Source: an uncultured Solirubrobacterales bacterium (lineage in GTDB: Bacteria; Actinomycetota; Thermoleophilia; Solirubrobacterales; 70-9). Taken from it: 64,000 bases of DNA. The notes under the pieces were generated by a model. That model saw only the letters and a program-made list of their open reading frames with translations. It was not told where the DNA came from and ran no database searches. The DNA lies in the NCBI GenBank assembly GCA_963805235.1, contig CAWDTF010000003.1, forward strand, positions 98,819 through 162,818, read 5' to 3'. The position numbers and the translations under genes are program-made. Below, piece after piece: positions 1 to 64,000 of the stretch (position 1 is its first letter; every line of letters starts with the position of its first letter).

Positions 1-1
1 C

Positions 2-925
2 AAGAACTCGCTCGGCGCCCTCTCCGAGGCCGCCAAGCTGGCCGGCGAGCTGGGCGCCGAGGCCTCCGCGCTGGTCGTTGGCGACATCGCCGACGACGCG
101 GCCGCCGGGCTCGGGAAGTTCGGCGTCACGAAGGTCTACCGCGCCAAGAGCGTTCCCGAGGGGCTCGCGCAGCCGATCGTGGACGCGATGGCGAAGGTGA
201 TCAGCGAGAACGACATCTCCTACGCGCTGTTCGGCGGCGGCCTGCTCGGCTTCGAGATCGGGGCCGGCCTCACCGCGCGCCTGAACGCCGGCGTGACGAT
301 GGAGGTGACCGCGGTCAACGTCCGGGACGGCAAGCTCGTCGCCGAGCGCCCGATCCTCCAGGACTCGGAGATCGCCGACGTCGGCTACGTCTCCGAGCCG
401 GGCATCATCATCGGCCGCCTCAACGCGTTCGACGAGAACGAGACGGGCGGCACGGCCGAGGTCGTGGACGTCGAGGTCGAGCTCTCCGAATGGTCCACCA
501 AGGCGAAGATGGTCACGCGGGGCGAGCAGCGCGGCGCCGACGTGAACATCGAGGACGCCGACATCCTCGTCGGCGGCGGCCGCGGGCTCGGGCAGAAGGA
601 GAACTTCGAGCTCGCCGAGCAGCTCGCCGAGGCGATGGGCGGAGCGGTGGCCGCGACCCGCGCGGTCGTGGACGCCGGCTGGTACCCCTACGCCGCGCAG
701 ATCGGCCAGACGGGCAAGACCGTCGCGCCGAAGCTGTACCTGGCCGCGGGCATCTCGGGCGCGATCCAGCACAAGGTCGGCATGCAGAACTCCGAGAACA
801 TCCTCGCCATCAACAAGGACCAGAACGCGCCGATCTTCGAGTTCTGCGACTTCGGCGTGGTCGGGGACCTGCACAAGATCGTCCCCAAGCTCACCGAGGC
901 GATCAAGGCGAAGAAGGGCGGCTGA
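2..925 (+). CDS. etfA: Electron transfer flavoprotein alpha subunit (5' end lies outside window)
   Basis: Frame is open from the window edge into ORF 179..925. ETF-alpha FAD-domain blocks [40 protein letters not shown]. Stop overlaps the next start (TGATG). Confidence 0.9.
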
Positions 926-2623
926 TGGGCCGCGCGCCGTCGGAGTTCCCGCCCCCCGTCGACTCGGCCGAGGAGTTCGTCACCGGCATCACCGACGCCG
1001 AGGACGAGCGCATCGAGGTCGGGGTGGCGATCGTCGGGGGCGGCCCCGCGGGCCTCGCCTGCGCGGTCCGGCTCGGGCAGATCCTCGAGGGAGAGCCCGA
1101 GCTGGCCGAGAAGCTCGGCGAGGTCCCGGTCGCGGTGATCGAGAAGGGCAAGACCTCGGGAGCGCACCTGCTCTCCGGGGCGAACATGCGACCGTCGGCG
1201 ATGGAGGAGCTGTTCCCCGACCTCGAGAAGTCCGAGTGGCCGGTTTACCAGGAGGTGGAGAAGGACGCCGTTTACCTGCTGACCAAGAAGGCGGCGCTGC
1301 CCCTGAAGCCGATGCCGCCCAACTTTCGCAACCACGGCAACTACGTCACCTCGGTCGCGAAGCTCGGCCGCTTCCTCCAGGAGAAGGCGGAGGAGCTCGG
1401 CGCCTACGTCCTCTCCGAGACCGCGGCCGACAAGCTGCTGGTGGAGGACCGCATCGTCAAGGGGCATCCGCTCGGGCGACAAGGGCCGCGGCAAGGGCGG
1501 CGAGGAGCTGGGCAACTTCGAGCCCGGCTCGGACGTGGTCGCCAAGGCGACGGTGCTGGCCGAGGGCACGCTCGGGCACCTGACCGGCGCGGCGCTGGAC
1601 TACTTCGACCTGCACGGCTCCGAGCCGCAGCGCTGGGAGCTGGGCGTGAAGGAGGTCTGGGAGGTCCCCGAGCCGCTCGACCGCGTCATCCACACGATGG
1701 GCTGGCCGCTGCGCAAGGCCGCGAAGTGGAACGAGTTCGGCGGCAGCTTCATCTACCCGATGGGAGAGGACAAGCTCTGCATCGGCCTCGTCGTCGGCCT
1801 CGATTACACCGACGCGACCTTCTCCTGCCACGACGCGCTGCAGGAGCTGAAGACCCACCCGTTCATCAAGGAGCTGCTCGACGGCGGCAAGCGGGTGGCC
1901 TGGGGCGCGAAGACGATCCCGTCCGGCGGCTACTGGTCCATGCCGAAGCGCCTGGCGGTGCCCGGCATGGTGATGGCCGGCGACTGCGTCTCGATGGTCA
2001 ACGTGCCGGAGCTCAAGGGCATCCACTACGCGATGCACGCCGGCATCTACGCGGCCGAGTCGATCGTCGAGTCGCTGAAGCAGGACTCGGTCAACTTCGA
2101 GAGCTACGAGCGGCGCGTGAAGAAGTCGTTGATCGAGGAGGACCTCTACCGCTCGCGCAACATGCGCCAGCCGTTCGACAAGGGCTTCTTCGTCGGCGGC
2201 GCGATCGCCAGTGCGATGACGATCACGAAGGGCGCCTTCCCCGGCGGCCACTGGTCCAGCGAGGACGACGCCGAGCACGAGATGACGCTCGGCAAGGCCT
2301 CGGAGAGCTATCCGAAGCCGGACAACGAGTACATCTTCGACAAGCTCAACTCCGTCTTCCTCTCGGGCAACGCGACGCGCGACGACGCGCCGAATCACAT
2401 CCGGATCCAGGAGCGGGTGCCGCGCGAGATCGCGCAGACCTGGGTCTCGATGTGCCCGGCGCAGGTCTACGAGATCCCCGACGACCAGCTCTCCTCCGGC
2501 GCGGAGACGGTGGACGTCCACGTCACCGCCTCGAACTGCGTCCAGTGCGGCGCGATCACGGCCAAGGGCGGCCGCCTGACGCTGCCCGAGGGCGGCGACG
2601 GGCCGCTCTACCAGGAGGTCTAG
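925..2623 (+). CDS. Electron-transfer flavoprotein:ubiquinone oxidoreductase (ETF-QO); one apparent 1-nt insertion near 1462
   Basis: FAD Rossmann [12 protein letters not shown] lies in the frame of ATG 925. The protein continues ...[38 protein letters not shown] in the frame of ORF 1535..2623. C-terminal block CPAQVYE...NCVQCGAI. Extra G in the GGGG run 1461-1464. Confidence 0.85.
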
Positions 2624-2632
2624 GCTCCCCGC

Positions 2633-3562
2633 GTGAGCGGGGAGAAGCCCAGGGTCGCCGTCTTCGCCCCGAGCCCGATGCTCGGGGTGACGATCGAGGC
2701 CCGAGGCGGCACCGGCGACGAAGTCCACTGCCACCCGGCGGGCCAGGGGGCCTGGCTGAGCAGGATGGCGGGGGAGCTGGGCGCGGAGCCCCTGCTCTGC
2801 TCGCTGGTCGGCGGCGAGACCGGGATGCTGCTCGAGGCGCTGCTGGGCACCCTGCCGGGCGAGCGGCGGCTGGTCCGCACCGCCGAGCCGAGCGGGTGCT
2901 ACGTGGTGGACCGGCGCTCGGGCGAGCGGCGGTTCGTCGCCCAGGCCCTGGCGGCCCCGCCCGACCGCCACGAGGCCGACGAGCTGGTGGCCGCGACGAC
3001 GGTCGCAGCCCGCGAGAGCGGGCTGCTCGCGCTCTGCAACCCCTATCCGGGGGACGCGATGCCGCTCGAGGCCTACGCCAACCTGGTCACCAACGCGCGC
3101 GCGGCGGGGGTCCCGGTGATCGCCGACCTCTCCACGCCGCGGGCCGACGCCGCGGCCGGCGCCGGCGCGGACCTGGTGAAGCTCAACGATTGGGAGCTCG
3201 CGGAGCTCGTCCGCGGACCGGTGGACCCGCCGCACCTGCTGAGGGCCGCCGCGCAGCGCCTGCGCGAGCTCGGCGCCGCGAACGTCCTCGTGACTCGAGC
3301 GGGCGATCCCGCTCTCGCGCTGCTGGGCGACGAGGCGTGGGAGCTCGTGCCGCCCAGGCTGGAGGCCGGCTCACGGGAGGGCTGCGGAGACTCGATGATG
3401 GGCGCGATCGCCGCCGCCCGGGCCGCCGGCCGCCCCCTGCAGGAGGCGCTGGTGATCGGAGCGGCGGCCGGCGCGGTCAACTTCCTGCACCACGGGCTCG
3501 GCACCGGGACGCGCCGGGAGGTCGAGGAGATGGCGGGGCAGGTCGAGCTGCGCCGGGCCTGA
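2633..3562 (+). CDS. PfkB-family sugar/phosphosugar kinase
   Basis: GTG start 10 nt after the ETF-QO stop. Ribokinase/PfkB-like blocks (NVLVTRAGDPA, GCGDSMMGAIAAARAAG, GAAAGAVN). Confidence 0.75.
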   Translation: MSGEKPRVAVFAPSPMLGVTIEARGGTGDEVHCHPAGQGAWLSRMAGELGAEPLLCSLVGGETGMLLEALLGTLPGERRLVRTAEPSGCYVVDRRSGERRFVAQALAAPPDRHEADELVAATTVAARESGLLALCNPYPGDAMPLEAYANLVTNARAAGVPVIADLSTPRADAAAGAGADLVKLNDWELAELVRGPVDPPHLLRAAAQRLRELGAANVLVTRAGDPALALLGDEAWELVPPRLEAGSREGCGDSMMGAIAAARAAGRPLQEALVIGAAAGAVNFLHHGLGTGTRREVEEMAGQVELRRA

Positions 3563-4315
3563 GCCCGGCGCTCGCCCGCGGGGGTCGCCGGGATCGTAGA
3601 AGGGCGGCTGCGGGCGCTCGCCGCGCAGGATCGCGGCCGGCGCCTCGCGGGCGATCCAGTCGATGTGGGCGCGGAGCGCGTCGAGTCCGCGCAGGGCGGC
3701 GATGCCCTCCGAGAGCCGCAGCGGCCTGCCGCCGTGGCTCGAGTGGGCGTCGCTGGCGACGATGTGGACCAGCCCGCGGCGTGCGAGGGCGAGCATCGCC
3801 TCGCGCGCCGGGCCGGCGGCGAGCAGGGCGGCGGTGACCTGGATCAGGGCGCCCGCAGCGGCGAGCTCGCCCAGCCTCTCGGCCAGGTCCGGCGAGGGAT
3901 GGCGCTCGGGATGCGCGATCAGGACCCCGAAGCCCCCCGCTTGAAGCTGCTCCGTTGTGCTTTGCAGGGAGTCGCCGAGCGGCCCGGGCGCCGGCTCGAG
4001 CAGGATCCAGCCGCCGCCTCCGAGCGATACCGCCTCCAGCTCGGCGCGGCCGAGGCCGGCGACGGCGGTCTCGGCCACCTCCCCGCCGGGCGCCACTTCG
4101 ACCGGGATGCCGGCGGCCCGCAGCGCGTCGTTCACGTCTGCGACCCTCTCCGGCAGCTCGTGGATGCGGACGTCGTGGTCGTGGCGGATGTGCGGGGTGG
4201 CGCAGACGGTCGCGACGCCGTCCGCCTCGGCCTGCCGCGCCAACGCGACGGAGTCCGCCATGTCCCGCGCCCCGTCGTCGATACCGGGCAGGATGTGGCA
4301 ATGCAGGTCGATCAC
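3371..4315 (-). CDS. PHP-domain protein-tyrosine phosphatase (CpsB/YwqE-like)
   Basis: MIDLHCHILPGIDDGA at the N-terminus, then ATPHIRH, IAHPERH and VASDAHS metal-ligand blocks. The last ~64 codons overlap the convergent PfkB gene. Confidence 0.75.
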   Translation of the reverse strand: MIDLHCHILPGIDDGARDMADSVALARQAEADGVATVCATPHIRHDHDVRIHELPERVADVNDALRAAGIPVEVAPGGEVAETAVAGLGRAELEAVSLGGGGWILLEPAPGPLGDSLQSTTEQLQAGGFGVLIAHPERHPSPDLAERLGELAAAGALIQVTAALLAAGPAREAMLALARRGLVHIVASDAHSSHGGRPLRLSEGIAALRGLDALRAHIDWIAREAPAAILRGERPQPPFYDPGDPRGRAPGSGPAQLDLPRHLLDLPARPGAEPVVQEVDRAGRRSDHQRLLQGAAGGPGGGDRAHHRVSAALP

Positions 4316-4365
4316 GACGAGGATCTTGGCGCAGCTCTGCCCGGCCGGGCGGGGGGAGGGGGCCG

Positions 4366-5016
4366 GTGAGCCGCAGGCGCGAGCCCGAGGGAGCGGTCGA
4401 GCTCGAGCTCCGCGACGGCTCCTGGGTCAGCATCCGGCCGATCCGGCCGGATGACGCGGCGGCCCTCGAGCGCGGGTTCGAAAGGCTGAGCGCAGACTCG
4501 CGCTACAAGCGCTTCCTGACCCCGGTCGAGCGGCTGACGGAGGGCCAGCTCCGCTACCTGACCGAAGTGGACCATCACACCCACGAGGCCCTGATCGCAT
4601 TTGACCTCGCGCACCCCGGCGAGGCCGTCGGCGTCGGCCGCTTCGTCCGCGACGCGGGCGATGACCGCGCGGAGGCCGCGGTCACGGTCGCCGACGACTG
4701 GCAGGGCCGCGGCCTCGGGACGGCGCTGACCCGGATGCTGGCGGGGAGGGCGGCGGCGGAGGGCATTCGCTGCTTCACCGCGCTGCTGCTGGCCGAGAAC
4801 GTGGAGATGGCCGCGCTGCTGGACGACGTGGGAGATGTCGAGGTGACCGATCGCGAAGTGGGCACGGTCCAGGTCGACGTCCCGCTCTCGAGCGAGATCA
4901 CGGACGACCCCGCGCTGCAGAGGGTGCTGCGCGCCGTGGTGTCCTCCCCGCTCGAGCTCGCATCGGTGCCGGGCGAGGGCGTCGAGGGAGCGGCCCCGCC
5001 CGACTCCCGCTCCTAG
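4366..5016 (+). CDS. GNAT-family N-acetyltransferase (Pat-type acetyltransferase domain)
   Basis: In-frame GTG 4366 preceded by GGGGGGAGGGGG. Blocks IRPIRPDDAAALERGFERLS..SRYKRF, VDHHTHEALIAF, WQGRGLGTAL. Confidence 0.75.
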   Translation: MSRRREPEGAVELELRDGSWVSIRPIRPDDAAALERGFERLSADSRYKRFLTPVERLTEGQLRYLTEVDHHTHEALIAFDLAHPGEAVGVGRFVRDAGDDRAEAAVTVADDWQGRGLGTALTRMLAGRAAAEGIRCFTALLLAENVEMAALLDDVGDVEVTDREVGTVQVDVPLSSEITDDPALQRVLRAVVSSPLELASVPGEGVEGAAPPDSRS

Positions 5017-5021
5017 ATGGA

Positions 5022-5405
5022 CTAGCCGGAGCCGGCGACGAAGGTCGCGACGTCCTCGGCGTCCTCGCCCTGGACGAGGTTGGCCGGCATCGTGCCGCTG
5101 CCGAGGCCGCCGGTCTCGATCGCGCGCAGCACCTGGGCCCTGTCCACCTGCGCCTCGTCGAGGTCGGGCCCGATCTGGCCCTGGGTGCCCGCCGCGTCGA
5201 ACGTGTGGCAGGAGCCGCAGTTCTGGACGAACAGGTCACGGCCGTTCTCCTCGGAGGGAGAGAGCGGCTGCTCGGCGTCCTGGGGGGCCGGCGTCGTCGC
5301 GGCCTGCCCGGTCGTGCCCGTGGTGTCGTCCTCGCCCGTGGTCCCGCAGCCGGCGAGGACGGCGAAGGCGACGAGGGCGACGGCGATGGGTACCAGCCTC
5401 GGCAT
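5022..5405 (-). CDS. Lipoprotein-type c-type cytochrome
   Basis: Internal ATG at 5405 gives signal plus lipobox MPRLVPIAVALVAFAVLAGC. Haem motif CGSCH. Distal Met context GSGTMPAN. Confidence 0.8.
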   Translation of the reverse strand: MPRLVPIAVALVAFAVLAGCGTTGEDDTTGTTGQAATTPAPQDAEQPLSPSEENGRDLFVQNCGSCHTFDAAGTQGQIGPDLDEAQVDRAQVLRAIETGGLGSGTMPANLVQGEDAEDVATFVAGSG

Positions 5406-5529
5406 GGACCGAACGCTACCCGCGATCGGGTGGGCGCTAACGCCCCGGGACGTCAGTAGTTCTCCGCACGCCGAATCCGTGAACCTCGCCGATGCGACCG
5501 GGCCTCCTCCCGAATACGCTCGTTCCCTG

Positions 5530-5796
5530 ATGCCAGCCAGCCCCGCACAGACCGGCGTCAAGTGGGCCGGCGAGCTTCAGGACGGCACGATGCAGGGCCT
5601 CGCCGCCCTGCGGATGCTGCTGGCGTCGGCCATCAACCAGCGCTCCCACGAGGCGCTCGAGCGCGCCGCCTCCGAGGCGATCAGCCAGCTCGAGGACGAG
5701 ATCGTCGAGTTGCGCGAGATGATCGCTGAGATGCGCGGCCAGGGGCCGCCCCTGGGGCACCGTCAGACGTCGATCAGCCCGCGGTCGAGCGCGTAG
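5530..5796 (+). CDS. Small ORF with a HisKA_3-like dimerisation (DHp) block in which the phospho-acceptor His is Gln; start uncertain (ATG 5530 or 5404)
   Basis: AGELQDGTMQGLAALRMLL ... IVELREMIAEMRG mirrors the ELHDxxxQxL ... vRxlixxLR layout of NarL-type kinases. It fills an otherwise gene-free gap. Its 3' end overlaps the convergent regulator by 34 nt. No SD seen. Confidence 0.3.
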   Translation: MPASPAQTGVKWAGELQDGTMQGLAALRMLLASAINQRSHEALERAASEAISQLEDEIVELREMIAEMRGQGPPLGHRQTSISPRSSA

Positions 5797-6428
5797 CGGA
5801 CCAGCTCCGAACGGCTGGTAAGGGCGAGCTTCTGCTGGATGTGGGCCCGGTGCGACTCGACGGTGCGGACGCTGAGGAAGAGGGTCTTGGCAATCTCGTT
5901 GTTGGTGTGCCCCAGGGCGATCAGCCTCAGCACCTCCAGCTCGCGCCCGGAGAGGTCGTCGGGAGAGGCGGCCTCGGGCTCAGCGGCGAGCCGTGCGCCC
6001 AGCTCCGGCTGGAGATAGGTCTTGCCCTCGGCGGCGAGGCGCACGGCCTTGACCAGCTCGTCGCTGGCCGCCTCCTTGAGGATGTAGCCGAGCACCCCGG
6101 CCTGCAGCGCCTCGCGCGCAGCGGAGGTCTCCTCCTGCATCGTCAGCATCACGATCCGGGTCTCCGGCGAGGCGCCGCGGATCTCGGGGATCGCGGCCAG
6201 CCCCGAGCCGCCGGGCATGTTGATGTCGAGGATCATCACGTCGGGCCGGTGCCCGCCCGCGTAGCGGATCGCGTCCCGCGCGTCGCCGGCCTCGGCCACG
6301 ACCTCGATGCCCTCCTCGCCGTCGAGCAGCATCCGCAGCGCGGTGCGCACGACGGCGTGGTCATCAGCAAGGACGACCCTGATACGCCTCTGCGCAACAG
6401 CGGTCCTTTCGCCTCCCTTTGGCGGCAT
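5763..6428 (-). CDS. NarL/FixJ-family response regulator (receiver + LuxR HTH); no kinase adjacent
   Basis: Receiver blocks VLADDH, VMILDINMPG, GYILK. HTH LSGRELEVLRLIALGHTNNEIAKTLFLSVRTVESH. Confidence 0.9.
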   Translation of the reverse strand: MPPKGGERTAVAQRRIRVVLADDHAVVRTALRMLLDGEEGIEVVAEAGDARDAIRYAGGHRPDVMILDINMPGGSGLAAIPEIRGASPETRIVMLTMQEETSAAREALQAGVLGYILKEAASDELVKAVRLAAEGKTYLQPELGARLAAEPEAASPDDLSGRELEVLRLIALGHTNNEIAKTLFLSVRTVESHRAHIQQKLALTSRSELVRYALDRGLIDV

Positions 6429-6501
6429 CGCCGAACAGAGTAGTCACGCCCGCCCCGGCGCGCCGCAACTTCCGGGCTACCCAGTGTTGGGTGGATCGAG
6501 G

Positions 6502-8307
6502 ATGACGGAGGGGAAGGCCCTACAGGTCAGGACGATCGCCCGGGCGGCCGCGGCGGCCCTGGTCGCCGCCGGGCTTACCGCGGGCCTCGCGCTCGACCCG
6601 CCGGAGGGGGATGCCAAGCGCAAGCCGCCCAAGCAGAAGCGGCCGAACATCGTGCTGGTGATGAGCGACGACCAGGCGGCCGAGACCCAGCGCTTCATGC
6701 CGCGCACCAATGAGCTGCTCGGCCGCGGCGGCGTCACCTTCACGAACAACTTCGTCAGCTACCCGCTCTGCTGCCCCTCGCGGGCGACGTGGCTCACCGG
6801 GCAGTACGCCCACAACCACGGCGTCCGCGGCAACCAGCCTCCGGCCGGCGGCTACAGCAAGCTCAACAAGTCCACGACGCTGCCGGTCTGGCTGCAGCGC
6901 AGCGGCTACTACACGGGTCACATCGGCAAGTTCCTGAACGGGTACGGCAACACGTCACCCGACACGGAGGTGCCGCCGGGCTGGAGCGAGTGGTACGGCG
7001 CCCTCGACGACCCCGACGCCTTCACCGGGGGCACCTACACGATGTACGGGTACACGCTGAACGAGAACGGCGCGGTCGTCCACTACGGCTCGACCCCCGA
7101 CGTGGTCGATCCGGCGACCTACCAGACCGACGTCTACGCCGCCAAGGCAGAGGACTTCGTCCGCCGGCGAGCTCCGAGCCGCAAGCCGTTCTTCCTCTCG
7201 GTCGCCACCCTCGCCTCGCACACCGAGGCCGGCGCGGCGTGCAACTGCGCCGGCAACAACCCGCGCGCCGCCCCGCGCCACGAGGGGGCGCTGGCGAGCG
7301 AGTTGCCGCTGAGCTCCCCCTCCTTCAACGAGGCCGACGTCTCCGACAAGCCCGCGGCGATCCGAGACCTGACGCCGATGACGCCCGCTCAGCAGGAGAC
7401 CGTCCGCGAGCGCTACCGGGCGCAGGCGGAGTCGCTGCTGGCCGTGGACGAGCTCGTGGGCCGCGTCGCCGCAGCGCTCAAGGCCAAGGGCGAGTTGAAG
7501 AACACGGTGATCATCTACACCGCCGACAACGGCTTCTTCCACGGGCAGCACCGCGTCCGTCAGGGGAAGGTGCGGCTCTACGAGGAGTCCATCCGGGTTC
7601 CGCTGCTGATCAGGGGGCCGGGGCTGCCGCAGGGCAACCGCCGCGCCCAGCCCACGGCCAACGTGGACCTGGCGCCGACGATCGCCGACTTCGCGAACGC
7701 CCGGCCGCTCCGCAGGCAGGACGGGCGCTCGCTGGTCTCCCTCGCGCGGGACAAGCTGCTCTGGCCGGGCAGGCCGATCGGCCTCGAGGCCTTCTTCAAC
7801 TCCGACCCCGACGAGGACCCCGAGACACCGCCGACGAACTACCGCGCGGTGCGCACCGACCGCTACCTCTACGCCGAATACGGGACGGGGGAGCGGGAGC
7901 TGTACGACCTGCTCACCGACCCCTACGAGCTGCAGAGCCGCCACTCCGACCCCTCCCTGGCGGCGGTCCGGGCGGCACTCGACCGGCTGTTGGACCGCAC
8001 GGCTGGCTGCGCCGGAAGCGGTTGCGCAGCGAGGCCGAAGCTGAAGCTCGCGCTCGGTTTCCGCAAGGGGGCGGGCTGCGTCGCGTCGGGGGTCCGGATC
8101 AGGGTCAAGGGCGGCGATGCCCGAGGAGTCGTGGCCGCGAGCTTCTACGCGAACCGCCGCAAGGCGGGCTCCGACGGCTCGGCGCCGTTCGCCCGGAAGG
8201 CCGGTGCGCGGCTGCTGCGCGGAGCGCGCAACCGCCTTGCGGTGAACGCGACCCTGCTCGACGGCCGCCGTGCGACGGTCGCCGCGAAGCTGCCCGGCGC
8301 CTGCTGA
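6502..8307 (+). CDS. Secreted formylglycine-dependent sulfatase
   Basis: Signal-like N-terminus. NIVLVMSDDQ metal site. C-x-P-x-R motif within PLCCPSRATWLTGQY. GHIGKF and IYTADNGF blocks. Confidence 0.85.
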   Translation: MTEGKALQVRTIARAAAAALVAAGLTAGLALDPPEGDAKRKPPKQKRPNIVLVMSDDQAAETQRFMPRTNELLGRGGVTFTNNFVSYPLCCPSRATWLTGQYAHNHGVRGNQPPAGGYSKLNKSTTLPVWLQRSGYYTGHIGKFLNGYGNTSPDTEVPPGWSEWYGALDDPDAFTGGTYTMYGYTLNENGAVVHYGSTPDVVDPATYQTDVYAAKAEDFVRRRAPSRKPFFLSVATLASHTEAGAACNCAGNNPRAAPRHEGALASELPLSSPSFNEADVSDKPAAIRDLTPMTPAQQETVRERYRAQAESLLAVDELVGRVAAALKAKGELKNTVIIYTADNGFFHGQHRVRQGKVRLYEESIRVPLLIRGPGLPQGNRRAQPTANVDLAPTIADFANARPLRRQDGRSLVSLARDKLLWPGRPIGLEAFFNSDPDEDPETPPTNYRAVRTDRYLYAEYGTGERELYDLLTDPYELQSRHSDPSLAAVRAALDRLLDRTAGCAGSGCAARPKLKLALGFRKGAGCVASGVRIRVKGGDARGVVAASFYANRRKAGSDGSAPFARKAGARLLRGARNRLAVNATLLDGRRATVAAKLPGAC

Positions 8308-8338
8308 CGCCTGCCGCGGAGCGGAACGGCGGCCCAGC

Positions 8339-8344
8339 TAGAAT
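8339..8344 (+). promoter_or_regulatory. -10-like hexamer TAGAAT, 8 nt upstream of the rpmE ATG (short or no leader)
   Basis: TAGAAT read directly. No Shine-Dalgarno between it and ATG 8353. Confidence 0.35.
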
Positions 8345-8352
8345 CGAATCCG

Positions 8353-8565
8353 ATGAAGGCCGAGATACATCCCGACTATGTCCTCTCGCACGTCCACTGC
8401 TCGTGCGGCAACGACTTCTACACGCGCTCCACGAGCCCTGAGCTGCACGTCGAGATCTGCTCCCAGTGCCACCCGTTCTACACGGGCAAGCAGAAGCTGG
8501 TCGACACCGGCGGGCGGGTCGAGCGCTTCCGCCGCCGCGCTGCCAAGCGTCAGCGCGGGGAGTAG
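8353..8565 (+). CDS. rpmE: 50S ribosomal protein L31
   Basis: 70 aa. MKAEIHPDY, Cys pairs CSCG / [14 protein letters not shown]. Confidence 0.95.
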
Positions 8566-8577
8566 CGCGGTCGCCTG

Positions 8578-9627
8578 ATGGGCGCGCCCGGCTCCAACGG
8601 CGACCTCGACGGCGCCGGGCCCCCGGCTGAGAGCGCGCGCCCCGCGCCGCAGCGCGCGCCCGCCGCGCAGCAGGCAGAGCGGATGCCGGACGGCCGACCC
8701 GTGGCGACCAAGGACGCGCCGATCGGGGGCCAGGCCGTGCTCGAGGGCGTGATGATGCGCGGCGTCTCGACCTGGGCCGTCGCCGTCCGCAACCCCGAGG
8801 GCGAGGTCGAGGTCACCTCCGAGCCGATCGTCTCCTGGGCGAAGCGGCACCGCGTCCTGCGCCTGCCGGTGATCCGAGGGGTTGTCGCGCTCGGCGAGTC
8901 GCTCAAGATCGGCTTCAAGGCGCTGGCGATCTCGGCCAACGCCCAGCTCGAGGAGGACGAGGAGGGCGAGAAGGAGGAGATCGGCGGCTGGATGTGGGGC
9001 CTCACGATCGCGCTCTCGATGGCCCTCGCCGTCGGGCTCTTCTTCGTGATCCCCGTCGGCGCCACCAGCCTGATCAAGGACTGGCTCGGCTCGGCGCTGC
9101 TCTTCTGGCTGGTCGAGGGGATCCTGCGGACCCTCATCTTCATCGGCTACATCGTCGCGATCAGCCGCCTGCCCGACCTGCGCCGCGTCTTCGAGTACCA
9201 CGGCGCCGAGCACAAGACGATCTCCTGCTTCGAGGCCGGCGACGAGCTGAAGCCCGAGCGCGCCCAGATCTACTCCCGGCTGCACCCGCGCTGCGGCACG
9301 AGCTTCCTCCTGATCGTGATGGTGCTCGCGATCTTCGTCTTCGCGCCGATCGGCCTGCCTGAGTGGTACTGGCTGCTCGCCTCGCGCATCCTCGGCATCC
9401 CCTTGATCGCGGGCCTCTCCTACGAGGTCATCAAGTGGGCCGGCAAGAACCGCGGCAAGCGCTGGGTCCGCGCCCTGATGTGGCCCGGCCTGATGCTCCA
9501 GAACCTCACCACCCGCGAGCCCGACCTCGACCAGCTCGCGGTCGCGATCCGCTCCCTGGAGGAGGTTCTCGCCAACGAGGACCCCGACCAGGCGAAGAAG
9601 GACGCGCCGATCGAGATCGTCGCCTGA
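8578..9627 (+). CDS. DUF1385 (YqhQ-like) membrane protein
   Basis: GGQAVLEGVMMRG, EYHGAEHK and HPRCGTSF blocks plus TM segments. Usual neighbourhood of rpmE/prfA/prmC. Start uncertain. Confidence 0.8.
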   Translation: MGAPGSNGDLDGAGPPAESARPAPQRAPAAQQAERMPDGRPVATKDAPIGGQAVLEGVMMRGVSTWAVAVRNPEGEVEVTSEPIVSWAKRHRVLRLPVIRGVVALGESLKIGFKALAISANAQLEEDEEGEKEEIGGWMWGLTIALSMALAVGLFFVIPVGATSLIKDWLGSALLFWLVEGILRTLIFIGYIVAISRLPDLRRVFEYHGAEHKTISCFEAGDELKPERAQIYSRLHPRCGTSFLLIVMVLAIFVFAPIGLPEWYWLLASRILGIPLIAGLSYEVIKWAGKNRGKRWVRALMWPGLMLQNLTTREPDLDQLAVAIRSLEEVLANEDPDQAKKDAPIEIVA

Positions 9628-9631
9628 GGAA

Positions 9632-11065
9632 TCAGGCGCGGGGGAGCTCGAACCGGAAGGTGGCGCCCTCACCCGGCTTCGAGGTGGCGCGGATGCTGCC
9701 GCCGTGGGCTTCGACGATCGCCTTTGCGATCGCTAGGCCGAGGCCGCTGCCGCCGGAGTCGCGGCCGCGCCCGGGGTCCGTGCGGTAGAAGCGGTCGAAG
9801 ACGCGGTCGAGCTGCTCGGGCGGGATCCCCGGCCCGTCGTCGCTGACGGCGAACCGAACGGAGTCGCCGGCCTCCTCCACCGCGACCCTGACGGTCCCCT
9901 CCGGCCCCCCGTGGCGGACCGCGTTGGAGACGAGGTTGCGGAGCACTTGGGCGAGCCGGTCCGGGTCGGCCTCGATCGAGCCGCTGGGGGCGGGGGAGAT
10001 CTCGAAGCTCTCGGCGCCGAGCAGCGGCATATCGCGCTCGAGGTCGGCGAGCAGGTCCGCGAGCGGCACCAGGCGGGTCTCCAACAGCGTCCCGCGCTCG
10101 GCGCGCGCCAGCAGCAGCAGGTTCCCCACGAGCCGGTCCATGCGGGTCACCTCGCGCAGCAGCTCCCGCGCCTCCGCCTGCGTGTCCGCGTCGTCGCGCC
10201 GGGCGAGCAGCTCGATCCGGCCGCGCAGCACCGTAAGCGGGCTGCGCAGCTCGTGGGAGGCGTCGGAGACGAACTCGCGCTGGCGGCGGAATCCGGTCTC
10301 GAGCCGGTCGAGCATGTTGTTGAAGGCCTCCGCGACGATGCCCACCTCGTCCGCGCCGGCGTAGTCGATCCGGTGCGAGAGGTCGCCGGCGTCCACCTCG
10401 GACGCGACGCCAGCGATGCGCCGCAGCGGGCGGGTGATCAAGCCCGCGAGCCAGATCGCGACGGCGACCGCCAGCGCCAGGGTCAGGGCGCCGACGACGA
10501 GGAACGTGTTGCGCAGCTCCTCGAGGGCCTCGTCCACCGAGCTCAGGGGGTCGGCGACGATGAAGGTGCCGACCCGGCGCCCACCGGCCTCGATCGACTC
10601 GGTCAGGACCCGGAGCTTGCCGGTCTCCTCGTTGGAGGTGGTGGTGAGGCCCTCGGGCGCATCGAGCAGGCCGGCTTCGTCCTCCTCCTCTTGATGTCCC
10701 TCTCCGTCCTCCTCGCCGTGCTCGTCCTCGAGCTCGCTCTCGACGATCTCGCGCTGGTTGGTGACGTCGGCGCCTCCCTCGACGCGGATGGCGAAGATGC
10801 GGGAGGAGGGGTGGTAGCGCTGGCCGGCTATGAAGCCGCGGGCCGCCTCCTCGAGGGTGGCGGGGTTGGTGCGCTCCCCGGCCGGGACGAGCTGGTCGAA
10901 CTCGGCGCGCTGCTGGTGCAGCTCGTCGTCCACTCGCTCGCGCAGATCGGAGCCCGTGACCTCGTGCAGCGCCAGGAAGCTGCCGAGGATCGCCACCGCG
11001 GCGACGCCCGCGATCACCAGTACAAGGCGCAGCCGGATGCTGCGCGGGGCGAGCCTAGGCCGCAT
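9632..11065 (-). CDS. Sensor histidine kinase (2 TM, HAMP, HisKA, HATPase_c) with an acidic/His-rich sensor loop
   Basis: SHELRSPLT H-box; RNLVSNAVRH, DDGPGI and GGSGLGLAI ATPase boxes. ATG 11065 overlaps the regulator stop. Loop ELEDEHGEEDGEGHQEEEDE. Confidence 0.85.
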   Translation of the reverse strand: MRPRLAPRSIRLRLVLVIAGVAAVAILGSFLALHEVTGSDLRERVDDELHQQRAEFDQLVPAGERTNPATLEEAARGFIAGQRYHPSSRIFAIRVEGGADVTNQREIVESELEDEHGEEDGEGHQEEEDEAGLLDAPEGLTTTSNEETGKLRVLTESIEAGGRRVGTFIVADPLSSVDEALEELRNTFLVVGALTLALAVAVAIWLAGLITRPLRRIAGVASEVDAGDLSHRIDYAGADEVGIVAEAFNNMLDRLETGFRRQREFVSDASHELRSPLTVLRGRIELLARRDDADTQAEARELLREVTRMDRLVGNLLLLARAERGTLLETRLVPLADLLADLERDMPLLGAESFEISPAPSGSIEADPDRLAQVLRNLVSNAVRHGGPEGTVRVAVEEAGDSVRFAVSDDGPGIPPEQLDRVFDRFYRTDPGRGRDSGGSGLGLAIAKAIVEAHGGSIRATSKPGEGATFRFELPRA

Positions 11066-11732
11066 CGGTCGCAAGCCGGTAGCCGACCGAGCGCACGGTC
11101 TTGATCGGGCCCTCGTCGCCGTCGTCACCGAGCTTGCGGCGGAGGTATCCGATGTAGACCTCGACCACGTTGGTGCCCGGGTCGTAGTCGTAGCCCCAGA
11201 CGCCGTTGAGAAGCTGCTCGCGCGAGAGCACCTGGTCGGGGTGGCGCATGAGGTACGCGAGCAGCTCGAATTCCCTCGCGGTCAGATGCACCTCGTGCTC
11301 GCCGCGCTCGACCATGCGCGTGCGGAAGTCCAGCTTGATCCCTCCCACCCGGAGCTCTGTGCCGGCGCGCTGCTGGGGCTGGCGAAGCTGCGTCCGGATC
11401 CGCGCCAGCAGCTCCTCGAACGCGAACGGCTTGGTCAGGTAGTCGCTGGCCCCGAGATCGAGGCCGACGACCTTGTCCTCGGTCTCGCCGAGAGCGGTGA
11501 GGAGGATCACGGACAGCTCGGGGCGCTCGCCGCGGATCCGCTTCAGGACCTCGAGGCCACCGAGCCTGGGGAGGAGGACGTCGAGCAGGACGAGCGCGAA
11601 ATCGCCGCTGAGCGCCCGGGCGAGCCCCGTCTCCCCGTCGGGGGCGACGGTGACCGCGTAGCCCTCCGCTTCAAGGCCCTGCTGGATGAACTCGGCGATC
11701 GGGGCCTCGTCCTCGACGACCAGGATCCGCAT
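11055..11732 (-). CDS. OmpR/PhoB-family response regulator
   Basis: MRILVVEDE, LVLLDVLLP, DYLTKPF receiver blocks. Winged-helix LTAREFELL ... VRSVGYRL. Confidence 0.9.
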   Translation of the reverse strand: MRILVVEDEAPIAEFIQQGLEAEGYAVTVAPDGETGLARALSGDFALVLLDVLLPRLGGLEVLKRIRGERPELSVILLTALGETEDKVVGLDLGASDYLTKPFAFEELLARIRTQLRQPQQRAGTELRVGGIKLDFRTRMVERGEHEVHLTAREFELLAYLMRHPDQVLSREQLLNGVWGYDYDPGTNVVEVYIGYLRRKLGDDGDEGPIKTVRSVGYRLATDAA

Positions 11733-11822
11733 GCGGGCAATGCTAGGTCCGCCTGCGGCCCTCGCCCGCATCCCTAAGAGGACTCTCATGCATCGCTTAC
11801 CGCTGCCTAACCGCGCCCGGCC

Positions 11823-12089
11823 ATGCTCGTCGCCATGAAGGATGCGACGAAGCTGAAAGTGGCCACCGCGGTCACGGTGTTGTTCCTCGCGGCCATCTCC
11901 GTGGCCGGCCTCGTCAACCGCAGCGGCGACGCCGGCGCGGCCGCCGCGCAGGCCCAGAGCGCCCAGACGGTCCAGGCCACGGCCCAGCAGCCCGCCGCGG
12001 CCGTCGCGCCGTCCTACTCGGACGAGGGCGACGAGGACGAGGGCTACGAGAACGACGCGGACGAAGGCTATGAGGAGGACGACGACTGA
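11823..12089 (+). CDS. Small single-pass membrane protein with an extracytoplasmic poly-acidic tail
   Basis: K-rich N-terminus, TM VATAVTVLFLAAISVAGLV, Ala/Gln linker, tail SYSDEGDEDEGYENDADEGYEEDDD. Stop overlaps the next ATG (TGATG). Confidence 0.5.
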   Translation: MLVAMKDATKLKVATAVTVLFLAAISVAGLVNRSGDAGAAAAQAQSAQTVQATAQQPAAAVAPSYSDEGDEDEGYENDADEGYEEDDD

Positions 12090-12367
12090 TGGCCCCGGGA
12101 AGGCGCAAGCCGAGCACACTGGGGCTGACGCTCCGGGTCGCGGTCGTCTCCGGCGTCGCGACCCTGGTGCTCCTCGCGGGACTCGTCTGGCAGATGGTCT
12201 CCGGGGCCGACCCCGCTCTCACCGCCTCTCAGCCGGCCGCCCAGGGCGCCGCCACGTCCGCAGCCTCCGGCGGGACGGCGGCCACGACCACGGCGTCGAC
12301 CGCCGGCACCGCGGCGGCCGCCCCCGTCGTCTCCGCGCCCGCGCCCGTGACCTCGAGCACGTCATGA
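12089..12367 (+). CDS. Small single-pass membrane protein with an Ala/Thr/Ser/Gly-rich tail
   Basis: Basic N-terminus, TM LRVAVVSGVATLVLLAGLVW, low-complexity tail. ATGA overlap with apbE. Confidence 0.45.
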   Translation: MAPGRRKPSTLGLTLRVAVVSGVATLVLLAGLVWQMVSGADPALTASQPAAQGAATSAASGGTAATTTASTAGTAAAAPVVSAPAPVTSSTS

Positions 12368-13336
12368 GCGGGGCGAGCGAGCACGAGCGCGTCTTCGAGG
12401 TCTTCGGGACCGAGGTCCGGCTGCTGGTCGGGCCGCCCATGGACGCCGGGCTGCCTGCCCCCGCCGTCATCTCCCTCCAGCTCGAGGGTCTGATGCGGGC
12501 GATGCACCGGCGGATGACCCGCTTCGATCCGGGCAGCGAGCTGAGCCGGCTCAACGGCGAATCCCGCGCCGAGGTCGACGTCTCGCCCCTGCTGATGGCC
12601 GGTCTGGCGGCCGCGCTCGAGGCGGCGCGAGCTGACCGGCGGGCTCGTGGATCCCACGCTCGCGGGACCGCTCGAGGCGGCCGGCTACGGCCACTCCCTT
12701 CGCGGCGCGGAGCCCGCGCCGCTCGAGCGCGCCGTGAGCGCCGCTCCGGAGCGTGTCCCGGCGCGCCCGGCGCCGGAGGCCGCGTGGCGCTCGTTCGAGC
12801 TGCTTCCCGGCGAAGGAACGGTCGCGCGGCCGCCCGGCCTGCGGATCGAGCTCGGCGGCAGCGCCAAGGGCCTGGCCGCGGACCTCGCGGCCGCGCAGCT
12901 CGAGCGCTACGCGTCCTTCGCGGTGGACGTCGGCGGCGACCTGCGGATCGGCGGCGCCAGCACCGCTCCGCGCGAGGTCCACATCGCCCACCCGTTCGAC
13001 GCCGGCGCCGCGCACCGGTTCCGCGTCCGCTCCGGCGCCGTTGCGACGAGCGGCATCGCCACCCGGGTCTGGGCCTGGGGTGACGGCTACGCCCACCACC
13101 TGATCGACCCCGCCACCGGCCGTCCCGCCTGGACCGGGCTGGTGCAGGCGACCGCCCTGGCGCCGACCGCCGTCGAGGCCGAGGCGCTGGCGAAGGCCGC
13201 GTTCCTGTCGGGGCCCGGCGTCGAGACCCGGCGCGTGCTCGGGACGTACGGGGGCCTGGTGGTCGCGGACGACGGGACCGTCGAGCCAATCGGCGCGCGC
13301 GACGTGGTGACCGGCCCCGTGGCGGTGGCGGCATGA
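12364..13336 (+). CDS. apbE: FAD:protein FMN transferase (ApbE family), no signal peptide seen; one apparent 1-nt insertion near 12628
   Basis: FDPGSELSRLN in the frame of ATG 12364. ELTGGLVDPTLAG, GGSAKGLAAD and HHLIDPATGRP in the frame of ORF 12647..13336. Confidence 0.8.
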
Positions 13337-13949
13337 GCGGCGCCGATCCACCCAGCACATCTTCTGGCTCTCGAGCCGAGCCCTCGGGGTCACCGCGCTC
13401 GTCCTCGTCTCCCTCTCGGTCGGGCTGGGCCTGGCGCTGGCGAGCCGGGTGGCTCGCCGGCCCGGGCTCCCGGCCCGGATCAAGCGGCTGCACGAGGCCA
13501 CCGCGCTGACCGCCCTCGTCGCGATCGCCGCCCACGGGCTCGTTCTGCTCGGGGACAACTACCTGCGCCCCTCCCTGGCCGACCTGGTGCTGCCGTTCTC
13601 GATGGCGAACCAGCCGCTCTGGACCGGCGCCGGGATCATCGGCGGCTGGCTCGCTGCGATCCTGGGCCTGAGCTTCTACGCGCGCCGCTGGGTCGGGCCC
13701 GGCCTCTGGCGAAAGATGCACCGCTGGACGCTCGCCGTATACGTGCTGGCGTTGGCCCACACCTTCGGCTCCGGCACCGACGCCGGCAGCACCTGGCTGC
13801 TGCTGATCATCGCCGCGACGAGCCTCCCGATCGTCTTCCTCGGAACCCTGCGCTTCCTGCCGCGCGAGCGCGGGGGGCCGCGAGCGGCGGCTCGCCTCCG
13901 CGAGCCGCGGCGCATCCCCCGCGCGGCGCACCAGGAGGTCCTCCCATGA
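13333..13949 (+). CDS. Ferric-reductase/MsrQ-like di-haem transmembrane protein; apparent 1-nt deletion near 13348
   Basis: ATG 13333 overlaps the apbE stop (ATGA). After a few codons the sense continues in the frame of ORF 13449..13949 ([18 protein letters not shown]...). His pairs H-x13-H ([15 protein letters not shown]) and H-x12-H ([14 protein letters not shown]). Confidence 0.7.
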
Positions 13950-14152
13950 AGCTCAAGGTCCTGATCGACGAGGAGTCCTGCCTCGCCTACGGCGATTGCG
14001 CCGAGCAGGCGCCGGGCGCCTTCGAGGTGGGCGACATCGCCCGCGTTGTCGGCGGCGCGCCCGAGCAGCGCCTGCGCGACGCGGCCCGCACCTGCCCCGC
14101 CGAGGCGATCACCCTGATCGACGCCGAGACGGGCGAGACGGTCGAACCCTAA
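13946..14152 (+). CDS. Small single-cluster ferredoxin
   Basis: 68 aa. C-x5-C ... CP pattern (CLAYGDC ... TCPAEAI). ATGA overlap with the upstream membrane protein gene. Confidence 0.8.
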
Positions 14153-14208
14153 GCCGCGCCGGCCCGCCTGCGCGGCCGCCTTTCCGGCGCGCCCGTCACA
14201 CTTGTCCG

Positions 14209-15282
14209 ATGATCGATTCACTCGTCGAGCAGATCTCAGAGCGCCACGCGGAGCTGGAGCGGCTGATGTCCGACCCCGATGTGATCGGGGACCGCGAGCG
14301 CTACGCCGAGGTCGGCCGGGCGTACCGGCAGATCGACGAGGCGCACAAGCTCGCGACCGAGTACCGCACTCTCAAGGACGACGTCGAGGGGGCGCGCGAG
14401 CTGCTGGCCGAGGACGGGGACGATCCGGAGCTGAAGGCGCTCGTGGCCGACGGGCCGGGGCGCATCGAGGAGCTTGCGGAGGAGATCCGGCTCGCGATGG
14501 TCGAGCGCGACCCGAACGACGACAAGAACGTGATCGTCGAGGTCCGCGCAGGGGCCGGGGGGGACGAGGCCGCGCTGTTCGCGGGCGACCTCTACAAGAT
14601 GCTCAGCCGCTACGCCGAGCGGCTCGGCTACAGCGTCGAGCAGCTCTCGGCCTCGCCCGCCGACGTCGGCGGCTACAAGGAGGCGACGTTCGCGATCAAG
14701 GGCGACGGCGCCTACTCGGTCTTCAAGTACGAGGGCGGGACGCACCGGGTGCAGCGGGTGCCGAAGACGGAGTCGCAGGGAAGGATTCACACCTCGACGG
14801 CGACCGTCGCCGTGCTGCCGGAGGCCGAGGAGGTCGAGCTCGACATCGACCCGAACGACCTGGAGGTCACGACCTACCGCTCCTCGGGGCCTGGCGGCCA
14901 GTCCGTCAACACCACCGACTCGGCGGTGCGGATCGTCCACCAGCCCACGGGCATCCAGGTCTCGATGCAGGACGAGAAGTCGCAGCTCCAGAACAGGGAG
15001 AAGGCGATGCGCGTGCTGCGCGCGCGGCTGCTGGAGCACCAGCTCGCCGAGCAGCAGGCGGAGGTCGCGGCCGAGCGCCGCGCCCAGGTCGGCAGCGGCG
15101 AGCGCTCGGAGAAGATCCGCACCTACAACTTCCCCCAGGACCGGATCACCGACCACCGCGTCAAGGTCACCGCCAACAACATCGAGCGCGTCCTCGGTGG
15201 CGAGCTTGAGGAGTTCACCGAGGCGCTCTCGGCCGAGGAGAAGCGCCGGCGGCTGGAGGTCCAGGCGACCGAGGCCGGCTGA
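14209..15282 (+). CDS. prfA: Peptide chain release factor 1
   Basis: PKT anticodon-like tripeptide ([12 protein letters not shown]), GGQ loop ([10 protein letters not shown]), full-length RF1 similarity. Confidence 0.95.
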
Positions 15283-15296
15283 GCCGTGCGGCCGGC

Positions 15297-16193
15297 GTGC
15301 TCGCGAGGGCCGCGATGAGCGCGGCGGCCGCGGCAACCGCGGTCGGCGACGCCCTGGCCGCGGCTACGGACGCCTTCGCAGCCGCCGGGATCGACACCGC
15401 CCGCCTCGACGCCGAGGTCCTCGCCGCGGAGGTCACCGGCCGGGACCGTGCCGCCCTCGCCGCGCACCCCGAGCGCGAGCTGAGCGGCGCCGAGGCGCGC
15501 GCCCTGGCCGCGATGGTCAGGCGGCGGGTCCGCCGCGAGCCGGTCGCCTACATCCTCGGCCGCAAGGGGTTTCGCGGGATCGAGCTGGCCGTCGACGGCC
15601 GCGTGCTGATCCCGCGCCCCGAGACCGAGCTGCTGGTCGAGGTCGCGCTCGAGGCCGACCGCGCCCGCCCCGGGAAGGCGCGGGAGTCGTCGCTCTCGGT
15701 GCTGGACGTCGGCACGGGCTCCGGCGCCGTCGGGCTCGCGATCGCGCACGAGCTGCCCGGCGCCCGCGTCACCCTGACCGACGCCTCGCCGGACGCCCTG
15801 CGCATGGCGCGCGCGAACGCCGCGGACGCCGGCCTGGACGCCGTCGGCTTCGTCGAAGGCTCGCTGCCGCCGGGACCCGCTGCCTACGACCTGATCGTCG
15901 CCAACCTCCCCTACGTCAGCGAGGCCGAGTGGGAGGGCCTGGCGCCGGAGATCCGCGAGTACGAGCCGCGCGACGCGCTCGTCGCCGGCCCGACGGGGCT
16001 CGAGGCGATCGAGAGCGTGCTCGGTGCTCTCGGGGAGCGCGGGATCGAGGCCGGCATGGTCGCGCTCGAGCTCGGGGCCGGGCAGGCGCCGGCGGTGGCC
16101 GAGCTGCTGGCCCGCGCGGGCTATCCGCGGACGGGCGTGCGGGCCGACCTCGCCGGCATCGAGCGGGTCGTCACGGGGGAGCGGGCGGAATGA
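15297..16193 (+). CDS. prmC: Release-factor glutamine N5-methyltransferase (PrmC/HemK)
   Basis: AdoMet motif VLDVGTGSGAVG. Catalytic motif reads NLPY (15903-15914) where NPPY is usual. Directly follows prfA. Confidence 0.9.
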   Translation: MLARAAMSAAAAATAVGDALAAATDAFAAAGIDTARLDAEVLAAEVTGRDRAALAAHPERELSGAEARALAAMVRRRVRREPVAYILGRKGFRGIELAVDGRVLIPRPETELLVEVALEADRARPGKARESSLSVLDVGTGSGAVGLAIAHELPGARVTLTDASPDALRMARANAADAGLDAVGFVEGSLPPGPAAYDLIVANLPYVSEAEWEGLAPEIREYEPRDALVAGPTGLEAIESVLGALGERGIEAGMVALELGAGQAPAVAELLARAGYPRTGVRADLAGIERVVTGERAE

Positions 16194-16822
16194 CCCGAAT
16201 CGTCTCCGTGTCGGCCGACGGCCCCAACGCGGCGCGCACCGCGCTCGAGGCCTGCGTCGTGGAGGGCGGCGTCGCGGTCTTTCCCGCCGACGGGCTCTAC
16301 GGCCTCGCCTGCGATCCGCTCGACCCCGACGCGATCGGCCGCATCCACGAGCTCAAGGGGCGGCCCGAGGGCAAGCCGTCGGCGGTCATGTACTTCTCGC
16401 CGCTGGCGCTGCGGGAGCTGGTCGGCGACCTCGCGCCGCGAGCGCGCGAGATCGCCTCGCGCCTGCTGCCCGGTCCGGTGACGCTGGTGATCCCCAACCC
16501 CGACCACCGCTATCCGCTGGCATGCGGCGACGATCCCGGCCGCCTGGGCATCCGCCTGATCGAGGGCCCGCTGGCGGGGGCGATGACGCCCGTCTTCCAG
16601 ACCAGCGCCAACCCGAGCGGCGCCCCGGCGCCCGCGGACTTCGCCGCCATCGCCCAAGCGATCCGCGACGGCGCCGACCTGGCCATCGACGGCGGGCGGC
16701 TCGGGGGCGAGCCGTCCACCGTCATCGACCTCTCCGAGCTCGACGATGGCGGGGACTGGAGCGTGCTGCGCGAGGGTGCCCTGCCGGCCGCGGAGCTGGA
16801 GAGGATGCTGGCCGGGATCTAG
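16190..16822 (+). CDS. tsaC: L-threonylcarbamoyladenylate synthase, YrdC-domain only (TsaC/Sua5 family)
   Basis: ATGA overlap with prmC. Blocks VFPADGLYGLACD, KGRPEGKP, QTSANPSG. Confidence 0.85.
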   Translation: MTRIVSVSADGPNAARTALEACVVEGGVAVFPADGLYGLACDPLDPDAIGRIHELKGRPEGKPSAVMYFSPLALRELVGDLAPRAREIASRLLPGPVTLVIPNPDHRYPLACGDDPGRLGIRLIEGPLAGAMTPVFQTSANPSGAPAPADFAAIAQAIRDGADLAIDGGRLGGEPSTVIDLSELDDGGDWSVLREGALPAAELERMLAGI

Positions 16823-17427
16823 ATGCCGCTGACGGAGCGGACGAAGAGCTCGCGCGCCCGCTCCAGCTCGGGCCCGGGGCCGCTCTCGATGCGCTCCAGG
16901 CTGAGGCCCTGGATGCCCGCGAGCACGAGCAGCGTCACGGCGGGCGCCCGCCTCGGGGCGGGGCCGTCCTCGGCCGCGACCAACCGCTCGGTCACGACTT
17001 CCCGCCAGCGGGCGTTGATCGCGGCGATCGTCCGCCGCACCTCCGGCTCGACCACCGACACGGCGGCGAGGTCGAAGTAGACGCGCAGGATCCGGGGATC
17101 CTCGTCCGCGATCTGCTCGGTGCAGACCGCGATCCTGCGGACCAGCTGCTCGACGGTGCGCGCTCCCTCGATCGCGCCCAGCACCCGCTCGGTGATCGCC
17201 TCCGCAACAGCTCGTCCCGCGGCCGCGATCAGCCCGTTCTTGGAGCCGTAGTGGTAGGCGATCAGCGCCTTGGACTCCCCGGCGCGCGCGGCCACCTTGG
17301 CGATCGTGAGGCCGGCGTAGCCCTCCCGCTTCAGCGTCTCGACTGCCGCAGCCAGGATGCGCTCGCGGGCGCCGGTGGAGGGCCGCCCCCGCCTCGCGGG
17401 GGTGACCGCTGCCCGGCTCGCGCTCAC
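16819..17427 (-). CDS. TetR-family transcriptional regulator
   Basis: [35 protein letters not shown] overlap with the upstream R2lox-like gene. Shares a CTAG stop overlap with tsaC. Confidence 0.85.
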
Positions 17428-18398
17428 GCCTCGGCGCCTGTCAGGGCCGCCGGGTCGAGACCCATCGCCGCGAGCTTCTTCGAGAGCGACTTGGCCGCGT
17501 ACTCGAAGATCTCACTCGAGTGGTAGAAGGGCGTCTGGAAGTTGTACGGGTCCTCGACCCACGGCGGGACGAAGACCAGCGGGGCAACCGCCAGGCACTC
17601 CTTCAGCGTGTCCTCGACGATCTTGGCGTTGGCCTTGTCGGCCTTGATCGCGTCGGCGAGGAACTTCACGCCGAAGCCGACGTGGCGGGACTCGTCGCGA
17701 TTGACGGCCGTGAAGCCGGCGACGAACCCGGGGAACCAGCCGCGCTCGCGCAGCGACTTGATCATGAACCGGGCCGCGGTGAGGGCGAGCATCCCCTCGA
17801 TCACGATCATGTAGACCGTCACGCCCCGGACCAGGGACGGGAAGTCGCTCGGGTCCTTGCGAAGGCTCTCGGCGGCGTCGTGCAGGATCCCGTCGAAGAG
17901 GGTCTTCCAGTCGTCGTTCACCACGTAGCGCGTCTTGTCGATCATGTCGCCGAGGTCCTTGGCCTCGACCCCGAGCACCTCGCGGTAGAAGCCGTCCCAG
18001 AAGACGACGTGCTTGGCCTCGTCCGAGATCTGGGTGGTCAGGAAAATCTGCGCCTCGTGGGTCGGCGCCGCCAGCGCGAACGGGAGCAGCTCCACCGTGA
18101 CCCGCTCCTCGCCGAGGAAGAACTCCGAGAAGCCGAACTTGATGAACTCGCGCTCCTCGTCGGTGAACATGTCGGGGTCGGCCCACTGCTTCGCGTCCTC
18201 CTCGAAGGAGAAGTCCTCGGTCGACCAGTGCTGGCGTTGCCAGCGCATGAACAGCTTCTCGTAGGACGGGGCCGCTTCGACGATCCGGTCGAGGCCGGAC
18301 ATCACCTTGTCGATGTCTCCGTCCAGCAGGACCGACAGCGCCTCGTCGTCGGTCTTCAGCTCCGCCGCTCCGTTCCCTCCGCCGTTCACGTCAGCCAT
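17424..18398 (-). CDS. R2-like ligand-binding oxidase / RNR-R2-like ferritin-fold di-metal protein
   Basis: Di-metal ligand blocks FFLGEE, SDEAKH, VIEGML, RDESRH. No RNR large subunit nearby. SD AAGGAG upstream. Confidence 0.75.
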
Positions 18399-18438
18399 CT
18401 CGTCTCCTTCGGTGGTGTTCGTCGCGTCTCGGCGGAAA

Positions 18439-18467
18439 TACTTATCAATTGTTCAGTAAACATGCAA
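18439..18467 (-). promoter_or_regulatory. Candidate sigma-70-type promoter TTGCAT-17-TAAGTA for the R2lox-TetR operon, with a CAATTG-centred imperfect palindrome in the spacer
   Basis: Read on the minus strand within the only AT-rich island of this intergenic region. About 40 nt upstream of ATG 18398. Confidence 0.4.
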
Positions 18468-18557
18468 CCCCGCGACAGTGGCCCTGGCAGCCGGCCTCCA
18501 TCGGCGGCAACTCGTAACGTCTGTCAATCTGAGAGACGAGCGACCGAGGAGACCGAA

Positions 18558-19843
18558 TTGAGCGAGCTGCCCGACGATTTCCAGACCGCGCCCCTGGCTG
18601 AGGTCGACCCCGACATCGCGCGCGTGCTCGACCGCGAGCTCGCCCGCCAGCAGGGGACGCTGGAGATGATCGCCTCGGAGAACTTCGTGCCCCAGGCGGT
18701 GCTCGACGCCGCCGGCTCGGTGCTGACCAACAAGTACGCCGAGGGCTACCCCGGCAAGCGCTACTACGGGGGCTGCGAGGAGGTGGACGTCGCCGAGCAG
18801 CTCGCGATCGACCGCGCCAACGACGCTGTTCGGGGCCGAGCACGCCAACGTCCAGCCGCACGCCGGCGCGCAGGCCAACAACGCCGCCTACATGGCGATG
18901 CTGGAGCCCGGCGACACGATCATGGGGATGGCGCTCGACCACGGCGGCCACCTCAGCCACGGGATGAAGCTGAACGTCTCGGGCAAGCTCTACCACGTCG
19001 TGCCGTACCACGTGCGCCGCGAGGACCTGCGCGTGGACATGGACGAGGTCGCGAGCCCTGGCGAAGGAGCACAAGCCGAAGGTGATCGTCGCCGGCTGGT
19101 CCGCCTACCCGCGGCAGCTCGACTTCGCCGCCTTCCGCGAGATCGCCGACTCGGTCGGCGCCCGGCTGATGGTGGACATGGCCCACTTCGCCGGCCTGGT
19201 CGCGGCGGGGGAGCACCCCAACCCGGTCGAGCACGCGGACGTCGTCACGACGACGATCCACAAGACGCTCTGCGGCCCCCGCAGCGGGATGATCCTCTGC
19301 CGCGAGGAGCTGGCCAAGGACATCAACCGCTCGGTCTTCCCGGGCCAGCAGGGCGGGCCGCTGATGCACATCATCGCCGCGAAGGCGGTGGCGCTGAAGA
19401 TCGCCGCCTCCGAGGAGTTCAGGGCGCGCCAGCGCCAGACGGTCGCCAACGCCCGCGCCCTGGCCGAGGGCCTGCTCGAGGCGGGCGTGGACGTGCTCAC
19501 CGGCGGCACCGACGTCCACCTGGTCCTCACCGACCTGACGCCGACCGGCGTCTTCGGCAAGGAGGCGGAGCTGCGGCTGGAGGAGGTCGGCATCACGGTC
19601 AACCGCAACGCGATCCCCTTCGACGAGCGCCCGCCGATGGACCCCTCGGGCCTGCGCATCGGGACGCCGGCGCTGACCACCCGCGGGCTGGGCGAGGACG
19701 AGATGCGCGAGATCGCCGCGGTCATCGGCGCCGCGCTCGGCGACGACTTCGAGTCGCGAGAAGTCGGCGCCTGCTCGAGCGGACCCGCGGCGCTGATGGA
19801 GCGCTACCCGCTCTACCCGCAGCTCTCGGCGGCGGCGGTCTAG
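18558..19843 (+). CDS. glyA: Serine hydroxymethyltransferase; two apparent 1-nt insertions (about 18825 and 19057)
   Basis: TTG start 7 nt after GAGGAG. MIASENF and [15 protein letters not shown] in frame a; [18 protein letters not shown] in frame b; [10 protein letters not shown] ... [15 protein letters not shown] (PLP Lys) in frame c. Confidence 0.9.
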
Positions 19844-19848
19844 CCGGC

Positions 19849-20618
19849 GTGGAGCTGAACGCGGCGGAGGCCGGGCGGCTCCGCAGGCTCAACCTGATCG
19901 CGGCCTGCGCCCACGCCGCGCAGGCCCTGGCGATCCTGCTGCTCGCCGACGGCGCCTCGCTGCCGGTGACGGCCGAATACCTGACCGGGCCACCGGCGGG
20001 CGGGCGACCGGGGCTCGACCGAGCTGTTCGAGCTGCCGTTCGGCCCCGCGGTCGCCGCCTTCCTGCTGCTCGCCGCGGCCGACCATCTCGTCGTCGCGAT
20101 GGGGGCGGGGCGCCGCTGGTACGAGCGGAACCTGACCGCCGAGCAGAACCCTGCCCGCTGGTACGAGTATTCGCGTCAGCGCCTCGCTGATGGTCGTCCT
20201 GATCGCGATGCTGAGCGGCATCACCGAAGCCACCGCGCTGATCGCGATCTTCGGCGCCAACGCCGCGATGATCCTCTTCGGCATGGTGATGGAGCGGCTG
20301 AACCGGCCGGGCGCGCCGGTGGACTGGCGCCCCTTCGCCTACGGCTGCGTGGTCGGCGCCTTCCCCTGGCTCGCGATTGGACTCACGATCGCCACGGCGG
20401 AGTCGGAGGGAGGGACCGTCCCGGGCTTCGTGATCGCGATCTTCGTCTCGCTGCTCGTCCTCTTCTTCAGCTTCGCCGCGAACATGTGGCTGCAGTACCG
20501 GCGGCGAGGGGCCTGGGCCTCCTACCTGCACGGCGAGCGCGCCTACATCTGGCTCAGCCTGATCGCGAAGAGCGCCCTCGCCTGGCAGGTATTCGGCGGG
20601 GTGCTGGCGGGAGGCTGA
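19849..20618 (+). CDS. Heliorhodopsin (about 255 aa, 7 TM) split over three frames by two apparent 1-nt insertions (about 20005 and 20173)
   Basis: [80 protein letters not shown] (retinal-Lys block). GTG start 5 nt after the glyA stop. Confidence 0.8.
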
Positions 20619-20623
20619 GCAAG

Positions 20624-21656
20624 GTGAGGATTTGGGTGGACTGCACCGCCGCCGCGCACCCGCTGGTGCTGCGGCCGATCATCGAGCGGCTCGAGGCCGG
20701 CGGCCACGAGGTCGAGGTGACCGCGCGCCGCTACGGGCAGACGGAGGGGATCCTCGAGCGCCTCGGGATCCCGTACACCAGCGTCGGCGAGCACGGCGGC
20801 GCCTCCACCCTCGGCAAGGCCGGCGCGCTGGCGGGCCGCAGCGCGCGGCTCTGGCGCTGGGCGCGGGGGAGGGGCTTCGGCCTGGCGCTGGCGCACGGCT
20901 CGGTGGACATCGCGCTCGTCTCGAAGGCGCTGCGGGTCCCGCTGGTGCAGATGAACGACTACGAGCACGCGGGCCTGCAGCGCAGGATCAGCTTCCGCGC
21001 GGCGCGGCTGGTGCTGGCTCCCGACGCGATCCCCGTCGAGGCGATGGAGCGCTGCGGCGCGAGCCGGGACCGGCTCTTCCGCTACCCGGGGCTGAAGGAG
21101 GACTACTACCTCGCCGAGTTCGAGGCCGACCGGGCCGTGCTCTCGGAGCTGGCGCTCGAGCGCGAGCGGCGTGCTCGTCGTCATGCGCCCGCCGCCCGAG
21201 ACCTCGGAGTACCACGCGCAGAACCCGCTGTACGAGGCCGTGCTCGACCGGCTCGCTCGCGAGAGCGAGGCGACGGCCGTCGTGGTCCCGCGGACCGAGG
21301 CCCAGCGCGAGCGGCTGCGGGCCCGCGGCGCGCGGCCGACCGGCGCGGGCAGCGCGCGGCTCGTGGTGCCCGAGCGGGCGATCGACGCCCAGAGCCTGAT
21401 CGCCTACGCCGACCTGGTGGTCAGCGCCGGCGGCACGATGAACCGGGAGGCGGCGGCGCTCGGCACCCCGGTCTACACGATCTTCAGCGGCGCGATGGGG
21501 GCCGTGGACGAGCGCCTGATCGCGGCCGGCCTGCTGCGCCCGCTCGCCGACCCGGAGGCGATCGAGCTGGCGAAGATGAGCCGCGAGCGCACCGGTCCGC
21601 TGCACCCGCGCGACCCGCAGCTGCTGGCTGACGCGGTCCTCCGCGCAGCGGGCTGA
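20624..21656 (+). CDS. DUF354-type (GT-B-like) protein; one apparent 1-nt insertion near 21170
   Basis: GTG 5 nt after the heliorhodopsin stop. VRIWVDCTAAAHPLVLRPII... continues as VLVVMRPPPETSEYH ... VVSAGGTMNREAAALGTPV in the frame of ORF 21171..21656. Confidence 0.7.
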
Positions 21657-21691
21657 CCTGCTCCGCCGGTTCCATACGGGACAATCCCGCC

Positions 21692-22974
21692 ATGCGGTCC
21701 CTGGACTCGTGGGACGCGGTCTGGGCCTTCGTGTTCGCCGCGTCCGTCGCCTGGATGCTCGTGCCCCTGGCCGAGGCGATCGCGCGGCGGATCGGGGCGA
21801 TGGACATGCCGAGCGACCGCGGCCTGCACGACACGCCGACGCCGAAGCTGGGCGGGCTCGCGATCCTGGTCGGCGTGCTCGGCGCCGGGGCGATCTGGCT
21901 GCCCTGGGACGCCGAGACGCGCTCGATCCTCGGCGGCGCGGCCGCGATCACGCTGCTCGGCGTGCTCGACGACGTCTTCGAGCTGCCCGCGCTCCCCAAG
22001 CTGGCCGGCCAGATCGGCGCGGCGATGATCCCGGTCGTGCTCGGCGACGTCCGCGTGGACGTGACCACGCTGCCGTTCGTCGGCGGCTTCGACCTCGGCT
22101 GGATGGCCTATCCGCTGACGATCTTCGGGATCGTCGCGGTGATCAACATCATCAACTTCATCGACGGCGTGGACGGCCTCGCCTCGGGCGTCTGCGTGAT
22201 CTCGGCGGCGACCTTCGCGATCATCGCGATCTCGCTCGACCGCTTCGAGGCGGGGGTGCTGGCGGCGATCACAGCAGGAGGCGCGCTCGGCTTCCTGCGC
22301 CACGGCTTCCCCCCGGCCTCGAGCTTCATGGGGGACACCGGGTCGAACCTGCTCGGCTACCTGCTGGCGACGATCGCGGTGCAGGGCTCCCTGAAGACGA
22401 ACGCGGCGCTCGCCCTGGCGCTGCCGCTCCTCGTCCTCGCCGTCCCGATCCTGGACACGAGCTTCGTGGTCGCAAAGCGCCTCAAGTACCGCCAGCCGAT
22501 CTACCACGCGCGACCGCTGGCACTTCCACCACCGCATGGCGAACATCGGGTTCGACGCGCGGCGCACGCTCAAGTACCTCTACGGCTGGACGCTGGTCCT
22601 GGCCCTGCTGGCCCTCGCCCTGCGCTTCGTCCCCTACAGCGACGACCGCGGCAACTTCGATCCCGCTCTGGACGGTGGTGATGGCGCTCGTCCTGATCGG
22701 GGCGCTCGTCGCCAGCGTCTACGTGATCCAGGTGCTCGAGATCCTGAAGCTGCGCCACTTCAGGCTGCGCCAGCGCCTCGGCATCCTCACCCGCGGCGCC
22801 GGCGCGCCGGCGCCGGTCGAGGCCGAGGTGGACGCGGCGGTCAAGCGCGAGCTCGAGACCGGCGAGTACGCGGCGGTCAACCCGGAGACGGGCGAGATGT
22901 CCAGCGTCGACCCGGACACCGGCGAGATGGAGCCGGTCAGCGCGCCTCCCCCCGGGCGCGACGGGCCTTACTGA
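21692..22974 (+). CDS. Polyprenyl-phosphate HexNAc-1-phosphate transferase (WecA/MraY family, GT4); two apparent 1-nt insertions (about 22511 and 22665)
   Basis: PKLGGLAI, NFIDGVDGLASG, FMGDTGSN blocks. ...PIYHA/DRWHFHHRMAN... then ...NFDP/LWTVVMALVL... in successive frames. Confidence 0.85.
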
Positions 22975-23040
22975 TTTCTGGGTATACTGCTCCGCCCGCG
23001 GGTCGCCGCCCGCGATCGCTGATCGAACGGAGGAGCAGAG

Positions 23041-23868
23041 GTGAGAAACATGAATCGCGCGCTCGTGGCCGTCGCCGCCGCCTGCGCGCTCGCGACCGCC
23101 GCGGCGCCCGCGAGCGCCGCCGAGAACGACTTCACGCTCGGGGGCCGCTCGTGCAAGCTGATCGGCGTGCCGGCCGCGGCGCCGGTCGGGACCGGCGCCT
23201 GCCCGGGCGTCAGGCCCGGGGCCGTGGTCAACTCCGAGACGGGGCAGTGCACGCATGAACTTCCTGTTCACCGGGTCTGACGGGCGCCGCTACATCGGCA
23301 CCGCAGGGCACTGCATCCTCGGCGAGAGCCCCGTCGGCGGAGACGCAGGCGAGCAGTCCTGGGCGCCCGGCAGCGGGCCCGAGGCGACGGACTCCGAGGG
23401 CGAGCGGATCGGGGAGTTCGCCTACGCGGTGCTCCAGGACCCGAAGGACTTCGCGCTGATCCGGCTTGACCCCGGCGTCGAGGCGAGCCCGCAGATGTGC
23501 CACTTCGGCGGGCCGACGGGCGTCAACTCCGACCTGACCTCCTCGCCGACGGTGCTCCAGCACTTCGGCAACGGGCTGGCGGTCGGCTCGGCGCTGCCGG
23601 CGCGGACCCACGTCGCGCTGAGCATGCCCGACCCGGACCACGTGTTCGCGATGGGCGCGGCCGCCCGGGCGACTCGGGCAGCGGCGTGATCAGCGCCGAC
23701 GGCCGCGCGCTCGGGGTGCTGGTGACCGTCGGGCTCCACAGCGGCGGCATCGGGACCGGCGGGCTCGACGCCGGTGCGGTCGGGATCACCCGCATCGCCC
23801 CCCAGGAGGCCCGCGCCGAGCAGGTGCTCGGGACCGCGCTGGCGCTCGAGACCGCGCCGGCCCTGTAG
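23041..23868 (+). CDS. Secreted chymotrypsin-fold (S1) serine protease; two frame breaks (about 23254 and 23665)
   Basis: Signal peptide MNRALVAVAAACALATAAAPASA. Triad contexts IGTAGHC, DFALIRL, (P)GDSGSGVIS across three frames. Confidence 0.75.
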
Positions 23869-23872
23869 AGGC

Positions 23873-24385
23873 CTAGGAGGCGGGGGCGAGCGCCTCGGCG
23901 ACTCGCTCCCGCCCGCGGTAGAGGCGGCTCATCACCGTGCCCTCGCGCACGCCGAGGGCGCGGGCCGCCTCGGCGTAGCTGAGCCCCGCGACGTCCACGG
24001 CGGCCACCGCCTCGCGGTAGTGCTCCGGGAGCTCGGCGAGGGCGTCGAGGACCTCCGCCGCCTCGAGCGATGCTTGCGGGTCGGTGTGCGTGGTCGTGGC
24101 CGCGAGCGCGTCGGGGTCGTGCTCGCCGGAGCTCGTCTGCTCGCGCCGGATGCGCTCCGAGCGCAGGTGCGAGTACCAGGTGTTCCGGAGCGCCTTGACC
24201 AGGTAGCCGAGGTCGTCGTCGCGGCGCAGCAGGCGCGGGCGAGAGAGGACCTTGACGTAGGTCTCCTGGACCAGGTCCTCCGCGGTCGCGGCGTCGCCGC
24301 ACATCGCGCGCGCGGCGCGGTAGAGCGCGTCCATGTGGTCGCCCGCGGCGTCGGGATCGAGTCGCCGCGCCTCCCCCTCGACCAT
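23873..24385 (-). CDS. ECF-type RNA polymerase sigma factor
   Basis: Region 2 DLVQETYVKV. Region 4 LSYAEAARALGVREGTVMSRLYRGR. Internal ATG 24385 lies 8 nt after the anti-sigma stop. Confidence 0.85.
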   Translation of the reverse strand: MVEGEARRLDPDAAGDHMDALYRAARAMCGDAATAEDLVQETYVKVLSRPRLLRRDDDLGYLVKALRNTWYSHLRSERIRREQTSSGEHDPDALAATTTHTDPQASLEAAEVLDALAELPEHYREAVAAVDVAGLSYAEAARALGVREGTVMSRLYRGRERVAEALAPAS

Positions 24386-24393
24386 CAGGAAGA

Positions 24394-25185
24394 TCAGAAC
24401 GGCACCGCTCCCTCGCCCTTCCAGGCCGCGAGCTCGCGCAACTCCGCGGCGCTCACCCCCTCGCCCGAGAGCACGCACGTCCTGCCGCCGCGCAGCCAGG
24501 TGACGATCTCGCGCCCGTCCTCGGCGAGCGAGCTCAGGTCCACCTCGTTGACGGTGGAGGGCGTCGAGTCCTCGGGCGGGTCGATCGCGTCCCCCGCCAC
24601 GATCGTGTAGCCGATGCGCTCCCCCCGCCGCTCGTAGAAGACCGTCCGCGTGTCGCGACCGTCGAGCTCGTCGGCCCGGGTCCCGGCGGGGCGCCAGCCG
24701 AACTCGGGTCTCAGGTTCGGGAACGGCACGCCCTCGACCTCCTCGGCGAGGACGGCGGGGTTCGCCGGGTTCACCGCGGCCCCCGGCTGGGTCGCGGGCA
24801 GCTCGGCGAGCTGCGCCGCCTCGACCACCGTGGGGCCACCCGTCCCCGACGGGAGGACAAGGGCGGCGACGAGCGCGGCCGCCGCGGCCCCGGCGGCGAG
24901 CGCGCCGGCGATCGCGAAGCGCCGCCGGCGAACCGGGCGGGAGGGCGCCCGGCGCTCTGTCTCGATCCGCTCGCGCAGGCCGAGCGGTGCGCGCAGCTCG
25001 AGGCCGCGCAGCGCCGCTACCGCCGAGCGCTGGCGCTCCAGTGCCGCCCGCAGAGCGGGGTCCGAGGCGAGGCGCGCCTCGAGCGCCTCGCGGCGGTCCC
25101 CGGCGAGGCGGCCGTCGGCGAGCAGGACGAGCTCGCGCTCGGTGCGCTCGTCGAGCCCGGCGTTGTGTGAGCCATCTCCGTTCAT
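24394..25185 (-). CDS. Putative single-pass anti-sigma factor (no zinc motif), encoded upstream of its sigma factor
   Basis: N-terminal LLADGRL...LEARLASDPALRAALERQR, TM FAIAGALAAGAAAAALVAALV, extracytoplasmic C-domain. Confidence 0.6.
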   Translation of the reverse strand: MNGDGSHNAGLDERTERELVLLADGRLAGDRREALEARLASDPALRAALERQRSAVAALRGLELRAPLGLRERIETERRAPSRPVRRRRFAIAGALAAGAAAAALVAALVLPSGTGGPTVVEAAQLAELPATQPGAAVNPANPAVLAEEVEGVPFPNLRPEFGWRPAGTRADELDGRDTRTVFYERRGERIGYTIVAGDAIDPPEDSTPSTVNEVDLSSLAEDGREIVTWLRGGRTCVLSGEGVSAAELRELAAWKGEGAVPF

Positions 25186-25203
25186 GCGCTCTCTATGCCT
25201 ACT

Positions 25204-25228
25204 GACGCCCGGGGGCCCGAACTATTCC
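25204..25228 (-). promoter_or_regulatory. ECF-type promoter candidate GGAAT-N16-CGTC for the anti-sigma/sigma operon
   Basis: Read on the minus strand. CGTC ends 18 nt before ATG 25185. Confidence 0.4.
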
Positions 25229-25239
25229 ACGCCCGGCCG

Positions 25240-25264
25240 GGAATAAAGCCCCGCCGGCCGCGTC
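25240..25264 (+). promoter_or_regulatory. ECF-type promoter candidate GGAAT-N16-CGTC for the RTX-like gene
   Basis: Same motif and spacing as the divergent partner 11 bp away. 35-nt leader containing AGGAGGA before ATG 25300. Confidence 0.4.
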
Positions 25265-25299
25265 CTGGGCGGTTGTCAACGACTCCCCAGGAGGAAACG

Positions 25300-26247
25300 A
25301 TGGGAACCACACCGAACCGATTCCGCAAGGCCCCCCTCTTCGCCGGGCTCGTCCTGCTCGCCGCGCTGACGGCGATGGGCACGTCCTACGCCGCCCTGCA
25401 GGGCAACGAGAACGCGAAGCGGCCGCAGGTGCTGATCGGCGCCGACAACGACGAGGTCGGCAACGGCACGATCCAGCCGGTGCCGTCGCCGCCCGGCCCG
25501 GACCAGTCGCTGAAGAAGAGCGACCAGCTCTTCGGCGGCGCCGGCCCCGACACGATCGTGGGCCGCCTCGGGTCCGACGTGATCAAGGCCGGCGCCGGCG
25601 ACGACGTCCTGGTCGGCGGCACCGAGGGCGGACAGCCCGCTCCCGCCCTGCCGAACAGCGACATCGCCTACGGCGAGGGCGGCAGCGACGCCTTCATCTG
25701 GGCGCCCGGCGACGGCTCCGACGCGTTCGTCGGCGGCAATGCCCCGAAGGCGAAGAAGGTGAAGGTCAAGGCATCCGCCAAGGGCAAGAAGGGCAAGAAG
25801 GGCAAGAAGGGCAAGAAGGTGCGCAAGCCCGCGCCCGAGATCGACACGCTGGTGATCGGCAACCTCGTGCTGAGCGCGGACCTGAGCGTCCCCCAGCTGT
25901 TCGACACGAAGTTCGGCCGGCTCCCTCGCGTGTTCGCGTCCGACCGCGGCGTCCCGACGCCGCTCGGCGGCACCCCGCCGCGCAACCCGAACCTGACGGG
26001 CCTGTGCGAGATCGTCTCCGCGCCCGCCGGGCTCGGCTTCGACTACCTGGTCCGCTTCTTCGGCTCGCCGGGGAACCTGGCGGTCACGATCCGGACCAAG
26101 GGCGTCGAGCAGGTGATCTGCCCGACCAACGGGACGGACGGCGCGACGCTGACATCGCTCGGCGCGCGCGGCTCGGGCCCGGTGCAGACGAAGTCGGTCG
26201 ACTTCACGGCCCCGAAGGGCTCGAAGCTGGCCGCGTTCGTCTGCTAG
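25300..26247 (+). CDS. Secreted protein with RTX-like Ca-binding nonapeptide repeats and an internal poly-lysine tract
   Basis: Sec signal FAGLVLLAALTAMGTSYA. GGAGPDTIV, AGAGDDVLV, GEGGSDAFI repeats. KAKKVKVKASAKGKKGKKGKKGKKVRK. Confidence 0.65.
   Translation: MGTTPNRFRKAPLFAGLVLLAALTAMGTSYAALQGNENAKRPQVLIGADNDEVGNGTIQPVPSPPGPDQSLKKSDQLFGGAGPDTIVGRLGSDVIKAGAGDDVLVGGTEGGQPAPALPNSDIAYGEGGSDAFIWAPGDGSDAFVGGNAPKAKKVKVKASAKGKKGKKGKKGKKVRKPAPEIDTLVIGNLVLSADLSVPQLFDTKFGRLPRVFASDRGVPTPLGGTPPRNPNLTGLCEIVSAPAGLGFDYLVRFFGSPGNLAVTIRTKGVEQVICPTNGTDGATLTSLGARGSGPVQTKSVDFTAPKGSKLAAFVC
25783..25818 (+). repeat. Perfect 4x tandem repeat of GGCAAGAAG (in-frame Gly-Lys-Lys)
   Basis: Read directly; lies inside the RTX-like CDS. 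Confidence 0.95.
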
Positions 26248-26264
26248 GGCTCGGGCGGACGCAA

Positions 26265-26298
26265 GGCGGCCACCGGCCTCCGCGGGCCGGTGGCCGCC
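26265..26298 (+). terminator. Perfect 14-bp GC hairpin (no T tail) after the RTX-like gene
   Basis: GGCGGCCACCGGCC-tccgcg-GGCCGGTGGCCGCC, 18 nt after the stop. Confidence 0.5.
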
Positions 26299-26377
26299 GC
26301 CGTGCCCGGAAGTGCGCTTTGACACCATCACGTGGCGTCGGTCGAACGCCTGTTCGGCTAGGATTCGCGGCCCCCGC

Positions 26378-26403
26378 GGGCTCCCCACTTGGGAGCCCTT
26401 TTT
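26378..26403 (+). terminator. Canonical intrinsic terminator (8-bp stem + TTTTT)
   Basis: GGGCTCCC-cactt-GGGAGCCC followed by TTTTT. Confidence 0.6.
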
Positions 26404-26618
26404 GCCGCAAATTGCGACATTTCGACCCCGACAGACGCGATGACGAGCAGGATTCCGCGCCGCCGGCGCGACGCGCACGAGCCCGCGCGACCGCCGCTTG
26501 CCTCATCCAAGGCCGTCGCACCGATTCATCCCGAGGACCGCTTCGGGCGCGCGCGCGGCTGGTCGCCGCCCGTCGCGGAGATGGCCCTTGTCCGGCGTCG
26601 CGGTAGGAGCGGCTGCAG

Positions 26619-27014
26619 ATGGCTGAGCCGAGCCGCGCGGCGCGCGCGCTCCGGTTCATCGACCTCGATCCCGCTCGCCGCAGGGCTGCCGGTCTTCATC
26701 GCCGCCGGCCTGCCGATACCGGCTACATCGTCCTCGCCGCCGTCTGGCTCGCTCGCGCTCGGCCTCGAGCTGGCGGGGGAGAGGGTCGCCGGCGCGCGAG
26801 CTGCGCTCCGGCAACCGCCGCGGCGCGATGGGCTGGGTCGCCGTCACCGGGCTCAGCCGCGTCTGGATGGTCGTCACTGGCGGTGCTCCTGGTCGGGCTG
26901 CTGGTCGAGCGCGAGGCCGGCCTCGCCGACGCCGTCTTCGCCGCGATCCTCTTCACCTTCCACCTCACCGGTCGCGTGCTCTCGAAGCTGATGACCCCGG
27001 AGGAGCGGCCCTGA
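26619..27014 (+). CDS. Small hydrophobic protein upstream of atpB (AtpI-like position); several frame breaks, boundaries uncertain
   Basis: TM-like segments occur in all three frames (IPLAAGLPVFIAAGLP; GYIVLAAVWLA; AVLLVGLLV...AVFAAILFTFHLTG). Stop overlaps the atpB ATG (TGATG). Confidence 0.35.
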   Translation: MAEPSRAARALRFIDLDPARRRAAGLHRRRPADTGYIVLAAVWLARARPRAGGGEGRRRASCAPATAAARWAGSPSPGSAASGWSSLAVLLVGLLVEREAGLADAVFAAILFTFHLTGRVLSKLMTPEERP

Positions 27015-27923
27015 TGACGATGGCAGAAGGTGCTGCTCGGCTTCGGCGATCTACTTCGCCTTGGCCATCGCGCTGTGCTGATCTTCGGCGACGAAGGCAA
27101 GAACGAGGAGTTCCAGCCGCAGAACGAGTTCAAGCTGGAGCCCTGGGTCCAGATCAAGATCGCGGGCATCAACGTCTCGATCACGAAGGCGGTGCTGTAC
27201 CTGGTGCTCGCCTCCGGCCTGACGATCCTTCACGATGGTCTGGGTCTCCCGCCGAATGGTGGACAAGCCGAACCGCGTGCAGACGACGATGGAGCTCGCC
27301 TACGACCTGACCAAGAACAACATCACCGGCGGCAACCTCTCCGGGCGAGTACGCGCACGCGCTGGTTCCCGTTCCTGGCCACGCTCTTCTTCTTCATCTG
27401 GTTCTCGAACCTCATCGGGTACCTGCCGCTGCCGACGAACACGGAGCACCGGTCAACATCTTCGGGGTGGAGGTGCCCGCCTTCGCGCTCTACGCCGCCA
27501 CGGCGAACATCTCGATCCCGCTCACGCTGACGCTTGGTCGTCTGGGTCAGCTACCACGTCGAGGGGATCCGGGCCAAGGGCCCGATCAACTACCTCAAGG
27601 GCTGGCTGCCGGCCGGGCTCGAGGACATGAACCCGATCGGCAAGGGCGCGATCTTCCTGATCGAGGTGATCTCGCACTTCGTGCGGCTGATCTCGCTCTC
27701 CGTTCGACTCTTCGCCAACATCCTCGCCGGCCACCTGCTGCTGCTGTTCATGGGTGGCGGGCTCGCCGTGCTGCTCGGTCTCGCAGCGCTCGGAGCGCTG
27801 ACGTTCCCGATGGCCTTCGTCTTCTTCGTCTTCGAGGTGGGTCTGGTCGCGACGCTTCAGGCGTTCATCTTCTCGACCCTCACCTCGATCTACATCGGCG
27901 GCGCGGTCGCCGAAAGTCACTAA
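27014..27923 (+). CDS. atpB: F0F1 ATP synthase subunit a; at least 5 apparent single-base frame breaks
   Basis: Sense runs through ORFs 26828-, 27030-, 27235-, 27467- and 27534-frames: ...KAVLYLVLASGLTIL/TMVWVSRRM.../WFPFLATLFFFIWFSNLIGYLPLP.../PVNIFGVEVPAFALY.../VVWVSYHVEG...SLSVRLFANILAGH. Confidence 0.85.
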
Positions 27924-27942
27924 GAAAGGAAGTGTTGAGCAA

Positions 27943-28221
27943 ATGGATGTGTTGATCCCGATCGCCCAGGCGGCCGAGACTCTGACTGACACTGGCGTCA
28001 CCGACGCCGGCAAGGCGATCGCACTCGGCATCGGCGCGGGCCTCGGCTCGATCGGCGCCGGCATCGGCGTCGGCTTCATCTTCGGCAAGGAGATCGAGTC
28101 CGTCGCGCGCCAGCCCGAGATGAAGGACGAGCTCCAGCAGATCCGCTGGCTCGGCTTCGCGCTGACCGAGGCGGTCGCCTTCTACACCTTCATCTTCGGC
28201 CTGATCGCCTTCTTCCTCTAG
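27943..28221 (+). CDS. atpE: F0F1 ATP synthase subunit c
   Basis: 92 aa hairpin. GIGAGLGSIGAGIGVG, ARQPE loop, carboxylate helix FALTEAVAFY. Confidence 0.95.
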   Translation: MDVLIPIAQAAETLTDTGVTDAGKAIALGIGAGLGSIGAGIGVGFIFGKEIESVARQPEMKDELQQIRWLGFALTEAVAFYTFIFGLIAFFL

Positions 28222-28227
28222 GCCGGC

Positions 28228-28828
28228 ATGGAGCTCGTTCCGGACATAGCGCAGGTGCTGGTCCTCGCCGCCGAGGAGGAGGAGGGCGGAAGCTTCCTCG
28301 TCTCGCCCGGGCCTGGGCCTGATGATCTGGACCCTGCTCGTCTTCCTGTTCACGATGTGGGTGCTGAGCAAGGTCGCGTTCCCCCGCATCCAGGAGGCGC
28401 TCGACAGGCGCGCCAAGCTGATCGCCGAGTCGATCGAGGCCGCGGAGCGCTCGAAGCAGGAGTCGGAGGAGCTGATGGCCGAGTACCGCGCGCGCCTGAA
28501 GGAGGCCCGGGAGCAGGCCGACGACATCGTCGCCCGCGCCCGCAAGGCCGCCGACACATCCAAGGCGGAGGCCGCCACCGCGGGCAAGGAGAAGCGCGAG
28601 GAGCTGCTGGCCGCGGCCCGCAAGGACATCGAGGCCGAGACCCGGCGCTCGCTGGAGCGCATCCGCAAGGAGGTCGCGGACCTCACGGTCGCGGCCACGG
28701 AGAAGGTGACCCGCAAGACGCTGGACTCCGCAGACCAGCAGCGCCTGGTCGAGGAGGCCCTGGCCGAGGTCGACTTCTCGGCGCTGGCGGGGAGCACCGA
28801 GGGCGGCAACGGAGGGTCGACCGCGTGA
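28228..28828 (+). CDS. atpF: F0F1 ATP synthase subunit b; one apparent 1-nt insertion near 28312
   Basis: N-terminal ...GSFLVSPG in the frame of ATG 28228 joins LGLMIWTLLVFLFTMWVLSKVAFPRI and a long coiled coil in ORF 28322..28828. Confidence 0.85.
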
Positions 28829-28844
28829 CCCAGCGGAGTCGGCA

Positions 28845-29378
28845 ATGGAGGAAATCGCCCGCGTATACGCCGACGCCCTCTTCCGCGCCGCGAAGGAGAG
28901 CGGCAAGCTCGACCAGGTCCGCGAGCAGCTCGGCCAGTTCGCCGACGCCCTGGCGGGCGACCGCGAGCTGCAGCTCTTCCTCTTCAGCCCCTACTTCTCG
29001 ACCGCGGAGAAGGTCGAGGGGCTGCGCAAGGCGGTCAGCGGGGCAGAGCCCGAGATGCAGAACTTCCTCGAGCTGCTGCTCGAGAAGCACCGCATGCCGG
29101 TCATCTTCCGGATCAGGCGCGACTTCGAGGAGCTGTGGGCCAAGGAGAACAAGCAGCTCGACGTGACCGTGACCAGCGCGGTCGAGCTCGATCCCGAGGT
29201 CGCCGAGCGGATCGGCCGGGAGATCGAGACACAGACGGGACAGGCGGTGCAGCTGCAGAGCCGGGTCGACGAGGAGATCCTCGGCGGCCTGGTGTTGAGG
29301 GTCGGCAACATGGTCCTCGACGCGAGCCTGCGGAACCGCCTCGAGAAACTGCGAAAGAACGTCGCCGCGGCGGCGTAG
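28845..29378 (+). CDS. atpH: F0F1 ATP synthase subunit delta (OSCP)
   Basis: 177 aa. YADALF start and operon position between b and alpha. Confidence 0.9.
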
Positions 29379-29398
29379 GAAAAGGAGCTTCACAGAGC

Positions 29399-31078
<1,680 letters not shown>

Positions 31079-31083
31079 CGACC

Positions 31084-32013
31084 ATGGCCAGCCGCAAGGA
31101 CGTCAAGGGCAGGATCGCCTCCGTCAAGAACGTGGGGAAGATCACCCGCGCGATGGAGATGGTCGCGGCCGCTCGACTGCGCCGGGCCGAGCAGCGGATC
31201 GACGCGCTGCGGCCATACGCGCAGCAGCTCCGCAAGATGACGCGCAACGTCGCCGAGGCGGCGGGCGCCGAGGCCAGGAACCTGCCGGTGCTCCAGGAGC
31301 GCGACGAGGTCAAGACGGTCGGGATCCTGCTCGTGACCGGCGACCGCGGGCTCGCGGGCTCGTTCAACTCGCAGATCATCCGCGAGGGGCTGCGCCTCGG
31401 CACGCAGCTCCGCAACGAGGGCAAGACCGTCGCCTTCTCCGTGGTCGGCCGCCGCGGCGTCTCGACGATGCGCTTCCGCGGCGAGGAGCTGCGCGGCGCC
31501 TTCACCGGCTTCACCGACCGCCCCGCGTTCGCCGACGCGCGCCAGATCGCCGACGAGCTGGTGAGCGAGTACGTCGACTCGGGGATCGACCGCGTCGACC
31601 TGATCTACAACCGCTACGTCTCGCCGCTGACCCAATACGTGCGGCGCCAGACGCTGCTGCCGATCCAACAGGCCGAGGTCTTCGGCGAGGGCGTGGCCGA
31701 GCTGGCCCCCGCCGAGGAGGACGTGGACGAGGAGCTCGCCGAGGCGCACCGCAGGGCGCTGTGGGTCTACGAGCCGGATCCCGAGGAGCTGCTCGCAGAG
31801 CTGATCCCGGAGTACGCGCAGCTCTCGGTCTATCGGGCGCTGCTGGAGTCCACGGCTTCCGAGCACGGCTCGCGGATGACCGCGATGCGGAACGCGGCGG
31901 AGAACGCGCAGGACATGATCGGCGACCTCACCCTGGAGATGAACCGGGTGCGGCAGGCCGAGATCACCCAGGAGATCCTCGAGGTGGTCGGCGGCGCCGA
32001 GGCCCTGAGCTGA
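31084..32013 (+). CDS. atpG: F0F1 ATP synthase subunit gamma
   Basis: MASRKDVKGRIASVKNVGKITRAMEMVAAARLRRA start and C-terminal ITQEILEVVGGAEAL. Confidence 0.95.
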   Translation: MASRKDVKGRIASVKNVGKITRAMEMVAAARLRRAEQRIDALRPYAQQLRKMTRNVAEAAGAEARNLPVLQERDEVKTVGILLVTGDRGLAGSFNSQIIREGLRLGTQLRNEGKTVAFSVVGRRGVSTMRFRGEELRGAFTGFTDRPAFADARQIADELVSEYVDSGIDRVDLIYNRYVSPLTQYVRRQTLLPIQQAEVFGEGVAELAPAEEDVDEELAEAHRRALWVYEPDPEELLAELIPEYAQLSVYRALLESTASEHGSRMTAMRNAAENAQDMIGDLTLEMNRVRQAEITQEILEVVGGAEALS

Positions 32014-32036
32014 GACTTGAACGCTTGAGAGACTGA

Positions 32037-33617
<1,581 letters not shown>

Positions 33618-34031
33618 ATGGCCGAGCACACCCTCCACGCCGAGGTCCTCACCCCCGAGGGCAAGGTCTTCGAGGGGGAGGTCCGCCAGCTCTCGACCCG
33701 CACCGCGGTCGGCGAGATCGGCATCCTCGCCAACCACGTGCCCGTGCTCGCGCGGCTGCGCCCGACCGAGCTGCGACTGCACGTCTCGGAGGGCGAGACG
33801 CAGCGCTACGCGCAGGCCGAGGGCTGGCTCCAGGTGTTCGCCAACCGGGCGATGGTTCTGGTCGGCGAGTGCGTGCCGCCCGACGAGCTCGACACCGAGG
33901 GCCTGCGCGAGCGGGTGCGCGACGCCGAGCAGCGCATCGGCGAGTCCGAGGAGGGCAGCGCCGCCTACGATCGCGCCGAGCGCGACAAGGAGCGGGCCGA
34001 GGCGTTCCTCAAGGTCGCCGGCTCCGCCTGA
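33618..34031 (+). CDS. atpC: F0F1 ATP synthase subunit epsilon
   Basis: 137 aa. Starts 1 nt after the atpD stop. Beta-sandwich plus helical hairpin pattern. Confidence 0.95.
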   Translation: MAEHTLHAEVLTPEGKVFEGEVRQLSTRTAVGEIGILANHVPVLARLRPTELRLHVSEGETQRYAQAEGWLQVFANRAMVLVGECVPPDELDTEGLRERVRDAEQRIGESEEGSAAYDRAERDKERAEAFLKVAGSA

Positions 34032-34092
34032 GCCTTCCCGGGACAGCGCACCTAACGCGCGCTTCAGGGCTGGGCCTAGGATTGACTGCTTC

Positions 34093-35199
34093 GTGGACGA
34101 GCTGGCGCTGACAGAGAGGCTGATCGCGTTCGACACCTCGAGCGCCGAGGGCGTGCGCCGCTGCGCCGAGTTCGTGGGCGGTTGGCTGGAGGCGCGCGAC
34201 GTGGGGGTGCGCCAGATCGAGGCGCGCGGCCTGCCCGTGACGATGGCCGAGGTCGGGCCCGCAGACGCGCCGGCGCTCGTCCTGCACGGCCACTTGGACG
34301 TGGTGCCCGGGACCGCCGAGCAGTTCCGGGCGCAGGTGGAGGGCGACCGGCTCTTCGGGCGCGGCTCCTACGACATGAAGGGCGCCGTCGCCGCGATGAT
34401 GCTGGTGATGCGCGACGCCCGCGAGCAGGACGGCGTCCGGCTCCGGCTCGGGATCGTCTCCGACGAGGAGTCCGAGGAGGAGAAGGACCGCGGCTCTGAC
34501 GCGCTCGTCGCCGACGGCTTCACCGGCGAGTTCGCGATCACCGGCGAGCCCACCAACCTTCAGGTCGGGGTGCAGGCGAAGGGCGTGCTGGCGATCAGGC
34601 TGGGCATCAGCGGGCGCTCGGCGCACGGCGCTACGCCGTGGCTGGGCGACAACGCGATCGTCAAGGCGATCGAGGTTTTCCGCGCAATCGAGTCGCTACC
34701 GTTCGCGCGGCAGAGCTCGGAGCTCTTCGACCGCCCCTCCATCAACCTCGGCAGGATCTGGGGAGGCGACGCCCTCAACCGGGTGCCCGACAGCTGCGTG
34801 ATCGACGTGGACGTGCGCTTTCTGCCAGAACAGGACCCCAAGGAGATCCTCGCCCAGGTCGGCGGGCTCGAGGACGCGCGCGTGATCACCACCTTCCGCC
34901 GCCCGCCCGCCGTGGTCGAGGAGGACTCTCCCTTCGTGCGCGGCCTCTGCGAGGCGGCCTCGCCGCACCATCCCGAGCGGGTGGTGAGCGTTGGCCGAGA
35001 CGGCGCCTCGGACGCGGTCTCCTTCCTCAGCGCCGGCGTTCCAGCGGTCGAGTTCGGGCCCATCGGCGAGGGCCACCACGGCCCGCGCGAGTGGGTCTCG
35101 ATCAGCTCGCTGCGCAGCTACCGCCAGGCGCTGGAGAGCTACGTCGCGCACTTCCCGGGCCTGATCCCCAGGGGGGACGGGGAGGTGACCCCGCGATGA
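34093..35199 (+). CDS. M20-family metallopeptidase (ArgE/DapE-like)
   Basis: LVLHGHLDVVPG, FGRGSYDMKG, GIVSDEESEE, GISGRSAHGATPWLG. GTG 34093 lies 10 nt after TAGGAT. Confidence 0.85.
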   Translation: MDELALTERLIAFDTSSAEGVRRCAEFVGGWLEARDVGVRQIEARGLPVTMAEVGPADAPALVLHGHLDVVPGTAEQFRAQVEGDRLFGRGSYDMKGAVAAMMLVMRDAREQDGVRLRLGIVSDEESEEEKDRGSDALVADGFTGEFAITGEPTNLQVGVQAKGVLAIRLGISGRSAHGATPWLGDNAIVKAIEVFRAIESLPFARQSSELFDRPSINLGRIWGGDALNRVPDSCVIDVDVRFLPEQDPKEILAQVGGLEDARVITTFRRPPAVVEEDSPFVRGLCEAASPHHPERVVSVGRDGASDAVSFLSAGVPAVEFGPIGEGHHGPREWVSISSLRSYRQALESYVAHFPGLIPRGDGEVTPR

Positions 35200-37166
35200 G
35201 CTGGGAGGGGGACGAGGGGAAGGGCGCCGGGCCGGACCCCGACGAGACCGGTCGCCTCGACGACACTCAGGAGTGGGAGCTCCGCGATGAGACCGAGGAG
35301 CATTCCGAGGCGCCTGGCGAGAAGGCCGGCGGTGAGGAAGCCGATGAGCCCGGCGACACCGAGGAGCACGAGCTCGAGAAGATCGTCAGCGCCGAGACCC
35401 AGGAGTGGGACAGCTCCGAGGTGGTCGCGGACGAGCCCGAGGAAGAGGACGAGGAGCCCGAGGAGCTTCTCGACGAGGACTCGGAGCCGGACTCCGAGGA
35501 GGCCACGGTGGTCGCGCAGGCCCGCTCGAAGGTCACGTCGGGATTTCAGGCGATCGGCTCAGCCGCAACCGGCGGCTTCAGGGCGGTCGGCAGGCACGTC
35601 CGCTTCCCGATCTGGGCCCGGTTCCTGACCGCCTCCTTCGTGATCGTGTTCGCCGTGGGCACCGCGACCGCGGCCAGCCTGCTGCTCTATCTCGAGGACA
35701 TCGGCAACCGTCTCGCCCACGGCAACACGCTCGAGGGAGTCACCGACAGGCTCGCGGGCGTCGAGGGCGGCGAGCCGCAGACGATCATGATCCTCGGGTC
35801 CGACAAACGGCCCGAGGACAAGGGCAACAAGGCGTTCCCGGGGCTCTCGGACACGACCATGCTGCTGCGCGTGGACCCCGACCGCAACGCGATCGCGCTC
35901 TTCTCGCTGCCGCGAGACCTCAAGGTCGAGATTCCCGGCGTGGGGACGGACAAGCTCAACGCCGCCTACGCCTACGGCGGGCCGGAGCTGACGCTGGAGA
36001 CCGTGCAGGCTCTGACCGCCTCGGAGGCGAACGGCGTCCCCGACGGGGTCCCCGTCAACCACCTCGTCAACGTGGACTTCGAGGGCTTTGCCCGAGCCGT
36101 CAACGAGATCGACTGCGTCTACGTCGACGTGGACAGGCGCTACTACAACTCGAACGAGGGCAAGCCCACGGCGCTCACCTACGAGGAGATCGACATCCAG
36201 CCGGGCTATCAGGCGCTGTGCGGGTTCGACGCGCTCGACTATGCCCGCTACCGCCACACCGACAACGACGTCGTCCGCGCCGCCCGCCAGCAGGATTTCC
36301 TGCGCGAGGCGCGTCAGAAGGTGCCGCCCGAGGTCGTCTTCGCCCGGCGCAAGCACCTGATCGACATCTTCGTCGAGCACACCACCTCGGACATCAATGA
36401 CGCCGGCGAGATGCTCGAGCTGCTGAAGCTCTTCGTCGAGGCGCGCAACGCCCCGCTGAAGGAGATCCACTTCGAGGGGACGCTCGGCCCGTCGTATGTG
36501 ACCGCCACCCAGGAGGAGATCGACAAGGCGGTCCGGCAGTTCATGGGTTTCGAGGACACGCCGGGGGCGCGCGGGCAGAGCGCTGCCCCGGAGACGCCGG
36601 GCGCGACCGCCGACACGGCGCCCGACCAGGTGGGCGGGCCCACCCCGGCGAACCCCGCGAAGGAGAAGGGGGAGGCATCCGAGTCCGACTTCCTGGACGA
36701 CAACGCCAACCTGACCAGGACGTCCTTCGGCAAGGAGCTCGCGAAGGCCATCCGCGCCCGCAAGGTGAAGCTCCCGATCTACTACCCGACGCTGCTCGAG
36801 ACCGGCAGCGACTTCGCGCAGAAGCCGCGCGTCTACAAGATCAACGGGACGGGCGAGGGGTCGCCGCCCAACGCCGAGCGCGCCGCCTACAAATGGGTCT
36901 TCTCGCGCCCCGAGATCGGCGAGTACTACGGCTTCATGGCGACCCGCTGGAGGAACCCCCCGCTGTTGAAGAACCCTTCCGAGGAGAAGCAGATGGGCGA
37001 CCGCACCTACAAGCTCTTCTACGACGGCGATCGCCTCCGCCTCGTCGCCTGGCAGACCGAGGAGGGCTCCTTCTGGGTCTCCAACACCCTGATCCAGTCC
37101 CTCTCGGACCGCGAGATGATCGAGATCGCCGAGGGGATGAAGGAGCTCCCGAGGCGCGGCGGCTGA
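35196..37166 (+). CDS. LytR-CpsA-Psr (LCP) family cell-envelope phosphotransferase with an acidic cytoplasmic N-tail
   Basis: ATGA overlap with the upstream gene. TM FLTASFVIVFAVGTATAASLLLY. LCP blocks TIMILGSDKR, SDTTMLLRVDP, SLPRDL, KLNAAYAYGGP. Confidence 0.85.
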   Translation: MSWEGDEGKGAGPDPDETGRLDDTQEWELRDETEEHSEAPGEKAGGEEADEPGDTEEHELEKIVSAETQEWDSSEVVADEPEEEDEEPEELLDEDSEPDSEEATVVAQARSKVTSGFQAIGSAATGGFRAVGRHVRFPIWARFLTASFVIVFAVGTATAASLLLYLEDIGNRLAHGNTLEGVTDRLAGVEGGEPQTIMILGSDKRPEDKGNKAFPGLSDTTMLLRVDPDRNAIALFSLPRDLKVEIPGVGTDKLNAAYAYGGPELTLETVQALTASEANGVPDGVPVNHLVNVDFEGFARAVNEIDCVYVDVDRRYYNSNEGKPTALTYEEIDIQPGYQALCGFDALDYARYRHTDNDVVRAARQQDFLREARQKVPPEVVFARRKHLIDIFVEHTTSDINDAGEMLELLKLFVEARNAPLKEIHFEGTLGPSYVTATQEEIDKAVRQFMGFEDTPGARGQSAAPETPGATADTAPDQVGGPTPANPAKEKGEASESDFLDDNANLTRTSFGKELAKAIRARKVKLPIYYPTLLETGSDFAQKPRVYKINGTGEGSPPNAERAAYKWVFSRPEIGEYYGFMATRWRNPPLLKNPSEEKQMGDRTYKLFYDGDRLRLVAWQTEEGSFWVSNTLIQSLSDREMIEIAEGMKELPRRGG

Positions 37167-37224
37167 GCCGCGCGGCGCGAGGCGGCGGCGTCCCAGGTCC
37201 CCCCGGATTGAGAAGCTACCCGGC

Positions 37225-38550
37225 ATGAGCGAGCAAGAGCCGATCGGCGTCGTCGGCGCGGGCTGGGTCGGCCTGGTCACGGCCGCCTGCTTCGCGGAGC
37301 TCGGCCACCGCGTCATGGTGAGGGAGATCCTGCCCGAGAAGGTCGACGCCCTGCGCCGCGGGGATCTGCCCATCCACGAGCCGGGCCTGGACGAGCTGAT
37401 CTCGAAGAACGCGGAGCGGCTCACCTTCACGACCGGCATGGACGAGCTGCTCGACGTCGCGCGCCTGCTCTTCGTCTGCGTGCAGACGCCGCCGACCTAC
37501 TCGGGCGACGCGGACCTCAGCGCGGTGACCACGGCGGTCTCCGAGATCGGCGGAGGCGACGGCCGCGCGCTGGTGATGAAGAGCACGGTGCCGGTCGGCA
37601 CCGGGCGCACGATCCGCCGCCAGGCTCCGGGCCTCGCCTACGTCTCCTGCCCCGAGTTCCTGCGCGAAGGCACCGCCGTCCGCGACTTCCTCGAGCCGGG
37701 CCGCGTCGTGATCGGCGCCGAGCCAGGCGACGAGTGGGCCGCCGACGCCGTCGCCACCGCCTACGAGCCGCTCGGCGCTCCGCTCGTGCTCACCGACGTC
37801 TCCAGCGCCGAGATGATCAAGCTCGCCTCCAACGCATTCCTCGCCACCAAGATCAGCTTCATCAACGAGATCGCGAATGTGTGCGACGAGACCGGCGCCG
37901 ACGTCACCGAGGTCGCGCGGGGGATGGGCCTCGACGAGCGGATCGGCCCGAAGTTCCTGAACGCGGGCCTCGGCTTCGGGGGCTCGTGTTTTCCGAAGGA
38001 CACCCAGGCGCTGAAGATGCTTGCCGGCAACATCGGCTACCACTTCCAGCTCCTCGGCTCGGTGATCGAGGTGAACGAGCTCCAGAAGCGCCGGGTGGTC
38101 GCGAAGCTGACCAAGCACCTCCGGTCGCTCTACGGCAAGCGCGTCGCGCTGCTCGGCCTCGCCTTCAAGCCGGACACGGACGACATGCGCGAGGCGTCGA
38201 GCCTGGTGCTCGCGGCGCGGCTGCGGGGGGAGGGCGCGCAGGTCGTGGCCTTCGATCCGGTCGCGCACGAGCGGGCGGCTGAGCTACTTCCGGGAGTCCA
38301 GCTCGCGGGCTCGGCGCTCGAGGCGCTGGAAGGCGCGGACGCAGCCGTGCTCGTGACGGAGTGGTCTGAGTTCGCCGAGCTCGACTGGGACGAGGTCGCC
38401 CGGCGCATGGCGAACCCGCTCGTGGTGGACGGCCGGAACTTCCTCGACGCGGAGGCGGTGAGGGCGGCGGGCATCGCCTACGAGGGGATCGGGCGGCCGG
38501 CGCCGGAGCCGCTGCCCGCGTCGCCCCCGCAGCCGGAAGCGACAGGCTGA
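37225..38550 (+). CDS. ugd: UDP-glucose 6-dehydrogenase
   Basis: IGVVGAGWVGLVTAA Rossmann, catalytic GFGGSCFPKD, LAFKPDTDDMRE. Confidence 0.9.
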   Translation: MSEQEPIGVVGAGWVGLVTAACFAELGHRVMVREILPEKVDALRRGDLPIHEPGLDELISKNAERLTFTTGMDELLDVARLLFVCVQTPPTYSGDADLSAVTTAVSEIGGGDGRALVMKSTVPVGTGRTIRRQAPGLAYVSCPEFLREGTAVRDFLEPGRVVIGAEPGDEWAADAVATAYEPLGAPLVLTDVSSAEMIKLASNAFLATKISFINEIANVCDETGADVTEVARGMGLDERIGPKFLNAGLGFGGSCFPKDTQALKMLAGNIGYHFQLLGSVIEVNELQKRRVVAKLTKHLRSLYGKRVALLGLAFKPDTDDMREASSLVLAARLRGEGAQVVAFDPVAHERAAELLPGVQLAGSALEALEGADAAVLVTEWSEFAELDWDEVARRMANPLVVDGRNFLDAEAVRAAGIAYEGIGRPAPEPLPASPPQPEATG

Positions 38551-39530
38551 TGCAGGCGCTCATCCTCGCCGGAGGGGCCGGAACTCGTCTGCGCCCGCTC
38601 ACCAGCACGGTGCCGAAGCCCGTCCTGCCGCTCGCGAACCGGCCCCACATCGCCTACGTGATCGACTGGCTCGAGTGGCACGGGGTGGACGACGTCGTCG
38701 TCTCCTGCGGGCACCTGGCGGACGGGGTGCGCGCGGCGCTCGAGGGGTTCACGCGGATCCCGGTCCGCTTCGCCGAGGAGCCGGACGCGCGCGGGACCGC
38801 GGGCGCGATCAAGTTCTGCGAGGAGATGCTGGCCGAGCGCTTCCTGGTGCTGAACGGGGACGTCCTCTGCGACCTCGACCTCAGCGCCCAGATCTCGCAG
38901 CACGAGCGGACGGGGGCCCGGGCGACGATCGCCCTCCACCCGGTCGAGGACCCCACCGCCTACGGCCTGGTGCGGCGCGCGGACGAGGGCGAGGTCACGG
39001 AGTTCCTGGAGAAGCCGGACCCCGCCGAGATCGACACCGACGAGATCAACGCCGGCGCCTACGTGCTGGAGCGGGAGGTGCTGGACCTGGTGCCGGCCGG
39101 GAAGGAGGTCTCGATCGAGCGCGAGGTGTTCCCGCTGCTGGTCGGCGACGGGCTCTACGGCAAGCGCCTGGAGGGCTACTGGATCGACATCGGGACCCCC
39201 GACCGCTTCCTTCTGGCCAACTGGGACATCCTCGAGGGGCGGGTGACGACCATCGTCAGCGAGGAGCTGCACTCCTCCGAGCCCCTGATCGGGGCCGGAG
39301 CCGAGGTGGACCCGGCGGCCAGCGTCGGGCCGCGGGCCGTCCTCGGCCCCGCCTGCACGGTCGGCGCCGATGCCTCGATCTCGGAGTCCGTCCTGCTGGA
39401 GGGCTGCGTCGTCGGCGCCGGCGCCCGCCTGCGCAGCGCGATCCTGGCGGCGGGCGTCGAGGTCGCGCCGGGGGCGGAGGTGGACGGCGAGGTGATCGGC
39501 GAGGGCGAGACCGTGGGAGCGCCCGCGTGA
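38550..39530 (+). CDS. NDP-sugar pyrophosphorylase (mannose-1-P guanylyltransferase-like) with a left-handed beta-helix
   Basis: ALILAGGAGTRLRPLT, GTAGAI, YWIDIGTP blocks. Start overlaps the ugd stop. Confidence 0.85.
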   Translation: MQALILAGGAGTRLRPLTSTVPKPVLPLANRPHIAYVIDWLEWHGVDDVVVSCGHLADGVRAALEGFTRIPVRFAEEPDARGTAGAIKFCEEMLAERFLVLNGDVLCDLDLSAQISQHERTGARATIALHPVEDPTAYGLVRRADEGEVTEFLEKPDPAEIDTDEINAGAYVLEREVLDLVPAGKEVSIEREVFPLLVGDGLYGKRLEGYWIDIGTPDRFLLANWDILEGRVTTIVSEELHSSEPLIGAGAEVDPAASVGPRAVLGPACTVGADASISESVLLEGCVVGAGARLRSAILAAGVEVAPGAEVDGEVIGEGETVGAPA

Positions 39531-40552
39531 GCCCGGGTGACGCGGCCGCCGGCGTGCGCGGCCCCGACTCCGAGGGGATGCGCGACAACGTCCGGGCGAT
39601 CCCCGACCACCTGCGCGACGCGCTCTGGCGAATCGAGAGCGCGAGGCTGCGACCGATGGACGCGCCGGTCGCGATCGTGTGCGGCATGGGCGGCTCGGCG
39701 ATCGGCGGCGACCTGGCCGCCGCCGCTCTCGGCGACGGGCTGGCGCGGCCTCTCGTGACCGTGCGCGGGTACGGGCTTCCGTCGTGGTCACCCGTGGGCG
39801 CCGCCGTGCTCTGCTCCTCCTACTCGGGGAACACAGAGGAGACGCTCGCCTGCTTCGACGCCGCCGAGGCGCTCGGCGCCCAGCGCGTCGTCGCCACCAC
39901 CGGCGGAAAGCTCGCCGAGGCCGCCCGCGCCGCCGACGTCCCGGTCGTCGGCCTGCCGTCCGGGATGCCGCCGCGCGCCGCGGTCGGCTACATGTTCGCG
40001 GTGGCCGCCGAGCACGCGCGGCTTTCGGGGGCGGCCCCGGGCATCCACGCCGAGATCGACGCCGCCGCGGCGCAGCTCGAGGAGCGCTTCGACGCGCTCG
40101 CCGAGAGCGCGGTTGCGATCGCCGGCCGGATCGGCGACGCGGTCCCGGTGGTCCACGGCGCGGACCTGACGGTCCCCGTCGCCTACCGCTGGAAGGCCCA
40201 GGTCAACGAGAACGCGAAGCTGCCCGCCTTCTGCACCGCCCTGCCGGAGGCGAACCACAACGAGATCGCGGCCTGGGGGGCGGAAGGAAGCCGGTTCGCC
40301 GCAGTGTTGCTCACCGACGCCGACCAGCACCCCCGTATCCACGAGCGGTTCACGGCGAGCGCCGGCGTCGTCGGCGCCGGCGGGGCGGAGGCCATCATGG
40401 TCGAGGCGGAGGGCGAGACGCGGACGGCCCGGCTGCTCGAGCTGGTGATGCTGGGAGACCTCGTCTCGCTCGAGCTGGCCGCGCGGCGGGGAGTGGACCC
40501 GACGCCGATCGAGGCGATCGACGGCCTCAAGGCGGAGCTCGGAGCCTCCTGA
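39527..40552 (+). CDS. Bifunctional phosphoglucose/phosphomannose isomerase (SIS domain); start uncertain (GTG 39527 or ATG 39578)
   Basis: CGMGGSAIGGD, SYSGNTEET, WKAQVNENAK blocks. Confidence 0.8.
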   Translation: MSPGDAAAGVRGPDSEGMRDNVRAIPDHLRDALWRIESARLRPMDAPVAIVCGMGGSAIGGDLAAAALGDGLARPLVTVRGYGLPSWSPVGAAVLCSSYSGNTEETLACFDAAEALGAQRVVATTGGKLAEAARAADVPVVGLPSGMPPRAAVGYMFAVAAEHARLSGAAPGIHAEIDAAAAQLEERFDALAESAVAIAGRIGDAVPVVHGADLTVPVAYRWKAQVNENAKLPAFCTALPEANHNEIAAWGAEGSRFAAVLLTDADQHPRIHERFTASAGVVGAGGAEAIMVEAEGETRTARLLELVMLGDLVSLELAARRGVDPTPIEAIDGLKAELGAS

Positions 40553-41352
40553 TGGCCCGCGGCCGGCGCGCGGAGCCGCCCGCGATCGAGATCCGCGAGC
40601 TGAGCAAGGTCTTCGGCTCTGGCGAGACGGAGGTGCGCGCTCTGGACGGCGTCGACCTCGAGATCGCCCGGGGGGAGATGGTCGCGATCATGGGGCCCTC
40701 GGGCTCCGGCAAGAGCACGATGCTCCACATGCTCGGAGCGCTGGAGACCCCGACCTCGGGCACGATCGCGCTCGCCGGCCGACGCTTCGACGGCCTCGAC
40801 GACGGAGAGCTGACCCTCCTGCGCCGCGAAGGCATCGGCTTCGTCTTCCAGTTCTTCAACCTGCTGCCGGCGCTCACCGCCGAGGAGAACGTGCTGCTGC
40901 CGGCGCTGATCGCGGGCCGCCGCGACGAGGCCATCCGCGCCCGCGCCCGGGCGCTGCTGGAGCGGGTCGGCCTCGCCGCGCGGTCCGAGCACCTCCCGTC
41001 GGAGCTGTCCGGTGGCGAGCAGCAGCGCGTCTCCATCGCCCGCGCGCTGCTGATGGAGCCCGCGCTCGTCCTCGCCGACGAGCCGACGGGCAACCTCGAC
41101 TCGCGCTCGGAGGCGCAGGTGCTCGAGCTCCTCTCCGAGCTCAACCGCGCCGAGGGCCACACGATCGTCATGGTCACCCACGACCCGGGCGCAGCCGCGA
41201 TCGCGAGCCGCGTCGTCTTCCTGCGCGACGGCCGCCTCGCGGGCGAGATCCAGGGGGGCTCGCAGCAGCGGGTCATGGACTTCCTCGCCGCCCTCGAGGG
41301 CGAGGCGCCGGCGGCGGGATGCTCGGCCGCCTGCGCCGTGTGCGCGGCCTGA
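40552..41352 (+). CDS. ABC transporter ATP-binding protein (MacB/LolD-type)
   Basis: Walker A GPSGSGKST, signature LSGGEQQR, Walker B LVLADEPTGNLD. Confidence 0.9.
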   Translation: MARGRRAEPPAIEIRELSKVFGSGETEVRALDGVDLEIARGEMVAIMGPSGSGKSTMLHMLGALETPTSGTIALAGRRFDGLDDGELTLLRREGIGFVFQFFNLLPALTAEENVLLPALIAGRRDEAIRARARALLERVGLAARSEHLPSELSGGEQQRVSIARALLMEPALVLADEPTGNLDSRSEAQVLELLSELNRAEGHTIVMVTHDPGAAAIASRVVFLRDGRLAGEIQGGSQQRVMDFLAALEGEAPAAGCSAACAVCAA

Positions 41353-41373
41353 TCCCGGTGTGAGGAGGCGGGG

Positions 41374-43951
41374 TTGAGGTCCTACTACGGCCTCAGCTTG
41401 AGGCAGCTTCGAACCCGGCGCCTGCGCCTCCTGCTGACGGCAGCCGGGATCGTGCTCGGCGTCGGGATGATCTGCGGCGTCCTGCTGCTGGCCGGGACGA
41501 TCCAGCGGACCTTCACCGACCTCTACGACTCGGTCTACGGCGAGGCCGACCTGGTGCTCTCGGGCGCGCAGTCAACCGGGACGCTGGCCCCCTCGGCGCT
41601 CGAGCGGGCGCGATCGATCGAAGGGGTCGAGAGCGCCAGCGGCAGCGTCTTCGCCGTGCTCTCGCAGGTGGGGGCGGACGGCGAGGTCACCGACGCGGGC
41701 GTGCTCAACACGTCGGGGATCGACCCGGCCGAGGGCGACGTGACCGACTCACGGCTGACGGCGGGGCGGGAGATCCGCGGCGGCCGCGAGATCGAGGTCG
41801 AGCAGACCTGGGCCGACGCAAGCGGGGTCGAGGTGGGGGACAGGCTGCGGCTCGCGGCCCCGGCGGGCCTCGTCAGGTTCGAGGTGGTCGGGCTCTTCCG
41901 CTTCTCCAGCGGGCTCGACTTCGGCGGCGAGGGCTTCGCGCAGATGCCGCTCGACGAGGCCCGCCGGGCATTCGACCGCCGCCGCGGCTACGACGAGATC
42001 GAGGTGGTGGTCGCGCGCGACGACGAGGGGGCGCTGAGAGCGACCCAGGAGCGGCTGCGTCTCGAGCTGGGGCGGGGGGTGGACGTCAAGACCCCCGAGG
42101 CGAAGGGCGAGGAGATCCAGGAGCAGGTTCAGGCGCTGAACATCGTCCTCTACTTCTTCGCCGGCATGGCGCTGTTCGTCGGCGGCTTCCTGATCTTCAA
42201 CAGCTTCAACATGACGGTGCTCCAGCGCATGCGCGAGATCGGTATGCAGCGCACCCTCGGCGCCACCCGGCCGATGATCGTGCGCTCGGTCCTGCTCGAG
42301 GCCGGAGCGATGGGGCTGGTCGGAGCGCCCCTGGGCCTGGGGCTCGGACTGGCGCTGGCCGTGGCCCTGATCGCGCTGATGCGCGAGGTCGGCTTCCCGG
42401 TCGGCGACCTGCGCCTGACCTGGATCGCCTTCGCCGCCGCGGTTGCGACCGGGCTGGTCACCGCCCTGCTGGGGGCGCTCAACCCGGCGCGCCGCGCCGG
42501 CCGGATCGCGCCGATCCGCGCCGTGCTCGGCTCCGAGGGGGTACGGACGCGCCCGCGGCCGGCGCGGGCGCTCGCCGGCGCCCTGCTGATCGCGCCGGGC
42601 CTTGCCGGGGCGTTCCTGCTCGGCGCGGCCGACGAGACGACCACGCCCGTGATCGCCGCCGGGATCGCGGGGACGATCGCGATCTTCTTCGGGATCGCGC
42701 TGGTCGCGCCGTTCCTGATCTCGCCCCTGACCCGGGTGCTCTCGTGGCCGGTGCGGCGCCTGGCGCCGGTCGAGGGCCGGCTCGCCGCTGACTCGGCCCG
42801 CTCGAATCCCGCGCGCACCGCCGCGACCGCGACCGCCCTGATGATCGGGCTCGCCCTCGTCGTCGGCATCAACAGCCTCGGGTCCAGCTTCCTCGGCTCG
42901 ATCGAGCGCGAGTTCGACGAGAGCTTCGCCCGCGACCTGACGGTGCAGCCGCAGGGCCTTTCGCCCGGCCAGGGGCCGCAGCAGACGATCGCGAAGGGAG
43001 TCGAGAGGCGGATCGAGCGGATCCCGGAGGCCGAGGTCGTGACCCCGGAGAGACTGGTGGCCGTCCCGGAGCTGCCGCGGCTGGAGGGGCGCGAGGATGC
43101 GACGCAGGGCCTCCTGTTCGGCTTCGACCCGGCCGAGTACCCCGCCGTGGACACGACCGGCTTCGACTCCGGAGGCGCGAGCCGCGCGGAGGTCTACGAG
43201 CGAGCTCGGGCGGGGGGAGGTCACGGTCGGCAGGGGCTACGCCGACGAGGCCGGGATCGAGGTCGGCGACACCATGGTCCTCGAGGGTCCCTCGGGCACC
43301 CGGCGCGCCCGGGTGGCGGCGATCGTGGACACCGTGTTCGCGGGCGGCCAGACCGTCGGCATGTCGCTGGGGACGATCGAGGCGGCCTACGGCGTCAACG
43401 CCGACTCCCAGCTCGCGCTCAAGGCGAGATCGGACGAGGATCGCGGCGCCCTCGAGGACGAGGTGCAGGCGCTGGTCGAGCGCGAGTACCCCAACCTCGC
43501 CGTCCTGTCCAACGACGAGCTGAAGTCCGAGATCTCCGATCAGCTCAACCAGGCCTTCGGCATCTTCAACGCGCTGGTCGGCGTCGCGATCTTCGTCAGC
43601 CTCTTCGGGGTCATCAACACCCTCTCGATGTCGGTGATCGAGCGCACTCGCGAGATCGGCGTGCTGCGCGCCCTCGGCTCCACCCGCTGGCAGATCCGCC
43701 GCACGATCGCCGACGAGAGCCTCGTGATCGCCCTGATCGGCGCTGCTATGGGCATCGCGATCGGCGCCGGCCTCGGCTGGGCGCTGCTCAAGGGCCTCTC
43801 CTTCGGCATCCCCGGCGTCGCCTACACGCCCCCGCTCGCCACCATGGCCGGCGTCGCCGTCGCGGCGATCATCCTCGGCCTGATCGCCGCGATCCTCCCG
43901 GCCCGCCGCGCCGCCCGCCTCGACGTGGTCGAGGCGCTGAGCTACGAGTAG
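41374..43951 (+). CDS. ABC transporter permease with two FtsX/MacB-type domains; one apparent 1-nt insertion near 43201
   Basis: TTG after GAGGAGGCGGGG. First FtsX module in ORF 41374-. The sense continues ...VYE/ELGRGEVTVGRGYADE... and the second FtsX module lies in ORF 43097..43951. Confidence 0.85.
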
Positions 43952-44000
43952 GTCGAGGCCCCGAGCTACGAGAGCTGCGAGACACCGAGCCGGAGCGGGC

Positions 44001-44415
44001 CTACTCGAGCCCCGGGCGGCGGCGCTCGGCCTTGCGCTGCGACGGTGCGGCGCTTCTGGTCGAGCCGGCGCTCCTTCGCGGCGCGCCCCGGGCGGGTGGG
44101 CCGGCGGCGCTTCGGCCGGCGCCAGCCCCGCCGCGAGCTTCTCGGCGAGGCGCTCCAGCGCCAGCTCGCGGTTCCGGGCCTGGCTGCGGGCGTCCTGGGC
44201 GACGGCGCTGACGCGCTCGCCCAGCCGCTCGGTGAGCAGGCGCCGGTCGGCCTCGCCGAGCGCCTCGAGGCGCCGACGTCGAAGACGGCCTCGATCCGCG
44301 AGGCGGTCACGTTCGCGTGCTGGCCGCCCGGGCCGGAGGAGCGGCTGGCGCGCAGCTCGATCTCCGCCAGCGGGATCGCCACGCGCTCGTTCACCCGCAG
44401 CTCGTCGGTCATCAC
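44001..44415 (-). CDS. arfB: Alternative ribosome-rescue factor ArfB (GGQ peptidyl-tRNA hydrolase); three apparent indels
   Basis: [23 protein letters not shown]. The middle (LGEADRRLLTERLGERVSAVAQDARSQARNRELALERL) is only in an alternate frame. Basic tail PKRRRPTRPGRAAKERRLDQKRR. Inferred stop TAG 44001. Confidence 0.8.
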
Positions 44416-44487
44416 GCCACGGTAGAGCGAGCGGGACCGATTGTGGTCGCTATGGCGACCACAAAGCGAACCGGCGGTTGCCGGCGC

Positions 44488-45157
44488 TCAGCGCACCGCG
44501 TGGACCCGGACGTGCTCGGGCACGCCCTTGGCGTCCAGGAGCTCGCGACTCCTTGCTGCGCGGCTTGCGCTCCAGCGCCTCCAGGGCCGCGTCGGAGAGC
44601 AGCAGCTCGCCGGGGCCGGCCGCCTCGGCCACGCGGGCGGCGATATTGACGTCGACGCCGAAGTAGTCCTTGCCGACCTTGCTGGGGCGGCCGACGTGGA
44701 TGCCGGCGCGGATACGGGGCTCGTAGCCGTCGGCTTCGACCTCGGCCAGGCGCTCGCGGCCCTCCCGCAGGGCGGCGAGCGCATCCTCGGCGCTCTTGAA
44801 GACGGCCATCATCCCGTCGCCGAGGCGCTTCACGACGTCGCCGCCGTGGTCTGCCACGGGCGGCTCGATCGCGACGCTGACGTCGCGCAGCAGCTCGATC
44901 GCCGCCTCGTCGCCCGCCTCCAGGGCCCAGTCCGAGAAGTCCACGAGGTCGGTGAAGGCGATCGCCAGCTCGGTGCGGCCGCGGCCGCGGCCCTGCGCCT
45001 CGGAGATCGCCTTCCAGACCTGGAGCGCGCCGAGCCCGGTCTCGCCGAGCACGCCGGGCCGCTCGCTGGTCAGGTCGGACATCACCTTCCCGAGAGCTCG
45101 AGGCTGGCCCGCGCCGAGCGCCTGGCGTCGCGCGACCCGCTCGTCGCCCGGCAGCAC
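44488..45157 (-). CDS. Class III adenylate/guanylate cyclase; 3' frame break near 44545; true 5' end may lie upstream (to about 45336)
   Basis: AFTDLVDFS, RLGDGMMAVF, RAGIHVGRP, GVDVNIAARV. The C-terminus RELLDAKGVPEHVRVHAVR lies in the frame of ORF 44488..44784. Confidence 0.8.
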
Positions 45158-45332
45158 CTTGCGCAGCGCCCTGGATGATCGCGAGCAGGCGCGGGTCCCG
45201 GTTGAGCTTGCGGCCGGTGGCGGCGAGCTGCTCGCCGGCCGCCAGCAGGCGGTCGGCCTGCTCCTCCGCCTTCGCCTTGCTCGCGCAGCCCTTCTGCCCG
45301 GCCCCCTTGCGGCCGCTCCGCTTGCGCGCGGC

Positions 45333-46141
45333 TCACTCGTCCTCGCCCCCCTGCATGCGCGAGATCTCCTCGCCGAAGGCCTTCTCGACGGCGTCGCTCA
45401 TCGCCAGGCCGAAGATCGAGATCACGGCCTCGCCGGCGAGCGGCCGCAGGCGCTCGAGCGAGTCGCGGACCTCGCGGCCACTCCTTCTCCGGGCGCCCGG
45501 CCTTGTCGAAGGGCTCCCAGACCTCCTTCAGGAACAGCTCCGCGAAGGCCCGGGCGATCGCGTCGGCGTGCTTGCGGATCAGCGTCCCGACCTCGATCGC
45601 GGAGCTCGGCGCGATGCCGAGGCGGAACAGCTCCTCGCGGACGGCGGCGAGGCGGGGGCTCAGCTCCTCGTAGCGGCCATCGCCGAGCGGATGCAGGAAG
45701 CCGATCGCGAGCGCGTTCTCGAGCATCGCCCGGAGCTCCTCGGGGCCGGCTCCGCCGAACGGCTTGGCGAGCTCCTCGGCGGTGACGATGCGCGGGCCGC
45801 TCGGCGACGAAGGGCTCGCGCAGCGCGCGGGTGAAGCGCAGGACCTCCTCGCTGGAGTCGCTCGGAGCTCGTCGAGGAGCTTGCTGATCGCCTCGAGGTT
45901 GAAGCCGTCGGACTGCATCTCCTTGATCAGCTCGAGCCGCGCGACGTGATCGGGCCCGTAGTACCCGACGCGCCCGCGCACCTCCGGAGGGGGGAGGAGG
46001 CCGCGCGACTGGTGGGCGCGGATGTTGCGCGCCGTCATCCCCGTCTTGCGGGCGAGGCGGTCGATGGTGAGCTCCGCGTCGCTGCCGGAGCGGGAACGCC
46101 GGGGAGAGCGCTTGCGGGTGGCCTTTCGCTTTGGCGGGCAC
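45333..46141 (-). CDS. MerR-family transcriptional regulator; about 4 apparent indels
   Basis: GTG 46141. HTH LTIDRLARKTGMTARNIRAHQSRGLLPPP...YYGPDHVARLELIKEMQ. The C-terminal sense (…REVRDSLERLRPLAGEAVISIFGLAMSDAVEKAFGEEISRMQGGEDE) appears only after frame changes. Confidence 0.7.
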
Positions 46142-46147
46142 GGCTTG

Positions 46148-46153
46148 ATTCTA
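46148..46153 (-). promoter_or_regulatory. -10-like hexamer TAGAAT 6 nt upstream of the MerR GTG (leaderless candidate)
   Basis: Read on the minus strand in an AT-rich patch (46141-46200). No SD. Confidence 0.35.
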
Positions 46154-46230
46154 CGCGTACCTATGTGACATCAAATAGTGTAACGTTGAGTGATGCAAGC
46201 GTCTGACAGGGCCCACGACCACGTGAGGTG

Positions 46231-48176
46231 ATGCAAATGCTCGAGCAGCTTCCGCTGCATGGCCGCCGAGCCCTCCGCCGGGGGGCCGCGAGCTCGGCCA
46301 GGTCTTCCTCGCAACCTTCCTGATCACGGCGGGCCTACGCGGCCCTGGCGATCCTGGGCTGCGCCATCGCAGCGGCAAGGGGAGGGCGCTCGCGCGCGCG
46401 GCCGGCGCCGTCGCGCCGCGTCAGCGACTTGCCCGGCTGGGCGGCCCTTCCGATCGGGCTCGCGACGATCTCCCTGATCGTCGCCCTGGTGGGGATGTAC
46501 TGGGACATCTCGATCCATATCGACGAGGGGCGCGACGCCGGCCCGCTCGCCAACATCGCCCACTATCCGATCCTGCTCGGCCTGATGGGGATCTTCGCCT
46601 CCGGCTGGCTCGCGATCCTCCTGCCCGGCTCCGACGAGCGGCCGGGGCCGGCCGCGATCCGCCTCGCGCGCAACTGGCACGCACCGGTCGGGCGGCATCC
46701 TGATCTTCCTCTGCGGCGGCTTCTCCCTCGTCGCCTTTCCCGCTCGACGACGTCTGGCACCGCATCTTCGGGCAGGACGTGACGCTCTGGGGGCCGACCC
46801 ACCTGATGCTGCTCGGCGGCGCCGTGATGACCCTCGTCGGCCAGGCGGTCCTGCTCACCGAAGCGCGGTGGTCGCGCCGCGCGGCCACGCCGGAGGGCGA
46901 GAACGCCAGGATGCGGTCGCCGAGGCTCGGTGACCTCCCGGCGACCCTGCGGCGGATCGGGATCGGCGGCGGCCTGCTGATCGGCGTCTCCGTCTACCAG
47001 GCGGAGTTCGACTTCGGCGTGCCCCAGTTCCGCGCGGTCTTCGAGCCGGCGATGCTCGCCCTCGGCGCCGGGCTTCGCGCTCACCGCCGCGAGGATCTGG
47101 ATCGGCCGCGGGCGGCGCGCTCGCCGCGGTCCTCTTCTACCCGTCGTCCGCGGGGGCGTCAGCGTGTTCGTCGGGCCGCTGCATCGGCGAGACGACGCCG
47201 ATGCTGCCGCTGTACCTGGTCGAGGCGCTGGCGATCGAGGGCTGGCGCTGGCGCTGGGCACCAACCGGGCGCTGCGCTTCGGCGCGCTCGCCGGCCTCGT
47301 CGCCGGGACCGCCGGCTTCGCCGCGCAGTGGGCCTGGTCGCAGCTCGTGATGCCGATCCCGTGGACCGAGGACATCCTCCCCGAGGGCGTCCTGATGGCG
47401 ATCGCGGCCGGCACGGCGGGCGGGGTCCTGCGGCGCGTTGCTCGGCGTCCGGACTGCGCGGGGACCTGCCCGCGCGGCCGGTCGCCCGCGCCGCCTTCGC
47501 CGTCTCGATGCTGGTGCTCTGCGCGGGGATCGCGAACGGCCTGATCACGCAGGAGCCCCGCGGCGCCCAGGCCTCGGTCACGGTGACCGAGACCCGTGCC
47601 GGAGCCGAGCGCGAGGGCGAGCTCGCCGTTCGCTTCTCTCCAGAGGACTTCGCGGACGGCGCCTCCTGGGCGAACATCACCTCCTGGCAGGGCGGCGGCC
47701 TCGAGCTGACCGACCTGGAGAAGCAGGAGGACGGCGTCTGGCGCACCGACGGCGCCGTCCCGCTGGGCGGCGATTGGAAGTCCATCCTGCGTGTGCACGA
47801 CGGTCGCGAGCTCACCGCGGTGCCCGTGTGGATGCCGGAGGACGCGGCGATCCCCGCGCCGGAGGTCCCGGCCGACCCCAGCTTCACCCGCGCGGTCACC
47901 ACCGACAAGGCCGTGCTCCAGCGCGAGGTCAAGGACGACGTGCCCGGCTGGATCTGGGGCCTGGCCGAGGGGTTCGTCGGCTTCCTCTACCTCGGCTTCC
48001 TGACCACGCTCGCATGGGGCGTCGGGCGCGTCGGCCGCGCGAAGGCGGGGGAGCCGCCCGCGCTGCTCGCGGAGCGCGAGAGCTCCGAGCGGGCTCCCGC
48101 TCGCCCGAGCGCCCCGCCCGCCCGCCCGCGAATCGCCTGGGCGCGGCCGCGCTCTGCGCGAGACGGCGCTCGCTAG
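46231..48176 (+). CDS. Large polytopic membrane protein of unknown function; about 8-10 apparent single-base frame breaks
   Basis: Coherent TM/loop sense hops between frames: [45 protein letters not shown]; [15 protein letters not shown]; [26 protein letters not shown]; ...[17 protein letters not shown]...; C-terminal soluble domain plus TM. Confidence 0.55.
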
Positions 48177-48220
48177 CCTGTGGTCGCCCGGCTCACAGCT
48201 TCCGACAGGAGAGACCCAGG

Positions 48221-49701
<1,481 letters not shown>

Positions 49702-49702
<1 letters not shown>

Positions 49703-49731
49703 TGCCCCGCGGACGTTCCCGGACGGGGCAC
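49702..49731 (+). terminator. GC hairpin immediately after the ahcY stop (8-bp stem, 14-nt loop, no T tail)
   Basis: GTGCCCCG ... CGGGGCAC read directly. Confidence 0.4.
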
Positions 49732-49768
49732 CAGGCGTCCGCGCCGCACCGCGCGTGAGGGCTACACG

Positions 49769-50800
49769 ATGAGGGCGATGCTGCTGGCCGCCGGCCTCGG
49801 GAAGCGGCTGCGCCCGCTGACCCGGCTGATGCCGAAGCCGATGGCCCCGGTGCTGAACCGCCCGGTGATGGAGCACATCGTCCGCCTGCTCGCGGCCCAC
49901 GGCTTCGAGCAGGTGATCACGAACGTCTCCTACCTGCCGCAGCAGATCCGCGATCACTTCGGCGACGGCTCCGCGTTCGGGATCGAGCTCGCGTACAGCG
50001 AGGAGCCGGAACCGCTCGGTACGGCCGGCGGGGTCGGCAAGGTGCGCGACTACCTGTCGGCAGAGGAGTCCTTCCTGGTCATCTCGGGGGACGCCCTCAC
50101 CGACATCGACCTCTCCGCCATGCGAGCCGCGCACGAGGCGGGCGACGGCATCGCCACGCTCGCGACCAAACGGGTCTCGGACACCACCCAGTTCGGCGTG
50201 GCCATCACCGACGAGGACGGGCGGATCCAGGGCTTCCAGGAGAAGCCGCCGGCCACAGAGGCGCTCTCCGACCTCGCGAACTGTGGGATCTACATGTTCC
50301 GCAGGGAGATCTTCGACCACTTCCCCGGCCCCGGCCACCACAGCCCCGCGGGCGACGACGACCAGCCCGAGGGGTTCGTGGACTGGGCGATGGACGTCTT
50401 CCCGGCGCTGCTCGCCGACGACATCCCCTTCCACTCGCACGAGATCGACGCCTACTGGAACGACATCGGCTCGATCGGCGAGTACACGCAGGGCAACTTC
50501 GACGCGCTCACGGGCGCGCTCGAGCTGCAAGGCCACACCAAGGTCGGCGACGGTGTCTACGCGGACGAGGGCTCCGACCTCAAGGCCGTCAAGGCGACCC
50601 CGCCGCTGCTGGTCGGCCGCGGCGCCGAGGTCGGGGCGAACGCCGAGCTCCACGGCCCTGTGGTGGTCGGCGACGGCGCCCGGATCGGCGCCGGGTCGAT
50701 GCTGCGCGAGTGCGTCGTCCTCCCGGGCGCCGAGCTGGGCCCCGGCTCCGTCGTGCATGGCGGCGTGGTCGGCACGACTCCCGACCGCCCGCTGGGCTGA
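49769..50800 (+). CDS. NDP-sugar pyrophosphorylase paralogue with a left-handed beta-helix
   Basis: AMLLAAGLGKRLRPLT, GTAGGV, YWNDIGS blocks. Second such gene in the window. Confidence 0.85.
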   Translation: MRAMLLAAGLGKRLRPLTRLMPKPMAPVLNRPVMEHIVRLLAAHGFEQVITNVSYLPQQIRDHFGDGSAFGIELAYSEEPEPLGTAGGVGKVRDYLSAEESFLVISGDALTDIDLSAMRAAHEAGDGIATLATKRVSDTTQFGVAITDEDGRIQGFQEKPPATEALSDLANCGIYMFRREIFDHFPGPGHHSPAGDDDQPEGFVDWAMDVFPALLADDIPFHSHEIDAYWNDIGSIGEYTQGNFDALTGALELQGHTKVGDGVYADEGSDLKAVKATPPLLVGRGAEVGANAELHGPVVVGDGARIGAGSMLRECVVLPGAELGPGSVVHGGVVGTTPDRPLG

Positions 50801-50893
50801 GCACGGCGAGCCCCGCGCTCGCCACATCTCGGCGCGCCTTTCGTCACCGGAGCGACCCCCTCTCACGACACGCGTGACGGGGCACGCGGCAGC

Positions 50894-51550
50894 GTGACGC
50901 CGTGCTCGAACCGCTGCTCCGGGAGCTTCGCTCGCGCGGCGAGCGCGGTCGCGCCGCCGCGCTGCGCCGCCTGCGAGGGCGGCTGCGAGAGCGCCGAGCT
51001 CGTCTGCGCGGCCTGCGCCGCGGCCATCGCCGCCGAGCCGATCAGGGCGCCGGGGCCTCCCGGCGTGGAGCTGGCCGTGGCCGCTGGCCCGTACGTGGGC
51101 GCCGTCCGCGAGCTGGCGCATGCACTCAAGTTCGGCCGCCGCGTCGCCCTGGCCGCCGTCGCCGCGGACGCCATCCTCGCGGCCTGCCGTCGCGAGGAGC
51201 CCGCGCTCTCCGAGTCGGGCGTGCTCGTCCCGGTGCCCCCGGCGCGACACCGGCGCGCCTGGAGGGGATTCGACCCGGCCGAGGAGATCGCGCTGGCGCT
51301 CGCGGCGCGCAGCGGCATGGCGCTGCGGCGCTGCCTGCGCCGGGGAGCGGGCCCACGCCAGGTGGGTCGCGCCCGCGAGCAGAGACTGGGAGATCCGCCG
51401 CGGATCGCGGCGCGCGGCCGCGCCCCGCAGTGGGCGGTGCTCGTGGACGACGTGCACACGACCGGCGCCACCCTCGGCGCCTGTGCCGCCGCGCTGCGCG
51501 CAGCCGGGTCGGTGCGCGTCACCGCCCTCACCTTCGCGCGCTCGCGCTGA
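50894..51550 (+). CDS. comF: ComF-family phosphoribosyltransferase-like protein
   Basis: N-terminal Cys pairs (CAAC ... CAAC) and PRTase loop VLVDDVHTTGATL. Classical comF-hpf-secA order. Confidence 0.8.
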   Translation: MTPCSNRCSGSFARAASAVAPPRCAACEGGCESAELVCAACAAAIAAEPIRAPGPPGVELAVAAGPYVGAVRELAHALKFGRRVALAAVAADAILAACRREEPALSESGVLVPVPPARHRRAWRGFDPAEEIALALAARSGMALRRCLRRGAGPRQVGRAREQRLGDPPRIAARGRAPQWAVLVDDVHTTGATLGACAAALRAAGSVRVTALTFARSR

Positions 51551-51623
51551 GGAAAGGATCCATAAGATCAGTCGAGAGCTTCCGCCCGCGGTCCGCGGGC
51601 ACCCGGAGAGCGAGAGGAGCATC

Positions 51624-51986
51624 GTGAGGATCGACATCCGCGGCAGGAACGTCGAGGTGACAGACGAGCTGCGCGAGGCCGTGACCAGCCGGTTCGCCCG
51701 CGTCGGTCAGCAGGTGGCGTCCCAGGCGACTCTCGAGGTCGAGTTGAGCGAGGAGCGCAATCCCCGCATCGCCGACAAGATGGTGGCCGAGGCGACGCTC
51801 CGCCTGAAGGGCGTGACGCTCCGCGCCAAGGAGGCTTCCCCGGAGATGCTCCACTCGATCCACGAGCTGGCCGAGGACATCCGCCGCCAGGTCAAGAAGC
51901 ACCGTGAGAAGCGGCGCAAGCGCAGCCAGACCCGCCGCATGATGGACCGCCTGCGAGGCCGCGGCAGCGGCGAGGCCCAGACGTAG
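51624..51986 (+). CDS. hpf: Ribosome hibernation factor, short form (RaiA/HPF N-domain + basic tail)
   Basis: GTG after GAGAGGAG. IDIRGRNVEVTDELREAV... S30AE fold pattern. No long-HPF C-domain before secA. Confidence 0.85.
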   Translation: MRIDIRGRNVEVTDELREAVTSRFARVGQQVASQATLEVELSEERNPRIADKMVAEATLRLKGVTLRAKEASPEMLHSIHELAEDIRRQVKKHREKRRKRSQTRRMMDRLRGRGSGEAQT

Positions 51987-52048
51987 ACCCCGCGACACCC
52001 GTACGTCAGCCTCCCGGCCATCCGGACCCCCGTTGCTAGGCTGACCCC

Positions 52049-54895
<2,847 letters not shown>

Positions 54896-54990
54896 CGGCC
54901 CGGGCGTAGCCGCGGCCCGCACCGCCGGCAGGAAGGAGGCGCCGCCCCGGCCGGGGGGCGAACCAGCGCGATCGCGCACTTAGTCGCGGT

Positions 54991-55818
54991 ATGCGCGACA
55001 AACCACGCGATTCCGCGGTGGCACGACTTGCCGCTGGGCAGCTTGGTCTGATCACGGCTGCGCAGCTTCGCGCGGCCGGGGTAGACGCCGACGCCACCGC
55101 TCGGCGCGTGCGCGCCGGGCGCCTGCACCGCCTCCACCGCGGCGTCTATGCCGTCGGACACCCCCGCGTCAGCCTCGAAGCGCGATGTCTCGCCGCCGCT
55201 CTCGCCTGTGGCAGGAGAGCCGTCGTAAGCCACGCAAGTGCCGCGTACCTCTGGGGGCTCCTCCCGTCGCTGCCTTTCCCGATCGACGTCACGGTCCCGG
55301 GTCACGGTGGGCGCGGGACTCGCCGCGGCATCCGGGCCCATGCCTCGTCGCTGCTTGATCGAGGGCAGGTGACCACGCGCGGGCTCATCCCGCTCACTCG
55401 TCCCGCGCGGACCCTGCGCGATCTCAAGCGGACGGCCGAGCGCGAGGTCCACCTCCGGGCGGCGCGGCGCGCGATCGACCTTCGCCTGATCGAGCCGGGC
55501 GGCTCGACTGCCGAGGAGCTCACCCGCAGCGAGCTCGAGCGGCGCTTCCTCGCCCTTTGCCGCCGCCATCGCCTACGGGCGCCGGAGGTGAACGCCCGCG
55601 TCGGGTCCTACGAGGTCGACTTCCTCTGGCGCGACTGGGCCGTGGTCGCCGAGACCGACGGCTTCCGCTTCCACGGCGACCGCGAGTCTTTCGAGGCCGA
55701 CCGCGCCCGGGACGCGGCCCTCCAGTCGCTTGGCTTCCGGGTCCTGCGCTTCACCTACCGGCAGGTGGCCGAGTCGCCGCGAGACGTCGCAGCGGCCCTC
55801 CGCCGCGTGCTGGGCTGA
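54991..55818 (+). CDS. AbiEi_4-like N-domain + DUF559 (Vsr-like endonuclease fold) protein
   Basis: GLITAAQLRAAGV...RLHRLHRGVYAV N-terminus. C-terminus EVDFLWRDWAVVAETDGFRFHGDRESFEADRARDAALQSLGFRVLRFT. Confidence 0.75.
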   Translation: MRDKPRDSAVARLAAGQLGLITAAQLRAAGVDADATARRVRAGRLHRLHRGVYAVGHPRVSLEARCLAAALACGRRAVVSHASAAYLWGLLPSLPFPIDVTVPGHGGRGTRRGIRAHASSLLDRGQVTTRGLIPLTRPARTLRDLKRTAEREVHLRAARRAIDLRLIEPGGSTAEELTRSELERRFLALCRRHRLRAPEVNARVGSYEVDFLWRDWAVVAETDGFRFHGDRESFEADRARDAALQSLGFRVLRFTYRQVAESPRDVAAALRRVLG

Positions 55819-55884
55819 TCCTCGTTGGTCGCCGCCCGAGCCGGTGAGCAGGACGGTCTGGCCGTTCAGGCCCAAATGCCGAGC

Positions 55885-56801
55885 CTATCCCCCCAGCAGC
55901 TCGGCGGCGATCCGCTCTGCGCGGGCGAGCGCACCGCCCTGGAGGCGCCCGGGACGGTCGCAGCCCTCGTGGTGGCAGGCGTCCTCGCCTCGCCAGGACT
56001 CCAGCACCGCGGCGGGCAGGCCCGCCAGCTCGAGCTCGCGGTGGTCGGAGTTGCCCTGGCCCGAGTCGCGCGCCCAGCGCACGCTGACGCCGGCGCGTTT
56101 GGCGGCCGCCAGCACGGCCTCCTCGACGCCGGGGCGGGTGGAGGGGTGCGGCGAGCGCAGGTAGAAGCGGCGGCCCCGGCCGACCATGTCCACCGAGAGC
56201 GCCAGACGCAGGTCAGCGGCCCGCCCGCGGGATCGGATCGTCTTGACGAGGGCGGCGGCGCCGACGTGGTAGCCGGTGCCGATCACCACGCGCTCCTCGG
56301 CGCCCGTCGCGACCAGCCAGACGTCGCAGGGAGGGTCGAGCCCGGCGAGGCGCGGCGCCAGCCCGACCAGCACCCCGACGCCGGAGGCGTTGTCGTTCGC
56401 GCCGAGGCCGGGCGGGACGCTGTCGGCGTGCGCCATCACGATCGTCAGGCAGTCGCGGGGGGTGTCCAGCTCCCCGATCACGTTGCGCGAGCGCCCGCGG
56501 CCGGGGACGCGGAAGCCGGGCGACGGAGACCTCCAGGCCCGCCGCGGCGAAGCGCTCGGCCACGTAGGCGTGCGCGCGGCGCTCGCCCCGGCCTCCCGCG
56601 GGCCGCGAGCCGATCCTGTCCGGACACGTGGAGCGCCGCGCGCATCGCGCTGACCGGCTTCGCCGCCGTCGCGGATGCGGCCGGCCTCGCCGAGGCGGTC
56701 GCCGCGGACGCGCTCTCGTGGGCGTCCTCCGAGGTCTGGGCTCCGTCCAGGAGGACCCCCGCGAGCACGGCGATCAACAGCAGGGCCAGGCCTCTCCTCA
56801 C
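55885..56801 (-). CDS. Secreted M28-family aminopeptidase; two frame breaks (about 56620 and 56515)
   Basis: GTG 56801 with signal RRGLALLLIAVLAGVLL. IGSRPAGGRGERRAHAYVAERFAAAGL and FRVPGRGRSRNVIGEL in other frames. MAHADSV, GANDNASGV in ORF 55885..56481. Confidence 0.75.
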
Positions 56802-56845
56802 CCGGGCATTCTCGCAGCGCCCCGGGTCTTGGGCGCGCGAAGGGA

Positions 56846-57447
56846 CTACTCCGCGACCGCGATCATGCCGCACATGAGGTCGGCGGCCTGTGCGTCGTCG
56901 AGGCCCTGCTCGCGTGCGAGCGAGCGCCAGGTCGTGAACGCGATCGCGTGTCCGACGCGCACCGCGGAGGACCGCACTCCGGCGGCCGCGGGTGCGGCGG
57001 CCCTGCATCAGGAGGTCCGGGGGCGTGCCATGATAGGCGCGGTAGCCGCCGCCGAACAGGCGGCCGACGATCGGGACCGTGGCTTCGTCGCGATGGAGGT
57101 TCGCGAGCATCGGCTCGCAGCGGCGGTAGTAGGGATAGAGCTCGCCGAGCGCCAGGCGCGAGGCGCTCGCCGGGCTCCTCGATCGCCGCCCAGGCGCTCG
57201 GGTCGGGCGGAGGGTTTTGCTCCCGCCAGTGGGCCGAGCAGGCCGCGAACACGGCCTCCTCGTCGGGGAAGTGGCGGTAGAGGGTGGAGCGGCGAACACC
57301 TGCGCGGTCGGCGATTGCGCTGATCGAGGTCCGCGATGGCCCCACGGTCCCGTGCAGCTCGACCGCGCTCTCAGTTATCCGCCGCCGGGTCTCGGCCTCC
57401 GTCTCGGCACGGCGCTTCTTCCGGTATGGACGCTTTTCGTCAGACAT
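56846..57447 (-). CDS. TetR-family transcriptional regulator; at least 2 frame breaks (about 57156 and about 57000)
   Basis: HTH TSISAIADRAGVRRSTLYRHF. The sense continues LALGELYPYYRRCEPMLANLHRD, then ...VRVGHAIAFTTWRSLAREQGLDDAQAADLMCGMIAVAE with stop TAG 56846. Confidence 0.7.
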
Positions 57448-57463
57448 AGGTGTTCGATGAATC

Positions 57464-57493
57464 TTGACAGGTGCGCGCCGACGCATGTAGTAT
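57464..57493 (+). promoter_or_regulatory. Strong sigma-70-like promoter TTGACA-18-TAGTAT upstream of the cupin gene (divergent from TetR)
   Basis: Read directly. Followed by AAGGAGAAAGGAGAGG and ATG 57536. Confidence 0.5.
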
Positions 57494-57535
57494 TGGCGCA
57501 ACAGCAATGTTCAAGGAGAAAGGAGAGGCGCGGAG

Positions 57536-58045
57536 ATGCCGGCGAAGGCTGATCTCGGCCCCAAGGACGGCAAGGCGGGTTGGCTGGGGAGCATCGGCGT
57601 GCGGTTCATGGTCGGCACCGAGGAGGCCGGCGGCGGCTTCTCGCTGGTCGAGCATCCGATGCCGCCGCGCGCGCTGGCCGCGCCGCTGCATCGCCACTCG
57701 CGCGAAGACGAGTACAGCTACGTCGCTCGAGGGGAAGCTGGGCGCGCTGCTCGGCGACGAGGTCGCTGATCGCCGAGGCCGGGGACCTCGTCTTCAAGCC
57801 GCGCGACCAGTGGCACACGTTCTGGAACGCGGGGGACGAGCCGGCGCGGATCCTCGAGATCATCTCCCCGGGCGGCTTCGAGCGGTACTTCGACGAGCTG
57901 GTCGAGATGGGCGGCGGCCCGCAGGCCGACCCGCAGGCGCTCGGCGAGCTTTCGCGCCCGCTACGGGCTGGAGATGAAGCCGGAGAGCGTCCCAGAGCTG
58001 CTCGAGCGCTTCGGCCTCGTGCTCGGCGAGCCAGACGCCCGCTGA
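57536..58045 (+). CDS. Cupin-domain protein; three successive +1 frame breaks (about 57725, 57765 and 57960)
   Basis: PLHRHSREDEYSYV / LEGKLGALLGDEV / LIAEAGDLVFKPRDQWHTFWNAGDEPARILEIISPGGFERYF... / RYGLEMKPESVPELLERFGLVLGEPDAR. Confidence 0.65.
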
Positions 58046-58066
58046 GGAGACCAATACGCTGTCGCC

Positions 58067-59186
58067 ATGGCCGAGGCGCTTTCCGTGGAGCAGGTCCCGG
58101 CGCGGCTCGCCGAGATCCGCGATCAGTTGAAGCTGCTCGCGGACTACCTTTGACCCCGCTTCCCTGAAGCAACAGGTCGAGGCGCTCGAGTCCGAGATGC
58201 AGCGTCCGGGGTTCTGGGACGACCAGGCCACGGGCGCTCGGACCTCTGAGCAGCACGCGCGCGCGCAGCGCCGGCTGCAGGGGTTCGAGCGGCTCACCTC
58301 CGACGTCGACGACCTCGATGAGCTCGCGGAGCTGGCGACCGAGGACGAGGAGATGGCGGGGGAGCTCGCCGGCCAGGTCGCCTCGATCGAGGCGCGCCTC
58401 GCGGAGCTCGAGGAGGAGCGCCTCTTCTCGGGCCCCTACGACGCCGGCGACGCCGTGGTCACGGTCAACGCGGGCGCCGGCGGCACCGACTCCCAGGACT
58501 GGGCCGAGATGCTGCTGCGCATGTACCTGCGCTGGGCCGAGCGCCGCGGCTTCAAGGTCGAGATGACGGAGGCCTCCCCGGGGGAGGAGGCCGGGCTGAA
58601 GTCCGCGACCTTCATCGCCCGCGGCGAGAACGCCTACGGCCTCTTCGCGGCCGAGCGCGGCGTCCACCGCCTGATCCGGATCTCGCCGTTCGACTCGTCC
58701 GGCCGCCGCCACACGAGCTTCGCCCAGCTCGACGTCGCGCCGCTGGTGGAGGGGGACGTCGAGGTCGAGGTGGACGAAGGCGACCTCCGGGTGGACACCT
58801 ACCGCGCGTCCGGCGCCGGCGGCCAGCACGTCAACAAGACCGATTCGGCGGTCCGCATCACCCACGTCCCCACCGGGCTCGTCGTCCAGTGCCAGAACGA
58901 GCGCTCGCAGACCCAGAACAAGGCGGTCGCGATGCAGCTCCTGCGCAGCCGGCTGCTGGAGCTGGCCGAGCGCGAGCGGGCGGAGGAGCTGGCCGAGGAG
59001 CGCGGAGAGGTGAAGTCGGCGGAGTGGGGCTCGCAGATCCGCAGCTACTTCCTGCACCCCGACCAGCGGGTCAAGGACCACCGGACCGGCTTCGAGATGG
59101 GCGACGCCCAGCGCGTCCTCGACGGCGACCTCGACGGCTTCGTGCGCGAGTACCTGAACCAGGCCGCCGGCGCGAACGGGAAGTAG
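58067..59186 (+). CDS. prfB: Peptide chain release factor 2, requiring the programmed +1 ribosomal frameshift at CTT TGA C
   Basis: ORF0 MAEALSVEQVPARLAEIRDQLKLLADYL-stop (58067-58153). The +1 frame continues DPASLKQQVEALESEMQRPGFWDD into ORF 58197..59186. SPF motif (RISPFDS) and GGQ (SGAGGQHVN). Confidence 0.92.
58148..58154 (+). other. prfB: prfB autoregulatory +1 recoding site CTT-TGA-C
   Basis: Exact CUU UGA C heptamer at the junction of the two prfB frames. Confidence 0.9.
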
Positions 59187-59216
59187 GCGAGGCCCGGCGA
59201 GGAGGCCCGGGCGCGC

Positions 59217-59840
59217 CTACAGGGAGCCCTCGAGGCCCAGCAGCGCCCGCTTCATCTCCGGCCCGCCGCCGTAGTTGCCGGGCTTGCCGCCCGACTGCAC
59301 GACGCGGTGGCAGGGGACGATCAGCGGCACCGGGTTGTTGCCGCATGCGGTGCCGGCCGCGCGGGATGCCCGCGGGTTCCCCGCATTCGCCGCCACCTCG
59401 CCGTAGCTGCGCGTCTCGCCGTAGGGGATGCGCGCGACGACGTGCAGCACCCTGTCCGTGAACCCGTGCGCGAGCTGCCAGTCGACAGGCACGCTGAAGT
59501 CGCGCAGCTCGCCCTCGAAGTAGGCATCGAGCTCGCGGCGGGCGTCGTCGAGGCGGCCGGGCGACTCGAGGACCCGGGGCGAGACCAGCGCCGCCAGCTC
59601 CCGCAGGACCAGGTCCGGGTCCTGGTTCGGGAGGCCGAGCTTGACCACGCCGCCTCCGGTCGCCGCCAGCAGCAGCGGCCCGTAGGGCGAGTCCACGCTC
59701 GCGTAGGCGACCTCCACCAGGCCCTCGCGCTCGGCGCGGCCGACGGCCTCGCGCGTCAGCCGCTCGAGGTCGAGCCCGCTCGCGGCCTCCGCGATCGCCT
59801 TGCCCACGGCCCCCTGTTCCGGAGTCGGGTTCCCAGTCAT
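59217..59840 (-). CDS. ogt: Methylated-DNA--protein-cysteine methyltransferase (Ogt/MGMT) with a ~45-aa N-terminal extension
   Basis: Active site IVPCHRVV, RAAGTACGNNP helix. ATGA overlap with the upstream ECF sigma gene. Confidence 0.9.
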   Translation of the reverse strand: MTGNPTPEQGAVGKAIAEAASGLDLERLTREAVGRAEREGLVEVAYASVDSPYGPLLLAATGGGVVKLGLPNQDPDLVLRELAALVSPRVLESPGRLDDARRELDAYFEGELRDFSVPVDWQLAHGFTDRVLHVVARIPYGETRSYGEVAANAGNPRASRAAGTACGNNPVPLIVPCHRVVQSGGKPGNYGGGPEMKRALLGLEGSL

Positions 59841-60325
59841 GTCAGCTCACCTCTCAGCTTCGTCAGCCCTTCGTGGACGTTCCTGCGCGCCGCGTCGGTC
59901 GAGATGCCGAGCATCTCGCCGATCTGCGCGTACTTCATGTCGGTCGCGAAGCGCAGCGCGACGGCGCTGCGCTGCTTCGGGGGCAGCACGCCGACGGTCC
60001 GCCAGAACTCGCCGGACTCGGCCGCGGCGTCGATCCCCCGGTCCGCGACCGCCACGCCCCCCGCGACCTCGTCGCCGCTGCCCGCGGGCACCGCGGCCCG
60101 GCGCCTGGCCCGGTGATGGTCGATCGCCTTGCGGTGGGCGATCGTCAGCAGCCATCCGCGCAGGTTTCCCGCGTGGTCCAGGCCGGGATAGGCACGGAGC
60201 GCGGAGATGAAGGTCTCTTGGAAGCAGTCCTCGGCGTCGTGCGGCCCGACCGTGCCCACCAGGAAGCGCAGCACGTCGCGGCCGTGCTCGTCGATCAGCT
60301 CTGCGAACGGCGGTAGCGTTGCCAT
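59837..60325 (-). CDS. ECF-type RNA polymerase sigma factor (162 aa)
   Basis: Internal ATG 60325 of ORF 59837..60796. Region 2 DCFQETFISALRAY, WLLTIAHRKAIDHHR. Region 4 MKYAQIGEMLGISTDAARRNVHEGLTKLR. Confidence 0.85.
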   Translation of the reverse strand: MATLPPFAELIDEHGRDVLRFLVGTVGPHDAEDCFQETFISALRAYPGLDHAGNLRGWLLTIAHRKAIDHHRARRRAAVPAGSGDEVAGGVAVADRGIDAAAESGEFWRTVGVLPPKQRSAVALRFATDMKYAQIGEMLGISTDAARRNVHEGLTKLRGELT

Positions 60326-60331
60326 CTGCCC

Positions 60332-61183
60332 ATGAAACGTCCCACAGACGAGCTTTGTGAGACCGTCACCCACGCCCTCGCCGAGGACATCGGCCCCGGC
60401 GACGTGACGGCGGAGGCGACCGTTCCCGACGAGGCGCGCGCCCGCGCGTCGATCCTCCAAAAGCAGCCCGGCGTCCTCTTCGGGCTCGACGCCGCCCGCG
60501 AGGCCGTCCGCCTGTGCGGAGGCGAGAGCTTCGACGCCCTCGTGGTCGAGGGCCAGTGGCGCGACGACGTCCCGGTGATGGTGGCTCGGGCAGCAGGCCC
60601 CGCCCGCGGCCTGCTCGCCGCCGAGCGCGTCGCGCTGAACATGCTCGGCCACCTCTCGGGCGTCGCCACGCTCACCGCCCGGTTCGTCAGGGAGATAGAG
60701 GGTTCCGGGGCGCGCATCCTCGACACCCGCAAGACCACCCCGGGCCTTCGCCTGCTCGAGAAGGAGGCGGTCGCCGCGGGCGGCGGCCTGAACCACCGCA
60801 TGGGCTTATACGACGCGGTGCTGATCAAGGAGAACCACGCCGCCATCGCCGGCGGGGTGGGGGAGGCCGTGCGCCGCGCGCGCGAGGCTCAGCCGCGGCT
60901 CCAGATCGAGGTGGAGTGCCGCGACCTCGACGATGTGCGCGAGGCGATCGCGGCGGGCGCCGACCGCCTGCTTCTGGACAACATGGGCCTCGAGGGGCTC
61001 CGGACCGCGGTGGCCGCCGCCCGCGAGGCGGAGGAGCCGCCTGACCTCGAGGCCTCGGGCGGGATCACGCTCGAGACCGTGGCGGAGGTCGCCGCCACCG
61101 GGGTGGACTTCATCTCGGTCGGGGCGCTGACCCACTCCGCGCCCGCGCTCGACATCAGCATGGAGCTCCAGCCGGCTACTTGA
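60332..61183 (+). CDS. nadC: Nicotinate-nucleotide pyrophosphorylase (carboxylating)
   Basis: QPRTase blocks ALAEDIGPGDVT, ILDTRKTTPGLR, LIKENH, LLDNM, ASGGIT. Confidence 0.92.
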   Translation: MKRPTDELCETVTHALAEDIGPGDVTAEATVPDEARARASILQKQPGVLFGLDAAREAVRLCGGESFDALVVEGQWRDDVPVMVARAAGPARGLLAAERVALNMLGHLSGVATLTARFVREIEGSGARILDTRKTTPGLRLLEKEAVAAGGGLNHRMGLYDAVLIKENHAAIAGGVGEAVRRAREAQPRLQIEVECRDLDDVREAIAAGADRLLLDNMGLEGLRTAVAAAREAEEPPDLEASGGITLETVAEVAATGVDFISVGALTHSAPALDISMELQPAT

Positions 61184-62033
61184 GCAGGCGGGAGAGGCGG
61201 CGGTCCTTGAGCACCCGCCCGCCGGTCTGCTCGGCCGGGCAGTAGTTCATCTGGTGCTCGGAGAAGAAGACGGCCTCGATCGCGGTGCCGCAGCGCGGGC
61301 ACGGCTCACCCTCGCGCCGGTGCACCTTCAGCGGCATCGGCATCTTGTCGGGAATGGCCTCGCCGACGACCTCCTCGTAGTGATCGATCGCGTCGTCGAG
61401 CACGTGGAGGGCGTCGTGGAGGCGCGCCACCTCCTCGCCGCGCAGCTCCGAGCCCTTCTTGAACGGCGACAGCCGGGCCTCCCAGAGGATCTCGTCGACC
61501 CACGAGCGCCCGATCCCTGCGATCGTGCGCTGGTCGCGCAGGAGGGGGTGGAGGTGTCCCGGCTTGGCGAGCAGCTTCGCGAACTCCTCCCGAGGTGGTG
61601 GCGGCCAGGCGTCGGGTCCCAGCGTCGCGACCATCTCGTCGCGCTCGACCTCGTCGCGGGGAAGCAGCTTCGCCCACGCCGACTGCCGGGTGCCGAACTC
61701 GCGCAGGCGCAGCTCGCGGCCGCCGGCGATCCGCACCAGCAGGCGCGAGCGGCGGTCCTTCAGCGAGGCGCGCTTGTCGAAGACCTGGAGGCGGCCGGCC
61801 GACATCAGGTGGACGAGCAGCGTCAGCTTCTCGCCGCCGGCGTCGAGGTCCGTGGCGAGCATCTTGCCGATCCGCCGCATGCCCTCGACGCGGGCGCCGA
61901 CCAGGGCATCGAGCGGCGGCTCGAACGTCTTCAGCGTCGCGACACCGGCCGCGAGGGCGGACTCGACCTCGGCCCCCTCGAGCGCTGCGCCGAGCCGCCG
62001 GGCGGTGATCTCGACCTCGGGAAGCTCGGGCAT
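61176..62033 (-). CDS. Fpg/Nei-family DNA glycosylase/AP lyase with an atypical zinc finger
   Basis: MPELPEVE N-terminus, H2TH block. C-terminus CPRCG...YCPAEQ (the fourth Cys position is Glu). Confidence 0.88.
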   Translation of the reverse strand: MPELPEVEITARRLGAALEGAEVESALAAGVATLKTFEPPLDALVGARVEGMRRIGKMLATDLDAGGEKLTLLVHLMSAGRLQVFDKRASLKDRRSRLLVRIAGGRELRLREFGTRQSAWAKLLPRDEVERDEMVATLGPDAWPPPPREEFAKLLAKPGHLHPLLRDQRTIAGIGRSWVDEILWEARLSPFKKGSELRGEEVARLHDALHVLDDAIDHYEEVVGEAIPDKMPMPLKVHRREGEPCPRCGTAIEAVFFSEHQMNYCPAEQTGGRVLKDRRLSRLLK

Positions 62034-62121
62034 CCGGCTAGACTTTAGGCACAGTCATTCGCCTGTCTCGAGGCATCAGCCGGGGCGGCGAACATAAGCA
62101 CCGAGAGGAGGGCTGGCCCAG

Positions 62122-63156
62122 ATGTCGCGGCTACCGCTACCGACCGTCGACGAGCTTCCCGCAGAGCTGAGCGCGGAGGAGGTCTCGCGCCTCGGCGGCG
62201 AGGTCCGGGCGCTCGCGCGCGAGCGCGACGCCGTCATCCTCGCCCACAACTACCAGCTCCCCGAGCTGCAGGACGTCGCCGACTTCACCGGCGACTCGCT
62301 CCAGCTCTCGCGCCAGGCCGCGGCCACCGGCGCAGAGGTGATCGCTTTCTGCGGGGTCCACTTCATGGCCGAGACGGCCTCCATCCTCAGCCCCGACAAG
62401 ACCGTCCTGATCCCCGATCTCGGCGCGGGCTGCTCGCTCTCGGACTCCATCGACGCCGACCAGCTCAGGGCCTGGAAGGCCGAGCACCCTGGGGCCGTCG
62501 TGGTCATGTACGTCAACACCTCGGCCGAGGTCAAGGCCGAGACCGACTACTGCTGCACCTCGTCGAACGCGGTCAAGGTCGTCGAGCACATCTGGCGCGA
62601 GCACGGCCCCGAGACCGAGATCCTCTTCGGCCCGGACATGTGGCTCGGCGCGTTCGTCGAGCGCGAGACCGGGCTGCGCGAGGACCCCGAGCGGCGCGCC
62701 CGCTTCCACGTCTGGGACGGCGAGTGCCACGTGCACGCCGGCATCCGCCCGGACGACATCAAGGCGACCCGCGAGGCCCACCCCGGCGCCGAGTTCCTGA
62801 TCCATCCGGAGTGCGGCTGCTCGACCCAGGCGATGGAGTACGTCGCCTCCGGCGACGTCAGCTCCGAGGGCGTCCACATGCTCTCCACCTCGGGCATGAT
62901 CGACTACGTCTCCGAGCATCCCGACGGCGAGTTCATCATCGCCACCGAGAACGGCATGCTGCACCCGCTGCATCAGGCGGCCCCGCGGGCGAACCTGATC
63001 GAGGCCAACCGCATGGCGTTCTGCAAGTACATGAAGATGATCACGCTGCCGAAGCTGCGCGACTCCCTGCGCGACCTCAAGTACGAGGTCAAGGTTGACG
63101 AGGCGATCGCCGCCCGCGCGACCGTGCCGATCGAGCGCATGGTCGCGATCGGCTGA
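62122..63156 (+). CDS. nadA: Quinolinate synthase A
   Basis: Full-length NadA similarity (ILAHNYQ, FCGVHFMAETA, VNTSAEVKA, HPECGC). Confidence 0.93.
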   Translation: MSRLPLPTVDELPAELSAEEVSRLGGEVRALARERDAVILAHNYQLPELQDVADFTGDSLQLSRQAAATGAEVIAFCGVHFMAETASILSPDKTVLIPDLGAGCSLSDSIDADQLRAWKAEHPGAVVVMYVNTSAEVKAETDYCCTSSNAVKVVEHIWREHGPETEILFGPDMWLGAFVERETGLREDPERRARFHVWDGECHVHAGIRPDDIKATREAHPGAEFLIHPECGCSTQAMEYVASGDVSSEGVHMLSTSGMIDYVSEHPDGEFIIATENGMLHPLHQAAPRANLIEANRMAFCKYMKMITLPKLRDSLRDLKYEVKVDEAIAARATVPIERMVAIG

Positions 63157-63266
63157 GCCGCGGGCCGCCCGCCGCGGTACGGGTTTCTGCGGTGGCCGGG
63201 CGGCCCGCGCTGGGTTAGGCTCGCCGCGCCTGGATCCGGCGACCGGACGGGGAAGGGGAGAAGGAA

Positions 63267-64000
63267 ATGGAGACGCAGCGTCCGGCAGGACCGCGATTCG
63301 GCCTTGTCGCGCTGGCGGCGGCGGCCCGGCGCTCATGCGCCGCCTCGCGGCGGACGCGCGCGTGTACGTCGCGCTCGAGGCCGCGCCGACGAGCCGGGGC
63401 GAGCACCGCGGAGAAGCAGGCCGCGGGGCGGTCGATCCCGCCGGAGCGGACCGCGCATCGTCGGCGGCACCGACCACGACGGTCAACGAGTACCCCTGGC
63501 AGGTGGCGCTCGTCTACGACGCGCACGTCGCGATCATCCCGCCGGACAACGACTTCCAGCCGGCAATTCTGCGGCGGCACGGCTGATCACCCCGCGGATC
63601 GTCCTGACCGCCGCGCCGCGTCTCGACACCTCCGGACTCGGCACCGGCGACCTAGCACCGAACGACGGTGGCGCCGCCGTGACACCCCGGAGACGAACGA
63701 CCTCGACGTCGTCGACCGGCAACGATCCGACGTCATCGACGCCCGGCGGTGCTCGGCGAGAGAGGTCGAACGTGATCCGGCGGTCTACATCGACGACTAC
63801 AACCCCGCGACCAGCGATTTCGACGCCGCCTGGCTGGTGCTGCGTCGCCTGCGGCGCCGCCGGCGAGCCGGACCCTCGATCGACAGGGCCGAGCCCTCGA
63901 GGCGGCGCTCTGGGCCGCCGGGCGCCCGACGCGCGTCAGCGGCTGGGGCGCGACGTCCCAGGGCGTGCTCGGTGGGCGTCGGACACGCTGAAGCGCGACC
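63267..64000 (+). pseudogene. Trypsin-like (S1A) serine protease, multiply frame-disrupted with an in-frame stop; continues past the window end
   Basis: ATG after GGGGAGAAGGAA. RIVGG.., NEYPWQVALV, FCGGT(L)ITPRIVLTAA, DFDAAWLVL, RVSGWGATSQG lie in different frames. The expected His-Cys after LTAA is not recoverable. Confidence 0.5.

Follow-up and report, generated by a model that had tools for sequence, protein, structure and literature searches.

The gene at positions 19849-20618 (+) of the window, by which I mean the whole 64-kb stretch of DNA that was analysed, encodes a heliorhodopsin (HeR) that no single open reading frame spans. The longest listed piece (20190-20618, 142 aa) is also the only sizeable one, in agreement with the initial annotation, which had reported that no ORF shows the gene. 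Three-frame translation, running through frame 0 (19849-20004), frame 1 (20006-20173) and frame 2 (20175-20618), gives one 255-aa protein that starts at GTG 19849, 5 nt past the stop codon of glyA, and ends at TGA 20616-20618. Its source is an uncultured soil member of the Solirubrobacterales (Thermoleophilia, Actinomycetota). The parts of the gene are given below, with equivalent residues of 48C12, the founding heliorhodopsin, which comes from an actinobacterial fosmid (PDB 6su3, 6su4, 6uh3).

19849-20004 (+): first piece of HeR, codons 1-52, with the GTG start, cytoplasmic N-terminus, TM-A and start of the A-B beta-hairpin
19912-19914 (+): CAC, His22 in TM-A (48C12 H23)
20005 (+): first +1 frame break, an extra C (GGCGGG[C]GAC) without counterpart in five of five intact orthologues
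20006-20173 (+): second piece, codons 53-108, with the remainder of the hairpin, TM-B, the B-C loop and RWYEYS
20084-20086 (+): CAT, His79 in TM-B (48C12 H80)
20165-20167 (+): GAG, the counterion Glu106 in RWYEYS (48C12 E107)
20174-20175 (+): second surplus base (TCGC[G]TCAGC), one of these two bases being extra by orthologue alignment
20176-20618 (+): third piece, codons 110-255 and TGA, TM-C to TM-G
20568-20570 (+): AAG, the Schiff-base Lys240 in the AKS block of TM7 (48C12 K241)

Removing the G at 20174/20175 yields Leu109, as in the closest relatives, and removing the C yields Val at this position, as in L001 and L082. With its two +1 breaks the gene, as deposited, has no uninterrupted start-to-stop ORF. 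The 142-aa fragment exists as a public protein record (P0121, in NCBI and ENA, from a 426-kb contig), so the frameshift was already present in the deposited assembly. When the gene is aligned with five intact orthologues, the junctions fall within 1-2 nt of where they had been annotated (about 20004/20006 and 20173/20175), and all of the sequence blocks quoted at that time were recovered by three-frame translation.

Identity of the protein

The frame-corrected protein matches the Pfam model PF18761 from end to end (1-242/242, E=1.2e-91, 306.8 bits with the cutoff at 26.7), which puts the match far above chance and confirms the original assignment to the heliorhodopsins. The NCBIfam equivalog model for 'heliorhodopsin HeR' (NF038020) is likewise matched over its full length (1-244/244, E=5e-86, 288.3 bits with the cutoff at 100), and even the uncorrected 142-aa piece alone reaches 188 bits to PF18761. 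A search of the PDB returned 48C12 (E=1e-63; entries 6su3, 6uh3 and 9ljj) as well as TaHeR (E=4e-56; entry 6is6). The PDB alignment runs without gaps across both frame junctions, and each break is therefore a one-base event.

An AlphaFold2 model of the protein (pLDDT 81.4) has seven helices and an A-B beta-hairpin with strands 37-45 and 54-63. The length, initially annotated as about 255 aa, is exactly 255 aa once two bases are removed. When searched with Foldseek, the model matched 6su3 at E=2.8e-18 (TM 0.93, rmsd 1.7 A), compared with E=1.7e-4 and TM 0.68 for the best type-1 rhodopsin; the type-1 matches share 9-19% identity. Lys240 is invariant in 17 relatives. Lysine and arginine are distributed unevenly, with 14 in the N-terminus and the B-C, D-E and F-G loops and 1 in the A-B, C-D and E-F loops and C-terminus, and the positive-inside rule accordingly predicts an inverted, N-in topology. 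In the cytoplasmic loops of this predicted arrangement, Arg occurs four times in B-C, three times in D-E and four times in F-G. The corrected protein thus has all of the sequence-testable features that define a heliorhodopsin.

That the match reflects chance or mistaken similarity, the protein being either no heliorhodopsin or a type-1 rhodopsin, is extremely improbable, as two HMMs matched from end to end (E=1e-91 and E=5e-86) speak against chance, Pfam gives PF18761 alone and no bacteriorhodopsin-like family model, and the structure search finds HeRs at E=1e-18 and type-1 rhodopsins only at E of 1e-4 or above; I found no support for either version and reject both on the HMM and structure scores.

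Gene neighbourhood

HeR lies within an actinobacterial housekeeping block, preceded by rpmE, prfA, prmC, sua5, a TetR gene, an R2-like gene and glyA, and followed by a DUF354 gene, a WecA-like GT4, an ECF sigma/anti-sigma pair and atpBEFHAGDC. Visual inspection of the translation, together with Pfam hits on the counterparts in L089 and L100, gave the identity of the ATP-synthase genes (27-34 kb). The genes closest to HeR are the following.

18558-19843 (+): glyA (serine hydroxymethyltransferase, SHMT), directly upstream of HeR, with five single-base insertions
20624-21656 (+): DUF354-family gene, 5 nt downstream of HeR, with an insertion at about 21170
21653-22974 (+): glycosyl transferase family 4 (GT4, WecA/MraY-like), with insertions at about 22511 and about 22665

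Because glyA and the DUF354 gene flank HeR at 5 nt on each side, the three are probably co-transcribed. A scan for sigma-70 promoters and terminators over 18.3-23.4 kb returned no promoter and one terminator-like site, at chance level. Beyond GT4, at 22983-23802 (+), the window has some 0.8-0.9 kb that L001 and L100 lack and that L089 has in fragmented form. The encoded protein has a signal peptide and the motifs TAGHC and GDSGSG, which look like those of a trypsin-like serine protease, but gives no Pfam hit.

No HeR neighbourhood conserved across Solirubrobacterales was found among 80 GTDB loci, and only one of them (L001) has SHMT, DUF354 or GT4 near HeR. The glyA-HeR-DUF354-GT4 order also occurs in L081, L082, L099 and L100-L102, to the extent of their contigs. 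The neighbours sampled elsewhere include TerC, an ABC-2 permease, fasciclin, VWA and an amine-oxidase-like flavoprotein; TerC, which belongs to a known HeR neighbour group, is the gene upstream of HeR in L004. The glyA-HeR-DUF354 arrangement is a neighbourhood outside the described HeR groups.

I found no retinal or carotenoid genes within the 64-kb window, and the earlier remark that biosynthesis genes of this kind were not seen here holds over its whole length. In another Solirubrobacterales MAG, at locus L006, the gene some 330 nt upstream of HeR (4048-5670, +) encodes a 541-aa protein of the flavin amine-oxidase family (PF01593, E=3e-15). Phytoene desaturases belong to this family, which makes a carotenoid link possible.

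Single-base insertions across the window

HeR is not the only broken gene. Compared with three independent relatives, the window alone carries single-base insertions, and alignment with L099 and L100 agrees. Relative to L001, the interval 18.5-22.9 kb has 11 insertions of 1 nt that are left uncompensated, and no such deletion; relative to L100, an intact NCBI MAG that is 96.8% identical and in which all genes are full length, 11.9-29.4 kb contains 26 single-base insertions and 8 single-base deletions. By comparison with L100, these lesions break ApbE, glyA, HeR, DUF354, GT4, atpB and atpF. The breaks outside HeR and its nearest neighbours are listed here.

About 1465: break in ETF-QO, an insertion
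12628: break in ApbE, a single-base lesion
atpB: breaks at more than 8 sites, single-base insertions
28305: break in atpF, an insertion
About 43200: probable break in an FtsX permease, from the GC3 frame path
44-48 and 56-58 kb: further broken genes, from the GC3 frame path

In glyA, single-base insertions at about 18824 and about 19054 break the frame. Three more at the 3' end (19750-19795), at about 19758, 19768 and 19788, span about 33 nt within the last 90 nt and together restore the frame, so that the ORF stays open with about 11 residues garbled relative to ESQKSGLLERTRAL in the relatives. A compensated insertion error of this type is invisible as a frameshift. DNA alignment with relatives also places a single-base insertion in the spacer between HeR and DUF354. 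Across the junctions of the broken genes the Pfam domains continue straight on, as seen for SHMT (1-399/399), DUF354, ApbE and ETF-QO.

The lesions are clustered at 12.0-12.7, 18.8-22.7, 26.4-28.3, 43.2-48.1 and 56.5-58.2 kb, those past 38 kb being called from the GC3 frame path alone. The intervals 28.4-43.2 and 48.1-55 kb, each 7-15 kb in length, are free of lesions. Mismatch to relatives is about 6% in the clusters at 18.8-22.7 and 26.4-28.3 kb and less than 1% outside, and the insertions show no association with homopolymers. The frame change in prfB (release factor 2) is one that should be real, as 58146-58152 (+) is a canonical programmed +1 site, CTT TGA C.

Other assemblies do not share the lesions. 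A short-read contig that is 99.4% identical to window positions 1-8791 (L084) lacks the insertion that splits ETF-QO, and in nine short-read contigs all of the atpB and atpF insertions are absent. Taken together, none of the insertions in glyA, DUF354, the WecA-like gene, atpB, atpF, ApbE or ETF-QO occurs in the NCBI MAGs and short-read contigs that are 95-99% identical. A contig of the same species in long-read style (L083/L089, ENA contig_128097, about 98% identical) has insertions elsewhere, with atpA and atpG fused and atpD split. The name of this sister contig and the many MFD MAGs among the relatives hint that these may be Nanopore/Flye/Medaka assemblies resembling those of PMC12313526.

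Orthologues

Actinomycetota and Chloroflexota from soil and fresh water commonly have heliorhodopsins, and at least 3,171 of the 8,000 candidates scored are HeR homologues at E<=1e-20. The nearest orthologues are 255 aa long with 93-95% aa identity. All seven full-length members of the 90%-identity cluster are intact at 255 aa, and the five that come from NCBI carry the name heliorhodopsin HeR there; the family and its near-identical orthologues are thus already known and named. The closest relative (P0128, 95% aa) is an unnamed protein from a Logan assembly, and the closest intact copy is 95% identical in aa and 94.7% in nt. Within the 90%-identity cluster no copy identical to the corrected HeR was found, the best being 95%. 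Two pattern scans of metagenome contigs, which spanned the second break and allowed the optional base, gave no intact HeR of the same strain, in a collection evidently without the JGI sample from which L081 derives.

Origin of the frame breaks

I conclude, with a probability of about 0.85, that this is an ordinary, very probably functional Solirubrobacterales gene whose frame is broken by two single-base consensus errors of the long-read type. The frameshifts are most probably consensus or assembly errors because the same type of lesion hits the adjacent housekeeping genes, and does so in an assembly-specific manner. Lesions that are assembly-specific, biased towards insertions, blind to essentiality and coincident with poor consensus are typical of consensus error, not of biology. 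The significance implied by calling the gene 'hidden' is not upheld, as insertions also split glyA, atpB and others, and near-identical orthologues have already been named. The corrected ORF of 768 nt has a dN/dS of 0.10-0.24 against five relatives, compared with 0.12-0.16 for pairs of intact genes, and of the 8 window-specific substitutions 5 are synonymous and 3 conservative, with none at codon position 2. These values show purifying selection on the corrected gene, with no sign of decay.

The main alternative is that the strain truly gained two +1 insertions and that HeR is a real pseudogene, dead or dying. The frameshifts do stand in the deposited assembly, where the 142-aa fragment (P0121) is a public record, and a sister strain about 98% identical lacks HeR altogether, which would make the gene dispensable in the species and true decay conceivable. 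However, the same lesion occurs five times in glyA and again in the WecA-like GT4, atpB, atpF, ApbE and ETF-QO, and the joint loss of these housekeeping genes is implausible. Natural gene decay in bacteria is biased towards deletions, opposite to the local ratio of 11 insertions to 0 deletions. Furthermore, the other long-read assembly of the species has its lesions at different sites and the short-read assemblies have none, while HeR itself contains no stop codons and shows no relaxed selection (dN/dS 0.10-0.24), with 8 lineage-specific substitutions set against 2 indels. I therefore consider a genuine pseudogene unlikely. Decay specific to HeR can be rejected, as glyA, with 5 lesions in about 1.3 kb, is hit at least as densely as HeR, with 2 in 768 nt.

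A further alternative is that the breaks are genuine and are bypassed, either by a programmed +1 shift of the ribosome or by slippage during transcription. It has in its favour that both breaks require a +1 shift and that the window has one genuine programmed +1 site, in prfB, but it is highly improbable and effectively refuted by the orthologue alignment and the absent motif: neither 20005 nor 20175 has a slippery or hungry-codon/stop motif, frame 0 remains open until 20188, the intact orthologues have no frameshift at either position, and dozens of breaks of the same kind interrupt unrelated genes of the window.

If the breaks are consensus errors, as I favour, the consequences reach beyond HeR. 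Since clustered single-base insertions fragment many of its genes, the contig is unreliable for gene content, and its gene calls, pseudogene counts and 'missing' functions should not be relied upon before polishing.

Strain variation and possible function

The locus corresponding to window positions 19844-20626 in L089 (2620-2760) lacks HeR: only a 29-nt spacer separates the stop codon of glyA from the DUF354 start. HeR may thus be a presence/absence polymorphism between near-identical strains (about 98%), or L089 may have suffered an assembly collapse. If the absence is real, loss in the L089 strain would be the parsimonious reading, because more distant relatives hold HeR at the same spot.

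What the protein would do can be proposed from its family. HeR would be a seven-TM retinal protein with a cytoplasmic N-terminus, in which all-trans retinal is bound to Lys240 as a protonated Schiff base and Glu106 acts as the single counterion. Light would isomerise the retinal, and the proton would pass to the group formed by Glu106, His22 and His79 and not across the membrane. A long-lived photointermediate would then alter the Arg-rich cytoplasmic loops and so modulate a partner protein, making HeR a sensor or regulator rather than a pump. Retinal would be supplied by genes beyond the window or by the environment. The photochemistry, the regulatory role and the existence of a partner are all suggested by analogy with other members of the family.

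From its placement in this small clade between glyA and a DUF354/WecA-like pair for cell-envelope glycosyl transfer, and from its absence in a near-identical strain, one could speculate that HeR serves as a strain-variable light switch on one-carbon metabolism, through SHMT, or on envelope glycan synthesis, through DUF354/WecA. I regard this as a long shot, though if true, either link would constitute a new class of HeR partner. The scientific weight of the locus is small, given a common family and orthologues of 93-95% identity that have already been named. Biologically, just two features could guide a search for partners, namely the unusual glyA-HeR-DUF354 arrangement and the presence/absence polymorphism.

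Comparison with known heliorhodopsins

Among the closest known proteins are those listed in NCBI as 'heliorhodopsin HeR [Solirubrobacterales bacterium]' (P0122-P0124 and P0126, for example MGZ5320120.1; loci L100-L102), which are 255 aa long and 93-94% identical in aa. L100-L102 have the glyA-HeR-DUF354-GT4 order in common with the window, inside the same block from rpmE-prfA-prmC-sua5 to atp. They differ in that their HeRs are intact ORFs whereas the HeR of the window has two extra bases, and in lacking the extra gene of about 0.9 kb that the window has after GT4.

48C12 is 47% identical (116 of 247 aligned positions), and the alignment passes both frame junctions without a gap. The initial annotation had described a high similarity over TM3-TM7; the 47% applies to the whole length and not to those helices alone. 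H23, H80, R104, W105, E107 and Y108 of 48C12 correspond to H22, H79, R103, W104, E106 and Y107 here, and E149, E230, S237, K241 and W246 to E148, E229, S236, K240 and W245. The residues that had been singled out as the two conserved His (His22 and His79), the counterion Glu of RWYEYS (Glu106) and the Schiff-base Lys of AKS accordingly align with H23, H80, E107 and K241. As blocks, RWxEYS and AKSALAWQ are both conserved. The predicted fold matches that of 48C12, including the A-B beta-hairpin, and the topology is predicted to be N-in. In the alignment the pocket and cavity differ by S76A, S112A, Q213M and W163A, substitutions that might shift the colour or kinetics of this HeR. The genomic context also differs, and the present gene is frame-broken in its assembly.

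Partners have been demonstrated for three other members of the family, namely glutamine synthetase for AbHeR (PMC9529153), photolyase for TfHeR (PMC9769723) and an ABC transporter for OcHeR (PMC11109279), and the conserved positive intracellular loops have been proposed to bind them (PMC9529153, PMC9769723, PMC11109279). The ten frequent groups of HeR neighbours are GS, NAD+ synthetase, photolyase, MerR, TerC, ABC, SDR, alpha/beta hydrolase, DUF2177 and DUF2238 (PMC11109279). The present HeR shares with AbHeR, TfHeR and OcHeR its family, Arg-rich cytoplasmic loops and tight, operon-like packing, but its neighbours, SHMT and DUF354/WecA-like, fall outside the ten listed groups (PMC11109279).
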